IMG/VR virus record: IMGVR_UViG_3300022821_000013
Location: 1 to 64,000 of that record
Reading direction: 5' to 3' (one strand)
Source of the DNA: a virus
DNA length: 64,000 bases
Below the pieces are notes generated by a model. The model was not told the origin of the DNA. It saw only the letters and a list, made by a program, of their open reading frames with translations, and did not search any database. Of this stretch, positions 1 to 64,000 are shown piece by piece. The translations under genes and the position numbers were made by a program. Position 1 is the first letter of the stretch. Every line of letters begins with the position of its first letter.

Positions 1-76
1 AATAAACCCATTTATTATTTGAATTGTATATATTTATTTCATCAGTTACATTGATATATAATATTTTAAGTATCAT
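1..76 (-). CDS. 23-aa-repeat family protein, N-terminal part (runs off window start)
   Basis: Reverse strand reads MILKILYINVTDEINIYNSNNKWVY, the same N-terminus as the paralogues at 1122-2512; ATG overlaps the TGA of the previous ORF. Confidence 0.85.
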   Translation of the reverse strand, partial: MILKILYINVTDEINIYNSNNKWVY

Positions 77-573
77 TTCTTAGGTCTGTTATCCGTTATC
101 ATACCATTACTATCTTCATAATAAATTCTATTGTTATTAGAATCAAATTCTTTTTTTACCCAAAATCCATTACTATCTTCATAATAAATTTCAAGACTGT
201 TAGAATCAAATTCGCTTTTTGACCAATATCCATCACTATCTTCATAATAAATTCTATTGTTATTAGAATCATATTCTCTTTTTACCCAATTTCCATCATT
301 ATATTCACAATAAATTTCATTATTATTAGAATCAAATTCGCTTTTTACCCAAAATCCATCATTATCTTCATAATAAATTTCAAGACTGTTAGAATCATAT
401 TCTCTTTTTGACCAATCTCCATTACTATCTTCATAATAAATTCTATTGTTATTAGAATCAAATTCGCTTTTTACCAAATCTCCATTACTATTTTCCCAAT
501 AAATTTCATTATTATTAGAATTGTATATATTTATTTCATCAGTTACATTGATATATAATATTTTAAGTTTCAT
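73..573 (-). CDS. 23-aa tandem repeat protein (WVKxEFDSNNNEIYYEDSNG repeat)
   Basis: ORF 73..600; start moved to MKLKILY at 573 by comparison with paralogues; about 6 repeat units. Confidence 0.85.
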   Translation of the reverse strand: MKLKILYINVTDEINIYNSNNNEIYWENSNGDLVKSEFDSNNNRIYYEDSNGDWSKREYDSNSLEIYYEDNDGFWVKSEFDSNNNEIYCEYNDGNWVKREYDSNNNRIYYEDSDGYWSKSEFDSNSLEIYYEDSNGFWVKKEFDSNNNRIYYEDSNGMITDNRPKK

Positions 574-1063
574 ATCTATCATAATAAACAAACACATCAT
601 TCAAATCATCACTATTTAATACATTAAAATCATCATCTACTTCAATAGTAAATGTTTTTAATGGCATATTTCTATGTTTAATATATTGTGTTGATGATAT
701 TGATTTTCCATTACAAGTAGCAGTACCAGTCCACACACTACCATCTGGATTTAACCATTGTATAGCACTGATATAGTAAAATCTACCATCTTCGGTTTCT
801 CTAAATACATCAGAACGTCTTATATTTTTATTATTATCATTAAATTCATCGTCTTCATACGTTAAAGGTGATATAGGTTCAAAATTAGCTAATTTGTTAA
901 ATATATCAATTACTATTCTTGCTGAATAACCAGAATGTCCTTGTTTACTGAATGTTGTTATTAATTCCATAATTGCATTATACAACATACCATCGTACAT
1001 AGCTTCTTTACTATCTACACCTGCCAAACGTAATTCTTTTTGTGCGTGTTCTATCAATCCCAT
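563..1063 (-). CDS. hypothetical phage protein
   Basis: 166 aa ORF, AAGGG SD-like motif upstream, directly downstream of promoter 1088-1118. Confidence 0.8.
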   Translation of the reverse strand: MGLIEHAQKELRLAGVDSKEAMYDGMLYNAIMELITTFSKQGHSGYSARIVIDIFNKLANFEPISPLTYEDDEFNDNNKNIRRSDVFRETEDGRFYYISAIQWLNPDGSVWTGTATCNGKSISSTQYIKHRNMPLKTFTIEVDDDFNVLNSDDLNDVFVYYDRYET

Positions 1064-1087
1064 TTAATATTCCCTTATTATAATTTA

Positions 1088-1118
1088 CAAACTTACGAAA
1101 AAGAAATGATATATACAA
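1088..1118 (-). promoter_or_regulatory. Bacteroidota-type sigma70 promoter (-33 TTG, -7 TAnnTTTG)
   Basis: Minus strand TTG-N20-TAAGTTTG; the motif recurs 12 times in intergenic gaps. Confidence 0.8.
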
Positions 1119-1121
1119 GTT

Positions 1122-1559
1122 TTATTTTTTAGTTCTACTATCTATTATAGTTCCATCATAATTTTCCCAATAAATTTCATTATTATTAGAATCATATTGG
1201 ATTTTTACCCAAAGTCCATTACTATTTTCACGATAAAGTATATTACCATTAGAATCAAATTCTTTTTTTACCCAAAGTCCACTACTATATTCACAATAAA
1301 GTTCATTGTTATTAGAATCAAATTCTTTTATATAAAAGAATCCATTACTATGTTCACAATAAATTAGATTGTTATTAGAATCGTATTCTTTTTTTACCAA
1401 AAGTCCATCATGATTTTCCCAATAAATTTCATTATTATTAGAATCATATTGGATTTTTACCCAAAGTCCATTACTATTTTCACTATAAACCCATTTATTA
1501 TTTGAATTGTATATATTTATTTCATCAGTTACATTGATATATAATATTTTAAGTTTCAT
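1122..1559 (-). CDS. 23-aa tandem repeat protein
   Basis: MKLKILYINVTDEINIY N-terminus plus repeats. Confidence 0.9.
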   Translation of the reverse strand: MKLKILYINVTDEINIYNSNNKWVYSENSNGLWVKIQYDSNNNEIYWENHDGLLVKKEYDSNNNLIYCEHSNGFFYIKEFDSNNNELYCEYSSGLWVKKEFDSNGNILYRENSNGLWVKIQYDSNNNEIYWENYDGTIIDSRTKK

Positions 1560-1993
1560 TTCTTAGGTCTGTTATCCGTTATCATACCATTACTATCTTC
1601 ATAATAAATTTCATTATTATTAGAATCAAATTCGTTTTTTACCCAAAATCCATCACCATCTTCATAATAAAGTTCATTGTTATTAGAATCAAATTCCTTT
1701 TTTACCCAAAATCTATTACTATCTTCATAATAAATTTCATTATTATTAGAATCAAATTCGTTTTTTACCCAAAATCCATCACCATCTTCATAATAAAGTT
1801 CATTGTTATTAGAATCAAATTCCTTTTTTACCCAAAATCCATCACTATCTTCACAATAAAGTTCATTGTTATTAGAATCAAACTCTCTTTTTATCCAATC
1901 TCCATTACTATTTTCAAAATAAACCCATTTATTATTTGAATTGTATATATTTATTTCATCAGTTACATTGATATATAATATTTTAAGTTTCAT
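1556..1993 (-). CDS. 23-aa tandem repeat protein
   Basis: Same N-terminus and repeats; ATGA overlap with the next paralogue. Confidence 0.9.
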   Translation of the reverse strand: MKLKILYINVTDEINIYNSNNKWVYFENSNGDWIKREFDSNNNELYCEDSDGFWVKKEFDSNNNELYYEDGDGFWVKNEFDSNNNEIYYEDSNRFWVKKEFDSNNNELYYEDGDGFWVKNEFDSNNNEIYYEDSNGMITDNRPKK

Positions 1994-2002
1994 TTTATTT
2001 TA

Positions 2003-2512
2003 TTATTCCTTCTCTTTAATTATTTCTACATCAAATCCAATTAATTCACATATTTCTTTATGAGTTAATCTTTTAACTTCTTTAGGTCTGTTATCTATTA
2101 TAGTTCCATCACTATCTTCATGATAAATTAGATTGTTATTAGAATCAAATTCTCTTTTTGACCAATCTCCATCACTATCTTCATAATAAATTTCATTATT
2201 ATTAGAATCATATTCTTTTATATAAAAGAATCCATTAATATCCTCATGATAAATTTCATTACTATCAGAATCATATTCTCTTTTTACCCAATTTCCATCA
2301 TTATATTCCCAATAAATTTCATTATTATTAGAATCAAATTCGCTTTTTACCCAAAATCCATTACTATCTTCACGATAAATTCGATTATTATTAGAATCAA
2401 ATTCTCTTTTTACCCAAAATTCATCATTATATTCCCAATAAACCCATTTATTATTTGAATTGTATATATTTATTTCATCAGTTACATTGATATATAATAT
2501 TTTAAGTTTCAT
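2003..2512 (-). CDS. 23-aa tandem repeat protein with C-terminal RLTHKEICELIG module
   Basis: Same N-terminus and repeats, plus the tail shared with the 26-28 kb paralogues. Confidence 0.9.
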   Translation of the reverse strand: MKLKILYINVTDEINIYNSNNKWVYWEYNDEFWVKREFDSNNNRIYREDSNGFWVKSEFDSNNNEIYWEYNDGNWVKREYDSDSNEIYHEDINGFFYIKEYDSNNNEIYYEDSDGDWSKREFDSNNNLIYHEDSDGTIIDNRPKEVKRLTHKEICELIGFDVEIIKEKE

Positions 2513-2518
2513 TTTATT

Positions 2519-2707
2519 TTATTTTATAAAATATCGTACTAAATACACACGATTCACAATCGAGAGTTCATTGAGTTCCAAAATCATAATGTTATTTGGA
2601 TAAGAAGATTTATGTGTATTGTATACACGTACAAGCAACTTATCTATTATATTTGATAAATTGTGGTTATTGGTATTGTATATACATTTAAGTTTCATTT
2701 TATACAC
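2519..2707 (-). CDS. hypothetical protein
   Basis: 62 aa ORF tiling between neighbours. Confidence 0.55.
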   Translation of the reverse strand: MYKMKLKCIYNTNNHNLSNIIDKLLVRVYNTHKSSYPNNIMILELNELSIVNRVYLVRYFIK

Positions 2708-2943
2708 TCATGTTTTTGCTTTATGAGTTGTTGTAATTCTACATTCTTTTCTGCAACTATTCGTTTACATTCATTTCGGTATATAGTAGCTTTATCCCAT
2801 ATAGTTTCTTCATATCCGTGCGTTGGAAGCTCATATCTAGTATTTAAAATGGTTTCTAATTCATTTATTACCATTTCACACTCAAATATATCTTTATCAA
2901 TTCCAGTTAATCCGTCATCGATGGTTGAGTAAAATTGTGTCAT
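2695..2943 (-). CDS. hypothetical protein
   Basis: 82 aa ORF directly downstream of promoter 2969-2999. Confidence 0.7.
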   Translation of the reverse strand: MTQFYSTIDDGLTGIDKDIFECEMVINELETILNTRYELPTHGYEETIWDKATIYRNECKRIVAEKNVELQQLIKQKHECIK

Positions 2944-2968
2944 ATTAAATCTAATAATTAATAATATA

Positions 2969-2999
2969 CAAACTTACGAAATTAAATTGATATAAACAA
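2969..2999 (-). promoter_or_regulatory. Bacteroidota-type promoter
   Basis: TTG-N20-TAAGTTTG on minus strand. Confidence 0.8.
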
Positions 3000-3031
3000 A
3001 TTTTATTTTAATGATATGTTAAATTTAAAAG

Positions 3032-3053
3032 TCGAAGTATAGATGTACTTCGA
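3032..3053 (-). terminator. hairpin ending tRNA cluster 1
   Basis: TCGAAGTA-N6-TACTTCGA inverted repeat followed on the minus strand by CTTTT, right after the last tRNA. Confidence 0.55.
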
Positions 3054-3058
3054 AAATG

Positions 3059-3143
3059 CGGAAATAAAAGGAATCGAACCTTCATCTCGTTTTCACGATT
3101 GACTCTTTAGCAAAGAGTTTGCTACACCAATTGCCGTATTTCC
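3059..3143 (-). tRNA. tRNA-Ser(GCT)
   Basis: Acceptor GGAAATA/TATTTCC, anticodon arm ACTCT-TTGCTAA-AGAGT, long variable arm, TTCGATT T-loop, G73; atypical D-arm. Confidence 0.85.
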
Positions 3144-3155
3144 ATTTTTTTAGTG

Positions 3156-3242
3156 TACCGGTAGGAAGATTTGAACTTCCAAGTGTATCTTCGTTTACCC
3201 ACGAGTCTAAATCGCGTGACTTTACCATTTGTCTATACCGGT
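3156..3242 (-). tRNA. tRNA-Leu(TAG)
   Basis: Acceptor ACCGGTA/TACCGGT, loop TTTAGAC, long variable arm, GGAAG-TTCAAAT-CTTCC. Confidence 0.88.
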
Positions 3243-3249
3243 AGATTTG

Positions 3250-3323
3250 TGGACACATATCGGATTTGAACCGATAACCCCCATATTGCAAGTATGGTGC
3301 TTTCCCAATTAAGCTAATGGCCC
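3250..3323 (-). tRNA. tRNA-Ala(TGC)
   Basis: CCATA-CTTGCAA-TATGG anticodon arm, canonical D and T arms; acceptor stem has a bulge. Confidence 0.8.
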
Positions 3324-3329
3324 ATTATT

Positions 3330-3386
3330 GTATGATATATCATTCATATTATATGGATTATATGTTATATGAATGACATATCATAC
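3330..3386. repeat. 20-bp inverted repeat (long hairpin) between tRNA-Gln and tRNA-Ala
   Basis: GTATGATATATCATTCATAT ... ATATGAATGACATATCATAC, one G-U pair on the minus strand. Confidence 0.8.
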
Positions 3387-3391
3387 TAATG

Positions 3392-3463
3392 TTGAGTGGG
3401 GTGGGGTCGAACCACCGAATGTCGGCTTCAAAAACCGATGCCTTACCACTTGGCTACCACCCA
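3392..3463 (-). tRNA. tRNA-Gln(TTG)
   Basis: TAGCCAAGTGGTAAGGC D-arm, TCGGT-TTTTGAA-GCCGA, GGTGG-TTCGACC-CCACC. Confidence 0.88.
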
Positions 3464-3471
3464 ATATATTG

Positions 3472-3544
3472 TACGAATGAATGGATTCGAACCATCACTG
3501 AACGAGGTTTAAACTCGATCCCTCTTCCGTTGGGGTACATTCGC
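3472..3544 (-). tRNA. tRNA-Leu(TAA), short variable loop
   Basis: Acceptor GCGAATG/CATTCGT, loop TTTAAAC, 5-nt variable region, TTCGAAT T-loop. Confidence 0.78.
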
Positions 3545-3553
3545 ATTTTTGTT

Positions 3554-3638
3554 GTAGGTGGTGAGAGATTCGAACTTAGCTATAGTATGAACTAACCAGA
3601 TTTACAGTCTGGCTGGGATCTCCAACTCCCGTACGACG
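3554..3638 (-). pseudogene. degenerate tRNA-Tyr(GTA)
   Basis: Perfect anticodon arm CCAGA-CTGTAAA-TCTGG and TTCGAAT loop, but T-stem and acceptor stem do not pair; boundaries approximate. Confidence 0.65.
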
Positions 3639-3646
3639 CATTAAAG

Positions 3647-3733
3647 AGGAAGTTGGGGCAGTCGAAACCCCATTGCCTTATTAGGGGCTTAGCTGTTTTC
3701 AAAACAGTTTGCTACACCAATTGCTGAACTTCC
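3647..3733 (-). tRNA. tRNA-Ser(TGA)
   Basis: Acceptor GGAAGTT/AACTTCC, loop TTTGAAA, long variable arm; shares the atypical D region GCAATTGGTGTAGCAAACT with Ser(GCT). Confidence 0.82.
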
Positions 3734-3735
3734 AT

Positions 3736-3775
3736 AAAAAGAAAAAATCTCGTCTATTTTATTAGAGGAGATTTT
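3736..3775 (-). terminator. intrinsic terminator of attenuator 1, upstream of tRNA cluster 1
   Basis: AAAATCTC-C-TCTA-ATAAAA-TAGA-C-GAGATTTT followed by TTCTTTTT, immediately 5' of the first tRNA. Confidence 0.8.
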
Positions 3776-3806
3776 ATTTCATATTCATTATATAATTTTA
3801 TTTTAT

Positions 3807-3920
3807 CTAATTAATAACATAAATATCCCCTACCATCGAATCCAGAGCAGTCGCTAACGACCACAATGTGATTGGTTGTAATATACTCGGTTGTTGATAT
3901 GTTATTATTGTATTTTTCAT
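3807..3920 (-). CDS. putative attenuator leader peptide 1 (37 aa, MKNTIITYQQPSILQPITLWSLATALDSMVGDIYVIN)
   Basis: ATG 3920 to TAG 3807 read by hand; contains G-ending codons TCG, GCG, CTG, CCG, GGG; ends ~30 nt before a terminator. Confidence 0.7.
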   Translation of the reverse strand: MKNTIITYQQPSILQPITLWSLATALDSMVGDIYVIN

Positions 3921-3959
3921 CTTATATATAAATAGAGATAAGTTTCTCGTAAATTAATT

Positions 3960-4097
3960 ATATCGATATGTTGGACTCGATACCAACAAAAACGATTCTC
4001 CCACGCACGTCAACCCACATAAAACTTAATCTAATAAGAAGCACTGACTCCTACTTTACTTATGTTAGGCGTGTCTATCTTTCACCAATATCAATAT
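3960..4097 (-). ncRNA. unidentified tRNA-like RNA with D-like and T-like arms and a large central insert
   Basis: Closing stem ATATTGATAT/ATATCGATAT, 5' TGGTGAAAGATAGACACG, 3' GTTGG-TATCGAGT-CCAAC; no ORF; flanked by a 20-bp perfect inverted repeat. Confidence 0.5.
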
Positions 4098-4100
4098 AAA

Positions 4101-4406
4101 TTAATTTACGAGAAACTTTTCTTTATCTAAAGTTGCTAATACCCTATAAAATAAAATCCCATTTTCAGTTTTGAATTGAACCTTAATCGGTCTAATACTT
4201 CTTGTTCCTGTTCTGATGGATTTTGTTACTTGTTCTGTACCATCATTATCTATAAAAGTAAGTTCATATCCCAATTGTTCACCATAGACCATAGAATCTA
4301 AATTAAACTTAGTATCTGTTTCTTCCCAATTACCATATGAAGATATTTCATCTTCCACTGTAGATTCTGTTATGAACCTTTTAAATTTATCGAATTCATT
4401 TGTCAT
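4101..4406 (-). CDS. hypothetical protein
   Basis: 101 aa ORF, ATGA overlap with upstream gene. Confidence 0.75.
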   Translation of the reverse strand: MTNEFDKFKRFITESTVEDEISSYGNWEETDTKFNLDSMVYGEQLGYELTFIDNDGTEQVTKSIRTGTRSIRPIKVQFKTENGILFYRVLATLDKEKFLVN

Positions 4407-5332
4407 TGTACATTCCCTATATATTTAGTGTCTATATGACATCCATCTTGTTCTATATTATCTATGCTTATTATCAATATACTACCGATAACATTAAAAT
4501 AAAACGTAGTATTTTTATTCGTACCTTGTATTTCATATCTAATATTCATATTCTCACTGGTCAACGCTATAGTAGTAGTTGAACCATGAGATTCACAATT
4601 ATAGTCATCATGATCATCTTGTATTTCTATAGTTTCAAATCCTACTAAATGAGATTGCAAGAATTGAATTACTTGTTGAAAATTGATTCTTATATTATCA
4701 ATTAATAAACATGTAGTGTCAGCATCTGGTTTTATATAATCGCTTACTTGTAATTGTTTCGTTTTACCATTATACGACATAAACTTTATATATTCATCGT
4801 TATAATCATCTTTTATTTTTATAGTTCTTATTTGTTTATGCTCATTATACAATTTAGTATTTATATGTGTTTTTATCTTAGTTAATCTATCATTTAAAAC
4901 TTCATATTTAGACACTAAATCATTTAATACAGATAACCATTCTTCAAATTGACTTATGAATTTATCTATATCTTCTATCGTAGAAATGGAAAATGTAATT
5001 GATTGTAATTTGTCAAGTTGTTTCCACTTTGGGAATTTGTAAGAATGATACTCATCATAACAACACCCATAACCGTATCTATTGTGTAGACTTCTAAGTG
5101 GTTTAACTTCGATTGTAATTCGTTCGTCATTATTATTATATGTTACATCTATATCACCAAAATCTTGATAATTACCAATTATACTAAAACCGTCTGTGTT
5201 ATAGCTATTACGTTCCATAGATTCTGTAATTGCATTCCAAAATAGTTTATTATGTGTTTTATTTCTACATAAATCATATAATATAGTTGTTAAACTTATA
5301 GTTTTACTTTCATTCTTCTTCTTCCAGAACAT
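4403..5332 (-). CDS. hypothetical protein
   Basis: 309 aa ORF, no recognised motif. Confidence 0.8.
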   Translation of the reverse strand: MFWKKKNESKTISLTTILYDLCRNKTHNKLFWNAITESMERNSYNTDGFSIIGNYQDFGDIDVTYNNNDERITIEVKPLRSLHNRYGYGCCYDEYHSYKFPKWKQLDKLQSITFSISTIEDIDKFISQFEEWLSVLNDLVSKYEVLNDRLTKIKTHINTKLYNEHKQIRTIKIKDDYNDEYIKFMSYNGKTKQLQVSDYIKPDADTTCLLIDNIRINFQQVIQFLQSHLVGFETIEIQDDHDDYNCESHGSTTTIALTSENMNIRYEIQGTNKNTTFYFNVIGSILIISIDNIEQDGCHIDTKYIGNVQ

Positions 5333-5368
5333 TTTTACTCTCTTTTTTTTAATGTATTCTTAATATGT

Positions 5369-5839
5369 CTATTTAACTAAGTCATCTCTTAATTTAGTTA
5401 AGACCTTTCCTAACAAATTTAAACCTAACCACTGTTCAGGGTCTTGTGCTCTTGGATCATCTTCAAGTAAACCAATACCCCAAATCTTATCACATGGAGA
5501 AGCATCAACTAAAGTTTTATCTTTAGTATCAAGTAATTTATTTAATAATTTTTCGTTTTGTGTGAACTTTGCATGGTTTCCTTTATATACAATTTCTTCA
5601 CATACAACTGACCATTTTTCAGCAATGAAATTTGAAACTTCTCTACCTAGTTTCTTCTGTTGTTTTGGATGTAAAGTATTCATAATCTTTGAAGCAGTTA
5701 ATTCATCACCAAAGAATAAAGCCTTTTGTTGCATCATATACTGTTCTGTACAATTATACATATCACCATCTATTTCAAATTTACAAGGATGCCATTGACT
5801 AAATGGCCCTGACCAGAAAAATTCATAATTCTCATTCAT
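5369..5839 (-). CDS. NADAR family hydrolase (YbiA-like)
   Basis: PFSQWHP, TEQYMMQQKALFFGD, KKLGREV, AKFTQN, ASPCDKIWGIG, GLNLLGKVL motifs. Confidence 0.92.
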   Translation of the reverse strand: MNENYEFFWSGPFSQWHPCKFEIDGDMYNCTEQYMMQQKALFFGDELTASKIMNTLHPKQQKKLGREVSNFIAEKWSVVCEEIVYKGNHAKFTQNEKLLNKLLDTKDKTLVDASPCDKIWGIGLLEDDPRAQDPEQWLGLNLLGKVLTKLRDDLVK

Positions 5840-5875
5840 AATGTTATTTTTTTAATATCGTTTAAAATAATAATA

Positions 5876-5906
5876 CAAACTTACGAAAAAATAATGATAT
5901 AAACAA
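5876..5906 (-). promoter_or_regulatory. Bacteroidota-type promoter
   Basis: TTG-N20-TAAGTTTG. Confidence 0.8.
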
Positions 5907-5909
5907 ATT

Positions 5910-6389
5910 TTATTTTCTATTAGCTATTAAATCAGCTGCACACGTTGCAGCAGGTGCATTTGGTTTTGCAAATACATCAAACCCTAAACTTTTAAGCCAA
6001 CCTACAGCCGCAGGATATGCTATATTAGATTTATATTTAGCTTCTGAATTTAAATCGATATGGATTTCTACAGGTTCTTGTAAAATATCTTGTATTTCTT
6101 CGGCTATACATTTAGATTTCTCTACTTCAGTCCAAAGCATTTCAAATATAGATAATTCTTTTTTATGTTTATCCATAGAATATATTAAATGAGCACCTTT
6201 ATTGTATCCATCAGTTCCATAATAAAACATAGCTATCACGGTAACATAAATAACTTTTTTAGATGCCTTCTTATATTTTGAATCCGATCCAACTGCTATT
6301 TTAGCATCAGGATTCATTTCAATGAATTTCTGAACATGTAAAATCCAATCATCAATTATTTCGTTTGTTTGGAATGTCTTGAAATACAT
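5910..6389 (-). CDS. RNase H-like YkuK (DUF458) family protein
   Basis: IAVGSDS, LWTEVEKS, VEIHIDLN, KPNAPAATCAAD motifs. Confidence 0.85.
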   Translation of the reverse strand: MYFKTFQTNEIIDDWILHVQKFIEMNPDAKIAVGSDSKYKKASKKVIYVTVIAMFYYGTDGYNKGAHLIYSMDKHKKELSIFEMLWTEVEKSKCIAEEIQDILQEPVEIHIDLNSEAKYKSNIAYPAAVGWLKSLGFDVFAKPNAPAATCAADLIANRK

Positions 6390-6407
6390 ATATACCTTAG
6401 TTTAAAG

Positions 6408-6480
6408 AGGTGAATCCCAGATTCGAACTGGGGTAAACGAGTTTGCAATCCGTTGTCTGAAACCACTCGACTAATTCACC
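6408..6480 (-). tRNA. tRNA-Cys(GCA)
   Basis: Acceptor GGTGAAT/ATTCACC, U73, loop TTGCAAA, CCCAG-TTCGAAT-CTGGG. Confidence 0.85.
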
Positions 6481-6493
6481 ATTATTATATTTT

Positions 6494-6566
6494 GTACCCA
6501 AGGTAGGATTCGAACCTTTATCTCCAATTGGAGGTAGGATAATGTTGCCAATTACACCAAATGTAC
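6494..6566 (-). pseudogene. degenerate tRNA-Gly(TCC)-like
   Basis: TGGTGTAATTGGCAACA D-arm, loop CCTCCAA, TTCGAAT; acceptor and T stems only partly paired. Confidence 0.55.
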
Positions 6567-6578
6567 ATTTCTAACGAG

Positions 6579-6652
6579 TTGACCTGGACGGACTTGAACC
6601 GTCGATCTTCGAATTATGAGTTCGCTGCTTTGACCAACTAAGCTACAGATCA
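6579..6652 (-). tRNA. tRNA(CAT), probably Ile2 (lysidine type)
   Basis: Acceptor TGATCTG/CAGGTCA, GCGAA-CTCATAA-TTCGA arm without the initiator GGG/CCC; Ile2 versus elongator Met is an inference. Confidence 0.8.
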
Positions 6653-6659
6653 ATATTTG

Positions 6660-6734
6660 GGTGAATGATGGGCTACGATCCCACGACCTTCGGTTTCACA
6701 GACCGACGCTCTAACCAACTGAGCTACAAACACC
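6660..6734 (-). tRNA. tRNA-His(GTG)
   Basis: G-1:C73, TCGGT-CTGTGAA-ACCGA; non-canonical T-loop ATCGTAG and two acceptor mismatches. Confidence 0.8.
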
Positions 6735-6745
6735 ATAATAAAAAG

Positions 6746-6829
6746 TTGCGGAAGACAGATTCGAACTGTCATTATACTTCTCGTCTCTGGGTTATGAGCC
6801 CAGGATGTTAACCATTACACCATTCCGCA
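6746..6829 (-). tRNA. tRNA-Met(CAT), initiator-like, with expanded variable region
   Basis: CTGGG-CTCATAA-CCCAG (three G-C pairs), acceptor TGCGGAA/TTCCGCA, 16-nt variable region AGACGAGAAGTATAAT. Confidence 0.8.
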
Positions 6830-6837
6830 ATAACTTG

Positions 6838-6910
6838 TGATCTTACAGGAACTCGAATCCTGATTGCAACTTCGAATGAGTTGTGTCCTAACCATTTAGA
6901 CGATAAGACC
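6838..6910 (-). tRNA. tRNA-Glu(TTC), non-canonical anticodon loop
   Basis: Glu-like body (TCGTCTAAATGGTTAGGAC), CAACT-CATTCGA-AGTTG with A33 and G37. Confidence 0.78.
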
Positions 6911-6920
6911 GAATTATAAA

Positions 6921-6958
6921 TAAAAAATCCTTCAGTGTTTTAAGTTGAAGGATTTTTA
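6921..6958 (-). terminator. intrinsic terminator of attenuator 2, upstream of tRNA cluster 2
   Basis: AAAAATCCTTCA-N11-TGAAGGATTTTTT, ~10 nt before tRNA-Glu. Confidence 0.85.
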
Positions 6959-6983
6959 TAAATTTTTAGAAATGAATTTATTA

Positions 6984-7070
6984 TTATGCCCTTCGTACAT
7001 ACACCCCAAACCCACACTCAACGTGTATATTAGGTCTAAAGCTATTCATATGTTTATTATTACGAGTCAT
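6984..7070 (-). CDS. putative attenuator leader peptide 2 (28 aa, MTRNNKHMNSFRPNIHVECGFGVYVRRA)
   Basis: ATG 7070 to TAA 6984 read by hand; codons CAC GAG TGT GGG GGG clustered; ends ~25 nt before the terminator. Confidence 0.7.
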   Translation of the reverse strand: MTRNNKHMNSFRPNIHVECGFGVYVRRA

Positions 7071-7131
7071 TATTATCTTTTTAATTTTACTTCTATTAAT
7101 AAATAGAGATACGTTTTTTGTAAATTAATTA

Positions 7132-9237
7132 TTATTTTATATATTTTGAATTTATAGTTAGAACATCACTTGCTCTAACAACATTTTTATTATCTAACGT
7201 ATCATCCTCATACTCATCCGTAACATATAGCATATCAGCGTTATCAATGTCAAATGTTAATTGTGATGGTGCATAGTACATACTAAATAAGTCTTTTAAT
7301 GTAGTTTTATCAGTTAGATTAACTATAGACCTTAACACATCAGATACATTCACATCATTATTGATAACTGTGTTATGATGCATACCACCATTTCTAAAAT
7401 ATAAATCAGTCCAGATTATCTGTTTAGTTTCAATATCAAAGATAAATGGAACTGCTACCTTAGAATTTCCATCTAATTTCATAGAATACTTAACTGTTTT
7501 AGGATCATAAATCTCATTTGAATTAGGACGTTCTCTTAGCATAAAACCTGCGAAACATTCTTTATGTTCTTTAAATGTTGGGCCACTATAAACATTTATA
7601 TTTAATGTTATATATCTAACTTCTGATTTTACTACTTTATTCATAGTTATATCAATAAATTCAGATGCTCCATTTGGTGCTCGTGTAATATCACCAGAAT
7701 GTACTATTTCTAATTCTTTAATTTTTAATTGTTGAAATGAACAATGAGTTACCATTTCAAATTTATCATTATATAATGTAGCTGACAAATCAATATCTTG
7801 TCCTATCCAATGACAAAACATTCGTAAAGTTATATTTTTATTTTTATCTTCTAAATCAATCTTAGATCCTCTACCATAAGAGAATTGACCTTCCGATACA
7901 CTTCTTTGTTGTGTAGGTAATGTATATTGACTTAATCTTTCATCTATATATACTTTCTTACCTTCTGACGTTCCTTGTAATCTCAATCTTAAATGTGAGT
8001 TTATACAATTTAGATAGTCTTGTACTAATTGCAATTGCCAATCTGTAAATTTCTTAAATTGCACTCTTCTAACTTTAGATGTAGAACCTTTAGGAAATAC
8101 TAATCTACTATCATAACCTTTTAATATAACTTGTAAGTGTCCTTTAGCTTGTAATAATACTCGTGTTGATACTTCTGATATACATTCTTCTAAATTATCA
8201 ATACCTAATTTACCAGAGTTATATCCATCAGAGATATTAATTAAAGTTACTATGTTTCTTACGTATTCACCTGGTTTCTTCATTAGAGAATTAATAGCTG
8301 AATGATAGTCTTTATTTTTTAAAGATTCATTTATAATAGTGCTTAAACTCTCTACATTTTTATTATTTCTAAATGATCTCAATACATCTGAAAATTTGGA
8401 TTGTTTTAGAAATTCACCACAATGTAATGAATGTGTTAATTTAATCCATTTATTTTTATGTCTCTTGAAGTCATCTACGTTAAACACTTTATCAAGTCTA
8501 TTAGTTATTCTACGTCTAAGACTTTTAGATAATGATTTAAACTTGGTATTTTCAGTTAATGATACATCACCACCAGATAGATATGTACAGTAACGTAGTA
8601 TATCAGTTGGTGTTTTGAGTAATTCTAAATTATCAGTATATTCAACTACATAACATAAGTTTTCTTTATATGGAATATTTATAGTATTAATATCATATAT
8701 CTCTCCAAAGTGAGCTATTAATACCTTAACTGATTCCTTATCGAAATCAGATAGAGAATCATTAGTAGATAATAAATCACATAATATTTCTATCATACCA
8801 TTAATATCTATTATACCTATACGTTTGAAGTTTAATACGTCAATATCAGTTTGTCTTGGCTTTTTATCTATATCTGGATAGTATTCGCCTAATGACAAAT
8901 AATGTATTATAGCGTTAAAGTATAGCTCAAATTCAGACATATTATAAACTTCTTCTGGGAAGTTTGGATAAAATGTTTTATATGAACGTGCACCTTTAAA
9001 TTCTTCCAATATAAAAATTATATCAATTAAATTTAAGTTATATCGTAATACAAGTTTAAGTAAATGAGAATCTATCGTATAACCCAAATTATTCAATATT
9101 TGGTTATATGCTATAGTCTCTTTTATTGATTGTTTGTAATTATTAATATCAATATCTTCTAATACTGTAGAAGATGAGTCCATTATGAATATAGATGATC
9201 TATATTTTAATGCTATTTTTAATAGGTCTTTATTCAT
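7132..9237 (-). CDS. Ro/TROVE-like helical protein with C-terminal TerD domain
   Basis: N-terminal YKTFYPNFPEEVYNMSEFELYFNAIIHY, TPTDILRY, KPGEYVR motifs; C-terminal TerD signature DIDLSA...HSGDITRAPNGASEFIDI. TerD domain is well supported; Ro-like N-terminus is from family recall. Confidence 0.75.
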   Translation of the reverse strand: MNKDLLKIALKYRSSIFIMDSSSTVLEDIDINNYKQSIKETIAYNQILNNLGYTIDSHLLKLVLRYNLNLIDIIFILEEFKGARSYKTFYPNFPEEVYNMSEFELYFNAIIHYLSLGEYYPDIDKKPRQTDIDVLNFKRIGIIDINGMIEILCDLLSTNDSLSDFDKESVKVLIAHFGEIYDINTINIPYKENLCYVVEYTDNLELLKTPTDILRYCTYLSGGDVSLTENTKFKSLSKSLRRRITNRLDKVFNVDDFKRHKNKWIKLTHSLHCGEFLKQSKFSDVLRSFRNNKNVESLSTIINESLKNKDYHSAINSLMKKPGEYVRNIVTLINISDGYNSGKLGIDNLEECISEVSTRVLLQAKGHLQVILKGYDSRLVFPKGSTSKVRRVQFKKFTDWQLQLVQDYLNCINSHLRLRLQGTSEGKKVYIDERLSQYTLPTQQRSVSEGQFSYGRGSKIDLEDKNKNITLRMFCHWIGQDIDLSATLYNDKFEMVTHCSFQQLKIKELEIVHSGDITRAPNGASEFIDITMNKVVKSEVRYITLNINVYSGPTFKEHKECFAGFMLRERPNSNEIYDPKTVKYSMKLDGNSKVAVPFIFDIETKQIIWTDLYFRNGGMHHNTVINNDVNVSDVLRSIVNLTDKTTLKDLFSMYYAPSQLTFDIDNADMLYVTDEYEDDTLDNKNVVRASDVLTINSKYIK

Positions 9238-9262
9238 TTAAAGATTTCCTTATTATTAAATA

Positions 9263-9401
9263 TTAAATTGTGATTATGAAATCGTTTTATACTTCTGCTC
9301 TACCAACTGAGCTACTAACCGATTATTACGATTAGGTAGGACTCGAACCTACGACCTGAAGTTCCTTAATGTTAGAAGTATGATTTCATATAGCAATTTA
9401 A
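9263..9401 (-). ncRNA. Y-RNA-like (YrlA-type architecture) tRNA mimic, array unit 4
   Basis: Terminal stem with conserved array motifs encloses a T-arm (GTAGG-TTCGAGT-CCTAC) placed before a D-arm (TAGCTCAGTTGGTAGAGC), i.e. a circularly permuted tRNA with no anticodon loop. Confidence 0.8.
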
Positions 9402-9410
9402 GTAAAAAAT

Positions 9411-9472
9411 GTCTGTAATTGAAATTTCGATTAATATCCAAAATTATAGAAGTATGAAATTTCATAGCAGAC
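9411..9472 (-). ncRNA. short stem-loop ncRNA, array unit 3
   Basis: GTCTG-CTA-TGAAATTTC-ATACTTCTA-loop-CGAAATTTCA-ATTA-CAGAC. Confidence 0.75.
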
Positions 9473-9493
9473 TTAAATTAATTTTAAAAGAAA

Positions 9494-9561
9494 GGGTTGT
9501 AATTATAAAAACGTAGTTTGCGTTTTGTATATTTTAGAAGTATGTTTCTATATAGCAACCC
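9494..9561 (-). ncRNA. short stem-loop ncRNA, array unit 2
   Basis: GGGTTG-CTA-TATAGAAAC-ATACTTCTA-loop-CGTTTTTATA-ATTA-CAACCC. Confidence 0.75.
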
Positions 9562-9568
9562 ATAGTAT

Positions 9569-9644
9569 TATTTGTAATTGATATTTCGTTTCTTGTTATA
9601 TTCATGGTATAGTAGTTTAGAAGTATGAAATATCATAGCAAACA
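9569..9644 (-). ncRNA. short stem-loop ncRNA, array unit 1
   Basis: TGTTTG-CTA-TGATATTTC-ATACTTCTA-loop-CGAAATATCA-ATTA-CAAATA. Confidence 0.75.
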
Positions 9645-9676
9645 GTTTAATTTTTATTTTGTGTCAATTCTTAATA

Positions 9677-9707
9677 CAAACTTACGAAAAAGAAATGACA
9701 TATCCTA
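9677..9707 (-). promoter_or_regulatory. Bacteroidota-type promoter driving the ncRNA array and Ro-like gene
   Basis: TTTCTTTTTCG-TAAGTTTG -7 element; the -33 element is degenerate (TAGG). Confidence 0.75.
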
Positions 9708-9717
9708 ATTTTATTTT

Positions 9718-10614
9718 TTAGTCAAATAACTTATCTATAATTTTAGCTACATAAGTAGAATTAATATCTTCTTTCTTAGAATCTTGTAATATATCTACTA
9801 ACGCATACATATATGCTTGATCAACACCAGTTAATTGTTCAGTTAAGACATTAATATCAGACATATCTATTTCAGATATTTGCCACATTATTTTTAATTG
9901 TTCTCCAGCAGATATTCTCCAACCACGTTCTAAGAACTTCTTAGTTCTAAATATAGATGCTATTGGATATAAACTACCTTTATATACTAAAGTCCTCGAT
10001 AACAAGCATTCTAATGCTTCTGGGTGCAATACCAACGTATCATTATCATAATCATAATAATTCATAGCATGAACAAAATCATAATTACTATGGATAGTTT
10101 GTGGATCACCATAAAATCTAGTTACTAATTGAATCTTATCTGTTAATGTTATAGCATTACTTGATATGAACACAGGTGCATATTTACCATTTTCATCTGT
10201 AACAAAATCACCGAAATCATCAGAATCTGTTTCATTTGTTACGATACCCTTACCACCTCTTGCTTCAATATAAACTCTATCTTCATCTACACCTTTAATA
10301 TTACAAATAGACTTTTCAATTACATTCATAGGAACTTCATCTAATTTATTAGATACTCTAATACTATTTAATTTATTAATGTAATATTTAGCTACTTGTA
10401 TATTGCAATCTTTAGTTTTAAAATATATATCATAATCATTTACTGGATCACCTAATAACATAGATGCTATAGAGCCACCAGTTACGATTGTATTTTTTCT
10501 ACATAATTTTTGTATATTCTCATCATCTATACTATCTATCCAATTAGATACTTTTTTATTTAGTTCCTTTCTGATACCTGATTTCTTTCTACCATATTTA
10601 ATATCTACACTCAT
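9718..10614 (-). CDS. pol-beta superfamily nucleotidyltransferase-like protein
   Basis: TGGSIASMLLGDPVNDYDIYF (GG...DxD) and YDFVHA motifs, reminiscent of the CCA/poly(A) polymerase head. Confidence 0.7.
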   Translation of the reverse strand: MSVDIKYGRKKSGIRKELNKKVSNWIDSIDDENIQKLCRKNTIVTGGSIASMLLGDPVNDYDIYFKTKDCNIQVAKYYINKLNSIRVSNKLDEVPMNVIEKSICNIKGVDEDRVYIEARGGKGIVTNETDSDDFGDFVTDENGKYAPVFISSNAITLTDKIQLVTRFYGDPQTIHSNYDFVHAMNYYDYDNDTLVLHPEALECLLSRTLVYKGSLYPIASIFRTKKFLERGWRISAGEQLKIMWQISEIDMSDINVLTEQLTGVDQAYMYALVDILQDSKKEDINSTYVAKIIDKLFD

Positions 10615-10674
10615 TATATTTACTCTTTTTGTTAATGTTAAAACTTAATTACTTTCTTTCTGAAAGATAATTTA

Positions 10675-10705
10675 CAAACTTACGGAATTATTTATTAACT
10701 TCCAA
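10675..10705 (-). promoter_or_regulatory. Bacteroidota-type promoter
   Basis: TTG-N20-TAAGTTTG. Confidence 0.75.
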
Positions 10706-10708
10706 ATT

Positions 10709-10960
10709 TTATTTTTTGTTAGGTCGATTATCTATTATAGTACCATCATTACGTTCATAATAAATTTCATTACCATTAAAATCAAATTCTTTTTTTGCCC
10801 ATTCACCGTAACTATTTCAATATAAATACAGTCACCTTTAGAATCATATTTATACATTTGCCAATTTTCATTAATATCTTTATGATAAATTACACGATTG
10901 TTAAAATCTCGTACTCTTATAGTATAACCATCTGAATTATTTTAAGTTCTTTAGCTTCAT
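10709..10960 (-). pseudogene. frameshifted 23-aa-repeat family member
   Basis: MKLKNL... then RVIYHKDINENWQMYKYDSKGDCIYIE / GEWAKKEFDFNGNEIYYERNDGTIIDNRPNKK* in different frames; two frameshifts (could be assembly errors). Confidence 0.6.
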
Positions 10961-11480
10961 TTATAATATTATTAATTAACAAATGCATTTCAGTCTCACT
11001 AAACACACGATTGAGTTCAGCAGTAACCCTATCTATATCTTTTCTTTTATGTTCTACCCAGAATTCGTAGATGTCCTCTTTGAAGTTCTCATATTCACTT
11101 GATGATATAACATTATCTACCATCAGTTCCATATCAAGATAACTTAATATAGCACATAGACTGGAATCGTACTTATGTTTAATCTTATTTAATTCCTTTA
11201 GTGTATCATTCTCATCAAATACCAATTCTAACATATTAAATGATAATCTAGATTTATTAATAATATCTTCAAATATAGATTTAGATATTACTGGATCCAT
11301 ACTCGGATTTAACATTGTAATCGTACATTCAATTAATTTATTTAGTAATAACGAATTACATCTAACGTAATACAAAACATTAAGACGTTTGGATTCTTTT
11401 TTTTGTTTCTTAGTTGGTTCTGGTGTATTTCTACAACCACAATTATCATCCTTTTCACCATAATATGAATAGCATGGCAT
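10917..11480 (-). CDS. hypothetical protein
   Basis: 187 aa ORF starting MPC. Confidence 0.75.
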   Translation of the reverse strand: MPCYSYYGEKDDNCGCRNTPEPTKKQKKESKRLNVLYYVRCNSLLLNKLIECTITMLNPSMDPVISKSIFEDIINKSRLSFNMLELVFDENDTLKELNKIKHKYDSSLCAILSYLDMELMVDNVISSSEYENFKEDIYEFWVEHKRKDIDRVTAELNRVFSETEMHLLINNIINEAKELKIIQMVIL

Positions 11481-11483
11481 ATT

Positions 11484-11690
11484 TCACTCCTTAATTAATT
11501 TCCATTTTACATAATTATAAAAAATACGTATATAACTAAATTCATTCCCATAACGCCTATAATAATCTTCGTTTATAGGTTGGAAACTATTATAAAAATT
11601 ATAAGCAAATTTCATATTCACTGTTTGTGGTGGATATAAATCTACCTCTATATGATCATCTCTGAAGTATATAAAGTCATGCTCATCCAT
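11484..11690 (-). CDS. small hypothetical protein, paralogue of the next ORF
   Basis: Shares MDE...FYN.F...YG...Y.RI...YVKWKLI with 11683..11898. Confidence 0.7.
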   Translation of the reverse strand: MDEHDFIYFRDDHIEVDLYPPQTVNMKFAYNFYNSFQPINEDYYRRYGNEFSYIRIFYNYVKWKLIKE

Positions 11691-11898
11691 TAATTAATTT
11701 CCATTTTACGTATGATTCGTATATTCTATTATATTCAATCTGATAGCCATAGATGGAATATGGAACTCTATGATCACCAGTCACCAAAAAATTATAAAAC
11801 ATTATAACTATAGTTCTGTTTGATCTCGGTTCTTGTATTGAATGTATATAAATATAATCCACAACAAAAGCGATGTGTGTGACTACTGGTTCATCCAT
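11683..11898 (-). CDS. small hypothetical protein
   Basis: Tandem paralogue of 11484..11690. Confidence 0.7.
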   Translation of the reverse strand: MDEPVVTHIAFVVDYIYIHSIQEPRSNRTIVIMFYNFLVTGDHRVPYSIYGYQIEYNRIYESYVKWKLING

Positions 11899-12560
11899 TC
11901 ATATAACCTATATGTAGTATAAACATCTTTCTCACAATACTCATATATAAGCTCTATATCACCACCAGATTTGATAAATGGTACTAAATTACCACCATTG
12001 ACTATATCGGTCTTAGGTGTGTCTATATTAGCCTCATAACACGCTTGTTCTAATGATGGTGTTATAACACCACCGAAGTTAGAAGTAAATGTTAATTTTT
12101 GCTTAGTATCATATATATAATGTAAATTCCATGGTTTTTTACCTACTACGTGTAGATATTTAGGTAAATTCTTATATGGAATCCCATTTACCATAGCACG
12201 TCTAATTATAAATGGTAAATCAAATTGTAGTATGTTATGACCTACTATAAAATCTATATAGTTCTCTAGTAATTCATTGAACTGTCCTATTATTTCGGAC
12301 TCTTCACCTTTTAATGTTCCAGTGTGTAATTCCCCATCATTATCATATATAAATGATATACATAATATCTTTGCAAATGTAGGATATAATGACGAAGAAC
12401 TATCCCATAATAGATCGTATCTATTTAATTCATCTTCGTATTCTGGCTTTTTATTTAATTTGTAATTACAAAACCGTTCCCATATAGGTATTAATAGTTC
12501 ATCTTCTTTGTAAGAATCATATATTGGATATGTTTCTATATCAAAATATAAATTGTTCAT
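11883..12560 (-). CDS. DnaQ-like 3'-5' exonuclease (PolB-exo-related)
   Basis: FDIET, GHNILQFDLPFI and YCEKDV Exo I/II/III motifs. Confidence 0.88.
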   Translation of the reverse strand: MNNLYFDIETYPIYDSYKEDELLIPIWERFCNYKLNKKPEYEDELNRYDLLWDSSSSLYPTFAKILCISFIYDNDGELHTGTLKGEESEIIGQFNELLENYIDFIVGHNILQFDLPFIIRRAMVNGIPYKNLPKYLHVVGKKPWNLHYIYDTKQKLTFTSNFGGVITPSLEQACYEANIDTPKTDIVNGGNLVPFIKSGGDIELIYEYCEKDVYTTYRLYEWMNQ

Positions 12561-12585
12561 TGTTTCCTCTGTATTAAAATAATTA

Positions 12586-12616
12586 CAAACTTACGAAAAT
12601 AAATCGATATAAACAA
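12586..12616 (-). promoter_or_regulatory. Bacteroidota-type promoter
   Basis: TTG-N20-TAAGTTTG. Confidence 0.8.
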
Positions 12617-12619
12617 ATT

Positions 12620-13003
12620 TTATTTTTTGTTAGGTCTTTCGTCAAATATAGTTCCATCACTACTTTCAAAATAAATTCCTATATTATTAGAATTATATTC
12701 TTGTTTTACCCAATATCCATCATCAGTTTCCCAATAAACTCGATTGTTATTAGAATCAAATTCCTTTTTTGACCAATATCCATCACTATTTTCATAATAA
12801 ATTTCATTATTATTAGAATCAAATTCGCTTTTTACCCAAAATCCATTACTATCTTCATAATAAATTCTATTGTTATTAGAATCAAATTCGCTTTTTACCC
12901 AAAATCCATTACTATCTTCATAATAAATTTTATTATTATTATTAGAATGGAATATTTGAATAATAGATGTGATTTCATCAATATATAATTTTTTAAGTAT
13001 CAT
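12620..13003 (-). CDS. 23-aa tandem repeat protein (MILKKLYID N-terminus)
   Basis: ORF-track extension MFISIYFRKFVI is translated promoter sequence; true start most likely 13003. Confidence 0.85.
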   Translation of the reverse strand: MILKKLYIDEITSIIQIFHSNNNNKIYYEDSNGFWVKSEFDSNNNRIYYEDSNGFWVKSEFDSNNNEIYYENSDGYWSKKEFDSNNNRVYWETDDGYWVKQEYNSNNIGIYFESSDGTIFDERPNKK

Positions 13004-13008
13004 AATTA

Positions 13009-13039
13009 CAAATTTACGAAAATAAATCGATATAAACAA
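13009..13039 (-). promoter_or_regulatory. Bacteroidota-type promoter, near-identical to 12586-12616
   Basis: TTG-N20-TAAATTTG, 5 nt from the ATG. Confidence 0.75.
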
Positions 13040-13047
13040 ATTTTATT

Positions 13048-13428
13048 TTAGATAGGAGTGTTACGTGGGTAAAATGTTACATTACCATCATTCGTGTTCA
13101 CTGTTGTACCACTAGAATTGATTGATACTATATAACCATCTTTAGTTACATAACCACAAATATCATATGTTTTTGGATCATATATAGTATCTTTATATGG
13201 CCATATCCCAAGTAACCTTAGATCTTCTGGGTTATCAGTGATTACACCACTACGCATTGAATCTACTACTGCATCTTGAAGTGCTTCATTAACACCAGAA
13301 CATATAATTACATTACTCATATCAAAGTTATGTTCTTGACAGAATGCGATTATACTATTTAAGTTGTAATCTGATTGTAATTTGAATTTTACTTTTTCGT
13401 TATTTGATTCATATTCTACGCTTATCAT
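13048..13428 (-). CDS. hypothetical protein
   Basis: 126 aa ORF, translationally coupled. Confidence 0.7.
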   Translation of the reverse strand: MISVEYESNNEKVKFKLQSDYNLNSIIAFCQEHNFDMSNVIICSGVNEALQDAVVDSMRSGVITDNPEDLRLLGIWPYKDTIYDPKTYDICGYVTKDGYIVSINSSGTTVNTNDGNVTFYPRNTPI

Positions 13429-13610
13429 ATATCACCATTTAGTTTTGTAAATAATATTATTTGGTTGGTTTCTTCATCTATATTAAGTCTTGATATATTT
13501 TTATCTTCTCTTGAATTATCATTATTAATTTCCGATGATACTACATCATAAGTATCATAATAGTTATCTGGTAAGTCATTTAGCCATTGTTTTAGTTCAG
13601 TTAACGTCAT
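13425..13610 (-). CDS. hypothetical protein
   Basis: 61 aa ORF MTLTELKQWL, coupled on both sides. Confidence 0.7.
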   Translation of the reverse strand: MTLTELKQWLNDLPDNYYDTYDVVSSEINNDNSREDKNISRLNIDEETNQIILFTKLNGDI

Positions 13611-14800
13611 TACTTCCTTATTATTAGTTCTTTGTTATAATCAGTCATAGACTTTATATCTAATTTTAGATTGCCAATTATAGATTCACCTATAACACCA
13701 GAATCTTGTATTATTGCACTTAACATAGTTATATAACTATAATCTTCTTTTGTGAATGTTCCTACGTCTATAGTTATATTAATATCTGATGTTTCTGTCG
13801 TGTTAAACTTAGCATTTAGATCAAAATCTGTTTCTAATTGACGTTTGTTTATATACTCATTAACTATGTTATTATCTACATTTATATAATCAAACCAAGG
13901 TTCCAATAAATGTAAATAATCTTGTATTTGTGTATCATTCATTAAATTCAGATTGTTAATATTCAATAACTTTCTATAACGTGGATATATTATAGGTTTC
14001 ATATATTCGTCATGAGTTACCATTCTACTCCACTTACGAATGAAATTCCTAGTTGATTTTTGATTTTGCTTTAGCCATTCATCACTTTCGGTTCCAACAT
14101 TTGTTATAGTTGGATTAAATCTACTACCCCTACATGTCATGTGATACACGTATCCATCCCAAGTTTGTATAAACTTAACACCGTTTAATTGGAATCTATC
14201 GAAAATATCCGAATCCTCTTTACTCTGAGGCTTATATAATGGGTCATGGCCATTTATATTCTGAAAATCTTCCTTGTAAAACGCCCACGGAGCAAATATA
14301 CCCTCTGTGACCTTACCTTTATATTCTTTAATTAGTTTAGTGTTGAATTTTAAAAATGATTTTTCATCAAACTCTTCAGTTTCGATACCAAATCCATTTA
14401 ATACCTTTTCTACTCCATCTGGATGTAATGGTGGTTCAATCCGTGTTAATGATACAATAGTACCTTTTTTTATATGTTTCTCAATAGCATCCAATGCTTT
14501 AGGTGCTAAATACATATCAGCATGAAATATAATGGCTATATCATTAGTTGATACATCATTTACCAGTGTATCATATAAAATGGTATGTCCAATTCTATCA
14601 CCAGACTCATTACGTATAGCTTTGAAATTGGGATCATTAGACATTATCTGTTGACACCATTCCCAAGTACCATCATTAGAATTATCGTCAGCAACACATA
14701 TTTCTACGATATGCTTACCTTGATTTTTTCTAATTGATTCATATGACCATTTTAAATATTTTAAATTATTTCGGCTTGGTTGTATAAACGAAATTTCCAT
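13610..14800 (-). CDS. GT2 family glycosyltransferase
   Basis: ISFIQPSRN, VADDNSNDGT, HADMY, INGHDP...KEDSD motifs. Confidence 0.85.
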   Translation of the reverse strand: MEISFIQPSRNNLKYLKWSYESIRKNQGKHIVEICVADDNSNDGTWEWCQQIMSNDPNFKAIRNESGDRIGHTILYDTLVNDVSTNDIAIIFHADMYLAPKALDAIEKHIKKGTIVSLTRIEPPLHPDGVEKVLNGFGIETEEFDEKSFLKFNTKLIKEYKGKVTEGIFAPWAFYKEDFQNINGHDPLYKPQSKEDSDIFDRFQLNGVKFIQTWDGYVYHMTCRGSRFNPTITNVGTESDEWLKQNQKSTRNFIRKWSRMVTHDEYMKPIIYPRYRKLLNINNLNLMNDTQIQDYLHLLEPWFDYINVDNNIVNEYINKRQLETDFDLNAKFNTTETSDINITIDVGTFTKEDYSYITMLSAIIQDSGVIGESIIGNLKLDIKSMTDYNKELIIRK

Positions 14801-15738
14801 TAACCCAATTCCTTAATTACATTATTAAATTTTTCTAAAAATACACTCTCTTTATAATACTTATTATACAACTCTTTCGTTGTTGTAGAACATTCATTAT
14901 AAAAATCATCATCATCTCTTAATCTAATCGCTAATTCTTTTGCTGATTGTATATCACATAATTCAACTGATGTTTCTGGGTGTAATATTCTCTGTGTATC
15001 TAAATAATCATACCCTATACATGGAATCCCTAAATATGAACAATTTAATGCAAACGTTCCAGCTGCAAATGTTCTCATCATATGAACTCCATATTTAACT
15101 TTATTGAGTTCATATATCCATTGATTGAATTCCATATAAGGAAGATATTTAACACTATCAAATCTATCTTCATCTGGTGTTTTTCTACCCATTGATGGTG
15201 CAGTTATGTTAGTTGATATATTATTAGCTACCAATAAAGAATCCATACCACTATACCAAGAACACATATTACCACCTATCATCACACCAGACCGTTCTAT
15301 AGGTCGTGTTAATAATATATTATCCTCTATCATCAATGATTGCAATGTAAATGCTGGTGTATCATACAATCCTTTGTAATACCTAACATCACTTTCATTA
15401 TGACATAATATACCATCAAATTGATTTATAACATTAATATATTCTATCTGGATTGCTAAATTATAATCTTGCCAATAATCATTAGCTCCTTCTTGCATAA
15501 ATAATATTTTCTTTGATATAGACCGTAGATATGAAATTACATCTCTACCAAGTATAGTTTCTATACCATTCTTAGGGAATATACATATAACTATATCATA
15601 TATAATATCTGTTTTATAAAAGAATGGAAAATTATCAGTCTTTATAGCTATAGACCAAGCAACATCAGTTCGTATATTATGTGATGTTCTATCTATTTTC
15701 CCAATATAAGATTTTTCGCTTATTATAGCAATATTCAT
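14800..15738 (-). CDS. putative GT-B fold glycosyltransferase
   Basis: MNIAII start, C-terminal AGTFALNCSYLGIPCIG; cluster context. Confidence 0.6.
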   Translation of the reverse strand: MNIAIISEKSYIGKIDRTSHNIRTDVAWSIAIKTDNFPFFYKTDIIYDIVICIFPKNGIETILGRDVISYLRSISKKILFMQEGANDYWQDYNLAIQIEYINVINQFDGILCHNESDVRYYKGLYDTPAFTLQSLMIEDNILLTRPIERSGVMIGGNMCSWYSGMDSLLVANNISTNITAPSMGRKTPDEDRFDSVKYLPYMEFNQWIYELNKVKYGVHMMRTFAAGTFALNCSYLGIPCIGYDYLDTQRILHPETSVELCDIQSAKELAIRLRDDDDFYNECSTTTKELYNKYYKESVFLEKFNNVIKELG

Positions 15739-15740
15739 AA

Positions 15741-16712
15741 TTATACCTTGTTATCCCAATAATCAACCATTTCATTAACCATAGATTCAAATGTATATGT
15801 TGTATTCCAATTTAATGTTTTCTTTGCTTTACTGCAATCACCACATAAATAATTTAATTCTTCTGGTCTAATATATTTTTCATTCTGAACCACATAATCT
15901 CTATAATCCAATCCAACACGGTTAAATGCTAATTCACATAGATCTCTTACTGAGTGTGCTATTCCAGTTGAAACTACAAAATCATCTGGCACATCATGAT
16001 CTAATATTAATTTCATAGCTCTAACATAATCATAAGAATGACCCCAGTCACGTTTAGAATCTAAGTTGCCTAATTCGAGTTTATCCTGTAGTCCTTTTTT
16101 TATAGATACTGCTGACTTTATTATCTTGTTAGTTACAAAGTTTGAACCTCTACGTGGTGATTCATGATTAAATAAAATTCCATTTGACGCAAATAACTTA
16201 TATGAATTTCTATAATTTCTAACTATTGAGTATGCATATAACTTAGCACATCCATAAGGACTAACTGGTTGCATATGTGTAGTTTCTCTTTGCATCATAT
16301 CATCATCTACTGCATTACCAAACATCTCAGAACTACTAGCTTGGTAGAATTTAGCATTAGGTGCATTAGTTCTATATGCTTCCAATATATTTAATACTCC
16401 AAGTGCATTTGTTTGAGCTGTGTATTCAGGAACATCAAAACTTATTCTTACATGTGATTGTGCAGCCAAATTAAAAATATAATCTGGTTGTATAGTTTTT
16501 ATTAATCGATTCAATCCATTAACATCACTTAAATCACCATAAGAAACCTCTATATCACCATCTAAATGATCTATTCTATTAATTTGATGTTCTGGTGTTG
16601 AATTTCGTCTTGTTATACCATAAACATCAACCCCATTATCTAATAAATGCTCTGACAGATATGACCCATCCTGTCCTGATATACCTGTTATAAACGCTTT
16701 TTTCTTAATCAT
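15741..16712 (-). CDS. gmd: GDP-mannose 4,6-dehydratase
   Basis: ITGISGQDGSYL, NLAAQSHV, QASSSEMFG, SPYGCAK, GILFNHESPRRG, LGNLDSKRDWGH. Confidence 0.97.
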   Translation of the reverse strand: MIKKKAFITGISGQDGSYLSEHLLDNGVDVYGITRRNSTPEHQINRIDHLDGDIEVSYGDLSDVNGLNRLIKTIQPDYIFNLAAQSHVRISFDVPEYTAQTNALGVLNILEAYRTNAPNAKFYQASSSEMFGNAVDDDMMQRETTHMQPVSPYGCAKLYAYSIVRNYRNSYKLFASNGILFNHESPRRGSNFVTNKIIKSAVSIKKGLQDKLELGNLDSKRDWGHSYDYVRAMKLILDHDVPDDFVVSTGIAHSVRDLCELAFNRVGLDYRDYVVQNEKYIRPEELNYLCGDCSKAKKTLNWNTTYTFESMVNEMVDYWDNKV

Positions 16713-17295
16713 TAAAAATCTCCATTGTTGTTAAATCCACCCAATCAGTATACACCCATTTACGTGGTTCAGTATTTTTAGCATCATTTAATTTTTCTAA
16801 TCCCAATTTAGCTGTTTCTGGTGTCATATAATAGTGATAACCAAACACATCAATATTCTGTTCTCTCCATGGTACATTTGGTAATCTACCATCATAAGAC
16901 ATTTTCTTTAATGTATTGTAAGATTCGAAGTCATTAGTTAATATAATTCCACCTCTACCAAGACTAAGGTGTTTTTGATATTGGAAACTTATACACATAT
17001 AAGTTCCATCTATATATGAATTTGGTTTCCATAATACAGCAGAATCTATTATGTTATTATCACCCATATAATAATAATCTTCCCATGATTCATCTCTCCA
17101 TTCAAATGGAATACCTAATTTGTTCCCTAGCATTGGAACTGATAGATATGTTCGTTTTGGAACACTAAATATTGATATATTTTTATATCTCATACATAAC
17201 TCAATACCATGAGTACACGAATCAGTTGCTATTGCATACTTAGATCCAAAGAATTTAGCAATTTCATTTTCAAACTCACTAACTATTTCAAACAT
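16705..17295 (-). CDS. DegT/DnrJ/EryC1/StrS family aminotransferase, compact form
   Basis: FENEIAKFFG, DSCTHGIEL, IIDSA, SFQYQKHLSLGRGG (PLP lysine); only 196 aa. Confidence 0.8.
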   Translation of the reverse strand: MFEIVSEFENEIAKFFGSKYAIATDSCTHGIELCMRYKNISIFSVPKRTYLSVPMLGNKLGIPFEWRDESWEDYYYMGDNNIIDSAVLWKPNSYIDGTYMCISFQYQKHLSLGRGGIILTNDFESYNTLKKMSYDGRLPNVPWREQNIDVFGYHYYMTPETAKLGLEKLNDAKNTEPRKWVYTDWVDLTTMEIFND

Positions 17296-17306
17296 ATAAC
17301 CCCAAC

Positions 17307-17849
17307 TTATATTTTATTACATTCAATATTTAAACTTATCAATGTTCCATTCGATTTATCCATCTTAGGTATGTATGCCTGTGAATGATCATCATAAACC
17401 CCATGATCAGTATCACGCCAATCCCAATAATCAATATTAGTAAATCCATTATTAGATAATAATTCCTGTAGTGAATCATAATCATAAGTTGTTTTGTGGT
17501 ATATAATATCATCACCCATATCCATTCTGCCATATAAAGGGCCTGTAAATGAATCAAGTTTATAATCACCAGTCATATATAACCTACATATAGAGTTAAA
17601 GTCTGGAACTGCAATTCTCAATATACCATTGGGTTTCAATACACGTTTCCACTCAGATAGAATGTTAATAATTGATGTCCTATCAAAATATTCTATAACG
17701 TGTGATGCATATATCAAATCAACACTATTATCTATGAATTCTAGTTTAGTTATATCATTATAATCCAAATGTGAATAATCACCACCATCAATATGAATCC
17801 AATCATCACCAAAATCTCTCCACCCACAACCCATATTTATATTAATCAT
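17307..17849 (-). CDS. SAM-dependent methyltransferase (type 11)
   Basis: INMGCG, IYASHVIEY, RVLKPNGILRIAVPD. Confidence 0.85.
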   Translation of the reverse strand: MININMGCGWRDFGDDWIHIDGGDYSHLDYNDITKLEFIDNSVDLIYASHVIEYFDRTSIINILSEWKRVLKPNGILRIAVPDFNSICRLYMTGDYKLDSFTGPLYGRMDMGDDIIYHKTTYDYDSLQELLSNNGFTNIDYWDWRDTDHGVYDDHSQAYIPKMDKSNGTLISLNIECNKI

Positions 17850-18279
17850 TTATATTATCCTGTATAAATACTTTATCATTATCAACACCAGTATATGGAC
17901 CAGTTTTATATTCTCTAATTAGAGTATCATCCGTCAGTATCTCATATGTATGTCCACCTTGAAATGTAAATGTTGCATCACCCTCACCAATAACATAGGT
18001 ATCTATTAATGAACCATCTGTATCATAAAAGTACGATTTAACTTTACCTCTAACTACACACCAAGATTCTTGTGCTATTACACTCGGTTCCCCATCCTTC
18101 CATATATGTTGATGTGGTCTATATTTTACATCTTTATCTGGCTTTAAGAATGCACATTGTATAAATTCAGATTCTGGACAAATATCAATCCTGTTATAAT
18201 CTGAATTTATATGCATTTCTAAATAATCAACTATATGTAATAATATAGTATCGTCTATACGTGAGTATATTTTAATCAT
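17842..18279 (-). CDS. WbuC-like cupin protein
   Basis: RPHQH, QESWCVVRG, GGHTYE, EYKTGPY. Confidence 0.75.
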   Translation of the reverse strand: MIKIYSRIDDTILLHIVDYLEMHINSDYNRIDICPESEFIQCAFLKPDKDVKYRPHQHIWKDGEPSVIAQESWCVVRGKVKSYFYDTDGSLIDTYVIGEGDATFTFQGGHTYEILTDDTLIREYKTGPYTGVDNDKVFIQDNIND

Positions 18280-18853
18280 AGTTATAATTCCCCTCTAATA
18301 ACAATTTAACATATTCAAACTCAGTTTCATCATGAATATCTATCCAATCAACAACATACAATGTATTATAATTTGATTTTCCAATATGATAACATACTTT
18401 TTTTCGAATTACATGTATATGGCTATTATTAATATAATCGTTATCCATAGTTGATAATTCCCAAATAGCATCATTATATAATAGACGTTCTATACATTCA
18501 TCTATTGTATCGGAAGTCATCTGTGGTGAATTTGCTTGTAATATAACAATAATATCCTCATCATCCAAATCAACACCAATATGTTCTATTGCATGTGTTA
18601 TTGGAACTTGCATCCAAACATCATCATTAGATAATTCTATAGGTCGCCTAACAATCTTACATTTATCACCAACTACAGTCATAATATCATCCGATTCCGT
18701 AGATACATATAAATTATTATGTGATATATATTTACTATTTAATGCAGCATCTATAGTCCAATTGATTAGTGGCTTACCCATTATAGGTAATATGTTTTTA
18801 TTTTTTAATCTCTTAGAACCACCACGTGCAGGTATAATACCAATTATATTCAT
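18272..18853 (-). CDS. neuA: acylneuraminate cytidylyltransferase (CMP-nonulosonate synthetase)
   Basis: IIPARGGSKRLKNKNI, GKPLI, VSTES, RPIEL, LQANSP, IDIHD. Confidence 0.88.
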   Translation of the reverse strand: MNIIGIIPARGGSKRLKNKNILPIMGKPLINWTIDAALNSKYISHNNLYVSTESDDIMTVVGDKCKIVRRPIELSNDDVWMQVPITHAIEHIGVDLDDEDIIVILQANSPQMTSDTIDECIERLLYNDAIWELSTMDNDYINNSHIHVIRKKVCYHIGKSNYNTLYVVDWIDIHDETEFEYVKLLLEGNYNYD

Positions 18854-19599
18854 ATTATATCCTCTATATTTATTTTTGTTGCACCAATATCAATCAATAC
18901 ATTATCATGGATAGAATAAACCTCAATATCATTACGTTTCAATGTATCTATATAATACTTAAATTTATTAATAATATCAGTTGAATTTCTAAATTTATTA
19001 ATGTTTATATTAGCATCAAAATTCAATCTAAAGAAATCATCTATATCTTCATTTATAAATGAATTTATACCATAATAATTATCCATAAGATATTTGGAAT
19101 TCTCCTTTAGTATATCCAATAATACATCATTATTGTTATAAAAGTGTCCTTGTGCTGAGAAATCAAAGCCTACATAAACTATTCGTTTGGCTCCAAGTAT
19201 ATATGCCATATGAGTTGCTGAAAATGCTATCTGTTCTGCACCAACCAACTTAAAATTACTATCTGTTATCTTTGGTAGCCATCCATAATCACCAACTACA
19301 TTTATATTAGTTAATGTAGTTACATCACTATACTCATCACTATCAAAAAAGTTATGTGGTTCTCCCTGAAAAAAACACATATCACCATTTCCAAATTTAT
19401 GTTGCATTGCTGTGTGGTGGAAATGACCAGACATGTAGTAATTCGATTTGATTTTGATGTATGATTGATTTGTTCCTATAGAACAACATGCATTTATTAA
19501 ACTCATATCATATTCACTTAGGTTATTTATACTATAACCACACCCAACGATAACTATAGTTTTACCCCTGTACATATCTTCATATGAACTTAATATCAT
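18850..19599 (-). CDS. Maf/DUF115-like putative nonulosonate transferase
   Basis: GKTIVIVGCGYS, IGTN, AYILGAKRIVYVGFD...HFY. Confidence 0.65.
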   Translation of the reverse strand: MILSSYEDMYRGKTIVIVGCGYSINNLSEYDMSLINACCSIGTNQSYIKIKSNYYMSGHFHHTAMQHKFGNGDMCFFQGEPHNFFDSDEYSDVTTLTNINVVGDYGWLPKITDSNFKLVGAEQIAFSATHMAYILGAKRIVYVGFDFSAQGHFYNNNDVLLDILKENSKYLMDNYYGINSFINEDIDDFFRLNFDANININKFRNSTDIINKFKYYIDTLKRNDIEVYSIHDNVLIDIGATKINIEDII

Positions 19600-21098
19600 T
19601 TAAGCCTCCATAATTCCCATACAAATGGATATGAAAATACAACATCGTGAGTTTTAGATAATTCTGATATTATCTTATGTCGTTTATATACAGGATTATC
19701 ACCGTAATAATGGAATTGTATCAATACATTACCAAACATTGACAATTTATCATTTGATATTAAACTATTCAAAATATCATATTCACCACCTTCAATATTT
19801 AATTTTATTAAGTCTATATGGTTAAGGTGTAAATCATCAATAACATCTATAATATTCATTTGAGATACAGTTTCTAATTCACCTGTTCCCAAAAACACAG
19901 ATGATTTGTTATCTGACACCACCATATCTATATTTTTAGTTGTAGATCCTAATGCAAAATTAAAGAATTTGATATTTTCATTGGATTTAGCATTTGACTT
20001 TGAATATAAATCGCTAACTGGCTCGAAACCATAAGTTTTACAATTATATATCTTATTCATTTCATATGAATATTCCCCATCATAAGAACCAACATCAAAA
20101 ATTATAGATTTATCAGTTATATTATCTATATCATATAACATATTATCACCACCAGACTCGAAAAATAATTTTAACCATTCTGATTGCAGATTGCCATCAA
20201 CATAAGTCCTGATGTCGTTGGTGTTAATATCAATATTGATATTATTATCAATCATCCCTCGCTTTAAAAATACATTCTCAAATATCCAATCTTCCTGTGT
20301 ATCATACAATTTAACGCTTTCTAAATTATCAATTGCATGTGGTAACATATCATTATACAAATCATCACTTAACATTGATAATATATCATCTAATTCATCA
20401 ATAATATTAAATGTTAATATACCATCAACATTAAAGAACTTATCTATTTTATTTGCACCCCAATATATAGGAATAGTCCCAACAGCCATACAATCCAGTA
20501 ATTTCTCTGTGAAATAATAATCACTTTTCGTATTTTCAATGACTATAGAAAATTTATAAGGTGCTAAAATCTCTTCTTTATATTCAAAATCCACACCACA
20601 CCCAGATCCGTAACAATCAACCATGTCAGTTATGTGATTAGCTATTTGATGTCTTAATTTATGACCAGTTGTCATTGTTTTATGTGAGTATATCATAGAA
20701 ACTAATTTACTCTTATCATATATACCATAATTATCATCTAATACCCAACACCCACCAAACGGATAAAATTCAGTATTATCTGGGTATTGATTTAGTAATT
20801 CATCATCATATGTAATTATAAAATCAAATTTATCTATAATCGATTCTATATTATCAAATACCCTATTACCATTAGTCTCTCTGTTCTCTATAATCCAAGC
20901 AACCTTATATTTACTATCAACTTTATCAACTACATCAGATAGTATATATGAATCTGTAAATATAGTAATTGAATCCCATTCATAATTACCCCTATTATAC
21001 TTTATAAACTTGGGAGTTCTATTATCAGTAATTGAGTATATACCACTATCAATTGCAAGATGTTTAAATGCATTATCAAATAAATTTATACCTATCAT
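19596..21098 (-). CDS. GT10 fucosyltransferase-like domain fused to FkbM methyltransferase
   Basis: YKFSIVIEN...YFTEKLLDC...GTIPIYWG (GT10 motif), then FDVGSYDG, FEPV, IKLNIEGGE (FkbM). Confidence 0.85.
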   Translation of the reverse strand: MIGINLFDNAFKHLAIDSGIYSITDNRTPKFIKYNRGNYEWDSITIFTDSYILSDVVDKVDSKYKVAWIIENRETNGNRVFDNIESIIDKFDFIITYDDELLNQYPDNTEFYPFGGCWVLDDNYGIYDKSKLVSMIYSHKTMTTGHKLRHQIANHITDMVDCYGSGCGVDFEYKEEILAPYKFSIVIENTKSDYYFTEKLLDCMAVGTIPIYWGANKIDKFFNVDGILTFNIIDELDDILSMLSDDLYNDMLPHAIDNLESVKLYDTQEDWIFENVFLKRGMIDNNINIDINTNDIRTYVDGNLQSEWLKLFFESGGDNMLYDIDNITDKSIIFDVGSYDGEYSYEMNKIYNCKTYGFEPVSDLYSKSNAKSNENIKFFNFALGSTTKNIDMVVSDNKSSVFLGTGELETVSQMNIIDVIDDLHLNHIDLIKLNIEGGEYDILNSLISNDKLSMFGNVLIQFHYYGDNPVYKRHKIISELSKTHDVVFSYPFVWELWRLK

Positions 21099-21955
21099 AG
21101 TAAATCCGATCTTAATTTTTTGATAGCTATTTGTTCAGAATCCAATACTCTTTTTTCTGATGTTCCAAGTGATGTTTTTACTTGATTTATATATTTTAAA
21201 ATATTCTCAACTCCTTTGTATTCTAATGATGCTGCGTGATCAGTTCCTTTCATTGTTCTACTTAAAGTATAATGCCTTTCTATTATTCTTGATCCTAACA
21301 TATAAGCAGCTATATCTGGTGCTATTCCACTGTGATGACCACTAAAACCAACTCCATCTATTCTTTCCTTATACCTATCACGTAACATAGGAATCACATT
21401 TAAATTTAATTCGTCATCTGGACATGGATATGTACTTGTACATTGCAATACATATTTTTCGTTATGTTTTAATATATTAACTACCATATCAATATCTTCT
21501 ATAGATGACATACCAGATGATATTATAACTGGTAATCCTGTATTTGACGTAGCATCAATTAAATCTATATCGGTTATTCTCTGTGATGCAATTTTTAATC
21601 CAGATATTCCAATATCACATAAAAAATCTAAGCTATTAATATCTGTGTAGCTACTGATAAAATCAAAACCAGCATTCTCTACATAATCTTTTAATTCTAT
21701 AAATTCATCTTTTGATAATTCCAATGCATTTCTATGTTCATAATAAGTCATACCAAATGAATTTGCATTATCATAAATCATATTTTTTTGTTTTTCCGAT
21801 AAACACACATCTATATCTCGCTTTGCAGTTTTAATACATGATATAGGTAATCCTTTAAGTGAATCTACCATTTGCTTTGCAATGTTAATATCACCTTGGT
21901 GATTCTGACCTATCTCAGCAATAAAATATACTGGGTTGTTATTATTTACTTTCAT
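21095..21955 (-). CDS. neuB: N-acetylneuraminate/nonulosonate synthase family protein (no C-terminal SAF domain)
   Basis: IAEIGQNHQGD, KIAS, IISSGMS, LQCTSTYP, GFSGH, IERHYTL, GTDH. Confidence 0.92.
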   Translation of the reverse strand: MKVNNNNPVYFIAEIGQNHQGDINIAKQMVDSLKGLPISCIKTAKRDIDVCLSEKQKNMIYDNANSFGMTYYEHRNALELSKDEFIELKDYVENAGFDFISSYTDINSLDFLCDIGISGLKIASQRITDIDLIDATSNTGLPVIISSGMSSIEDIDMVVNILKHNEKYVLQCTSTYPCPDDELNLNVIPMLRDRYKERIDGVGFSGHHSGIAPDIAAYMLGSRIIERHYTLSRTMKGTDHAASLEYKGVENILKYINQVKTSLGTSEKRVLDSEQIAIKKLRSDLL

Positions 21956-22254
21956 ACTTCCTCTATTATTTTAGTTTTATCATCTACCAATAAATCCCAA
22001 ACTGGTTTGTATTCATTAGATAACCTATTATACTTACAACCCCATTCATTTAACTGGTATATAGTTAACTCTGTCCAATCTATACCTGTACCACTACCCC
22101 TTGCAGTCCAATAAACTATCTCGTTACCACTATCAAATAAATTATTTATTTTATCAATATTAACTTTGTTTGGTATCGCAAATTCATAATTTCGAACTCC
22201 ATCATAAAAACAAATAGTCTCATCTATATCAACATATATTACCATGCAGTCCAA
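21952..22254 (-). CDS. small HAD-superfamily phosphatase
   Basis: VDIDETI, WTARG, KP...VDDK. Confidence 0.8.
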   Translation of the reverse strand: MDCMVIYVDIDETICFYDGVRNYEFAIPNKVNIDKINNLFDSGNEIVYWTARGSGTGIDWTELTIYQLNEWGCKYNRLSNEYKPVWDLLVDDKTKIIEEV

Positions 22255-22994
22255 CCCCCATCAACAACTAGATTGTGACCTGTTACGTATGATGATGCAT
22301 TAGAAAGTAAATATAATAGTGCACCAGCAACTTCATAGTTATAACTTAATCTCCCCATAGGAGATAAATGTGAAAAGTTATCCTCGAATGTGGTTTCATG
22401 GTTATTCCAGACTCCGTGTGGTGTTATCATATTAACTCTTATATTATCTTTAGCCCAGTATGTTGATAGATAATTTGATAATGCCATTATACCACCCTTA
22501 GATGCCGAATATGATGCTGGTGTCTTTAGTGGCTGTGATAAACCATCATATATACTATGGTTTGGAGCTACTACAGAATATGTGGATGCTATATTAATTA
22601 TACTACCACCAGTTTCTTTCATATGAGTTCCAATTATTTTACACATTAAAAATGTACCTTTTAAATTGCAATCCATTACATCATCCCACACATCAGAATC
22701 GTAGTTTTCAAATATATCAAAGAACCCCTGTGGTTTAGACCAATGACAATTAACCAAACCATCAATATGACCATATTTATCAATTACATCATTTGTAAAT
22801 TTCTCGATGTTATTTTTATCAGTAACATCGTTATCAGGAAGATCAAATCCAATTACATTAGCACCAAATTGTTCACATGCTTCTACAAATGCCTTACCTA
22901 TTAATCCATTATGACCAGTTATCACAATAACTTTATTTGTTAAGTCAAATAAAGACTTGAAATCTATCTTGGTTGGATCTGTTGTTCTAATCAT
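22239..22994 (-). CDS. SDR oxidoreductase (PtmA/FlmH-like)
   Basis: ITGHNGLIG, NIASTY, YSASKGG, NIRVN, VTGHNLVVDGG. Confidence 0.88.
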   Translation of the reverse strand: MIRTTDPTKIDFKSLFDLTNKVIVITGHNGLIGKAFVEACEQFGANVIGFDLPDNDVTDKNNIEKFTNDVIDKYGHIDGLVNCHWSKPQGFFDIFENYDSDVWDDVMDCNLKGTFLMCKIIGTHMKETGGSIINIASTYSVVAPNHSIYDGLSQPLKTPASYSASKGGIMALSNYLSTYWAKDNIRVNMITPHGVWNNHETTFEDNFSHLSPMGRLSYNYEVAGALLYLLSNASSYVTGHNLVVDGGWTAW

Positions 22995-23593
22995 AATACC
23001 CCATTATAAATTGGTGTGTTAGTTGAATGTATAGATATATCTCTTATATTAATATTAGTTGGTTGGTTTATTATCCATTCAACCACATCAGAAACGTAAT
23101 CTACATCCATAGTTGGAAAATATCGCTTATCATATAAAGATGGAAACTCAGTCATTACATATCCAAGTTTAATATTAGTAACTTTACATAAAACTTTATC
23201 TTTGTATCCATTCACACAATAATCAATATTAACATCTTTTATAAAATCATCTTGGTTTATCTTATTACGTGGATACTCTTTTAATCTATCTGGATTATCA
23301 TGTTTCATATCACTAGCACAACTACCTATATTGATAATGTGCTTATTATCATATTTCCATAAATCATACATATCAATTAACATCTTTGTTTGATATTCAG
23401 GAGCATATGCATTATTAATGAATACATCACAATCATTTATATATTGTATAACTCCATCATAATTACTTTCTATATTATGTCCATCCGAACTAGACCCACC
23501 AATAACATCATATACATTTAATAATCTATTGTAAATTGCGTGTCCTATACCACGTGATATACCAGAAACGTAAATTTTCATATTTTTACCCAT
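22991..23593 (-). CDS. short SDR-like oxidoreductase
   Basis: VSGISRGIG, FINNAY, IINIGS, YPRNK; start may be at MKIYV. Confidence 0.75.
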   Translation of the reverse strand: MGKNMKIYVSGISRGIGHAIYNRLLNVYDVIGGSSSDGHNIESNYDGVIQYINDCDVFINNAYAPEYQTKMLIDMYDLWKYDNKHIINIGSCASDMKHDNPDRLKEYPRNKINQDDFIKDVNIDYCVNGYKDKVLCKVTNIKLGYVMTEFPSLYDKRYFPTMDVDYVSDVVEWIINQPTNINIRDISIHSTNTPIYNGVL

Positions 23594-24378
23594 TCATTTG
23601 GAATTATATCTTTATAATCTAAGTTTATACTATCTCCAAACCATTTACTTGGAGCTACAACTGTTTTGTCTATATTACCATTCACCCAAGCACCCCACCA
23701 AGAAAATGATGAATTTGCTATTATATTATGTTTGCATAATGACATTAAATATAAGTCAATAATATCATCTTCCATATTAATAAAAACTACATTATCACCA
23801 TTAAAATTACCCATACACCATTCAATATCATCACTGAATATATAAAATGTATGTTCTGGGAATAATGCGAGTGACTTATCATAATAATCAGTTTCGGATA
23901 GTAATATATGTTTATGTTTCAATGCTACATAGTCACCACGTCTAACATGGACAGATACGGAATTTGTAGAGTTTATCAACGTATTGTATTTTTTGTATAT
24001 ATAATCATATATATGATGTGGGATACTATAATAATCTAATATGGCATCTCTATTATGCACAAAATACTTTTCTGATTGGAAATACCCATGCAACTCCATA
24101 TTTGGGATACATTCTATTTTATTATATCCAAATGTTGGTTCTGAGTATGTGCTAGTTACAAAACTCTTATCACCCGATATATCTACATTACTAAATATAT
24201 TATCGGTATAACCACCAAACATATCAGATTGCATATCTGGGAATATAGCTTTGTAATTATAGTCAATTGCTAAGCTAATTATATTAGCCACTTGAAATAA
24301 TTGATTTCCCAACCCAAAGTTATGTGTTCCACCAGGTGTACCTGGTCCAAGTAATCGACATGTAATTAAGTCATTCAT
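23578..24378 (-). CDS. GT11 alpha-1,2-fucosyltransferase family protein
   Basis: GLGNQLFQ, GYFQSEKYF, HVRRGDY, FSDDIEWC, IANSSFSWWGAW. Confidence 0.92.
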   Translation of the reverse strand: MNDLITCRLLGPGTPGGTHNFGLGNQLFQVANIISLAIDYNYKAIFPDMQSDMFGGYTDNIFSNVDISGDKSFVTSTYSEPTFGYNKIECIPNMELHGYFQSEKYFVHNRDAILDYYSIPHHIYDYIYKKYNTLINSTNSVSVHVRRGDYVALKHKHILLSETDYYDKSLALFPEHTFYIFSDDIEWCMGNFNGDNVVFINMEDDIIDLYLMSLCKHNIIANSSFSWWGAWVNGNIDKTVVAPSKWFGDSINLDYKDIIPNEWVKI

Positions 24379-25169
24379 AATCGGTTGTACACCCCTATAT
24401 TATTTCTAACTGATATTTCTACTTCTTTTTGTTTATCGATATACATTGATCCTTCATTTCCCAACCCAACTGTTCTATTTAAAACATATAATATTCTATC
24501 ACTTATGATTATCCTATCAATGCCAGTCATCTCTACCATTGGTAAACATAACACATGGTCAAATATACAATCAAAGTAATCATCAGTATCAATATTAAAT
24601 AAATCAAATTTTAAAACTTTATTTAATAGGTTGAGTTTGTATGTTTTTAAATGTGAGTATGGAAATTGATGTGTTCTATATAAATTATTATCATCTACAT
24701 ACTGGTTGACCCAATTATTCCACCCATGATAATGTCCACCAGTTTCATGGGTTGGGTGCACGATATATTGCCCACACGTCATAAGTGTGTTTTCATTTGA
24801 TATATAAACACCATTTAAATAATCAAGAACGTCATTAGTATGTAACCAATCATCCCCATCAACTTCAACGATAACACATTCATCATCAAAATCATTATCA
24901 TTTATCCAATCCCAAGCATATAAAAATGATTTGCATTGAGAACCGTTATTATTATTATTTAATAATACACATCTATCATTTAAGTTGGAATTAATAATAT
25001 CACATGTATTATCATTAGAATTATCATTTACAATTATATGTATATAATCTGTATATGTTTGTTCTTGTATACTATTCATATTTATAGCAATCCAATCACT
25101 AACATTATATGCAGTGGTTACTATTATAAACTTAATTTTATTTTCCAACACAAAAACACCATAGCCCAT
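24375..25169 (-). CDS. GT2 family glycosyltransferase
   Basis: TTAYN, VNDNSND, VDGDDWL, SHLKT. Confidence 0.82.
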   Translation of the reverse strand: MGYGVFVLENKIKFIIVTTAYNVSDWIAINMNSIQEQTYTDYIHIIVNDNSNDNTCDIINSNLNDRCVLLNNNNNGSQCKSFLYAWDWINDNDFDDECVIVEVDGDDWLHTNDVLDYLNGVYISNENTLMTCGQYIVHPTHETGGHYHGWNNWVNQYVDDNNLYRTHQFPYSHLKTYKLNLLNKVLKFDLFNIDTDDYFDCIFDHVLCLPMVEMTGIDRIIISDRILYVLNRTVGLGNEGSMYIDKQKEVEISVRNNIGVYNRL

Positions 25170-25914
25170 TTGGTGAATAAGGATTCATATGACGATAATT
25201 TTGTTCACTCATAGAACCGACATTAGTTTCATCCCAATTTACAAAATCATTACTAATATAAAATTTTTCGTCATAAATGTTATATTCATTCTCTTGTAGT
25301 AAAGTTTGGATTATATCTCTACGTTGACGATTATAATATCTTAAAAATGGAAATCCATTTTCATCATAATTCATATAACCACCTGTAGGTATAGTTATTA
25401 TAACTCTAGATGCGTCATCATTTAATAAAGAAGACATTTTAAGTATCCCACGCAAATCATGGTTCCATCTTATAAAATCATCATTCATAATTTCAAATGT
25501 ATCATCAGCACCAAACATATTATGATTGCCATATTTCATACCAAAGTGCTCTAATACTGATATGCAAATTACATAATCATAATTATTATCTGGTTCGTAT
25601 GCTACCAAGTCACCATTAATGAAATTGACATTGAGTTTACTATCAACTAAATCTGATAGATAACTATTGGGTTCCAAATCACTTATATCAATACAATCTA
25701 AATTATCAACATTCAAATCTAATGTTTCTGATGTGTATAATGTTACACCTTCTCTACCCTCTCGCTCACCAACTACCAGTACATTTTTATTACTCTTTCT
25801 ATTATCAGAAGCTAATATATTGTACATATAAGATAATTCAGCTATTTTAGATCCCTTAACTACCATTTTATCTGAATAGTCTTTGTTTAAATGCTTACAG
25901 TATAAACCACTCAT
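25138..25914 (-). CDS. methyltransferase-like protein
   Basis: VLVVG, YDYVICISVLEHFG, Rossmann-like pattern. Confidence 0.6.
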   Translation of the reverse strand: MSGLYCKHLNKDYSDKMVVKGSKIAELSYMYNILASDNRKSNKNVLVVGEREGREGVTLYTSETLDLNVDNLDCIDISDLEPNSYLSDLVDSKLNVNFINGDLVAYEPDNNYDYVICISVLEHFGMKYGNHNMFGADDTFEIMNDDFIRWNHDLRGILKMSSLLNDDASRVIITIPTGGYMNYDENGFPFLRYYNRQRRDIIQTLLQENEYNIYDEKFYISNDFVNWDETNVGSMSEQNYRHMNPYSPNGLWCFCVGK

Positions 25915-25917
25915 AGA

Positions 25918-26271
25918 TCAAACTCCATTATAAAAATAATATTGAATGTCCTTTCCTAATTTACCAGCCGCATTATATTCTGCTTGAACACCTATACTAT
26001 TCTGTATTAAACGTGTTCCATCATATTCAGTCATATCAACAACTACTAACTCATCACAATGCTCAATCCAATATAGATCTTGTTCTAACCACCAATTACT
26101 ATCAGTCTGTAGTTTAGGATCTAAATATTCAGCTATAGGGTGTGAGTGTGATATAGGAGAAAATACTATATATCCTCTCTTCATAAAGTCAGCAGCTACT
26201 TCATTAGCAATTCTAAATGATACTTCTGGATTCCAAGAATATGGAATTGATAAATATATTATTTTTTTCAT
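25918..26271 (-). CDS. DUF1937 / nucleoside 2-deoxyribosyltransferase-like protein
   Basis: IYLSIPYS, VFSPISHSH, CDELVV, SIGVQAE. Confidence 0.78.
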   Translation of the reverse strand: MKKIIYLSIPYSWNPEVSFRIANEVAADFMKRGYIVFSPISHSHPIAEYLDPKLQTDSNWWLEQDLYWIEHCDELVVVDMTEYDGTRLIQNSIGVQAEYNAAGKLGKDIQYYFYNGV

Positions 26272-26273
26272 TC

Positions 26274-26663
26274 TTATTCCTTCTCTTTGATTATTTTTAC
26301 ATTATATTCAATTAATTCACATATTTCTTTATGAGTTAATCTTTTAACTTCTTTAGGTCTTTTATCTAGTATAGTTCCATCACTATCTTCATAATAAATT
26401 CTATTGTTATTAGAATCAAATTCGTTTTTTACCCAAAATCCATTACTATCTTCACAATAAATTAGATTGTTATTAGAATCATATTCGATTTTTACCCAAA
26501 ATCCATTACTATCTTCACAATAAATTAGATTGTTATTAGAATCAAATTCGCTTTTTGACCAATCTCCATTACTATATTCACAATAAATTTCATTTCTGTT
26601 TTTATCAAATAATTGTTTTGGAAATTCTTGATTTTTAAGTAATTTTTTTAAAGTCATCTTCAT
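26274..26663 (-). CDS. 23-aa tandem repeat protein (MKMTLKK type, RLTHKE tail)
   Basis: Repeat and shared terminal modules. Confidence 0.9.
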   Translation of the reverse strand: MKMTLKKLLKNQEFPKQLFDKNRNEIYCEYSNGDWSKSEFDSNNNLIYCEDSNGFWVKIEYDSNNNLIYCEDSNGFWVKNEFDSNNNRIYYEDSDGTILDKRPKEVKRLTHKEICELIEYNVKIIKEKE

Positions 26664-26667
26664 TTTA

Positions 26668-27186
26668 TTATTCCTCGTCTTTGATTATTTCTACATCATA
26701 TCCAATTAATTCACATATTTCTTTATGAGTTAATCTTTTAACTTCTTTAGGTCTGTTATCTATTATAATTCCATCACTATCTTCACAATAAATTCTATTA
26801 TTATTAGAATCATATTCCTTTTTTACCCAAAATCCATCACTATTTTCCCAATAAATTCTATTATTATTAGAATCATATTCGCTTTTTACCAAATCTCCAT
26901 TACTATTTTCCCAATAAATTTTATTATTATTAGAATCAAATTCGCTTTTTACCCAAAATCCATTACTATTTTCATAATAAATTTCATTATTATTAGAATC
27001 ATATTCTTTTTTTACCCAAAATCCATCACTATTTTCCCAATAAATTTCATTATTATTAGAATCAAATTCGCTTTTTACCCAACAATCTCCATTACTACTT
27101 TCCCAATAAATTTCATTTCCGTTTTTATCAAATAGTTCCTTCGGAAATTCTTGATTTTTAAGTAATTTTTTTAAAGTCATCTTCAT
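26668..27186 (-). CDS. 23-aa tandem repeat protein
   Basis: Repeat and shared terminal modules. Confidence 0.9.
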   Translation of the reverse strand: MKMTLKKLLKNQEFPKELFDKNGNEIYWESSNGDCWVKSEFDSNNNEIYWENSDGFWVKKEYDSNNNEIYYENSNGFWVKSEFDSNNNKIYWENSNGDLVKSEYDSNNNRIYWENSDGFWVKKEYDSNNNRIYCEDSDGIIIDNRPKEVKRLTHKEICELIGYDVEIIKDEE

Positions 27187-27191
27187 TTTAT

Positions 27192-27455
27192 TTATTCTTT
27201 TTCTTTGATTATTTCTACATTATATCCAATTAATTCACATATTTCTTTATGAGTTAATCTTTTTGTTTCTTTAGGTATGTTATCATATATAGTACCATTA
27301 CTATTTTCACAATAAATTTCATTATTATTAGAATCAAATTCTTTTATATAAAAGAATCCATTACTATTTTCATAATAAATTCTATTGTTATTAGAATCAT
27401 ATAGCACTATAGGATTATGAATTACAGTATCAATATGTAATTTTTTAAGTATCAT
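27192..27455 (-). CDS. 23-aa tandem repeat protein (MILKK type, short)
   Basis: About 2 repeats plus RLTHKE tail. Confidence 0.88.
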   Translation of the reverse strand: MILKKLHIDTVIHNPIVLYDSNNNRIYYENSNGFFYIKEFDSNNNEIYCENSNGTIYDNIPKETKRLTHKEICELIGYNVEIIKEKE

Positions 27456-27964
27456 TTTTTAGGTCTTTTACCTCGTATAATTCCATTACTATCTTCATAA
27501 TAAATTCTATTGTTATTAGAATCAAATTCTCTTTTTACCCAAAATCCATCACTATCTTCACAATAAAGTTCATTGTTATTAGAATCAAACTCTCTTTTTA
27601 TCCAATCTCCATTACTATTTTCAAAATAAATACAATTATCATTAGAATCAAATTCTTTTATATAAAATAATCCATTACTATTTTCCCAATAAATTTCATT
27701 ATTATTAGAATCAAACTCTCTTTTTACCCAACAATCTCCATTACTATCTTCCCAATAAATACAATTATCATTAGAATCAAATTCCTTTTTTACCCAAAAT
27801 CCATCACTATTTTCCCAATAAATTATATTATTATTAGAATCAAATTCTCTTTTTACCCAACAATCTCCATTAATATTTTCCCAATAAATTTGATTTCTGT
27901 TTTTATCAAATAGTTCCTTCGGAAATTCTTGATTTTTAAGTAATTTTTTTAAAGTCATCTTCAT
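27452..27964 (-). CDS. 23-aa tandem repeat protein (no tail)
   Basis: MKMTLKK N-terminus, ends RPKK. Confidence 0.9.
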   Translation of the reverse strand: MKMTLKKLLKNQEFPKELFDKNRNQIYWENINGDCWVKREFDSNNNIIYWENSDGFWVKKEFDSNDNCIYWEDSNGDCWVKREFDSNNNEIYWENSNGLFYIKEFDSNDNCIYFENSNGDWIKREFDSNNNELYCEDSDGFWVKREFDSNNNRIYYEDSNGIIRGKRPKK

Positions 27965-27969
27965 TTTAT

Positions 27970-28374
27970 TTATTCTTTTTCTTTGATTATTTCTACATTA
28001 TATCCAATTAATTCACATATTTCTTTATGAGTTAATCTTTTTGTTTCTTTAGGTCTTTTACCTCGTATAATTCCATCACTATTTTCATAATAAATTTCAA
28101 GACTGTTAGAATCATATTCTCTTTTTGACCAATCTCCATCACTATCTTCATAATAAATTAGATTGTTATTAGAATCATATTCTCTTTTTACCCAAATTCC
28201 ATTACTATTTTCAAAATAAATTTCATCATTATTAGAATCATATTCGCTTTTTACCCAAAATCCATTACTATTTTCCCAATAAATTTGATTTCTGTTTTTA
28301 TCAAATAGTTTCTTCGGAAATTCTTGATTTTTAAGTAATTTTTTTAAAGTCATTTTCATTCTTATCATCTTCAT
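27970..28374 (-). CDS. 23-aa tandem repeat protein
   Basis: Repeat and shared terminal modules; start may be at the internal MKMT. Confidence 0.88.
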   Translation of the reverse strand: MKMIRMKMTLKKLLKNQEFPKKLFDKNRNQIYWENSNGFWVKSEYDSNNDEIYFENSNGIWVKREYDSNNNLIYYEDSDGDWSKREYDSNSLEIYYENSDGIIRGKRPKETKRLTHKEICELIGYNVEIIKEKE

Positions 28375-28376
28375 TC

Positions 28377-28571
28377 TTATTCCTCATTTAAATTTAAACG
28401 TCTCTCAAATTCATCAGTATCAAAAATATTATCCAAATCTATAAAATAGACATACGTTGTATCTTGTCCTTGAATGTATATAATAGGTTCAAGTTGTGAT
28501 TTAACTATATTGATATACTTTGTTCTCGTATACGTATAACCACTAAGCCAACCCATACTATACATGAGCAT
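28377..28571 (-). CDS. hypothetical protein (may start further upstream)
   Basis: Short ORF with hydrophobic N-terminus. Confidence 0.55.
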   Translation of the reverse strand: MLMYSMGWLSGYTYTRTKYINIVKSQLEPIIYIQGQDTTYVYFIDLDNIFDTDEFERRLNLNEE

Positions 28572-28623
28572 ACAAAGTAATATAACTCCAAGTCATGTAC
28601 AGTTAAATTTATTCATTTTTTAT

Positions 28624-28893
28624 TTACTTCTTTAATTTTAAGTATTTTTTATTGTTCTGTGTATTTTTCTTCTGAAACTTAACTTCGTGTTGTTTAGTTG
28701 GTTCATACATAACTTCACTATCATACATACGAGTTACTCTAAAGAAACCATCATCTTTTAAATTAAACTCATCACATACTACTTTAGCACTATCAAAGTT
28801 ATCATCTGTAGCTACACGTCGCCACATAGTAATTGTTCTACCTAATACAAATTTTAAACTTCTTGGGTGTTCTGTTCGTTCAACAAAAAACAT
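28624..28893 (-). CDS. hypothetical protein
   Basis: 89 aa ORF downstream of promoter. Confidence 0.7.
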   Translation of the reverse strand: MFFVERTEHPRSLKFVLGRTITMWRRVATDDNFDSAKVVCDEFNLKDDGFFRVTRMYDSEVMYEPTKQHEVKFQKKNTQNNKKYLKLKK

Positions 28894-28921
28894 ATATTTT
28901 CTATCTCTAATTAATAATATA

Positions 28922-28952
28922 CAAACTTACGAAAAAGAAATTACATTTCCAA
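28922..28952 (-). promoter_or_regulatory. Bacteroidota-type promoter overlapping the 3' end of the upstream CDS
   Basis: TTG-N20-TAAGTTTG; the TTG is the Leu codon of ...NLEM*. Confidence 0.8.
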
Positions 28953-29771
28953 ATTTATTTTTTTGATATTGCAATTCATAATATCAGATTTGACTGGTTG
29001 CCAAAACTCTTCTATACCATCAAATGTATATACGTTATATTGTGAGAATCGTGATGAATCTTTATCTACTAATCTACGTTCTCCGTGATATAGTGATGGT
29101 GACATTATCAATGCTGAAATTCTGTTGGTTTTAAATGGTTTTACCATTAAAGAATTAAATCTACTAATATCCATTATATATTTGTTATATAATCTCATTC
29201 TTTCGATACTATCTTCCATATAAGGAATTGCAAAATCTTCAAATGTATATTTATTCAAAAGATGTGATTTAGGTGAAAACTTAACAGTTCCATTACTTAA
29301 ATCTGTATCTTCTAATGCTATAAATACTTTACATATATGATTTGTTGATGTAGTGTTCAAATGTAATAATTGATTGTGTATCGCTTTAGTTTCACCTAAA
29401 AACGTATTCATAGTATGAAATGGTTTAGGTTTCTTAGCGAATAAATACTCTATTGTATTTAATATAGTTGTATTATACAATAATTCTTCTGATAAAGAAT
29501 TAGTCTTAAAATAATCATAAACTGTATTTTTATAACCATATGAATAATATGGAGATTCTAAGTTTACATCACCAGTTATTATTGACTTTTGTAATTGAGA
29601 TTCAAATTCATCAATGAATAATTGATCTATATCCAAATCAATTTTTAGAAATCCAAATCTATGAAAAAATAATATATCTTTTAAATGGTTCTTATCAAAT
29701 TCATTTCTAATAGGATATAGATACATTGGTAGATTTGGCATTTCCGACATAGGCAATGGGAAATCTATCAT
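28941..29771 (-). CDS. PhyH-like 2OG-Fe(II) oxygenase fold protein, degenerate metal motif
   Basis: FHRFGFLKI, VFIALEDTDLSNGTVKFSPKSH, LYHG...SR; HNQ where HxD is expected. Confidence 0.7.
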   Translation of the reverse strand: MIDFPLPMSEMPNLPMYLYPIRNEFDKNHLKDILFFHRFGFLKIDLDIDQLFIDEFESQLQKSIITGDVNLESPYYSYGYKNTVYDYFKTNSLSEELLYNTTILNTIEYLFAKKPKPFHTMNTFLGETKAIHNQLLHLNTTSTNHICKVFIALEDTDLSNGTVKFSPKSHLLNKYTFEDFAIPYMEDSIERMRLYNKYIMDISRFNSLMVKPFKTNRISALIMSPSLYHGERRLVDKDSSRFSQYNVYTFDGIEEFWQPVKSDIMNCNIKKINLEM

Positions 29772-30394
29772 ATAGAGTTATAAAGGTTATTCTGTTTAAC
29801 TTGTTTATCTAAATCTTTAATATGTATAAGTTCATAACCAGAATCGCTTGGTAATTTTGAATATTTATCAAATCCAACTATAGTTTCGTGAACTGCACCT
29901 TGCCATTTAATTTTATCTGTATTCTTATATAATCTAGCTTGGTAATCTGGATAATTTATATATCCATTCAAATCTATCTGCCATCTCATTTTTTTAATAT
30001 AATCTTCTGTTATACCATTAACTATATTAATTCTTGGTAAATAGAATAAATCTATATCTGAGTATTGAGTTAAAAAATCCTTTATAATATCAGGAAAATA
30101 CTCATTTATATATTCATCTGAATCTATATTAAATATATAATCACCAGAACATTTAGAATTTAAAAAATTCTTTTGGTGTGCAAAATCTCTATTTAAAGGA
30201 TTTTCATATACTTTGATTTGATCTGATGTTGATGTATATTCAAAACATAAATCTATAATATCACGTGTAGTATTACCTTGATCTTGTACTATGACTATTT
30301 CATCATTAGATTGTATAGATTTTAATAATAAATCAACTAAAAACTTAAATTCTTTATATTCATTACATACTAAAATTGCGTATGATATTTTCAT
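29768..30394 (-). CDS. GT2 family glycosyltransferase
   Basis: MKISYAI, DFAHQKN, IFNIDSDE, PDYQARLY, VHE. Confidence 0.88.
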   Translation of the reverse strand: MKISYAILVCNEYKEFKFLVDLLLKSIQSNDEIVIVQDQGNTTRDIIDLCFEYTSTSDQIKVYENPLNRDFAHQKNFLNSKCSGDYIFNIDSDEYINEYFPDIIKDFLTQYSDIDLFYLPRINIVNGITEDYIKKMRWQIDLNGYINYPDYQARLYKNTDKIKWQGAVHETIVGFDKYSKLPSDSGYELIHIKDLDKQVKQNNLYNSI

Positions 30395-30395
30395 A

Positions 30396-31235
30396 TTATT
30401 TCTTTTTCTTTATATTTTTCATTTTATCAGAATATAGGAAATCTGACTGTTTCTTTATATAATCTCTATCATCTTGGTATTGTTCCATCATACTATTAAT
30501 TGTATCATCATCCGTTCTACCAGAACGCATAGAGTTTATTATTTCGTCCTTTAATTCCATAGAAGTCTTCATTCTATGTGTTATATCGGCTTTAACATAT
30601 TCTTCTTTTGTTTCTGGAATACCATTATAATCAATACCTTTAAATTTATGAGCTTGTAAATAATCTCTCTGTGCTTGGCTCATCTCTACATATTGATCTA
30701 TAGTTATAGTATTTGGATTACCTGGATCAACACCCAATCCATATAAAAATCTATATTGTATTTCTTCTGGAAAATTATAATCTATCAATTGATAATAATT
30801 AAAATTCTTTATTATCATCCGTCTATATGCTTTAGGCTTCTTATCAGTAACATATTCACGTATAACACCATCATAATAACGTCTAGATGATAAATCCATT
30901 TTTAATTTTGGTATATCAAGTATAGTGTGCTTCTGCTCATAATATATATATTTCAATCCATATTTGTCTGCTATATCATCAAATGAACTTACATCAAATG
31001 CGTCTAAATTTAATGCATGGACATAACCATCATAATTCTTATTAAGAACTAATAATAAATATTCATGTGGTTGATCTAAACCCTTACGTTGATATTCTTT
31101 GCTTGATGGGGTATAGTTACCAATGATAACCATACCTTTTTCAAGTCTATTATGAACTATAGGAGTTTTACGTAAAATCCTATCACGATGTTGTAAGTTT
31201 TTAAAATGTCGTATATCTTTATATGACTTAGCCAT
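30396..31235 (-). CDS. hypothetical phage protein
   Basis: 279 aa ORF. Confidence 0.8.
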   Translation of the reverse strand: MAKSYKDIRHFKNLQHRDRILRKTPIVHNRLEKGMVIIGNYTPSSKEYQRKGLDQPHEYLLLVLNKNYDGYVHALNLDAFDVSSFDDIADKYGLKYIYYEQKHTILDIPKLKMDLSSRRYYDGVIREYVTDKKPKAYRRMIIKNFNYYQLIDYNFPEEIQYRFLYGLGVDPGNPNTITIDQYVEMSQAQRDYLQAHKFKGIDYNGIPETKEEYVKADITHRMKTSMELKDEIINSMRSGRTDDDTINSMMEQYQDDRDYIKKQSDFLYSDKMKNIKKKK

Positions 31236-32550
31236 TAGACTTTACTTTATTTAATTTAGGTAATTCTATCTTTTTCAATTTAGGTAATTCCATCTTAACT
31301 TCAGTTGGTATATCAGGAATATATCTATCTAATATCTGCTCAAACTTCACTTGCATTTTATCCAATGAGAAGTTATTTCTAATTGCATTCATACCAGATT
31401 TGGCGTTTTTAGATAATTTAAGTTCATTAGTATGTTTATAATGCAAAAACATAACTTGCTTAAAATGTTCATAATCAGGTTCAAACCAATGTGATTCTGG
31501 TATTAATACATCTTCCCAAACAGCAGATTGGTGTATTTTCTCTAATTTACCAGGTAACATATGATGGTCTTTTTTATTTAGAAAATCTAAATGTCCAGAC
31601 CAACCACTTGCAATTACAGGTTTACCTATAGATGCAAATTCCAACATAGGTCTACCATAACCCTCACCCCTAGTTAGATTTACCATTGCTGATACTTTCT
31701 TGTGATTATACAATGAAACCATTTCTTTTTTGCTTAATTCACCATGTAATAAGTAAATATTTGGAATTTTACTTTTATCGGTAAATATAGATTGAATCTT
31801 GTTGATTTTTTCAACTACCATATCTCTATCTGTTATAGATAATGTTCCAACTGATGTTTTCAATATTAATGCTGGTTTAGCTCCTTCAGTATTATAGAAT
31901 GTTTCTATAAATGATTTTACTAACATACCAGTATTCTTGCGATCTTGACCTAAATCACCATTTAACCAATGACCAACATATAAATATGCAAACTCTTCAT
32001 CTATATTGTCTAATATATTAGCTATACTTGGTTCTACAGGAGTCTTCTTATTAATTAATTTAGTATCAACACCCTCAAATAAAACCTCACATGGTCTCAT
32101 AAGTTCAAGTTGACCAGTTCGATTACCATTATTATCTTTAATTTCATATTTAGAAACTTCAAATACATCTTTGCTATGTTTAGATGGAACTATAACTAAA
32201 TCCATTTGATTACAACCCTCAATCCACTTAGCAGATGATAGGTTTGTTTCTATTCCAGCTGTAATACCAATATTGTATTTTCCTAACCTTTTAAATAATG
32301 ATGGAACTGTAACCTGCATAAATATATCAGGTGCTTCAGTAACTTTAACTGCTATTCTATCAATAATACTTATATCATCAGGATCATTAGTATCTAATGC
32401 ACCCATAGGAGTTGAACCCCAACGTGTAGGTAATATTGTAATATCATATTTGTCCATATTAATCAATGATACTGCTAAATCACGTGCGTGATGTCCGTAT
32501 CCTGATAGGGTATCGACTGGCCCTTCAAAATATAATTTTAATTTTGACAT
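31228..32550 (-). CDS. GT4-like glycosyltransferase
   Basis: TLSGYG, DRKN, RGEGYGRPMLEFASIGKPVIASGWSGHLDF. Confidence 0.88.
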   Translation of the reverse strand: MSKLKLYFEGPVDTLSGYGHHARDLAVSLINMDKYDITILPTRWGSTPMGALDTNDPDDISIIDRIAVKVTEAPDIFMQVTVPSLFKRLGKYNIGITAGIETNLSSAKWIEGCNQMDLVIVPSKHSKDVFEVSKYEIKDNNGNRTGQLELMRPCEVLFEGVDTKLINKKTPVEPSIANILDNIDEEFAYLYVGHWLNGDLGQDRKNTGMLVKSFIETFYNTEGAKPALILKTSVGTLSITDRDMVVEKINKIQSIFTDKSKIPNIYLLHGELSKKEMVSLYNHKKVSAMVNLTRGEGYGRPMLEFASIGKPVIASGWSGHLDFLNKKDHHMLPGKLEKIHQSAVWEDVLIPESHWFEPDYEHFKQVMFLHYKHTNELKLSKNAKSGMNAIRNNFSLDKMQVKFEQILDRYIPDIPTEVKMELPKLKKIELPKLNKVKSNG

Positions 32551-32934
32551 TTATAATTCCTTTAAGAAGTTTTCTGGTATTTCTTTTTTATCACTAAATT
32601 TTCTAACTTTATCTATTTCGGCAACTACATTATCATCCGAATCTGTTATAATCCACATAATAGTATTTTTTCCAAACTCTAACTCATATTGTAAATCAAC
32701 TATTTCAAACTCGTAACGTATAGTTCCGTATGTAGTTGGGATTATATTATGAACTGATATATTATTATATACTTCTTCTGGAAATAACTCTATAAAATTA
32801 ACTAAACAATTTATAGATTCTATACATGGTGCAGGAGAACCCATACAATCAAAGTTATAATGTAATTCTTTAATTCTATAAACCTTCTTAATAAGTTTAT
32901 TCTTCTCTATCTTATTTTGATTGATCATATACAA
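32551..32934 (-). CDS. hypothetical protein
   Basis: 127 aa ORF. Confidence 0.7.
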   Translation of the reverse strand: MYMINQNKIEKNKLIKKVYRIKELHYNFDCMGSPAPCIESINCLVNFIELFPEEVYNNISVHNIIPTTYGTIRYEFEIVDLQYELEFGKNTIMWIITDSDDNVVAEIDKVRKFSDKKEIPENFLKEL

Positions 32935-33862
32935 TTTTAGATGATTTGTTTTTAAATTGATCTATTTTAACATTCTCAAATGAAAACGTATCTACATCAG
33001 CCATATAGCCAACGAAGTCAGAATGTAATGTATCTATACATTTAATCATTCTGTTACACATATTCTTAGAAGTCATACCAGTTCTAACATCTAAACAATA
33101 TTCTCTGGCTAATCGACCACGTCTATCACGTTCTTCTTTACCCATATCATATACTTTCTTTAGTGCATCAGCTACATCATTAGTAGAACAATAATCTTCG
33201 TATATATATGGTGTTGGTGGTGATCCAACCATAGTTCTTATTTTTGGATATACTGGTAATACCCACTCACCATGTGTAGTATATTTACCATCAGCATTAG
33301 TCATCCAATCAGAGTTATAGTAACTTTCGTCAATTAACACGTCGTTTTCATCTCTAAAGCCCATTTGATCTTGTAGCCCACCAGTAACATTTCCAATTAT
33401 CATAGTACCAGCCATCATAGACTCGTGACTACTCAAACCCCAACCCTCAGCAAATGATATATTTAATGTTACATCTGATATATTATATAATCGGTTCATA
33501 GTTTTAGTATCTACTTTCTTAGGTGAAAATGCAACTTTATAATCAGGACATAATGCCTCAATTACAGCTGGTAGATCAGTACCATTATTATCAATTGGAT
33601 CTGTATGTAATATCAATACACATTTATCAGCTTTATCTTTTGGTAACATATCACAGAACATCTTATAAGCTAATATAACATCGGATGGTCTTTTTCTTCT
33701 TATATTTCTATTAGACCAAAACACAGTAAATTCAGCATTTGTTCGTTGTATATGGTCATTCTTAAACTTTAAAAATTCTTCATCATCTTCCTCAATAGGA
33801 AAATAATAATCTTCATTTATACCATGTGGTATATAGGATAAATACCTATTATAATCTATCAT
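32912..33862 (-). CDS. GT4-like glycosyltransferase, C-terminal half
   Basis: YIPHGIN, NRNIRRK, AEGWGLSSHESMMAG, TGGLQDQ. Confidence 0.85.
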   Translation of the reverse strand: MIDYNRYLSYIPHGINEDYYFPIEEDDEEFLKFKNDHIQRTNAEFTVFWSNRNIRRKRPSDVILAYKMFCDMLPKDKADKCVLILHTDPIDNNGTDLPAVIEALCPDYKVAFSPKKVDTKTMNRLYNISDVTLNISFAEGWGLSSHESMMAGTMIIGNVTGGLQDQMGFRDENDVLIDESYYNSDWMTNADGKYTTHGEWVLPVYPKIRTMVGSPPTPYIYEDYCSTNDVADALKKVYDMGKEERDRRGRLAREYCLDVRTGMTSKNMCNRMIKCIDTLHSDFVGYMADVDTFSFENVKIDQFKNKSSKIVYDQSK

Positions 33863-33873
33863 CGTTAACCTTA

Positions 33874-34494
33874 TTATTTATGATCTATTGTTCTAAATTG
33901 CTCATCTCTAAGTACATCTTGATTTAAGGCATATGTTTGTTTTGATATACCAATTAATAAATCACATGACTTATACGCACTTTTATTCCACATTGGAGAT
34001 GGTGAATCATCCCAAATATTATAATATATTAATGGGATACCTTTTGATCTTATCTCATGTTCCATCATATATAACCAACCCCATTGTCTAGGATCCGTAA
34101 AGTGAAATATCATATCTGGTTTCTCATATGTCATAACTTCTAATAGAATATCTCTATTGCCATATCCATTATTACAATATATATTAAAATATGAATCTTC
34201 AACTCCTGTTTCCTTTTCAATAGAATCACTAAGTAATATTTTTTTACCTTTCTCTGGGTGATTTAACCCAGCTCCAATCTGTGACCAATTATAACGATGA
34301 ATAGTTCCTAAAACTATCTCTTTACTTTGAGTTGCAACACCACTAAAATACCTAACATCATCAGATAATAATAATATCTTCTTACGCTTATCAGGTGCTA
34401 ATACTTCGGTTCCATTTCTATCATCACCAACTTTAAATCTTATATGATCCTTGTTGGTTGGTTGTATAGGCTTTAACTTTGGTAATTCTACCAT
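33874..34494 (-). CDS. GT4-like glycosyltransferase, N-terminal half
   Basis: KILLLSDD...SGVA, EKPD...FTDPR, YYNIWDD, CDLLIGISKQT. Confidence 0.82.
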   Translation of the reverse strand: MVELPKLKPIQPTNKDHIRFKVGDDRNGTEVLAPDKRKKILLLSDDVRYFSGVATQSKEIVLGTIHRYNWSQIGAGLNHPEKGKKILLSDSIEKETGVEDSYFNIYCNNGYGNRDILLEVMTYEKPDMIFHFTDPRQWGWLYMMEHEIRSKGIPLIYYNIWDDSPSPMWNKSAYKSCDLLIGISKQTYALNQDVLRDEQFRTIDHK

Positions 34495-34760
34495 TAGTTA
34501 CCTCTTGATTTTCTTGTAGTTGTTTTAGAAGTCTTTTTAGATTCAGATTTGATAGTTTCTTCGGTTTTCAAATCTAATTCATCTTGAATACCTTGTTCGA
34601 TTTCTTCTTCTAATTCAGCTTGGATGTATTCTTCCAATGAATCAGTTGTAATAGTAGCTTCCTCTTGAATAGGAGTTTCAACTTTAACTTCTTCTACTAT
34701 CTCTATCGTTTCTGGTTCAACTCTTACTGGTGGAGTTGATTTTATAGCTCTATGTGCCAT
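34494..34760 (-). CDS. acidic low-complexity hypothetical protein
   Basis: 88 aa, Glu-rich with basic tail. Confidence 0.7.
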   Translation of the reverse strand: MAHRAIKSTPPVRVEPETIEIVEEVKVETPIQEEATITTDSLEEYIQAELEEEIEQGIQDELDLKTEETIKSESKKTSKTTTRKSRGN

Positions 34761-34820
34761 GCTCAGTTTCCTGTTTAAATTAAAAAATTCAAAGATAAAT
34801 ATAAACTAATTTTACAAGAA

Positions 34821-35783
34821 TTAACTTCGGTTGGTTTTTGTGCAATATTCATCTGTATTATAAGGACAATAATTGCAATTAAAATTATTACGTCCAGTTT
34901 TTTTATCGAATGTCTTATCATATAAATAACTTCCATTACCGTCGAATCCACCTTCCAAGAAATCAGTTATTATCTTTTTAGATTTATTGATTGTTACATT
35001 TCCATGTGGAACATCAACCTTTTGTATATAACTAACTTTAACTGGAAAATCAACTGTCTCTGGATCTAATACCTTTCGTTTCAAAACATAAAAAACTGTT
35101 TTTATTTGTTCTAATGGTATATTCATTATATGAGAAAAGAATGTTCTATATAATATTAATTGGGTTCTAATCACATCATCTTTCTTTTTATAGTCATTCC
35201 AAGATTTAGTAGCTGTCTTTAAATCTATTATTAGATATTCTTTTGTTTTCTTATCTTGTAGGACAATATCTAGTTTTTGTAATATAGCAACACCATAATC
35301 CTCTAATAGAGTATATATTGGAAATTCTATAGCAAATAACTTATATGTTTTTGTAGAAAAATACTTTAGTCTATTGGTTTTTAACCAATCTAATATTCTC
35401 ACACCATCATTATAGAATTCAGCCATATCATCACGTGATATATCCATATCAACTTTTTCATTAATATCATTCTCTTGATATATCTCAACCATATAATGAT
35501 GTAATAACTCGTTAAGATTTATAGCATCAGCTTCTTTAACCGATACATTAAATATATAATGTAAATACATCTGTATTGTCTGGTGCATTGCAGTACCAAA
35601 TAACAGATGTATATTATATTTATCTATTCTATTCTTATCAATATATCTAAGTTTCCATTTATTAGGACAAGCAGTATACATCTGTATCTGACTGAATGAT
35701 ATTAATGGTGTGTCCTTTAGAAGTATTGGTTCTGGTTTATATGTTATATCATCGAACTTTGGTAGTGTTTTTATAAAACTCAT
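34821..35783 (-). CDS. PD-(D/E)XK nuclease (RecB/Cas4-like)
   Basis: ISFSQ...CP, FGTAMH, LDIV...IIDLKT, C-terminal CNYCPY...C. Confidence 0.85.
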   Translation of the reverse strand: MSFIKTLPKFDDITYKPEPILLKDTPLISFSQIQMYTACPNKWKLRYIDKNRIDKYNIHLLFGTAMHQTIQMYLHYIFNVSVKEADAINLNELLHHYMVEIYQENDINEKVDMDISRDDMAEFYNDGVRILDWLKTNRLKYFSTKTYKLFAIEFPIYTLLEDYGVAILQKLDIVLQDKKTKEYLIIDLKTATKSWNDYKKKDDVIRTQLILYRTFFSHIMNIPLEQIKTVFYVLKRKVLDPETVDFPVKVSYIQKVDVPHGNVTINKSKKIITDFLEGGFDGNGSYLYDKTFDKKTGRNNFNCNYCPYNTDEYCTKTNRS

Positions 35784-35891
35784 ATGCTAAATCAAATGTT
35801 TTAAATTGTTTAAATTTAATAATAATATCTCGGTCGTATATATCAATTACCCACATCTTAGTTGATGATGAGTATATAGGGAATTTGTATC

Positions 35892-36446
35892 TTATTCGTC
35901 TATCCATTCTTTAACCAATTGTTTAGCTTTTGTTTCTAATCCTATATAATCACTATCGTTAAGTATGATATGGTCAAATTCAGAGTAACTTCTATCTAAA
36001 TCCACTTCTGATTGGTGTTGGTCATCTGGTATAGAATAACCTTCATAACTAGCATCAATACGTACTACGATACCACCTAATCTCTTAATTGCATCAAGCT
36101 CACCCTTAAATCTAACATCAGTTATTATCCAATTACTATGATCATTATAAGTTGACATTAAAGATTTAATCCAAATATCATTATCGAAGTTATCTCTCAA
36201 ACTTTCAGTTCCTAATATCTGTAACATTTGACGAACACTCATACCCCAATCTTCTAAGTAATAAGGTTTGTAGTTATCATCAAAAAAATAATATTCTGGT
36301 AATCCAGTTATAATACCACATATTCGTTTTAAATTATTAGCAAATGATTTAGTTTCATACTTTTCATATAAACTACGCTGTAGTATTTTAGCAAACGTAT
36401 CCTTTCCAGATCGTTTCTTACCTGATATACCTATTAATTTGTTCAT
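35892..36446 (-). CDS. deoxynucleoside monophosphate kinase
   Basis: GISGKKRSGKDT, RQMLQILGTE, ITDVRF, HQSE. Confidence 0.9.
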   Translation of the reverse strand: MNKLIGISGKKRSGKDTFAKILQRSLYEKYETKSFANNLKRICGIITGLPEYYFFDDNYKPYYLEDWGMSVRQMLQILGTESLRDNFDNDIWIKSLMSTYNDHSNWIITDVRFKGELDAIKRLGGIVVRIDASYEGYSIPDDQHQSEVDLDRSYSEFDHIILNDSDYIGLETKAKQLVKEWIDE

Positions 36447-36895
36447 ATAGTTCCTATTTTTTTAATTATTTTTTTATATTCTTTATTATCTAAATTTGAT
36501 TCCGATATAATATGAATTAACTCGTCTTTTCCATCCTGTATATCAATTAACATATTATAATATGAAAGTGCAATTCTACCATTACAATTATAATAATTCA
36601 TTATAGATTTTATTATAATATCAATATCTTTATCAGATTTGGTATTAGATTTTATAAGTTTATTATATCCTAATTTACGTGGTAATACAAGTTGCATTAG
36701 TTTATACTGTTGTTCTGTATCAAGATATAGATTAGATACTATCTGTAGTGTATTGATAGTATCTAAATATTCAATATCCATTGATATTAATCTATTAACA
36801 ATATAAAATGGAAACGTAGCCATTTCATGACTATCTATATCATCAAAGTTAGTTTTATAAGTTGTTAGATGTTTTATCGCTGTGTTTATATCCAT
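36443..36895 (-). CDS. clamp loader small subunit (T4 gp62-like)
   Basis: FYIVNRLISM...INTLQ...QYK; adjacent to the RFC-like gene. Confidence 0.65.
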   Translation of the reverse strand: MDINTAIKHLTTYKTNFDDIDSHEMATFPFYIVNRLISMDIEYLDTINTLQIVSNLYLDTEQQYKLMQLVLPRKLGYNKLIKSNTKSDKDIDIIIKSIMNYYNCNGRIALSYYNMLIDIQDGKDELIHIISESNLDNKEYKKIIKKIGTI

Positions 36896-36896
36896 A

Positions 36897-37130
36897 TTAC
36901 AGTTTAGGCATTAACTCTTCAAGTATTTCACCACATTTAGAGCAACAGAATACATCTATTGGGATGAACTGATCTGTTGGTTGTCCTGTTAATATAGCGG
37001 ACGCTCTACGTATAATCATTTTAGTTTCAAATACATCATAATCACATGATTTACAATGTACTTCTGTTGTCTTAGTTATATCTAATCTTGGTTGTTGCAT
37101 TTGCTGATTGTTAGCTCCTACTAAATCCAT
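36897..37130 (-). CDS. zinc-ribbon hypothetical protein
   Basis: CKSC...CSKCG. Confidence 0.75.
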   Translation of the reverse strand: MDLVGANNQQMQQPRLDITKTTEVHCKSCDYDVFETKMIIRRASAILTGQPTDQFIPIDVFCCSKCGEILEELMPKL

Positions 37131-37131
37131 A

Positions 37132-38073
37132 TTATCCTTTTGTTAAAATTGATGAGAACATACTCATTATATTTATTTCTTTATCTAAAGAGAAATAATC
37201 TTGATATTGATATTGACCTATCAATATTATATTTGACATCATATCACCTGGTAGTGATTCGATGTTAGTTGATATATATTTGTATATATCATTAAAATTA
37301 GTTATTCTTTCGTCAGCTATAAATTGACGAATAGATTTTATTTTTTCAGTATTAGACTTTGTAGACTTCATAATTGTTAATAATATATTAAGTTCATCTT
37401 TAGTCTTTTTATTCTTATTATTAAGTTTATATTCTCCAGATATACATTTACTCTGTAACTCATTATACATAGATCTCATATCTGGATATGAATTATTAAT
37501 TATATCAACTATACCATTAATTATATCTGGATTTTCAGAATCGTATTTTATTGATTCATTATCCATAACATACATTAATCTAGCCATTATATCTTCTTTT
37601 GGAGTATCAACAATATCATATAATTTACATCTTGATTTTATAGATGGTAATATTCTATCCGAATAATTACAAGTTAATAAAAATCTAGAACTATCACTAT
37701 ATGTTTCTATTATATAGTTTAATGATTCTTGTTGTTTAATTGGTACTCTATGAAACTCTTCAAGTAATATTATTTTTAAGTCTTTCTCTGGAACAGATTG
37801 ACAGAAAGGTAATATTTGGTTTCTTATAGCATCCATATTCATACTTTCATTTGTACTAATAATTAAACTTTCGGCATCCAACTCATTTATTAACATTTTT
37901 GCTAATGCGGTCTTACCGATACCAGGTGTACCACATAATAACATATGTGGTATATCCTTGTGTTCAATCATATCACTTATATCTTGCTTGAAGTCATCAG
38001 AACAAACATAATCATTTATTGTGCGTGGTCTATACTTTTCAGCCCATATTTTTGTGTTATCTCTAAATATCAT
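37132..38073 (-). CDS. clamp loader large subunit (T4 gp44/RFC-like)
   Basis: WAEKYRP, GTPGIGKT, IILLEE, FLLTCNY, SRC, PDMR. Confidence 0.92.
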   Translation of the reverse strand: MIFRDNTKIWAEKYRPRTINDYVCSDDFKQDISDMIEHKDIPHMLLCGTPGIGKTALAKMLINELDAESLIISTNESMNMDAIRNQILPFCQSVPEKDLKIILLEEFHRVPIKQQESLNYIIETYSDSSRFLLTCNYSDRILPSIKSRCKLYDIVDTPKEDIMARLMYVMDNESIKYDSENPDIINGIVDIINNSYPDMRSMYNELQSKCISGEYKLNNKNKKTKDELNILLTIMKSTKSNTEKIKSIRQFIADERITNFNDIYKYISTNIESLPGDMMSNIILIGQYQYQDYFSLDKEINIMSMFSSILTKG

Positions 38074-39464
38074 TTATCTTCTAATATAATTGGTGTATAT
38101 AAAGTTCTACCACGTTTACTATCAATAACAAATAGATTTTGTGATGGTGGTTCATACTCAGCCTTGATACTTACTGCGTATGGGTTATACCCTATCAAAC
38201 AACCATTTAATATAAATCCCTTACCAATTAATGATTGGTGGAAGTGACCGAATACATCTAAATCGGCTCTAATAGATCTATTCCAAGCTGCAATAGCTTT
38301 GTTAATTGGAATAGTTGGTCCACCAACACCACCACCATATCTCATAAAGTGTCCATGATGAAAACGTGTTATAGTTCCATATATATCTAATATAGTATGA
38401 TAACTTCGTTGTGCGTGGAATGTAACCATCTTATTAGATTTATAATGTTGTTCTAATACATAATACATATATTGTTCTAATGAATGCCCCAATTCAGTTG
38501 ATATTCTTTGTTGTTTAGTCATTCTACCATGATTACCAGTAGAAGATACAATCTCAATAGGCAATCCAGTATTAGCAAGTATATAGTCTATAGCACCTGC
38601 AATTCTATTTTGTACTTCTATTATAGCTTCGGTTGGCATTAATGAATTTGATTCCATTAAATCATCATGAATATCACCAGTTATAAAGTCACCACCTAAA
38701 TGGATAATTATTTTTTTGGTTTTATAAGGAACCTTAATCATATCAACCATTCTACCTGTATCATGCATAAGACAATTAATACGTTTCTCTGCTATACCAA
38801 GATTAAACTCATTTAATCCATTTACAGAATGATAATGTACTGTTTCTTCTATGTGCCAATCAGACCATTGCAATACAATTGCTGATTCACTACCCTTTAT
38901 AATATTAGGAGTTGATTTGATTATTTTAGGTGTAAAGTTGTTAGATAGAGTATCTACCATTTTAGATTCAACTTTTAATTCTTCAATTTCACTTAATGCA
39001 CGTTTATACTTTTCATTTAATAGTTTATTCTCTCTATCTTTATTTCTAAGTTTTATATCTACACCAGTATCAATTACAACCGTAGTGTTATCTTGTATAC
39101 CTTCATCGATTTCATAATCGTTAAATATATCATCTAACTCTAACTCTGAATCATCAATATCAATGATCTTGTTATTAATACACCAATTCTTAACTACTGT
39201 ATAGGAAAGCCCATATTTAGTAGCTACTGATTGTATATCATTTGACTGTTGAGCTTCAGATATAACTTTGTTTTTAAATTTATCGGAATAATCACTAACT
39301 AGTTTGGGTCTATCTAAAAAACCCAAATCACATCTGGTTTCCCAATTTGGTATTGTGTGATCACCACCAATACCATATTTCTGTTTTAGTTCTTTATAAC
39401 TTGCACCTGCACGTCTTTCAGCAACTATCCGTTTCTTAGCTTTATTAGAATATTTCTTAGCCAT
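38070..39464 (-). CDS. HTH-repeat plus calcineurin-like metallophosphoesterase
   Basis: Two transposase-like HTHs (YSNKAKK.., YSDKFKNK..) then SDWH, GGDF, GNHG, HHGH, GHFH. Confidence 0.82.
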   Translation of the reverse strand: MAKKYSNKAKKRIVAERRAGASYKELKQKYGIGGDHTIPNWETRCDLGFLDRPKLVSDYSDKFKNKVISEAQQSNDIQSVATKYGLSYTVVKNWCINNKIIDIDDSELELDDIFNDYEIDEGIQDNTTVVIDTGVDIKLRNKDRENKLLNEKYKRALSEIEELKVESKMVDTLSNNFTPKIIKSTPNIIKGSESAIVLQWSDWHIEETVHYHSVNGLNEFNLGIAEKRINCLMHDTGRMVDMIKVPYKTKKIIIHLGGDFITGDIHDDLMESNSLMPTEAIIEVQNRIAGAIDYILANTGLPIEIVSSTGNHGRMTKQQRISTELGHSLEQYMYYVLEQHYKSNKMVTFHAQRSYHTILDIYGTITRFHHGHFMRYGGGVGGPTIPINKAIAAWNRSIRADLDVFGHFHQSLIGKGFILNGCLIGYNPYAVSIKAEYEPPSQNLFVIDSKRGRTLYTPIILEDK

Positions 39465-39479
39465 TAAAATGCCTTTTGT

Positions 39480-40268
39480 TTATTTATTAATTTTTAAAGG
39501 TGTCAATACATATTTTGCGTGTATATCAGAGTTTTCAAAATCAAAGAATAATGCTGACATAGGAATATCATTTGATTGTGTTGCAATTGCATAATCTAAA
39601 ATTACATCATCTGTTATTGATTTTCCCTGTTCCAATATCTTTAATAGATATATAGGGTCATAAACATCAACATGATTATTCTTCTTTGGTACATTTGTAT
39701 CTATAAATTCACAATCTAATCTCAACTCTACATTACCAGATAGATTTTCACCTTCAAATTTCAGAATATTATATTCATCTCCATCTGAATTTGCAATTCT
39801 AACCGAAGTTGGCTTGAATATAGATATTAATTTAGAGTATGAATTAATAAAGTCATTGTTTAAATGACATGTTAATGTTGGAACTGGAATATTAACAATA
39901 TCTCTAACGTCTTCATATTCTGAATTGCATCTAAATGATATTTTTCTTTTTGTGTCATTAGCATGTAAATATAATGGAATCCCATTATGATTGCCTTCAA
40001 CCTTAAAGTTTATATCATCTTCCATTATAGATAGAGTTTTCTTCAATTCATCTGCATTTTTTAAAATAACACCACCAGTCTCACCATTTATAAATGGATG
40101 TTTGAATATAGTTGTAGTTTTAAACTGTGTATGTGTTGGTGGTTGCATAGTAACTTTAACTCTGCTATCATCGTAATTCAACTTAAATGATAAATGTTGT
40201 TCATTTATCTTACCTAATAAAAAGGTATCTATGTATTTGACAAATACATCTCTCTTAACTGACATCAT
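39480..40268 (-). CDS. probable sliding clamp (gp45-like)
   Basis: 262 aa, between PolB and clamp loaders, C-terminal KYVL; mostly positional inference. Confidence 0.55.
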   Translation of the reverse strand: MMSVKRDVFVKYIDTFLLGKINEQHLSFKLNYDDSRVKVTMQPPTHTQFKTTTIFKHPFINGETGGVILKNADELKKTLSIMEDDINFKVEGNHNGIPLYLHANDTKRKISFRCNSEYEDVRDIVNIPVPTLTCHLNNDFINSYSKLISIFKPTSVRIANSDGDEYNILKFEGENLSGNVELRLDCEFIDTNVPKKNNHVDVYDPIYLLKILEQGKSITDDVILDYAIATQSNDIPMSALFFDFENSDIHAKYVLTPLKINK

Positions 40269-40587
40269 CCCTCCAAGGGTTAATAAAAATTTGATAAATT
40301 ATATTCTTCTTCTTTTCTTTTTCTGTTTTCTTTATTACGTCAATTTCTTTTGGTTCAACTTTCTTATTTACAAATAACTCATGTTTGGATATTCTATCTT
40401 TGGTAGTATTAAAAGATTTTTCTTCTAATTCTATACCAATAAAATTTCTATTTAGATTAGCACATACTATACCAGTTGTACCAATACCATAAGGTGGGTC
40501 GGTAACTACTGCATCAACTGAATTATCATTTAAAACCTTTAAAACTTTAAGACTATCGCCTTGTAACAATGTGTGTGTATTACTCAT
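40255..40587 (-). pseudogene. internally deleted N4/N6 DNA methyltransferase remnant
   Basis: GDSLKVL...VVTDPPYG joined directly to GTTG...NRNFIGIE; TRD and DPFxG motif missing. Confidence 0.8.
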
Positions 40588-40616
40588 TAATTTCCATTAT
40601 TACCTATATTATATTA

Positions 40617-40647
40617 CAAACTTACGAAAAAGAAATTACATTACCAA
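40617..40647 (-). promoter_or_regulatory. Bacteroidota-type promoter
   Basis: TTG-N20-TAAGTTTG. Confidence 0.8.
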
Positions 40648-40650
40648 ATT

Positions 40651-43398
40651 TTAATAAAAATCATTACAATTTACATTATCAGTTGGTAATCTCCAATTAG
40701 CCGTATCATATATAGCTGATAGCTTATTACTTAACTCACTATCGTATATCTTCTCTATATTAATATATGTTTTTATAAACTCCATAATCTTAGGGTATGG
40801 TGTCTCCATAGGATAACCAATAATACTAAGGTTAAATGGATTATGTTTTAAATATACATATTTAATCTTATCACCTTGTTTTATAGCTTGATACTTAAAA
40901 TCAGCATCGAAGAACTTCAATAATCTATTATACCCCAAAGCAGCCTTAACTGGTGCAGTAGCACCTTTTTGAAACACATATATAGTTTTGTCCAACTCTG
41001 GATCATCATATTGATCTAACGTCTTAACAGATGATATTTTCGATATATATTCTAGATCATCAGCAGTTATAGAGTTCATCAAATCAATTATTAGTTTATC
41101 ACATTTAGGTTTATCATTTTCAATTAACATTATATTCAATAACGTAGATAAATGGTCTTGGAATTTAACTGGAAATGAAGATCTAACAACTTCAATACCT
41201 TTAAAGTCAATTGGATTGGCTAAATCACGTTTTCCCTCACTATCAACTACATATTGTGCATATCTCTTCTTACCTAACCATAAACCACGTCTAGTTATTT
41301 TCTCACGGTTAAACTTCAATCTATTATTATTAGAATGTAATGCTGATTTTGAGAATATCTCTAATGAATCATTTATAGAATTACAATAATCTTCTGCTAT
41401 ATCTGATAATTTATCTAAGTCTTCTTCTTTGTATTCTGATGGGTGAAATGGTAGATAACTTGAATCGGTATCATTATAGATAATAACATCATCAAATGGT
41501 AAGTCGTGTTTTACAGAGTATAGTTTGTTGAATACATACGATGCATATTTAATAATATCTCTACCAGTAGATGTTACTGCACTTGCATTCTCCAAGTCAT
41601 AAAATCTAAATGTTTCTAATCCTAACACACCATATATAGAGTTTAATAGGATTTTTTGTACTAATTGTAATTTATCATAATATCGTTCCATATCATAATC
41701 ACCGTCTTTTCTACAAGACTTCATCTTATCTTTATAATCTAAACGTTTATCAAACCAATCAGATAATATTTCTGGTATTAGACCTATTTTATCAGTAGAA
41801 TACATCATACCATTAGAAGCTATAGTATATTTATTTTCTAATATAAACTCTATAAATTCATCTTTAGTAACTTCAAATACTTCTTTATTTAGATTTTCAA
41901 GTCTAAGTATAGTATCATCATTTATATAACCAAAGTCATAATTAATCTTATCAAAATCAACATCACCATCAACAAAGCGTGATATATACTTCATCAGATT
42001 GACTTCTTCCCAATTCAATATCTTACCTGCTTTAGTTTCAGGAGATATATTCAACGTTATAATGATAGATGGGTATAATGACTGTAAATCTATAGAGAAT
42101 AACCATTCATATATATTAGTCTCTGGTAATCTAACGTATGCACCCTCAAATGCTAATTTTATTTCTACGTTCTCTTTGAATGGTTTGGTTATATGTTTAT
42201 TTAGATAAAATACACCATCTTCATAGTTATGATATTCATATACATCTGCTTTCTTAACTCTAAATACCTTTAATAAGCCATTAGTTGGTATTCTATGTCT
42301 TACAGCATCACAATCTACATGTAACTCATTAAGTCCTATTGTATGAGCTTTATTAGATGTTATATTCATACGTGGTTTCTTATTAGGTGCTATTATGGAT
42401 TTTCTATCCATATAACTCATAATAGCACCTTCGATAACAGATGATGAATGTTTGAATTGTTGATATGGTATATGTGATATATGACATATTCTACGTGTCA
42501 ACTCCACAAAGTCCAACTTAGCATCTAACTCTTTTATTAACTTAACATCGACTAAGTTATACTCTATGAATTTTTCAATGTCTTCTCTGAATAACGTATC
42601 TAAACTACCCTCATAATCTATCTTACCATGACCTAATTCATGTTTAGATACATAGTCTAGTTTATAACTTGGTAACTCTGAATAGTTATAGTTCTTATAT
42701 ACAATCATATAGTCTAATGACGCTAAACCTGCTATATCAACATACTTATTTCTTTCGCTATATTTAACTATACCTATAGGACTTAATTTCTTTACCCAAT
42801 TATACCCTAATATATTTTTAATTCTAAAATATAGGTATCTAATATCAAAGTTATCACTGTTCCAACCTAATATTATATGTGGGCTTATTTCAGACATTTT
42901 ATTTATAAACGCCTTTAATAGATTAACATCATTATTATAAGATGTAACAATTACATTAGCTTCTTTATCATACGAATGTTTATGTTCTGACACTACAAAT
43001 ACATAATATATATCTGATGTCTGGTCGTACAACGCAATTGACGTTATATAATTATTGGCTTCTTCCGTTATCAACTGACCAGATACCATTTCAACCTCTA
43101 TATCGACAATAACTGTCTTTATATTAGTTGATACATCATCACTAAAATTATACAATTTAATTAATTGGTCTATATCAGGTGATAGATCCACTTGTAGATA
43201 ATCATCCGAATTTCCATTGTAAGTTTTGGATGTTACAACTGGATGATCACTAAACAGATATTTCAATTCTGTTTCTTCTTTTGGATCCTTAGCTAATCTA
43301 AAAAATTCGGAATCACGTTCAAAAGATACATATCCTTCAGTGTCATCCCATAAATGATATAGATTTTCCTTTCTATCAAAGTATATAGATTGGTACAT
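40651..43398 (-). CDS. family B DNA polymerase (T4 gp43-like)
   Basis: DIEV, GWNSDNFD, YNLVD, DLQSLYPSII, KILLNSIYG, YNDTDS, KKRY. Confidence 0.96.
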   Translation of the reverse strand: MYQSIYFDRKENLYHLWDDTEGYVSFERDSEFFRLAKDPKEETELKYLFSDHPVVTSKTYNGNSDDYLQVDLSPDIDQLIKLYNFSDDVSTNIKTVIVDIEVEMVSGQLITEEANNYITSIALYDQTSDIYYVFVVSEHKHSYDKEANVIVTSYNNDVNLLKAFINKMSEISPHIILGWNSDNFDIRYLYFRIKNILGYNWVKKLSPIGIVKYSERNKYVDIAGLASLDYMIVYKNYNYSELPSYKLDYVSKHELGHGKIDYEGSLDTLFREDIEKFIEYNLVDVKLIKELDAKLDFVELTRRICHISHIPYQQFKHSSSVIEGAIMSYMDRKSIIAPNKKPRMNITSNKAHTIGLNELHVDCDAVRHRIPTNGLLKVFRVKKADVYEYHNYEDGVFYLNKHITKPFKENVEIKLAFEGAYVRLPETNIYEWLFSIDLQSLYPSIIITLNISPETKAGKILNWEEVNLMKYISRFVDGDVDFDKINYDFGYINDDTILRLENLNKEVFEVTKDEFIEFILENKYTIASNGMMYSTDKIGLIPEILSDWFDKRLDYKDKMKSCRKDGDYDMERYYDKLQLVQKILLNSIYGVLGLETFRFYDLENASAVTSTGRDIIKYASYVFNKLYSVKHDLPFDDVIIYNDTDSSYLPFHPSEYKEEDLDKLSDIAEDYCNSINDSLEIFSKSALHSNNNRLKFNREKITRRGLWLGKKRYAQYVVDSEGKRDLANPIDFKGIEVVRSSFPVKFQDHLSTLLNIMLIENDKPKCDKLIIDLMNSITADDLEYISKISSVKTLDQYDDPELDKTIYVFQKGATAPVKAALGYNRLLKFFDADFKYQAIKQGDKIKYVYLKHNPFNLSIIGYPMETPYPKIMEFIKTYINIEKIYDSELSNKLSAIYDTANWRLPTDNVNCNDFY

Positions 43399-43464
43399 TT
43401 ATTGTATTTGTATTTGTATTGAATGTCATATATGATATGACTTAAAAACTAAAAAAACTAAAAA

Positions 43465-43893
43465 TTAAGATCCAGTAGAACCAAATCCACCATCACCACG
43501 TTCGCTATTAGATAATTCATCTACTTCGATTAAATTAATATCTTCTAACTTCTCAATTATCAATTGAGCTACTCTATCACCAACACCATATACATCGTAT
43601 GGTGGGTAGGCATTTGTGTATTTAAACATTACGAATATCTCACCTGTATAACCACAATCTATTATACCAGTTGAATTAGCTAACATCAAATCAGTCTTTG
43701 ATATTGAACTTCTTGGATATATTTTACCAACATAACCTTCTGGTATTTCAATTGACAACCCAGTACCACATTTAATACCTATATTAGTATCAATTACTGA
43801 TGTTGCAACCATATCAAACCCAGCATCTGTTTTATGTGCTTTGGTTGGTATTTGTGCGTATTCATTTAATCGTTTAAATTTAACATTTAACAT
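43465..43893 (-). CDS. dut: trimeric dUTPase
   Basis: AGFD, PRSS, GIIDCGYTGE, GDRVAQL, RGDGGFGSTG. Confidence 0.96.
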   Translation of the reverse strand: MLNVKFKRLNEYAQIPTKAHKTDAGFDMVATSVIDTNIGIKCGTGLSIEIPEGYVGKIYPRSSISKTDLMLANSTGIIDCGYTGEIFVMFKYTNAYPPYDVYGVGDRVAQLIIEKLEDINLIEVDELSNSERGDGGFGSTGS

Positions 43894-43986
43894 TTGAACC
43901 TTAGAATTAAATTAAAAATCAAGAATCACTACTATATATTAATAGTGATTCCGTTACTTTTTCTCCACATGGAAGATAAGCTAAAA

Positions 43987-44187
43987 CTACTTAACTGAAA
44001 AATTAACATCATGTTTTTTCATTTGGTCTATTTTGACTGGAGTTAAATATTGAACTATTGCTCCAACAACAAGCTCTGTTTCTGGATCAACTATAAAATT
44101 TATAGTCTTGTTATCAGATTCGTCCTTAACTGACACTGTAAGTTTGATGCCATTTATAGCACCTAACAATTCATAAATAATTTCCAT
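43987..44187 (-). CDS. hypothetical protein
   Basis: 66 aa ORF with AAGGT upstream. Confidence 0.65.
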   Translation of the reverse strand: MEIIYELLGAINGIKLTVSVKDESDNKTINFIVDPETELVVGAIVQYLTPVKIDQMKKHDVNFSVK

Positions 44188-44204
44188 TATTACCTTTTAT
44201 TTAA

Positions 44205-44234
44205 AATGGGTAGTGGATTAAAATACTACCCATT
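44205..44234 (-). terminator. hairpin terminator after the secreted protein gene
   Basis: AATGGGTAGT-N10-ACTACCCATT. Confidence 0.7.
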
Positions 44235-44241
44235 ATTTTAT

Positions 44242-45798
44242 TTACATTGTAAATTTATAAACTGATGTTGTACCATCAAATTCAATTATAATCATAAAAT
44301 ACATACCACTATTATAACCTGATATGTCTATAGTTGGTTGTACAGAGTTACCACTAACTTCATATACGACCTGTCCTATATAATTAGCTATATATAGATG
44401 TGATACTGTTCTTGGATTATCAATAGTAATTATACCATTGCTAATAGAACTATATACACTTATATCTTGAATATTATTTTTATCTTCTATTTCAACACTT
44501 AAAGGTATATCCTTAATTAAAGTAACCAATATATTAACTGTATCTGGCTTAACGCTCTTTAAGCTATCAATAACAATAGCCATATCATCAATTACTTTAT
44601 ATAAACTATCTTCTTTACATTCATCTATAATAGTAACTAAACCAGTTTCAACATTCAATTCCGTATATACATCATCAGTAACAAATTTGAACTTTAACGT
44701 TGAATCCATTGGATTAACTGTATATTTGTAATTAGTTTGTAATTGCCAATTAGTATTTATTTTGGTAAATGTTTCTGATGAATTACGCTGAACATATACA
44801 TATACATATCTAAAGTTAGTAGAATACGCCCAAGCAAACTCTATAACATCAGTAACTTTATATATACTTCCGATTGGACCAACTTCAAACCACTTGTATT
44901 GACTTTTGATTGTAACTTCATTTAACTTATAGCCCCACTCAGTATAAAACTCTAATAATATAGTTTCATCTATACCAATTGAAGTTGTATATTCATATAC
45001 AGATTGGTTATAAGGTATAATACCATACTCAACACCATCTTTATAAACTACTATATGCGTATATTCTGATATTCTATTTGAGTTAATTAATAATTGTACT
45101 TTCTGACCATCTTTATAAGTTGATAGTTCAACTTCATTCTTATTGATTACATATAACTCTGCATTTACAAACGTAGCATTTTGTGTCTTTGCTATTGCAT
45201 AATTAATACCGTCATAAGCAAGTCTAAATTTAACATCTTGCATAGCAAATTCATTATGAACTGCTATAGTTTTAGATGCTACATCAACATCACCCAATCC
45301 AGTCCATGTACCTGATGCTAATTTATATTGTAGTTCTAATCTACTTGGAACTGTACTAATATCAATATCCCAAGTTAAATAGAATATATCATCATACCAA
45401 ATAGTATCTATGTTATTGAATGTACCTGATGCATAAATGACATTTATATCTACATCTGTAACGTCAGTTGGTAATATTGAGAATGTTCCAGAATTTCTAT
45501 TTCCTGTGTGTATTCCAAGTTTACCATTTGAAATTAATCTATCGGGTATATATTCTACCGATATAGTATTTGAGTTTCCCCAACCAAATGTATTAGATAT
45601 TTTAGTCCATGTATTAGATGCTACATCTAACTCAGAAATATAAAAATCTGTTGGTGTGTTTGTTTCAATTACTTCTAATTGATATTCAACATCATAAAAA
45701 TATTCCGATTTATTCGCTGTTTGTTGCTCGAACGTTTGTTCTGCATTTACATTGGTAGCGATTACCAGTAATAATGATAATATTAATTTGTTTATCAT
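44242..45798 (-). CDS. secreted beta-rich protein with T9SS type A C-terminal sorting domain
   Basis: Signal peptide MINKLILSLLLVIATNVNA; C-terminal GIITI...IANYIGQVV...TIDISGYNSGMYFM...KF. Confidence 0.8.
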   Translation of the reverse strand: MINKLILSLLLVIATNVNAEQTFEQQTANKSEYFYDVEYQLEVIETNTPTDFYISELDVASNTWTKISNTFGWGNSNTISVEYIPDRLISNGKLGIHTGNRNSGTFSILPTDVTDVDINVIYASGTFNNIDTIWYDDIFYLTWDIDISTVPSRLELQYKLASGTWTGLGDVDVASKTIAVHNEFAMQDVKFRLAYDGINYAIAKTQNATFVNAELYVINKNEVELSTYKDGQKVQLLINSNRISEYTHIVVYKDGVEYGIIPYNQSVYEYTTSIGIDETILLEFYTEWGYKLNEVTIKSQYKWFEVGPIGSIYKVTDVIEFAWAYSTNFRYVYVYVQRNSSETFTKINTNWQLQTNYKYTVNPMDSTLKFKFVTDDVYTELNVETGLVTIIDECKEDSLYKVIDDMAIVIDSLKSVKPDTVNILVTLIKDIPLSVEIEDKNNIQDISVYSSISNGIITIDNPRTVSHLYIANYIGQVVYEVSGNSVQPTIDISGYNSGMYFMIIIEFDGTTSVYKFTM

Positions 45799-46026
45799 AA
45801 CTAACCTAAAAATTTAACAACTATAAATAAATATAAGTTAAAATTTTAATTCCTTTAAATAAAGCCGAGTTTTAAGTCGGCTAATTTATAATTAATCTTT
45901 CTTAATATTAAAAAACCTAAGTTTCCACCTTTTATTTTCGTATTGTGCTCCATAAATACCAAAAAGATATTCATCTGCATTCATCATAATCGCCATTTAC
46001 ACCATCCTAATATTCATCAATAGATT

Positions 46027-46341
46027 TCATAGCCGCCTTTGTCTTATAGTTCTATTTTCAATTTCTTCTAAAAACTCATCTGGTAATCTAGGAATTTCAG
46101 ACCAATATAAAATATCTTGTCCGAAGTATGTGGATGGTCCAAAAGTCTTCCAGTTGTAATCCCTCTTGTTATTACTTTCATTTTTAGCTTTATTCCGCCA
46201 CATAATAACTGACCTATGATACATATCTTCAGGATACTCCCAATTATCTCCGTGATACCATCCAATAACACATTTACCAAATTCTGGTAAACTGTCAGAT
46301 GTACGATTCCATTTAAACTCACGTGTTTTTTGACTAAACAT
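46027..46341 (-). CDS. DUF551-like hypothetical protein
   Basis: WNRTSDSLPE...WSEIPRLP pattern. Confidence 0.6.
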   Translation of the reverse strand: MFSQKTREFKWNRTSDSLPEFGKCVIGWYHGDNWEYPEDMYHRSVIMWRNKAKNESNNKRDYNWKTFGPSTYFGQDILYWSEIPRLPDEFLEEIENRTIRQRRL

Positions 46342-46394
46342 TTAGTCTCCTGTAATTAATTAATATTAAATACTACATGTATTTATTTATTTTA

Positions 46395-46425
46395 CAAACT
46401 TACAAAAAAGAAATTACTATTCCAA
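46395..46425 (-). promoter_or_regulatory. Bacteroidota-type promoter
   Basis: TTG-N20-TAAGTTTG. Confidence 0.78.
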
Positions 46426-46584
46426 ATTATTTATTTCCATAGTATCATATTTTAATTTTACATTGATACCTGAACCACCAGTAAAATAATCACTAATATC
46501 AAAATCATGATCAGACATAATAATATATACTATATCTAATATAACGTATTTACGATATACAATAGTTTCATACACAACACCTAC

Positions 46585-46809
46585 CTAATTTAGACGTGTT
46601 ACAGTTATATCATGTACATTTCTATCAGTACCAAATGTGTTTATTAAGAACACATCAACATTATCCTCTATAGAATTATATAAGTTAACTTCTAACGTTT
46701 TATCCTTTACTGACGTTAGAGCAACTCTACATATATCATATTCTGGTATTTCATTATACCATTTAGTCACTACACAGCTCAAATCTTTATCTTTGAATAT
46801 TCCAAACAT
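46585..46809 (-). CDS. hypothetical protein
   Basis: 74 aa ORF on the coding strand. Confidence 0.55.
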   Translation of the reverse strand: MFGIFKDKDLSCVVTKWYNEIPEYDICRVALTSVKDKTLEVNLYNSIEDNVDVFLINTFGTDRNVHDITVTRLN

Positions 46810-46830
46810 AATCTTATACCCACTTATTAA

Positions 46831-48249
46831 TTATAAAATAAAATCTTTTTTTGAATCATCGAAATTCTCATCAGTTGCGAAAGTTATAGATTGTCTTTCT
46901 GATAACTTGCTATATATTGATGACACTGTTGTCTTCTTACTTTTTAATAAAACATCATCTTCTATTTTTAATTTGTCCATTAACACCTTAACATTTTTAG
47001 ATGTAACATAACCAAATTTAAAATTACCTATCAATCTACCTTCTCTTAGAATAGCTTTATCTATATCAAATTTATCAGTATTAAATGTTAATATCATTTG
47101 TATCTTCAAAGCACTATTTAATATACCATCAGTTGAGTTTAATAGATTGGATATACCATTTGATACATTACCATTATCTCTACTTAATAATATCGATTCT
47201 GCCTCTTCGACGATTAATAATATATTCTCCTTTACGTCCTTATTCTGAGCTGATAGCTCAGTTAGAAAGCCAATAAACGAAGGATCAGTTAAGTTATTAA
47301 TCATATTAGGCTGTACAAATATAACACATTTATTATCTAATCTACGTAACATATGCTTTATACAATAAGACTTACCAGAACCAGGTACACCGTGAAATAA
47401 CACGATTCCTTTAGTTGATGTTCTTATATTAGAAACTAAACTTTCATATCTATCTTCAAACCCATCACCATAATGAATATCCAAATCTTCAAATTTATCA
47501 TTTATATAATCTAATTTTATAGATTTCAATGTAAATCCAGAATGTGTTGTGCTTATTAAATTAACATATTCAGTCTTATTGATAATATCATTATATGATA
47601 TAGTTGCTTTGGAAAAATACCCTATTATAGAATTATATACATCTATAGAATCTTGTATTTTATCTGCACCATAAGGATTTATATCTAAAGTAATTGAACC
47701 TATATAAGAATCATTTAATGTTTCTGAATCGTAATCATCATCGTAATATATATCATCGTCATCTGTATCAACTTGATATTTAGTATCATCATTTAAACCC
47801 ATTATATTAATTGTTAATATACAAGGCAAACCATTTAATGTATACTTAAAGTCTAAATATAAATCTCTATTTATTTTACCACGCATCCCTATCAATGAGA
47901 AACCAAGTGATAATATTTCATCTAATACAGAATCGTCGTATTTGTGAACTACTCGTTTTTTACTTTTAAAACTATTATTTAAAATGGAAGTTATATCAAT
48001 TGTTATTGGTGTATTAAGACCACCAGAAGTTATGAACCTACGTTTTATCAATGTAGAATTAGAGTTAGTATCATAATCCAACGTAACAATAGCATTAGCA
48101 TCGTCATCACGTGACAATTTATTAGTTATATCTATTTTTGATATTAATTTAAGAATACTCTTATACATTCTATTAGTTAATATATTATTATGTATTGTAT
48201 TAGAGTTTATTTTTTCTATACTACTATTAGTTCCATTTGATATTAACAT
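46831..48249 (-). CDS. AAA+ ATPase
   Basis: GIVLFHGVPGSGKS, LLIVEEAE, LLNSTDG, IDKAILREGR. Confidence 0.9.
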   Translation of the reverse strand: MLISNGTNSSIEKINSNTIHNNILTNRMYKSILKLISKIDITNKLSRDDDANAIVTLDYDTNSNSTLIKRRFITSGGLNTPITIDITSILNNSFKSKKRVVHKYDDSVLDEILSLGFSLIGMRGKINRDLYLDFKYTLNGLPCILTINIMGLNDDTKYQVDTDDDDIYYDDDYDSETLNDSYIGSITLDINPYGADKIQDSIDVYNSIIGYFSKATISYNDIINKTEYVNLISTTHSGFTLKSIKLDYINDKFEDLDIHYGDGFEDRYESLVSNIRTSTKGIVLFHGVPGSGKSYCIKHMLRRLDNKCVIFVQPNMINNLTDPSFIGFLTELSAQNKDVKENILLIVEEAESILLSRDNGNVSNGISNLLNSTDGILNSALKIQMILTFNTDKFDIDKAILREGRLIGNFKFGYVTSKNVKVLMDKLKIEDDVLLKSKKTTVSSIYSKLSERQSITFATDENFDDSKKDFIL

Positions 48250-48303
48250 CGATCACCTTATTATTAATTAAAAATAATAGAGAGTGTTTCCACTCTCATT
48301 AAA

Positions 48304-51300
48304 TCACCCACATTTACTAGAGCCACAATCTAAACAAGTAAGACACCCATCCTGATATGCTAAATTTGTGGATTTGCATTCGGAACATTCATGCCCAGTT
48401 ACAACTTCCAAATCATTTATATATCGTTTAAGTATACGTTTAACACCTGATTTCCATGATGTTATAATATCACCATCTAAATTAAGACCATCTAATAAAT
48501 CAACCACATATTTGATTGGCATACCATGCCTTAAAATAGCACTTACAATTCTACTAACATCATCGAATTCCTTAATCCCATACATTTTCAAATCAATAGT
48601 TGTAATTCTATCATCACCCTTCATATATATAAATATATATTCTGATTTACCGTTTATTTTGGTTCGTTCAATCCAACCATTAGTAACATTATTAAGATTA
48701 AAATCTATATTATCAACTGGAATGGTAAATAGTTCGTATGGCTTATCATTATATAATCCAACAAAACCAAACCATTTAGTACCATTAGATGTAAAATGAA
48801 TAACATCACAATTTATTGTTTTGGGTCGTTTTGGTGCTTTAGTATCTTCAAATAAATCAATTTTAGTATCATTATTTGAAATTAAAACTCCACTACGAGA
48901 TCCATCTCTATATATAGTACACCCCTTACATCCACTTTCCCAAGCAGTCAAATATATTTTATCAACTGTATCCTCATCAATATCATTTGGTAAATTAACC
49001 GTTACTGATATTGAGTGATCTACCCATTTCTGTATTTCACCTTGCATCTTAACTTTCTCCACCCAATTAACATCATTTGATGTTGCTTTATAATATGGAG
49101 ACATAGATATTATAATATTAATCGTATTTTCATCTAAACCTACAAGATATTCTTTACATTGATTATAATCCCATGATTCACTTATAACATCATTAGTTAT
49201 ATTAGAACGTATGTCATTCTGATTGTAAAAGAACCAATCTATGAATTTATGGTGAAATACATTAAATTCCATCCATTTATCACCTAATTCATCTACAAAA
49301 TCAACACGTGTATTTCTATCAGTTGGATTTATTTTTCTTCGTCTTCTATATGAAACTAAAAACACAGGTTCAACCCCAGATGAAGTCTGTGTCATCATTG
49401 ATACAGTTCCAGTTGGAGCAATAGTTAGTAACCCAATATTACGTCTTCCATATTTCAATAAGTCATCTTTTATAGATGGGTCAGATTCTAATATCCTATT
49501 TATAAATGGATTGTCTTTCTCTATATCCCAATCCCATATTGGAAAATTACCTCTATCTTTTGCTAATTGAACTGATTCCCTGAATACATTTATAGCATAA
49601 CGTTTATGAACTTCTACTGAAAATTCAGTAGCAGGTGGAGTTCCATATATTAATCCCATAGCAGCTAACATATCACCTTCACCAGTAACACCTATACCAG
49701 TTCGCCTACCCATCTCACATTTATATTTAATTTTAGTCCATAAATCAATTTCAGTTTGCTTGGTATTAATATCTTCAGGGTCTAAATTTATTTTTTCTAA
49801 TATAGAATCAATTTTTTCTAATTCCAAATCAACTATATTATCCATTATTCTCATAATATATTTAGAATGTTCATCGAATAATTCCCAATCAAATTCAGCG
49901 TGTTTTGTAAATGGATTTTTAACGTAACTATATAAATTTAAAGCAGTTAATCTACAACTATCATATGGAGGTAAAACAATTTCACCACATTGGGCAGTGA
50001 ATACACCTATCATATTATTATGTCCAATTGAATTTTCTTTTATATCAGTTATAAATGCCAATGTATGATTATCATCAACAGTTATATTATATACATCTTC
50101 ATAACCATATATCTCTACAGATTTTACTTTGTGGTTATAATCAATGGATTTATATTTTAATTCTTTATATGTTTTAAATGGTGAATTAGGTCCAAATCTA
50201 AATGGAATATTATTTGTTTTACATCGTTCCTCCCACTCTACTTTGAGTGGGGTTCTATCCAATTCAAATTTCAAATCAGAATATATCTTAATTTGTAAGT
50301 CTTTATGTTTAATTTTAGTATCACTTGCTTGTCTACGAAGACCATTTAAATTAGAGTTATCTGGTTTAGACCATGAATTCAAAGTAGAACATTTACGTGA
50401 ACAAAATGTAGACTCTTTTGCATCATACGTAGTGTGGAATTCAGAGTTGCAATTTTCACATTTTTTATTAATGTAAACCTTACCTGTATCTATAAATACA
50501 TCCAAATTCAAATCCATACCTTTATGTAATGTTTTAACTACTCTAGGATCAACATCATTATATTCACCAAATCCAAGTTTATTTGCTGCCCACACTGATA
50601 AATCGTTTAAATCATACCCTAAAGTATCAACTCTCCATTTTGATAATGACTGTGGTATACCTTTCGATTTAGCAAATGTTGACCATTCCTTATAAGAAAA
50701 TCTTCTTCTGAGTGTACTCGTTAAATCCAACGCATATTCTTTAATGTCTTCATTTGTAAATCCAGAGTATTTTCCATTCTTTTCTCCTTGTGTATCATTA
50801 TCAGCATGATACTTGGCATGTTCTCTGAATGTCATAATCTCTAGATTATCAGGTGAATTATTTAATCCATTATAATCTTTATGATGTACAACCAAGCCAC
50901 CATTAACCCAACCATTAACCTTATTTGCATTGTATTTTTCAGACCATAATTCTGGATTGTTATATTTAGCAATTAACTTATGCTCAAATAATTTATCAAT
51001 CGTAGAATCTTTGGTATTAGTATTAATTCTATAATATGGATTAGTATTATTCTTTGATATGCGTTCTGAACGTTTAGTAAACCTCATTAAACTATCACCA
51101 CATTTCAAATCCTTAGCCTCTATTTTAGTACCATCATATAATAAAAATTTATGATTTGTAGTTGTCTTAATAGATGAGCCATCATCAAGTGTTATTTTTA
51201 GAATTTGTCTATCATTAACAGTTAGTCTTGGATTCCTACCCATTTTAATATCTACTTTCCCAGTGATTGGATCTACACTATAAACAGGAACATCTTCTCC

Positions 51301-52353
51301 AATCTCAGCTAATTCTCGTATAGGAACACTATTTCTACCATCTGCAACCGCAACTAATGTATCCCCAGTCACACATGGATTTGTACTTACATCTCCAAAA
51401 CCATATTCTTTATAACAATTACCAATTGATTCAGATAACATTTTATCCCAAAACATTACTCCTGGTTCTGCACTATTCCAAGCATTATGAATTATTTTAG
51501 ACCATATATCCCTTGCTATTATTTTATTTCTTAATTCAGTCCCATCATTATATTTAAAAACTAAATCATAACATATTTTATTCTCTAATTCATCAAGTTT
51601 AGTCTGTTCTGAATCAGTTATATCTAATTTATCACGTAACGTTTTATATAAATCTACATCTTCTTGGTTTGTTCGTTTGACAATAAACATAAATTCATCT
51701 AACATTTTAACTGATACATTAGCACCAGTTACCTTACCACTTTCCATTTTAGCATCTATAAAATCACCTACATCTGGATGCGAAACCAAAATAGATAGCA
51801 TAAGTGCACCTCTCCTACCATCTTGACCAACTTCCCTTGTAGAATTTGAATATCGTTCCATAAATGGAACTACACCTGTGGATGTTTTAGCTGAATTGTT
51901 CACAGGGCTATGTTTGGGTCTTATATGAGATAAATCATGACCAACCCCAGCTCTCCTCTTCATTAGATGTACTTGTTCTTCATCTATTTTAAGTATAGAT
52001 CCATATGAATCTTCATCATTACCAATAACAAAGCAATTACTTATACTTATAGTTTGTAAATCATTTCCTATGCCAAACATAGGACTTCCTTGTGGGATTA
52101 TATATTTAAATCTATCAAATAAATTGAAATAAAAAGCTGAATCCTTCGCATTTGGATATTTATTATCGATTCTAGAAATTTCATCCGATAACCTCCAATG
52201 CATATTTTCTGGATTTAACTCATAATAAATATTATCTTTATTCAATGAATATTTCGAAATCCAAGTTGTGGCTGAAATATCTTCATTGTTAAAATAGTTT
52301 TTTGTACTTTCTAATAAATCATCGTATGAATATGTATTCTGACTTATATCCAT
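48304..52353 (-). CDS. nrdJ: class II (B12-dependent) ribonucleotide reductase with intein
   Basis: SNCFV, QDGRRGALM, AEPG, TNP[intein]CGE, TIAPTGT, KGCTIYRDGSR, C-terminal TSCPD-like domain and Zn ribbon; no small subunit adjacent. Confidence 0.93.
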   Translation of the reverse strand: MDISQNTYSYDDLLESTKNYFNNEDISATTWISKYSLNKDNIYYELNPENMHWRLSDEISRIDNKYPNAKDSAFYFNLFDRFKYIIPQGSPMFGIGNDLQTISISNCFVIGNDEDSYGSILKIDEEQVHLMKRRAGVGHDLSHIRPKHSPVNNSAKTSTGVVPFMERYSNSTREVGQDGRRGALMLSILVSHPDVGDFIDAKMESGKVTGANVSVKMLDEFMFIVKRTNQEDVDLYKTLRDKLDITDSEQTKLDELENKICYDLVFKYNDGTELRNKIIARDIWSKIIHNAWNSAEPGVMFWDKMLSESIGNCYKEYGFGDVSTNPCVTGDTLVAVADGRNSVPIRELAEIGEDVPVYSVDPITGKVDIKMGRNPRLTVNDRQILKITLDDGSSIKTTTNHKFLLYDGTKIEAKDLKCGDSLMRFTKRSERISKNNTNPYYRINTNTKDSTIDKLFEHKLIAKYNNPELWSEKYNANKVNGWVNGGLVVHHKDYNGLNNSPDNLEIMTFREHAKYHADNDTQGEKNGKYSGFTNEDIKEYALDLTSTLRRRFSYKEWSTFAKSKGIPQSLSKWRVDTLGYDLNDLSVWAANKLGFGEYNDVDPRVVKTLHKGMDLNLDVFIDTGKVYINKKCENCNSEFHTTYDAKESTFCSRKCSTLNSWSKPDNSNLNGLRRQASDTKIKHKDLQIKIYSDLKFELDRTPLKVEWEERCKTNNIPFRFGPNSPFKTYKELKYKSIDYNHKVKSVEIYGYEDVYNITVDDNHTLAFITDIKENSIGHNNMIGVFTAQCGEIVLPPYDSCRLTALNLYSYVKNPFTKHAEFDWELFDEHSKYIMRIMDNIVDLELEKIDSILEKINLDPEDINTKQTEIDLWTKIKYKCEMGRRTGIGVTGEGDMLAAMGLIYGTPPATEFSVEVHKRYAINVFRESVQLAKDRGNFPIWDWDIEKDNPFINRILESDPSIKDDLLKYGRRNIGLLTIAPTGTVSMMTQTSSGVEPVFLVSYRRRRKINPTDRNTRVDFVDELGDKWMEFNVFHHKFIDWFFYNQNDIRSNITNDVISESWDYNQCKEYLVGLDENTINIIISMSPYYKATSNDVNWVEKVKMQGEIQKWVDHSISVTVNLPNDIDEDTVDKIYLTAWESGCKGCTIYRDGSRSGVLISNNDTKIDLFEDTKAPKRPKTINCDVIHFTSNGTKWFGFVGLYNDKPYELFTIPVDNIDFNLNNVTNGWIERTKINGKSEYIFIYMKGDDRITTIDLKMYGIKEFDDVSRIVSAILRHGMPIKYVVDLLDGLNLDGDIITSWKSGVKRILKRYINDLEVVTGHECSECKSTNLAYQDGCLTCLDCGSSKCG
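49990..51375 (-). mobile_element. 462-aa intein with HNH endonuclease, Gln-terminated
   Basis: Begins CVTGDTLVAV, block B TTNHKF, HNH VHHKDYNGLNNSPDNLEIM, block F VYNITVDDNH, ends FTAQ/CGE. Confidence 0.92.
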
Positions 52354-52412
52354 TAATTAACCTCTAAATTTTAAAATTATACTTATCGTGGATAGATAAA
52401 TATAGTCAAATT

Positions 52413-53783
52413 TCAATAACGTGCAGAATGTTTTATTTTATCATTAAATGTAGTTCTTGCATTCCGTTTTAAGTTGTTTAATTTCGTAGTTTCATTATTA
52501 ATATCAGCTTCTCCTGTTGAATTTATCAATCCATTTTCAAGAACAAAATCAAAATCTACTAAGAATTTATCCTTACCAAATCTATTTTTGATATTCCATA
52601 ATCTACCTACTTCTTCTTCTTCTTCATTTCTATTCCAAGAAAATACAATATCACATATATCAATCTTACCAATATGCTCCTTAACATGGTATTCTTTGAT
52701 TACATCTGATTTCATACCTTCTCTGTTTGATTGCGTCACTATAACAACAGGAATATCATAATCCGTAGCTATAGCCTTACACCCTTTATATATAGCATCC
52801 AAATTAACAGCTTCACCATTACTAGTTAGTAAATCTGGATAATCTAATATTACTATATTAGGTTTTATGTTCTTTTGAATTTTAGTTTCTATGTTGGAAC
52901 GTATCATAGCTATTGTAGCTTGTCCAGGTGAATAATATGTTAAGTCAATATTACCCTTTATAGATTGAATTGTATTGATGAATTGTATTTTATTCTCATC
53001 TTCATCTGGTAATCGCATTATAGCCTCTATCTCTGAATCTTCTAATGTAGTTGTTATAATATCATATCTACGACCAACATAGTCAGTTGATAACTCTAAC
53101 GTATAATGAGCAACTCTATATCCATTCATAGACGCATATTGACCTATATCACATAATAACCAAGATTTACCTCTACCAGACGCACCTATAAACATAGTTA
53201 ATGAACCAGATGGTAAACCACCCTTTATTTTATCATTTACATGTTTCCAACGTGTTGGTATAGATGATAATTTGTCTTCTTTATATCTATTATGTATATC
53301 TTCTTTATAATCGACATCATCATCATTTATATTACCAGCTACCATAGCTTTACCTATGATATTGAATATCTCTTCGAATTTTTTCTCTTCTAATAAATCA
53401 GCTGATTTCCATAATGCAAGTGTCATGTTAGCATTAACACAAAATTTTAATGTATCATCTTTGATATATTGTAAGTCTGGAGCTGTATAATATTCTTTTA
53501 TTGATAATATTGATTTTTTTACTTGCGTCTTAAATTGTTCATTTTCTTCTTTATTTAATTCATTGGCTAAAAATGATATATTTGGTATATTTTTATACTT
53601 CTCATAATAACCATTTATTAATTTTAATACCCATTGTAATGAATCACTATCCAAATAATTATATTTTAGTATAGGTAACACCTTCTTAGCATATGATGCA
53701 TCAGTTAATATAGATGATATTATCTTCTCTTGAAATTCAAGATCATATTCTAGTTTAAGTGTTAATTCATTTTGTTCAGACAT
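52413..53783 (-). CDS. DnaB-like replicative helicase (gp41-like)
   Basis: GASGRGKS, HYTLEL, VILDYPDL, TQSNR, KNRFG; start set at MSEQ after AAGGAG. Confidence 0.9.
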   Translation of the reverse strand: MSEQNELTLKLEYDLEFQEKIISSILTDASYAKKVLPILKYNYLDSDSLQWVLKLINGYYEKYKNIPNISFLANELNKEENEQFKTQVKKSILSIKEYYTAPDLQYIKDDTLKFCVNANMTLALWKSADLLEEKKFEEIFNIIGKAMVAGNINDDDVDYKEDIHNRYKEDKLSSIPTRWKHVNDKIKGGLPSGSLTMFIGASGRGKSWLLCDIGQYASMNGYRVAHYTLELSTDYVGRRYDIITTTLEDSEIEAIMRLPDEDENKIQFINTIQSIKGNIDLTYYSPGQATIAMIRSNIETKIQKNIKPNIVILDYPDLLTSNGEAVNLDAIYKGCKAIATDYDIPVVIVTQSNREGMKSDVIKEYHVKEHIGKIDICDIVFSWNRNEEEEEVGRLWNIKNRFGKDKFLVDFDFVLENGLINSTGEADINNETTKLNNLKRNARTTFNDKIKHSARY

Positions 53784-53813
53784 ACATCTCCTTGTTCGCA
53801 ATTATTATAATTA

Positions 53814-53844
53814 CAAACTTACACAATAATATTTAAAAATGCAA
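53814..53844 (-). promoter_or_regulatory. Bacteroidota-type promoter
   Basis: TTG-N20-TAAGTTTG. Confidence 0.75.
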
Positions 53845-53847
53845 ATT

Positions 53848-54897
53848 TTATTTTTTAGATAGTATAGAATCTAATCTTACGAATGATCTATTTATCCAAT
53901 TGTCGAATTGAAAGAATGATTTTGTCACTCCATCATTTATAATTAGTTCTCTAAGTTTAGTAGAGTTAAGTCGATTACTATATTTTATTTCTGTGAATAG
54001 GTTTCTTATCGTCATAACAGACTTAACATCTATTATTGGTTCCGATAAATCCATCATATCCAAGTTACGCTCAAATAAATCCAAACTATTATTCATTTTA
54101 TTAAATGTTTTATCATCTAAATTAGTAGCAAATTCCTCTATTCCAACTCTATTAGGGCTTTTAAGGAATGAAAATGATTTTTTCATAGTTTCTTTTCCTA
54201 TACCTTTAACTCCTTTTAAATTATCAGATATATCACCTATTATAGCTTTATAATAAACAAAGTTTTTAGGTGTACAATTGAATGTATTTATAACATGTTC
54301 TTTATTTATAAGAATCTTGGTAGTTGGATTAAAAACATTACATTTATCAGGTTCTATCAATTGATAAAAATCTTGATCTGTAGATACAATAACACATTTT
54401 TTATATTCTAACTTCGTTGCTATATATGCAATCGTATCGTCAGCTTCTATATTATCAATTGAGATTATAGTAACTGGTAAATTATATAGATAATCTATTA
54501 ATCGTTTAAATTGTAGTATCATTGATTCTTCTTCATCAACACCCTCAGACGTTTCCTCTCGATTGTAGCGTTTTATTTTGCCTCTGTTAGCTTTATACCC
54601 AGAATACATCTTCTTACGTCTGTTAGAGCCACCAACACCATCAAAGACTATAACTACTCTTGATGGTGCTAAGGTTCTAATCATATATTCTAAAGATATT
54701 AAGAATCCCACATACCCACCTACATAATAACCATTATCATTTATCTGTGATGCCTTTATAAAACACGCTTTGTATCTATTGGTACCATCTAATATAAGAA
54801 CATTGTCATTTAATTCAGTTGATATGTCAAGTCCGTTAGGTAATAATATATCTTTAATCGTCATCAATACCTTTCTGATATGATACGGTTTCGTCAT
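53848..54897 (-). CDS. 5'-3' exonuclease / flap endonuclease (T4 RNase H-like)
   Basis: LILDG, VFDG, YKANR, EADD, STDQD, GDISDNLKGVKGIG; true start probably at MTIKD. Confidence 0.92.
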   Translation of the reverse strand: MTKPYHIRKVLMTIKDILLPNGLDISTELNDNVLILDGTNRYKACFIKASQINDNGYYVGGYVGFLISLEYMIRTLAPSRVVIVFDGVGGSNRRKKMYSGYKANRGKIKRYNREETSEGVDEEESMILQFKRLIDYLYNLPVTIISIDNIEADDTIAYIATKLEYKKCVIVSTDQDFYQLIEPDKCNVFNPTTKILINKEHVINTFNCTPKNFVYYKAIIGDISDNLKGVKGIGKETMKKSFSFLKSPNRVGIEEFATNLDDKTFNKMNNSLDLFERNLDMMDLSEPIIDVKSVMTIRNLFTEIKYSNRLNSTKLRELIINDGVTKSFFQFDNWINRSFVRLDSILSKK

Positions 54898-56020
54898 TCT
54901 CTACATCAGGTGCAGTCTTGTTAGTATAAGCCATAATATATCTATCAGCTATCTTATCCTTTAGTTCATCTAATAGACCATTTTCACCAGTGAATATATC
55001 AGTAAAGTCTTTTTTCTGGAATCGAATCTCTTCACCAGAATTGGATTTGTAATCATAATAAGCTCCAGCCGATTTAACTATCTTATATGCTTTAGCTACT
55101 TTAAGAATAGAACCAACTTCATCAATACCAGACATAAAGTATAAATCAAATAATTCTGTTTTTTCAGGTGGACCAAGTCTATTTTTCTTAATAGAAAACT
55201 TAACATTTTTACCTATCTTTTGTTCTAAACCATATTTATCAGTTTGTTTTAAAGTTCCAATTGTCTGTAACCTAACTTTTACTGATGAATGGAAGTCGAT
55301 TGCTTTACCACCACTAGTTATATACTTATCTTGTCCTGGCATAGCACCTATATTAACTCTAAGTTGGTTGGTAGCTATAAAAGTTATTACTTCTCTACCA
55401 AATACATTAGTTAGTTTACGCATAGCTTTAGATAATATAATTGGTTTTGATGTTGCATATCCCTCTTTTCCAAATCCAGATGATAACTCTTCTGGTGTGG
55501 ATGCCCCCATAACACTATCAAGTATTATAACAACTGGTATATCCTTGTCTCTAGATCTTATATCAACTATAACAGTTTCTATAATATCAAAAATAGTTTC
55601 TAAATCATCTTGTTCTATATGCAACCAATTTTTATTAAAATCAATACCACATACCTTACCAAAATATTCTGGTAAGAAAGAGTGTTCTGTATCTATATAG
55701 ATAGCCATCCCACCCATTGCTTGTACCGACGCTAATATATGAGCTGATAATAGAGTTTTACCTGATTGTTCTAATCCTGTAAGTTCTATTATTCTACCAG
55801 CTGGCATACCACCATATCTATTATTTGAAATTGCAAGATCAAGAATAAAATTACCAGTTGATATATAATATGGAACAGTTCCACTATCTAAGAAGTCATC
55901 TGGTAGTTTGTACGCTACATCATAACCAAGTTTTTTACTGAACTTGGTGTTGAGACTGTCAGCTAATACGGATCCAAGATCTGGCATTTCCATAATTTCT
56001 TTTTCTTTCTTCTTTGCCAT
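54854..56020 (-). CDS. RecA/UvsX-like recombinase
   Basis: ISTG..LD, GLEQSGKT, YIDTE, ILDSV, NQLR, SGGKAIDFHSS, KNRLGPP. Confidence 0.93.
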   Translation of the reverse strand: MAKKKEKEIMEMPDLGSVLADSLNTKFSKKLGYDVAYKLPDDFLDSGTVPYYISTGNFILDLAISNNRYGGMPAGRIIELTGLEQSGKTLLSAHILASVQAMGGMAIYIDTEHSFLPEYFGKVCGIDFNKNWLHIEQDDLETIFDIIETVIVDIRSRDKDIPVVIILDSVMGASTPEELSSGFGKEGYATSKPIILSKAMRKLTNVFGREVITFIATNQLRVNIGAMPGQDKYITSGGKAIDFHSSVKVRLQTIGTLKQTDKYGLEQKIGKNVKFSIKKNRLGPPEKTELFDLYFMSGIDEVGSILKVAKAYKIVKSAGAYYDYKSNSGEEIRFQKKDFTDIFTGENGLLDELKDKIADRYIMAYTNKTAPDVENDETVSYQKGIDDD

Positions 56021-56023
56021 ATA

Positions 56024-56920
56024 TTACTTGTTCTTATTAAATAATGCCTTAAAATTAGCATTGTCTGTTTTAGGTTTTACATCTTCAGTTTTTGGTTTTG
56101 GTTCTTCGGTTTTTTCTTTGGTTGTAACCACAACTGGTTTTATAACTGGTTTCTCAACTTCTTCGATTTCTGTTTTTGGTTCTGGTTCAGATGTTACTTC
56201 TGAGTTATCAGATGTTTCCTCAGATAGATAACAATCTAATATTCTTAATAACTCTGCTTCCGATTCATATTGAAAATTGTCTTTTAATGATGGTTGGTTC
56301 ATTATTAATTCAATATCATCTTCCGTAAGTTGAGTCACTTTTTGTTTAAGTAATATAGTTGTTGTATTGTCACTATTCATTTTAACATTTAACGCATGCC
56401 CATTATCTGGATCTAAAATATCACCTAATTCATCTGGTTCAGCCAAAAATGCACAAATCTGTTTGAATGTTCCGTATGGATAAGACCATAATTTTAACTC
56501 ATTACCTGCACTTGTTTCATGTAAAACAAATGAGAAATATCTAGATTTTCCCTCTAATGGTTGTAAGAAGTTCTTAACTTGTTCATCATCTAAATTATCA
56601 GCATATTGAGTTCTTAATTCAAAGAACATAGTGATAATTGGATCTGGTTCTCCAAATGTCATAGGAGATACAATTTTCTTAAAGTTACCTTGAAAATAAT
56701 CTTTTAATGGAAAATGTTGTTTAACCTCTATAATTGGGTATCCATTTTCAACTGCAATTCCTATATCATTACCCTCTGTAAACGGAACTAATTTAACCGT
56801 TTGGCTTTTTTCTTTTGATGGTTTGAAGTAGCTAATTTTGTTCTTTTTAGAACCACCACCACTTAGTCTATTTCTGATCAATGCTGGATCAACATTGAAT
56901 TTTAATCCTGGTGTACTCAT
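56024..56920 (-). CDS. ssDNA-binding protein (gp32-like)
   Basis: FKP, SPMTFGEPDPI, KLWSY, GDILDPDNG, acidic tail; replication-module position. Confidence 0.72.
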   Translation of the reverse strand: MSTPGLKFNVDPALIRNRLSGGGSKKNKISYFKPSKEKSQTVKLVPFTEGNDIGIAVENGYPIIEVKQHFPLKDYFQGNFKKIVSPMTFGEPDPIITMFFELRTQYADNLDDEQVKNFLQPLEGKSRYFSFVLHETSAGNELKLWSYPYGTFKQICAFLAEPDELGDILDPDNGHALNVKMNSDNTTTILLKQKVTQLTEDDIELIMNQPSLKDNFQYESEAELLRILDCYLSEETSDNSEVTSEPEPKTEIEEVEKPVIKPVVVTTKEKTEEPKPKTEDVKPKTDNANFKALFNKNK

Positions 56921-56935
56921 CGTAACGCCTTTATT

Positions 56936-58135
56936 TTAATTTAAAAAATACAAATTTTGATAATCATTTCCAACTTTTATAGTTGTATTATAAATACAAG
57001 ATATTAATTTATTTATATCATGTAATAAATCTTCACCATCATTTAAATCATAATCAAATAAGAAACTATCATATGTATATAATATTAATTTTGTATTACT
57101 ATATTGTAGTCTCTTTATTATATTATTCATTATAATCGCATTATGCTCTGATTCAAATGATTGTATAAAATAATTAAATAGTTTCTTTGGTGTTGGGTTA
57201 TCTATATATTCTATATAAATCTTTCGTTTAAAGAAAAATGTAGTTATATATCCATCCATAACAAAGGAAGTATATAATTGTCTAATATATTTATTCATTT
57301 TATTTGTGAACGTGTTATCTATATCATGCTCACCGTATAAAATCTTAAAATTTATTTTTTTTGATTGTTCATACTGTTCGTCAGTCAAAACATCAGTATT
57401 AAAATATTCAATTCCTAAATTATAATGTATATTGTCATTATAATCATAATCATAGCCAATTAAATCTGATATTATCTTCATATGAAATGATACATAGTCA
57501 AATTGTATTAATTTACCATTATCAAATCTAGATTTGATTTTATTACGTTCTCCGTTCTTCTTAGATATAGCCATCAAATTCATATTATCAATTACATTAC
57601 TAGGTCTTCCAGCAACGTTATAATATGTCATATTAGAATATATTATATCTTCATTATACAAAATACCACTATTATTTATATGATGTATAACGTTATTAAT
57701 TGTATCATGATATTCTATAAAATCATTAGTTATATCATTAAATTTTATATATGATATAGCATCAAGTATCTTATTTTCTATAATATAAATCGGAATTAAA
57801 TAATAACATTCATCACCATAAAATAACTTGTCTTTTTTGAATATATCATCTATACTCAATGTATTGGCATAATTATAATATACATATGTATTTAAATCTA
57901 TAAAAATATTATTTACTTCTGATTTGTATTCATATTTAATAATATATTTACATTTAAAATCTGAGATATTGAATTTAATATTATAATCTATGTGATTAAC
58001 ACCTATTAAATATATAGAACTATCATCTAAATTATATAAACATACAAACGCATTATCTATAAAAAAATACAATACAAATTTATCATGTAAATCGTTTATA
58101 CAATTTACATATTCATCTTGACTACAAATTATCAT
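56936..58135 (-). CDS. minimal family A DNA polymerase-like protein
   Basis: GRPSN, motif A QFDYVSFH, motif B SKKINFKILYG, FNYFIQS, motif C YTYDSFLFD. Confidence 0.8.
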   Translation of the reverse strand: MIICSQDEYVNCINDLHDKFVLYFFIDNAFVCLYNLDDSSIYLIGVNHIDYNIKFNISDFKCKYIIKYEYKSEVNNIFIDLNTYVYYNYANTLSIDDIFKKDKLFYGDECYYLIPIYIIENKILDAISYIKFNDITNDFIEYHDTINNVIHHINNSGILYNEDIIYSNMTYYNVAGRPSNVIDNMNLMAISKKNGERNKIKSRFDNGKLIQFDYVSFHMKIISDLIGYDYDYNDNIHYNLGIEYFNTDVLTDEQYEQSKKINFKILYGEHDIDNTFTNKMNKYIRQLYTSFVMDGYITTFFFKRKIYIEYIDNPTPKKLFNYFIQSFESEHNAIIMNNIIKRLQYSNTKLILYTYDSFLFDYDLNDGEDLLHDINKLISCIYNTTIKVGNDYQNLYFLN

Positions 58136-58734
58136 TATCTATAAAATTGTAATAAATTACTTAAATATGATGTTATACCATTAAAATCAAGTTCTGTATT
58201 AATTAATACACGTTTATTGGTTTCATACACACCACTTTCCAATCTAACACCATTAGAATTAAATTTATCATGTTTTATACCTGATATTTTCCATTTCAAT
58301 GTAGTTAATTTATGAATTACACTATAAAAATTACTTGTATTATTATTCAATATATTATAATCAGTTTCAGATATTTCAGATATTGGTGCTGATATATCGT
58401 TTCTGCGTTTCATAAAATATCTATTAATATATCCAATATTATAATCATCGTCATCTGGAAATGGTGAATATGGACTAATAGATATATTATCGTAATATGA
58501 ATCAAACATACCATTACTAGCATTTCTATATTCAATTATAGAATTATCCAATTGTGATAATAATTTAACGGATCTACCACCTATGTATGATGGTAATGAA
58601 TATAGCTCACCAGTTACATATCTATGATACCAACCAATATATTCTTCGGTTGATGAATCATAAATTAATTCACCGCCTCTGGTATAAAGACCTTTTTCAA
58701 TTTCATTGTCCGAGTAGGATAATCTGTTTCTCAT
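58135..58734 (-). CDS. hypothetical protein, probably virion/baseplate-associated
   Basis: LYTRGGE..YIGWYH, YINRYF, WKISG; adjacent to the tail module. Confidence 0.6.
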   Translation of the reverse strand: MRNRLSYSDNEIEKGLYTRGGELIYDSSTEEYIGWYHRYVTGELYSLPSYIGGRSVKLLSQLDNSIIEYRNASNGMFDSYYDNISISPYSPFPDDDDYNIGYINRYFMKRRNDISAPISEISETDYNILNNNTSNFYSVIHKLTTLKWKISGIKHDKFNSNGVRLESGVYETNKRVLINTELDFNGITSYLSNLLQFYR

Positions 58735-58768
58735 ATAATATTCATCTATTATGTTAAATAATAATATA

Positions 58769-58799
58769 CAAACTTAACTAAAAGAAATTACATTACCAA
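58769..58799 (-). promoter_or_regulatory. Bacteroidota-type promoter
   Basis: TTG-N20-TAAGTTTG. Confidence 0.75.
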
Positions 58800-58802
58800 A
58801 TT

Positions 58803-61025
58803 TTATTTTTTGACAAGCATATTACCACGACATTGAGTTTCCAATGTTGTAGTCCAATCATGAGGTGTTATCTTATGATCAACTTTAGTAAGTATAAATA
58901 TAACTTTTGCTTTACCGTCTTCATTGTAATATCTACTTGGCATACCATCCACCTCAATTACATTGCCAAATCTAAATCCACTTATACCATCAATAGTTAT
59001 AGTTAGTTCCAATGGATATATAGTTTGTGCTAAATATGAATTATATTGGTGTAATGTTGTGTTTTCTGGTGGAGTCTCTCTATATTCTTTAAGAGTATTA
59101 TACAATCCAAGTATAGATGTGCGAGTAACACCAATTTTACCCATAATATGTTTTGCATGTCGTAAGAAATATAATGCTTTTTTACGTCTATTATTAATGT
59201 CATCTGCTAATTTTTTATCATCCTTAATTGCATCTGAGTATAAACTTCCCAATATAGCTCCAGATTCACCTGTTACATCGTTCATATTAAATCTACCTTC
59301 AACATACAATGCGTTTGCCATGGAATTCGGAACATTCAGATTAAAATTTATAGATCTAACTATAGGTTTAGTATCATCGTGAGTGCTAAATCGCAATGGC
59401 TTCAATCCACCATGTTGTGTATAAGTAAAATTCAAATCAATTAGATTATACCAAGAAATATATTTACCATTATCACCAATTATTTCTTCCATTATAAAAC
59501 CAAGTTTATAAAGTCCACCTGATGCATATGATATTTTATCAAAAATTATAGTAAATAAATTAAAAATTGTTTTTTCCTGAGTATTATTTATATCTGATAT
59601 TGATTCTAATATATCCAATACAAAATCAGTCGATATTAATATTTCACCTAAATTACAAAAATCAGGTGTATCAACCCTTTGGAATTGAGTATTAAATGTA
59701 CCACCAGATTTGTCCTTACCTCTGTACATTCTAAAATACCCATTATCATATCCAGCCGAACGACCCGGAACTTTATGTAATGGTTTATTTGGATGTAAGT
59801 TATAATGTGCAGAATTATATGTATCCGACTCATCTATACCACCGTTAAAAAATATAGTGTCTGGTATACAAGATACAACCTCTTTATCGTATATAGATAT
59901 GCTCCTAACACCATAAGGAAATTTATATTGCTCTTCTAAATCTATTCTATTACCATTTCCATTCTTCCAAGCACCATAATTAGCTGACATATATACACGT
60001 TTCTCATCTGGACCTATCCCGAATCTATCAGATCTAGCCGCAACTGCATTCGTATAATAATATATTAAATCCGAGAGTCCTATATAAACTGTCCATGTAG
60101 GAAGCAATGCTTCTGGATAAGATTCTAATGAATATAATTCATTATCCATATTAACTGTATCATTTGATTTTGGTTTGGATTTTGGATATTTTATAGGTAA
60201 TGATCTAGCTGCATATCTAAGTTCAGTATTATCTATAGTTTTGGTTTCATTTGAACTTAGAAAATTACCACCCACATTACCTATATCAGCAATATCAATT
60301 ATTATTTTTTCAGATAAACCCCTTGCATATGCAATTGTAATGTTAGTATCACTTACTAATCTAGGGTGTTCACTTTGATTCATTTTAGCATCAACGACTT
60401 TAGATGATGCATTTGCTGATATACCTGATAGGAAATAACCTTCACCGACAGTTTGTAATTTTATAGACCAAGTTAGATCATCATTCATTTCCACATTAAA
60501 GTTATAAGTTATACCTTTATATGTATCTTGTGATGGGTCTAAATTTTTTTTATGTATTTTATTTGTAGTTGCTTTCTCAGAAGTTCTACCAACAGCCCAA
60601 CCATATTTTATTTGTATATCACTACCTGGCTTTATAATGTCTTTCTCGAACTTCTCTAGTTGATCTAACGTAAATACTCTAAAACTTATATCGGCTCTTT
60701 GTAACGCACCCCAAGTACCTTGATTTGATATAGTAACATCTTCTAATATAGGTTCTTTTGGTATAGGATAATCTGACTGATACATATCAATAAATCTATT
60801 ATCATCACGACCAAAACCAAGTATAGGTTTATCACCTGGTTGTTTAGTTTTCTTATCTACATAGTAAACTTCACACCAAGATTGCTTTGCTGCTTCCCAA
60901 TCAAATTTAGTACCATATACACCACGTGTATTATGACCATATATCCTAGAACGTTCATTTATTTCAGCTCGGACATCTGGATGCACTTCATTGTATATCG
61001 GATTATAATCTATTTGTAATGCCAT
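58803..61025 (-). CDS. putative baseplate hub / tail protein
   Basis: IKYGW N-terminal and LTITIDGISGFRFGN...KVDHKI...WTTTLET C-terminal beta motifs typical of hub proteins. Confidence 0.65.
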   Translation of the reverse strand: MALQIDYNPIYNEVHPDVRAEINERSRIYGHNTRGVYGTKFDWEAAKQSWCEVYYVDKKTKQPGDKPILGFGRDDNRFIDMYQSDYPIPKEPILEDVTISNQGTWGALQRADISFRVFTLDQLEKFEKDIIKPGSDIQIKYGWAVGRTSEKATTNKIHKKNLDPSQDTYKGITYNFNVEMNDDLTWSIKLQTVGEGYFLSGISANASSKVVDAKMNQSEHPRLVSDTNITIAYARGLSEKIIIDIADIGNVGGNFLSSNETKTIDNTELRYAARSLPIKYPKSKPKSNDTVNMDNELYSLESYPEALLPTWTVYIGLSDLIYYYTNAVAARSDRFGIGPDEKRVYMSANYGAWKNGNGNRIDLEEQYKFPYGVRSISIYDKEVVSCIPDTIFFNGGIDESDTYNSAHYNLHPNKPLHKVPGRSAGYDNGYFRMYRGKDKSGGTFNTQFQRVDTPDFCNLGEILISTDFVLDILESISDINNTQEKTIFNLFTIIFDKISYASGGLYKLGFIMEEIIGDNGKYISWYNLIDLNFTYTQHGGLKPLRFSTHDDTKPIVRSINFNLNVPNSMANALYVEGRFNMNDVTGESGAILGSLYSDAIKDDKKLADDINNRRKKALYFLRHAKHIMGKIGVTRTSILGLYNTLKEYRETPPENTTLHQYNSYLAQTIYPLELTITIDGISGFRFGNVIEVDGMPSRYYNEDGKAKVIFILTKVDHKITPHDWTTTLETQCRGNMLVKK

Positions 61026-61363
61026 TATCTATTCGCTTTGTTAAAGTTTCTAATTTTTTCAGATGGATTGCTATACTTAGGTGGTATTCTTAGTTTAGTG
61101 TTTGGTTCTAATGCATACGACGTTGGTAATAAACTATTAGCTAACGCAATATACCACCATAACGTAGTATCATTATAATACTCATCAGCTATCAAATCCA
61201 ATCTATCACCGATTCTGGTGATTATATATATATCATTTAAACTTGACATTGGATATGGATATATATAATGATCTAATTTTCTTACATTTTTTAAATCAGT
61301 ATCACCATGTCGTTTATAATCTATATTAACTATATCTGTATCATCATATCTTCTATTTGACAT
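61025..61363 (-). CDS. LysM-like baseplate wedge protein (gp53/tail X-like)
   Basis: GDRLDLIADEYYNDTTLWWYIALAN...LRIP. Confidence 0.85.
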   Translation of the reverse strand: MSNRRYDDTDIVNIDYKRHGDTDLKNVRKLDHYIYPYPMSSLNDIYIITRIGDRLDLIADEYYNDTTLWWYIALANSLLPTSYALEPNTKLRIPPKYSNPSEKIRNFNKANR

Positions 61364-61372
61364 TTAATTACC

Positions 61373-64000
61373 TTAATTTACGGATTGATTTTCAGTTAAA
61401 ATTCCAACTGTACCATTGTCCCATTTTGGATTTGATGGTAATACACCATCTTTATACATTGTAACTGTTACAACACGTTGACCTTTAGATTTTTCACCAT
61501 AACCAACAGAACGCATATCACTACCAAATGCAATTGAAGCTAATATTTGATTTGTTCTATTTGCATCACTAACACTACCACCAGCCTTAAAGTTAGATAC
61601 GACTCCAGCCTTAATATTGGATGCTCGCCTAAATGATAATTTGTAATTATATTCATCTGGTCCGCTTGGTGATGCATGACCCTCTATATCAAATTTAGCT
61701 TTTGGATTTTTTAACTTCTGGTCTATTATATAATTAGTAACATTTATAACCTCACTCGATTTTTTAGGTGTATCTACATTATCATCAAAATCAATATTAA
61801 ATGTGTATATAACTGGTTCTGGTTTTTCTTCTTCCACAACTGGTTCTGGTTTTTCTTCTTCCACAACTGGTTCTGGTTTTTCTTCTTCCACAACTGGTTC
61901 TTCTGTATATACATCACCAACATAATCATAAATTCTACCCATTTTCCTAGGTTTGTAATTCCCAATTATAGTGTAATTCATATCAACCCTAACACCCATT
62001 GGTAATTCTAATATATCATTATCAGATGATTCTTGATATAAATTTTTTATTTCCCAGTTATCTTCTCTAAATGTATATGTTAAATTAGTTATGAAACCTG
62101 GTACTTGCCAGTATAAATCACCTAATGTCAATCTTAATAGTGGCCCCCACATACGTTTATCTTTATATACAGGAGCTAACATAGAAGCTAAATAGTTTAT
62201 TTTCTCATATATAACTTGCATTTCAACTCTGGAAAATGCATGCATATCAAAACTCAATGTCAAATTTCTATCATACGATTTATAAATATAAACTGGATCA
62301 GCTCTACCTATTAATCCATAAGAATCCCAATTAGCATTATGATTTTCAACTACACTATTTAAGAATGCTCTCATTACGATAGCGTGATAACCTAAATTAC
62401 TTTTGTGTTTTGGATCTGATTGTTCAGTTTGAATATCTATCGTATCATCAGATTCTTCTTTTGTATCACCAAATACAGATGGTTCTATATCTATCTCATT
62501 CTTATCTAATAACGTACCACGTGAATCATATTGCTTATCAAACATAAGCCCTGCACAAGTAATAAAGAATTTTATATAATCTCTTGATCCTTGATTGTAT
62601 ATCTCCGATGCATCTTGACTTAAAATATTTGATTTTTCACTTGCATCTACAGTTTTAGAGAAGTCTCTAACCTTAATCATATTAATTTTATCTTCTCTAT
62701 AAGTTCTCATTCTAGGATCAGACCTATCTATACCTGGTAATCCCTCTTGACCCCAACCATATTTCATAATATTTGAATTGTCATAAGTGTTAACTATATT
62801 AGGATCGTAATTATAATTAAAGAACTTAGAATCTTTAGTATCTGTACTTGCTGATATGACATATCTATAGTCTTCTAATTCTTTTGGGTTATATGCTGGA
62901 TCTCTATTATATCCAAAAAAATCATATCCTGTAGTTGCATATGCACCTAATGATTGATCCATTGGTTTTAATCCATCTAAATATTTACCCTCTCGATTAT
63001 AACTCTCTTCTAATAAATTATCAGTATTATTATGAGTCTTATTAGCTATAAACGTATTTATTAAATGATTATTGTGATCTACATCACCATATTTTAAAAA
63101 TTTAGATATTAATGATTTATTTTTAGTTAACTCTTCAAATGGATCACCATTATGCTCATCTAATAATTTAGTAGCTGTACTGTTAGGTACACGTGTTCCA
63201 TTAGCAGATGAATAATATTGAAAGTAAGGTGAATAATATTGATATAATCTACTATCTTCTGTTTCTGATATTGAATATCTACGTATTAACGTAGCTCCTA
63301 TACCAAATATACTCTGTGCACCAGTAGATCTAGATGATATTTTATTTATAATATCACCAACATACGAATCTTTTCCTGTTGCAATCCAAGTTATTAAATT
63401 TGATATTTTAGATAGAGTTTTATCATATACATCACTAGCATTTAAATATGAATCTCTAACTGAATAGTGGTGTGGGAATAATTCTTTTGTTAACATTAAC
63501 AATCTATTATCTGTTCCTTGTTCACCTATAACTAATGACGTATCAACCTGTGATAGATTTTTACCTTGACTCGTCACATTCCTTTTATTTACTATATATT
63601 CGTAATTTTTATGCTTTTCAAATGGAAGTTCCAATCCATGCCTTTGAATTCTCATTCCACCTGAAGATAGAATAGTTGATAATGGATTGTATATCTGTGT
63701 TGATCTAATATTAAATATATTTTCTATCAAACCAAATCCATCCGATGGTGTCTCAACCGTAGAGTTCATCAATTGCATTCCAACTTGCCTAATAGTATTT
63801 AGTATTCCTTTTGCAGAACCCATATACTTTGTTATTCTATAAGCATGTGTCGCTGAACGGTCGATATACGGTGATAAACGTTCGTATAGGTAAGATTTGT
63901 CAAACCCATATCTATTTGGCTCACCATCAAGCTGAATACCACGTAGAATGTATGGTTGTTGCATCCAATCGTTTTGATGTGATGTATCTCTAAGATTAAA
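61373..64000 (-). CDS. putative tail tube initiator/baseplate protein with C-terminal OmpA-like domain (5' end beyond window)
   Basis: Frame open to the window edge; MRAFL..WDSYGLIGRADPVYIYKSYDR..RLTLGD tube-like motifs; IEGHASPSGPDEYNYKLSFRRA OmpA-C motif. Confidence 0.7.
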   Translation of the reverse strand, partial: FNLRDTSHQNDWMQQPYILRGIQLDGEPNRYGFDKSYLYERLSPYIDRSATHAYRITKYMGSAKGILNTIRQVGMQLMNSTVETPSDGFGLIENIFNIRSTQIYNPLSTILSSGGMRIQRHGLELPFEKHKNYEYIVNKRNVTSQGKNLSQVDTSLVIGEQGTDNRLLMLTKELFPHHYSVRDSYLNASDVYDKTLSKISNLITWIATGKDSYVGDIINKISSRSTGAQSIFGIGATLIRRYSISETEDSRLYQYYSPYFQYYSSANGTRVPNSTATKLLDEHNGDPFEELTKNKSLISKFLKYGDVDHNNHLINTFIANKTHNNTDNLLEESYNREGKYLDGLKPMDQSLGAYATTGYDFFGYNRDPAYNPKELEDYRYVISASTDTKDSKFFNYNYDPNIVNTYDNSNIMKYGWGQEGLPGIDRSDPRMRTYREDKINMIKVRDFSKTVDASEKSNILSQDASEIYNQGSRDYIKFFITCAGLMFDKQYDSRGTLLDKNEIDIEPSVFGDTKEESDDTIDIQTEQSDPKHKSNLGYHAIVMRAFLNSVVENHNANWDSYGLIGRADPVYIYKSYDRNLTLSFDMHAFSRVEMQVIYEKINYLASMLAPVYKDKRMWGPLLRLTLGDLYWQVPGFITNLTYTFREDNWEIKNLYQESSDNDILELPMGVRVDMNYTIIGNYKPRKMGRIYDYVGDVYTEEPVVEEEKPEPVVEEEKPEPVVEEEKPEPVIYTFNIDFDDNVDTPKKSSEVINVTNYIIDQKLKNPKAKFDIEGHASPSGPDEYNYKLSFRRASNIKAGVVSNFKAGGSVSDANRTNQILASIAFGSDMRSVGYGEKSKGQRVVTVTMYKDGVLPSNPKWDNGTVGILTENQSVN
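61811..61901. repeat. 27-bp perfect tandem repeat x3.3 encoding PEPVVEEEK linker
   Basis: AACTGGTTCTGGTTTTTCTTCTTCCAC repeated. Confidence 0.95.

What the first reader, a model, noticed from the sequence alone, without database searches (positions are those of the whole stretch)
9285..9365. Circularly permuted tRNA mimic inside the gene-proximal unit
Seen on the minus strand: ACTTC-AGGTC-GTAGG TTCGAGT CCTAC (T-arm), CTAATCG-TAATAAT-CGGTTAG (acceptor stem closed by a loop), TAGCTCAGTTGGTAGAGC (D-arm), A-GAAGT (pairs with ACTTC as the anticodon stem, which opens into the protein-binding stalk). It has no anticodon loop and no free CCA end. Established: this T-before-D order is the hallmark of bacterial YrlA Y RNAs. 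Inference: an elbow mimic that could decoy tRNA-targeting defence enzymes or recruit tRNA-processing enzymes.
Basis: partly seen in the sequence, partly recalled or inferred. Interest (0 to 1): 0.72.

Follow-up and report, generated by a model that had tools for sequence, protein, structure and literature searches.

The report
tRNA-mimic head on a phage Y-like RNA
A large salt-lake phage encodes a small RNA whose tip copies a tRNA body (T arm, closed acceptor stem, D arm, no anticodon) on a conserved stalk, next to a helical/TerD protein gene; the RNA-gene pair recurs in many phages and bacteria and looks like an undescribed cousin of the Ro60/Y-RNA particle.

Summary
On the minus strand at 9291-9362 lies a 72-nt tRNA body in the order anticodon-stem 3' strand, variable loop, T arm, 7-bp acceptor hairpin, U8-A9, D arm, anticodon-stem 5' strand.

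- **Family match.** Rfam YrlA matches only this part, at 37.9 bits against a gathering score of 69. A model built from 14 homologues without the window scores it 93.2 bits; the next best window hit, tandem tRNAs, scores 23.6.
- **Selection on the fold.** In 50 homologues, 95.6% of pair cells are paired, 19 of 21 pairs show compensatory changes, and the tertiary 15-48 pair covaries. It is therefore not decayed tRNA.
- **Context.** The head caps a stalk, so the whole unit spans 9264-9400. It is the last of four units upstream of a 701-aa helical + TerD gene. Units with the same handle flank 75 of 78 phage and 75 of 80 bacterial homologues, on the gene's strand. No protein-coding neighbour is conserved.
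- **Classification.** It is not a strict YrlA: the GNCGAA motif is absent, there is no TROVE neighbour, and the protein shows no profile similarity to TROVE, only a moderate Ro60-like fold.
- **Function.** Adaptor or decoy roles remain inference.

This scan has met the same RNA-protein system before on other DNA. I found no description of it in the literature I could search.

The parts
9264..9400 (-). Whole gene-proximal unit (unit D), about 137 nt: stalk plus tRNA-like head. True RNA ends are not mapped.
   Evidence: Homology-guided structure. R1 scores it 105 bits and the leave-one-out model R2 93.2 bits over 9288-9400.
9394..9400 (-). P1 5' strand (UAAAUUG). Pairs with 9264-9270 (CAAUUUA), 7 bp.
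   Evidence: Read from the sequence and present in the MFE fold. An equivalent basal helix is present in homologues.
9264..9270 (-). P1 3' strand.
9390..9393 (-). Conserved internal-loop 5' side, CUAU of the GGCUAU motif. The window has U in place of the first G.
   Evidence: In the 50-sequence alignment: G 49/50, G 49/50, C 50/50, U 45/50, A 41/50. The window is the one sequence with U at the first G.
9271..9275 (-). Internal-loop 3' side, AAUCA. The family consensus is RAUUU before CC.
   Evidence: Unit table.
9382..9389 (-). P2 5' strand (AUGAAAUC). Pairs with 9276-9283 (GAUUUCAU), 8 bp.
   Evidence: Family-wide covariation of this segment: a full 9-bp helix in 79 of 220 units against 3 of 220 in a derangement control (Fisher p 1e-23).
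9276..9283 (-). P2 3' strand.
9373..9381 (-). Handle motif AUACUUCUA. The family consensus is UCCUUCUA; the window-private C-to-A variant is shared by all four window units.
   Evidence: UCCUUCU columns are 47-50 of 50 conserved, and the window is the single A at the second position. The motif occurs four times in this spacer and at 0 mismatches nowhere else in the window.
9363..9372 (-). Linker ACAUUAAGGA. Its last R-A aligns with tRNA positions 37-38.
   Evidence: Columns 48-49 of A5: R 48/50, A 43/50.
9358..9362 (-). P3 5' strand ACUUC, equivalent to tRNA anticodon-stem positions 39-43.
   Evidence: 5 of 5 pairs show compensatory changes; 91.6% of cells paired in 50 sequences.
9353..9357 (-). 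Variable-loop equivalent AGGUC (positions 44-48, with G46 and C48).
   Evidence: C48/U48 covaries with G15/A15: 33 G-C, 12 A-U, 4 other (Fisher p 6e-8).
9336..9352 (-). T arm GUAGG-UUCGAGU-CCUAC.
   Evidence: T loop: U U C 50/50, R, A 50/50. Stem 99.2% paired, with compensatory changes in 4 of 5 pairs.
9315..9335 (-). Acceptor stem, 7 bp (CUAAUCG/CGGUUAG), closed by the 7-nt loop UAAUAAU. No encoded CCA.
   Evidence: 7 of 7 pairs show compensatory changes. The stem is 7 bp in 49 of 50 homologues; loops are 1-17 nt.
9313..9314 (-). U8-A9 equivalents.
   Evidence: U 50/50, A 44/50.
9297..9312 (-). D arm GCUC-AGUUGGUA-GAGC, with A14, G15, G18, G19 and A21.
   Evidence: A14 50/50, G18 50/50, A21 48/50.
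9291..9295 (-). P3 3' strand GAAGU, equivalent to anticodon-stem positions 27-31. It follows A26 at 9296.
9284..9290 (-). 3' side of the internal loop, AUAAAAC, opposite the handle.
9411..9643 (-). Three further units of the same stalk family without a tRNA head: A about 9643-9570, B about 9561-9494, C about 9472-9411.
   Evidence: Repeat family D1, motif search and unit table with paired P2.
7132..9237 (-). 701-aa helical + TerD protein gene. It starts 27 nt after the unit and is the presumed protein partner.
   Evidence: ORF. Family of about 690-aa proteins. TerD domain at residues 460-635, Z 14.6. N-terminal fold resembles Ro60 at Z 8.4 over 253 aa. NF041916 at 1.7e-83, below the cut-off.

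Best explanation
The element is the tRNA-mimicking head of a Y-RNA-like small RNA.

**Anatomy.** The RNA is about 137 nt (9400 to 9264, minus strand) and has two parts.
- A stalk: basal helix P1, a conserved internal loop (CUAU opposite AAUCA), a covarying helix P2, and a single-stranded handle. The handle is UCCUUCUA in the family and UACUUCUA here.
- A head that reproduces a class I tRNA body with every elbow and core contact. The acceptor stem is closed by a loop, and the stalk is inserted where the anticodon would be.

**Shown here.** The fold is under purifying selection. The head occurs only inside such stalks. Such stalk RNAs are the one conserved neighbour of the helical/TerD protein family.

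**Inferred.**
- The stalk and handle are the binding site for the adjacent 701-aa protein, as Y-RNA stems bind Ro60.
- The RNA is cut out of the operon transcript together with three head-less sister units.
- The head works as an adaptor. It either brings a factor that recognises the tRNA elbow or the acceptor-T minihelix to the particle, or occupies such a factor. Candidates include RNase P, the CCA-adding enzyme, TruB, TrmA, Dus, an RNA ligase, or a host tRNA-directed nuclease.

Which factor is involved, and whether the result is tRNA repair or quality control or neutralisation of a host defence, is not known.
For: **Sequence and fold**
- The segments are as described.
- Rfam YrlA hits the module at 37.9 bits.
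- The leave-one-out model R2 scores it at 93.2 bits, against 23.6 for tandem tRNAs.

**Selection on the head**
- In the 15-sequence MAFFT alignment, 97.1% of pair cells are paired, against 67.9% in shuffles and 36-44% with partners slid. 17 of 21 pairs show double changes.
- In 50 sequences, 95.6% are paired, 19 of 21 pairs are compensatory, and 0 of 500 shuffles reach this.
- The tertiary pair 15-48 covaries: G-C 33, A-U 12, other 4, p 6e-8.
- U8, A14, G18 and T-loop UUC..A are invariant.

**Stalk**
- The handle motif falls on the gene strand 257 times against 44 on the other strand in 78 phage loci, and 167 against 27 in 80 bacterial loci. It is present in 75 of 78 and 75 of 80 loci.
- P2 forms a full 9-bp helix in 79 of 220 units, against 3 of 220 when the partners are deranged.

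**Linkage to the protein**
- Head-bearing units (46 bits or more, full length) lie within about 2 kb of the gene and on its strand in 24 of 70 phage loci and 14 of 80 bacterial loci.
- No protein family recurs next to the gene in more than 7 of 158 loci.

**Precedent**
- Ro60/Rsr binds YrlA-type RNAs that are encoded beside it on the same strand, carry tRNA modifications, and are substrates of tRNA enzymes (PMC4201824).
- Phage phiLo Ro60 binds two upstream Y-like RNAs and host PNPase (PMC12135203).
- The N-terminal 450 residues of the protein give Ro60 as the only long structural match: 9l5y_B at Z 8.4, rmsd 4.6, 253 aa; 2nvo at Z 6.6, 259 aa.
Against: - There is no expression, end-mapping or binding data.
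- The protein is not a detectable TROVE homologue. hhalign of its family against bacterial TROVE proteins gives probability 0.6%, and against DUF2828 0.3%. The same method links DUF2828 to TROVE at 97.3%.
- A Z of 8.4 for a helical repeat is within the range the tool calls "middling".
- Pfam TROVE, DUF2828 and DUF7788 find nothing in the 93-kb record.
- In this window the thermodynamic optimum disrupts P3 in favour of pairing with the handle.
- Many homologous heads close the acceptor with stable tetraloops, and the head has no anticodon loop. It therefore cannot itself be a substrate of anticodon nucleases or of enzymes that need a free 3' end.
Confidence: 0.72

Rival explanations
1. Free-standing decoy. 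The head acts on its own as a sponge for a host tRNA-directed defence enzyme that recognises the elbow or acceptor-T helix. The stalk only stabilises the RNA or marks it for processing, and the neighbouring protein is not a stable partner.
For: The window sits in a region rich in translation-related and counter-defence genes: two tRNA clusters, and NADAR and RNase H-like proteins. The head keeps all elbow contacts. A nearly identical head, 80% over 81 nt, is used with a different handle and a different protein (DUF2828) in Klebsiella phages, so it behaves as a portable module.
Against: The strict linkage of stalk units to the helical/TerD gene in 150 of 158 loci, including bacterial chromosomes where a phage-style decoy makes less sense. 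The near-invariant single-stranded handle is best explained by a sequence-specific protein contact. Most units in the arrays carry no tRNA head at all.
Confidence: 0.15
2. Cis-acting leader element. The tRNA-like fold in the 5' leader of the 701-aa mRNA is a processing or regulatory signal, either tRNA punctuation cut by RNase P or RNase Z, or an autoregulatory operator. It is not a trans-acting RNA.
For: The unit ends 27 nt before the start codon, and no terminator-like site separates the array from the gene. M. smegmatis YrlA, with a 7-bp acceptor stem, is cut by RNase P (PMC4201824), and the window's stem is also 7 bp with a 7-nt loop. 7 of 50 homologous heads begin the acceptor loop with NCCA.
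Against: In many loci the arrays, including head-bearing units, lie downstream of the gene (for example L014, L020, L048, L049, L051, L056, L066-L070, L076, L081, L139, L188). That rules out a general 5'-leader role. Acceptor loops of 1-4 nt, including UUCG, in many homologues leave nothing for RNase P or RNase Z to remove.
Confidence: 0.1
3. Evolutionary debris: the 3' half of one tRNA gene next to the 5' half of the following one, or an attP-type tRNA fragment, with no function.
For: The YrlA-type models do cross-hit tandem tRNAs. Examples are window 6618-6730 at 28 bits and many weak hits (L098-L106, L110-L113), which one search shows to be adjacent true tRNAs.
Against: In a tRNA dimer, the 3' acceptor strand of gene 1 and the 5' strand of gene 2 need not pair. 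Here they form 7 bp, with compensatory changes at all 7 positions across 50 homologues. P3 pairs the outer flanks and covaries at 5 of 5 positions. The missing halves are absent, and the flanks carry the stalk motifs instead. The score gap is 93 against 24 bits.
Confidence: 0.02
4. Split or permuted functional tRNA. The acceptor loop is removed, CCA is added, and the nicked molecule is aminoacylated or otherwise used in translation.
For: The 7-bp acceptor stem is strictly conserved, and NCCA follows it in 7 of 50 heads. [quoted passage not shown] None of the window's own tRNA genes encodes an unambiguous CCA end, so a CCA-adding activity is needed anyway.
Against: There is no anticodon loop in any of the 50 heads, because the stalk occupies that place. 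Most acceptor loops are short, stable caps. Chen et al. found no such cleavage in Salmonella or Deinococcus.
Confidence: 0.03

Closest known systems
YrlA, the bacterial and mycobacteriophage Y RNA bound by Rsr/Ro60 (Rfam RF02553; Chen et al. 2014, PMC4201824)
   Same: - Long stem formed by the 5' and 3' ends.
- Head in the order T arm, loop-closed acceptor stem, D arm.
- tRNA tertiary nucleotides kept, including a covarying 15-48 pair.
- Encoded beside its presumed protein partner, on the same strand, together with a second head-less Y RNA (YrlB-like).
   Different: - Only the head matches the Rfam model (positions 23-85, 37.9 bits against a gathering score of 69).
- The 5' GNCGAA(N)G Ro-binding motif is replaced by GGCUAU ... 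UCCUUCUA (here UGCUAU ... UACUUCUA).
- The neighbour is not a TROVE + vWA protein but a helical + TerD protein with no profile similarity to TROVE.
- Units come in arrays of up to about eight.
Klebsiella phage KP2025 / phi1_175008 (Stephanstirmvirinae): unannotated YrlA-like RNAs beside a DUF2828-DUF7788 protein
   Same: - The head is about 80% identical over 81 nt to the window's.
- Two tandem units lie next to the protein gene.
- A P1-CUAU-P2 type stalk can be drawn.
- R1 scores one of them at 70 bits.
   Different: - The partner there is a true Ro60 homologue: DUF2828 against TROVE gives hhalign 97.3%, E 1.7e-11, plus a weak vWA_Ro60 hit.
- The handle position reads CAGCAA rather than UCCUUCU.
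- The RNAs lie downstream of the gene.
Thermus phage phiLo Ro60 with Yrl1/Yrl2 (PMC12135203; PDB 9KOP, 9L5Y)
   Same: - Phage-encoded ring-like helical protein with two stem-bulge-stem RNAs directly upstream.
- Best long structural match of the window protein's N-terminal part (Z 8.4, 253 aa).
- The RNAs tether a host enzyme (PNPase).
   Different: - phiLo Ro60 has a vWA domain and recognises a CGAA bulge.
- No tRNA-like head is reported for Yrl1 or Yrl2 (0 occurrences of 'tRNA-like' in the text).
tmRNA and viral tRNA-like structures
   Same: RNAs that copy the T arm and acceptor helix of tRNA to engage tRNA-recognising proteins.
   Different: Those have a free, chargeable 3' end. This head has a capped acceptor stem and is not called by ARAGORN as a tRNA or tmRNA.

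Membership tests
YrlA (Rfam RF02553; Chen et al. 2014) | tRNA-like domain in the order T arm, acceptor stem-loop, D arm, with conserved tRNA tertiary nucleotides | tested here: met
   cmscan alignment to model positions 23-85. Covariation of all four helices and of the 15-48 pair.
YrlA (Rfam RF02553; Chen et al. 2014) | Score at or above the family's gathering threshold (69 bits), with the basal stem also aligned | tested here: not met
   37.9 bits; only positions 23-85 of 114 aligned.
YrlA (Rfam RF02553; Chen et al. 2014) | GNCGAA(N0-1)G motif near the 5' end (proposed Ro60/Rsr contact) | tested here: not met
   No such motif in the 5' part of 9264-9400(-). That position is occupied by UGCUAU ... 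AUACUUCUA. The motif definition is from PMC4201824.
YrlA (Rfam RF02553; Chen et al. 2014) | Encoded within about 4 kb of a TROVE-domain Ro60 orthologue, on the same strand | tested here: not met
   PF05731, PF11443 and PF25043 give no match in the 93-kb record. Pfam finds nothing in either flanking ORF. The record is only about 48% complete, so a distant TROVE gene elsewhere in the phage is not excluded.
YrlA (Rfam RF02553; Chen et al. 2014) | Carries tRNA modifications (D, T/pseudouridine) and is bound by Rsr in vivo | not testable with these tools
   Needs RNA from infected cells.
Handle-stalk RNAs flanking helical/TerD proteins (no published name; seen repeatedly in this scan) | 5' GGCUAU, 9-nt variable strand, then UCCUUCU(A) | tested here: met
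   The window has UGCUAU, 8-9 nt, then UACUUCUA. There are two private substitutions, and all four window units share them.
Handle-stalk RNAs flanking helical/TerD proteins (no published name; seen repeatedly in this scan) | The variable strand pairs with a downstream strand (P2), followed by RAUUUCC and a basal helix P1 | tested here: met
   AUGAAAUC pairs with GAUUUCAU, followed by AAUCA and then CAAUUUA, which pairs with UAAAUUG.
Handle-stalk RNAs flanking helical/TerD proteins (no published name; seen repeatedly in this scan) | Lies next to, and on the strand of, a homologue of the ~690-aa helical + TerD protein | tested here: met
   The unit ends 27 nt upstream of ORF 7132-9237(-). The same arrangement holds in 75 of 78 phage and 75 of 80 bacterial loci.
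Ro60 / TROVE proteins (for the neighbouring 701-aa protein) | Sequence-profile similarity to the TROVE HEAT-repeat ring | tested here: not met
   Pfam E<=10: none. hhalign of A3 against bacterial TROVE proteins: probability 0.6%. A1 against DUF2828: 0.3%. Positive control, DUF2828 against TROVE: 97.3%.
Ro60 / TROVE proteins (for the neighbouring 701-aa protein) | Ring-shaped helical-repeat fold superposable on Ro60 | tested here: inconclusive
   In VIA-align wide, Ro60 entries are the only matches longer than 250 residues: 9l5y_B Z 8.4, rmsd 4.6, 253 aa; 2nvo Z 6.6, 259 aa. The Z values lie in the range common for helical repeats.
Ro60 / TROVE proteins (for the neighbouring 701-aa protein) | C-terminal vWA domain with a MIDAS site | tested here: not met
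   The C-terminal domain is a TerD beta-sandwich (3ibz Z 14.6, 152 aa).
Canonical tRNA gene | 5' acceptor strand, D arm, anticodon arm, T arm, 3' acceptor strand, in that order | tested here: not met
   Not called by ARAGORN or Rfam tRNA. The order is permuted and there is no anticodon loop.

The most novel reading that the evidence does not exclude
The helical/TerD protein is not a diverged Ro60 but an independent RNA-binding scaffold. On this reading, the pair it forms with handle-stalk RNAs is a second, convergent class of Y-RNA-type particle, widespread in jumbo phages and at least ten bacterial phyla. Its exchangeable RNA heads, here an anticodon-less tRNA body, would act as programmable baits that present tRNA shapes to tRNA-directed enzymes. 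Phages would use the tRNA-bodied version to intercept or redirect host enzymes that attack or process tRNA during infection.
Probability: 0.3. Interest if true: 0.88.

Novelty: new variant of a known kind. Interest (0 to 1): 0.75.

Why it matters
Y RNAs with tRNA-like heads are so far known only as partners of Ro60/Rsr. What the tRNA mimic does there is still an open question.

This locus shows the same head design, under strong selection, grafted onto a different conserved handle. It sits beside a different protein (helical + TerD) that cannot be linked to TROVE by sequence. Phages and bacteria of many phyla carry the pair.

- **A more general device.** A tRNA body on a protein-binding stalk now appears with at least three handle/protein combinations: YrlA with Ro60, the Klebsiella phage RNA with DUF2828, and this family with the helical/TerD protein.
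- **Natural comparisons.** Sister units in the same array lack the head, so head-plus and head-minus RNAs can be compared directly.
- **Tractable organisms.** Cultured bacteria carry the module, including Aliikangiella, Brevibacillus, Niallia and Paenibacillus. The long-standing question of what the tRNA-like domain of a Y RNA recruits could be tested in them.

For phage biology, it adds a candidate RNA-based component to the tRNA and counter-defence island of a large salt-lake phage.

Tried and rejected
- **Expression data.** The look-up of sequencing runs listed no RNA holder. All 22 runs are salt-lake DNA metagenomes, and five may be the source sample.
- **Strain variants.** Laying contigs of four partial holders gave no variant inside the element. 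Only unrelated tRNAs of other organisms mapped onto the D and T arms.
- **Promoters and terminators.** Sigma-70-like sites were no more frequent than in shuffles (7 against 7.2), and no terminator-like site was found. This scan does not cover Bacteroidota-type promoters.
- **Handle as promoter.** I considered reading the GCTAT-N7-CATACTTCTA repeat as a phage promoter and rejected it. Its variable core covaries with a downstream strand, and at 0 mismatches it occurs nowhere else in the 64-kb window.
- **Sequence routes to a protein family.**
  - Pfam at E<=10.
  - A PDB sequence profile, with no hit below E 0.5.
  - hhalign against DUF2828 and against TROVE, both negative.
  - ESM Atlas, which returned only unnamed, TerD or RING-family clusters.
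  - NCBIfam gave a sub-threshold match to the uncharacterised MXAN_6230/SCO0854 RING family.
- **298-aa ORF.** The upstream ORF has a GGS-x11-DYD motif like pol-beta nucleotidyltransferases. It has no family hit and is not found near the gene in any of 78 phage loci.
- **Conserved protein neighbours.** None recurs in more than 7 of 158 loci.
- **CCA correlation.** I looked for a link between CCA-encoding tRNA genes and NCCA in the head's acceptor loop. It holds only partly.
- **Literature.** The terms YrlA/phage, Ro60/phage/Y RNA/TerD, SCO0854/MXAN_6230/TerD domain, and ROT TROVE/RNA repair/TerD returned no description of this RNA-protein pair. Burroughs & Aravind 2016 (PMC5062991), the most likely place for a prior mention, is not held and could not be read.
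Full report
**1. The observation**

- ACUUC
- AGGUC
- GUAGG-UUCGAGU-CCUAC
- CUAAUCG-UAAUAAU-CGGUUAG
- UA
- GCUC-AGUUGGUA-GAGC
- A
- GAAGU

In tRNA numbering this is 39-43, 44-48, the T arm 49-65, acceptor strand 66-72, a 7-nt cap, acceptor strand 1-7, U8, A9, the D arm 10-25, A26 and 27-31. All class I lengths are canonical, and the nucleotides that build the elbow and core are present:
- U8 and A14
- G15 with C48
- G18-G19 with the T loop
- U54 and A58
- G46

Only the anticodon loop is missing.

ARAGORN and the Rfam tRNA model call ten ordinary tRNAs in the window but not this element. At relaxed threshold, Rfam YrlA (RF02553) matches 9293-9360(-) with 37.9 bits, E 1.9e-6 in 1.2 kb and 3.4e-8 for the whole record. 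The match covers model positions 23-85 of 114, that is, the tRNA-like module and nothing of the YrlA basal stem. The gathering score is 69.

**2. The unit around it**

The head sits on a stalk. Read 5' to 3' on the minus strand:
- UAAAUUG (9400-9394) pairs with CAAUUUA (9270-9264). This is P1.
- CUAU faces AAUCA across an internal loop.
- AUGAAAUC (9389-9382) pairs with GAUUUCAU (9283-9276). This is P2.
- The single-stranded AUACUUCUA (9381-9373) and a 10-nt linker follow.
- These lead into P3 and the head.

ViennaRNA recovers P1, P2 and the three tRNA arms. However, its optimum (-34.9 kcal/mol) pairs AGAAGUAU with the handle AUACUUCU instead of forming P3. The best fold with P3 enforced is -31.5. 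The complementarity between the handle and the P3 3' strand is absent in most homologues (P3 sequences), so I follow the comparative structure and record the alternative as a caveat.

Three more units with the same stalk but short, unstructured tips lie upstream, at about 9643-9570, 9561-9494 and 9472-9411. The array fills the spacer between a 298-aa ORF and a 701-aa ORF (7132-9237, minus strand). Unit D ends 27 nt before the latter's start codon.

**3. Relatives**

The window is part of a 93-kb IMG/VR virus record estimated to be about 48% complete. It comes from salt-lake metagenomes.

The 701-aa protein belongs to a large family of about 690-residue proteins without Pfam domains. I fetched 78 phage loci and 80 bacterial loci encoding homologues, each with 3 kb of flank.

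*Handle motif.* The motif GCYRW-N(4-13)-[UCA][CA]CUUCU occurs far more often on the gene's strand than on the opposite strand:

| Loci | Gene strand | Opposite strand | Loci with the motif on the gene strand |
|---|---|---|---|
| 78 phage | 257 | 44 | 75 |
| 80 bacterial | 167 | 27 | 75 |

The motifs cluster in tandem arrays directly before or after the gene.

*P2 covariation.* The 9-nt variable segment between the two constant blocks forms a perfect 9-bp helix with downstream sequence in 79 of 220 distinct units. When each segment is tested against another unit's downstream sequence, only 3 of 220 do so (Fisher p 1e-23). After the 3' strand comes RAUUUCC and then a basal helix. This is therefore a real RNA family with a constant handle, covarying helices and a variable tip.

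*No protein partner.* An all-against-all comparison of flanking ORFs found no protein family that recurs in more than 7 of 158 loci. The RNA units are the only conserved neighbour of the gene.

**4. The head is conserved and under selection**

*Rfam YrlA in related records.* RF02553 gives sub-threshold hits (30-44 bits) in 23 of 49 phage records that carry the protein. In at least 12 records the hit lies within about 1 kb of the gene, on its strand. The weaker hits elsewhere are adjacent genuine tRNAs.

*Own models.* I built a covariance model (R1) from 15 head-bearing units.
- It finds full-length matches of 46-110 bits, always on the gene strand, in 24 of 70 phage loci and 14 of 80 bacterial loci.
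- The bacterial carriers include Gammaproteobacteria, Planctomycetota, Omnitrophota, Verrucomicrobiota, Clostridia and others.
- A second model built without the window (R2) scores the window element at 93.2 bits. Tandem tRNAs, the next best hit, score 23.6.

*Covariation.* The helices are paired in nearly all sequences:

| Alignment | Pair cells paired | Controls | Pairs with compensatory change |
|---|---|---|---|
| 15 sequences (MAFFT, not fitted to any structure) | 97.1% | 67.9% in shuffles; 36-44% with partners slid | 17 of 21 |
| 50 sequences | 95.6% | 0 of 500 shuffles reach this | 19 of 21 |

In the 50-sequence alignment the compensatory pairs include all 7 acceptor pairs and all 5 P3 pairs.

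*Tertiary contacts.* The 15-48 pair covaries: G-C 33, A-U 12, other 4 (p 6e-8). U8, A14, G18 and the T-loop U-U-C and A58 are invariant.

*Acceptor stem.* It is 7 bp in 49 of 50 sequences, capped by 1-17 nt (median 5). The caps are often stable tetraloops such as UUCG. Seven heads start the cap with NCCA; the window does not.

These data exclude the "two decayed tRNAs" reading and show selection for a tRNA-shaped fold with a closed acceptor end.

**5. The presumed protein partner**

AlphaFold models give pLDDT 83 for the full length and 85 for residues 1-452. They show an N-terminal helical-repeat region, a TerD beta-sandwich at about residues 460-635 (3ibz, Z 14.6), and a small C-terminal domain.

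In an exhaustive structural search with the N-terminal model, Ro60 entries are the only matches longer than 250 residues:
- Thermus phage phiLo Ro60, 9l5y_B: Z 8.4, rmsd 4.6 Å, 253 aa.
- D. radiodurans Rsr, 2nvo: Z 6.6, 259 aa.

Other hits align about 90-110 residues. The tool warns that such Z values are common for helical repeats.

Sequence methods do not connect the family to TROVE:
- Pfam finds nothing, even at E 10.
- hhalign against nine bacterial TROVE proteins gives 0.6% probability.
- hhalign against DUF2828 gives 0.3%.
- As a positive control, DUF2828 against TROVE gives 97.3%, E 1.7e-11 over 392 columns.

NCBIfam gives a sub-threshold match (1.7e-83) to the uncharacterised MXAN_6230/SCO0854 RING-domain family. 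The ESM Atlas places the protein with unnamed, "TerD family" and Prok-RING_4 clusters.

Only 9 of 50 bacterial genomes that carry the helical/TerD gene also have a canonical TROVE protein, and always at a different locus.

"Ro60-like" is therefore a statement about shape and genomic logic. It is not demonstrated homology.

**6. A third combination**

The only blastn matches of the 4-kb region in the phage collection are the 81 nt of the head, at about 80% identity, in Klebsiella phages KP2025 and phi1_175008.

There, two tandem YrlA-like RNAs (Rfam 34-40 bits, full model length) lie just downstream of a DUF2828-DUF7788 protein. By the control above, that protein is a diverged Ro60. Those RNAs carry CAGCAA where the present family has UCCUUCU.

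The same head design thus occurs with at least three handle/protein pairs. This argues that head and stalk are separate functional modules.

**7. Mechanism**

*Shown:*
- A structured RNA with a tRNA-shaped head.
- Selection on the secondary and tertiary pairs.
- Obligatory linkage of the stalk family to one protein family.

*Inferred from the Ro60 precedent.* Rsr binds YrlA and YrlB, which are encoded beside it, and YrlA is modified by DusA and TruB (PMC4201824). PhiLo Ro60 binds its two upstream RNAs and host PNPase (PMC12135203). By analogy:
- The invariant single-stranded handle and internal loop are the protein's binding site.
- The variable tip is an effector module.
- Here that module is a tRNA body that can engage factors reading the elbow or the 12-bp acceptor-T helix.

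*What the head cannot be.* It has no anticodon loop and a capped acceptor end, so it cannot be cut by anticodon nucleases or charged. It can only bind, compete or guide. Whether the outcome is tRNA surveillance or repair, or a block of a host defence enzyme, cannot be decided from sequence.

*A detail that fits protein-RNA co-adaptation.* All four window units share two private substitutions at positions that are 98% invariant elsewhere: U for the first G of GGCUAU, and UACUUCU for UCCUUCU.

**8. Known or new**

The head is the YrlA kind of tRNA mimic, which is known. The handle, the array organisation and the TerD-bearing partner are not in Rfam or Pfam. They are also not in any paper I could search. 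One likely source, Burroughs & Aravind 2016, could not be read.

Earlier notes of this scan describe the same RNA-protein system on other DNA. My tests were run independently and agree with them on the RNA. On protein homology they are more cautious.

I classify the finding as a new variant of a known kind.

Noticed in passing
L001:3848-4120 (Klebsiella phage KP2025, PP919962.1) and L002:3849-4120 (phi1_175008, PQ360875.1): Two tandem YrlA-like RNAs (Rfam 34-40 bits; R1 70 and 42 bits) lie just downstream of a DUF2828-DUF7788 gene. hhalign shows that gene to be a diverged Ro60 (97.3% against TROVE). The RNAs are unannotated, and in PQ360875.1 a 34-aa 'hypothetical protein' CDS is drawn over one of them on the opposite strand.
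   Followed up: partly
window 9373-9381, 9447-9455, 9535-9543, 9618-9626 (minus strand): All four window units carry UACUUCU where 49 of 50 homologous units have UCCUUCU. They also lack the first G of GGCUAU. A lineage-private handle variant shared by a whole array suggests co-adaptation with the cognate protein, or concerted evolution of the units.
   Followed up: partly
L012:2599-2700 (= L093:1986-2058): A sister unit in another phage carries a head in the normal tRNA order: acceptor-like AUCGGG, D arm, an anticodon-like hairpin capped by UUCG, T arm, CCCGAU. ARAGORN calls it 'tRNA-???'. Heads on this stalk are therefore not always permuted.
   Followed up: no
alignment A5 (50 head-bearing units from loci L006-L188): Seven of 50 heads begin the acceptor cap with NCCA (for example ACCA in L006, L008, L010, L061, L076), as if copied from a CCA-encoding tRNA gene or destined for cleavage. 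Many others have 2-4-nt caps that could not be processed.
   Followed up: partly
window 3058-3544 and 6407-6910: None of the ten phage tRNA genes encodes an unambiguous 3' CCA. The 298-aa ORF at 9718-10614(-), upstream of the RNA array, has a GGS-x11-DYD motif like pol-beta nucleotidyltransferases, but it has no family match and is not a conserved neighbour.
   Followed up: partly
window 7132-9237 (protein), bacterial loci L114-L193: The protein matches NCBIfam NF041916 (MXAN_6230/SCO0854 family RING domain-containing protein) below its cut-off. The ESM Atlas shows bacterial relatives of about 990 aa with an extra Prok-RING_4 domain, so some cellular versions may couple the RNA-binding module to a RING-type activity.
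   Followed up: no
window 9291-9298 and 9374-9381 (minus strand): AGAAGUAU (the P3 3' strand plus 3 nt) is perfectly complementary to the handle AUACUUCU, which gives a mutually exclusive 8-bp alternative to P3. That alternative is the thermodynamic optimum (-34.9 against -31.5 kcal/mol). It could be chance or a switch that hides the handle. It is not general in the family.
   Followed up: partly
bacterial genomes behind L114-L193: Only 9 of 50 genomes with the helical/TerD gene also encode a canonical TROVE (Ro60) protein, always at another locus. The two systems are therefore independent rather than co-dependent.
   Followed up: partly
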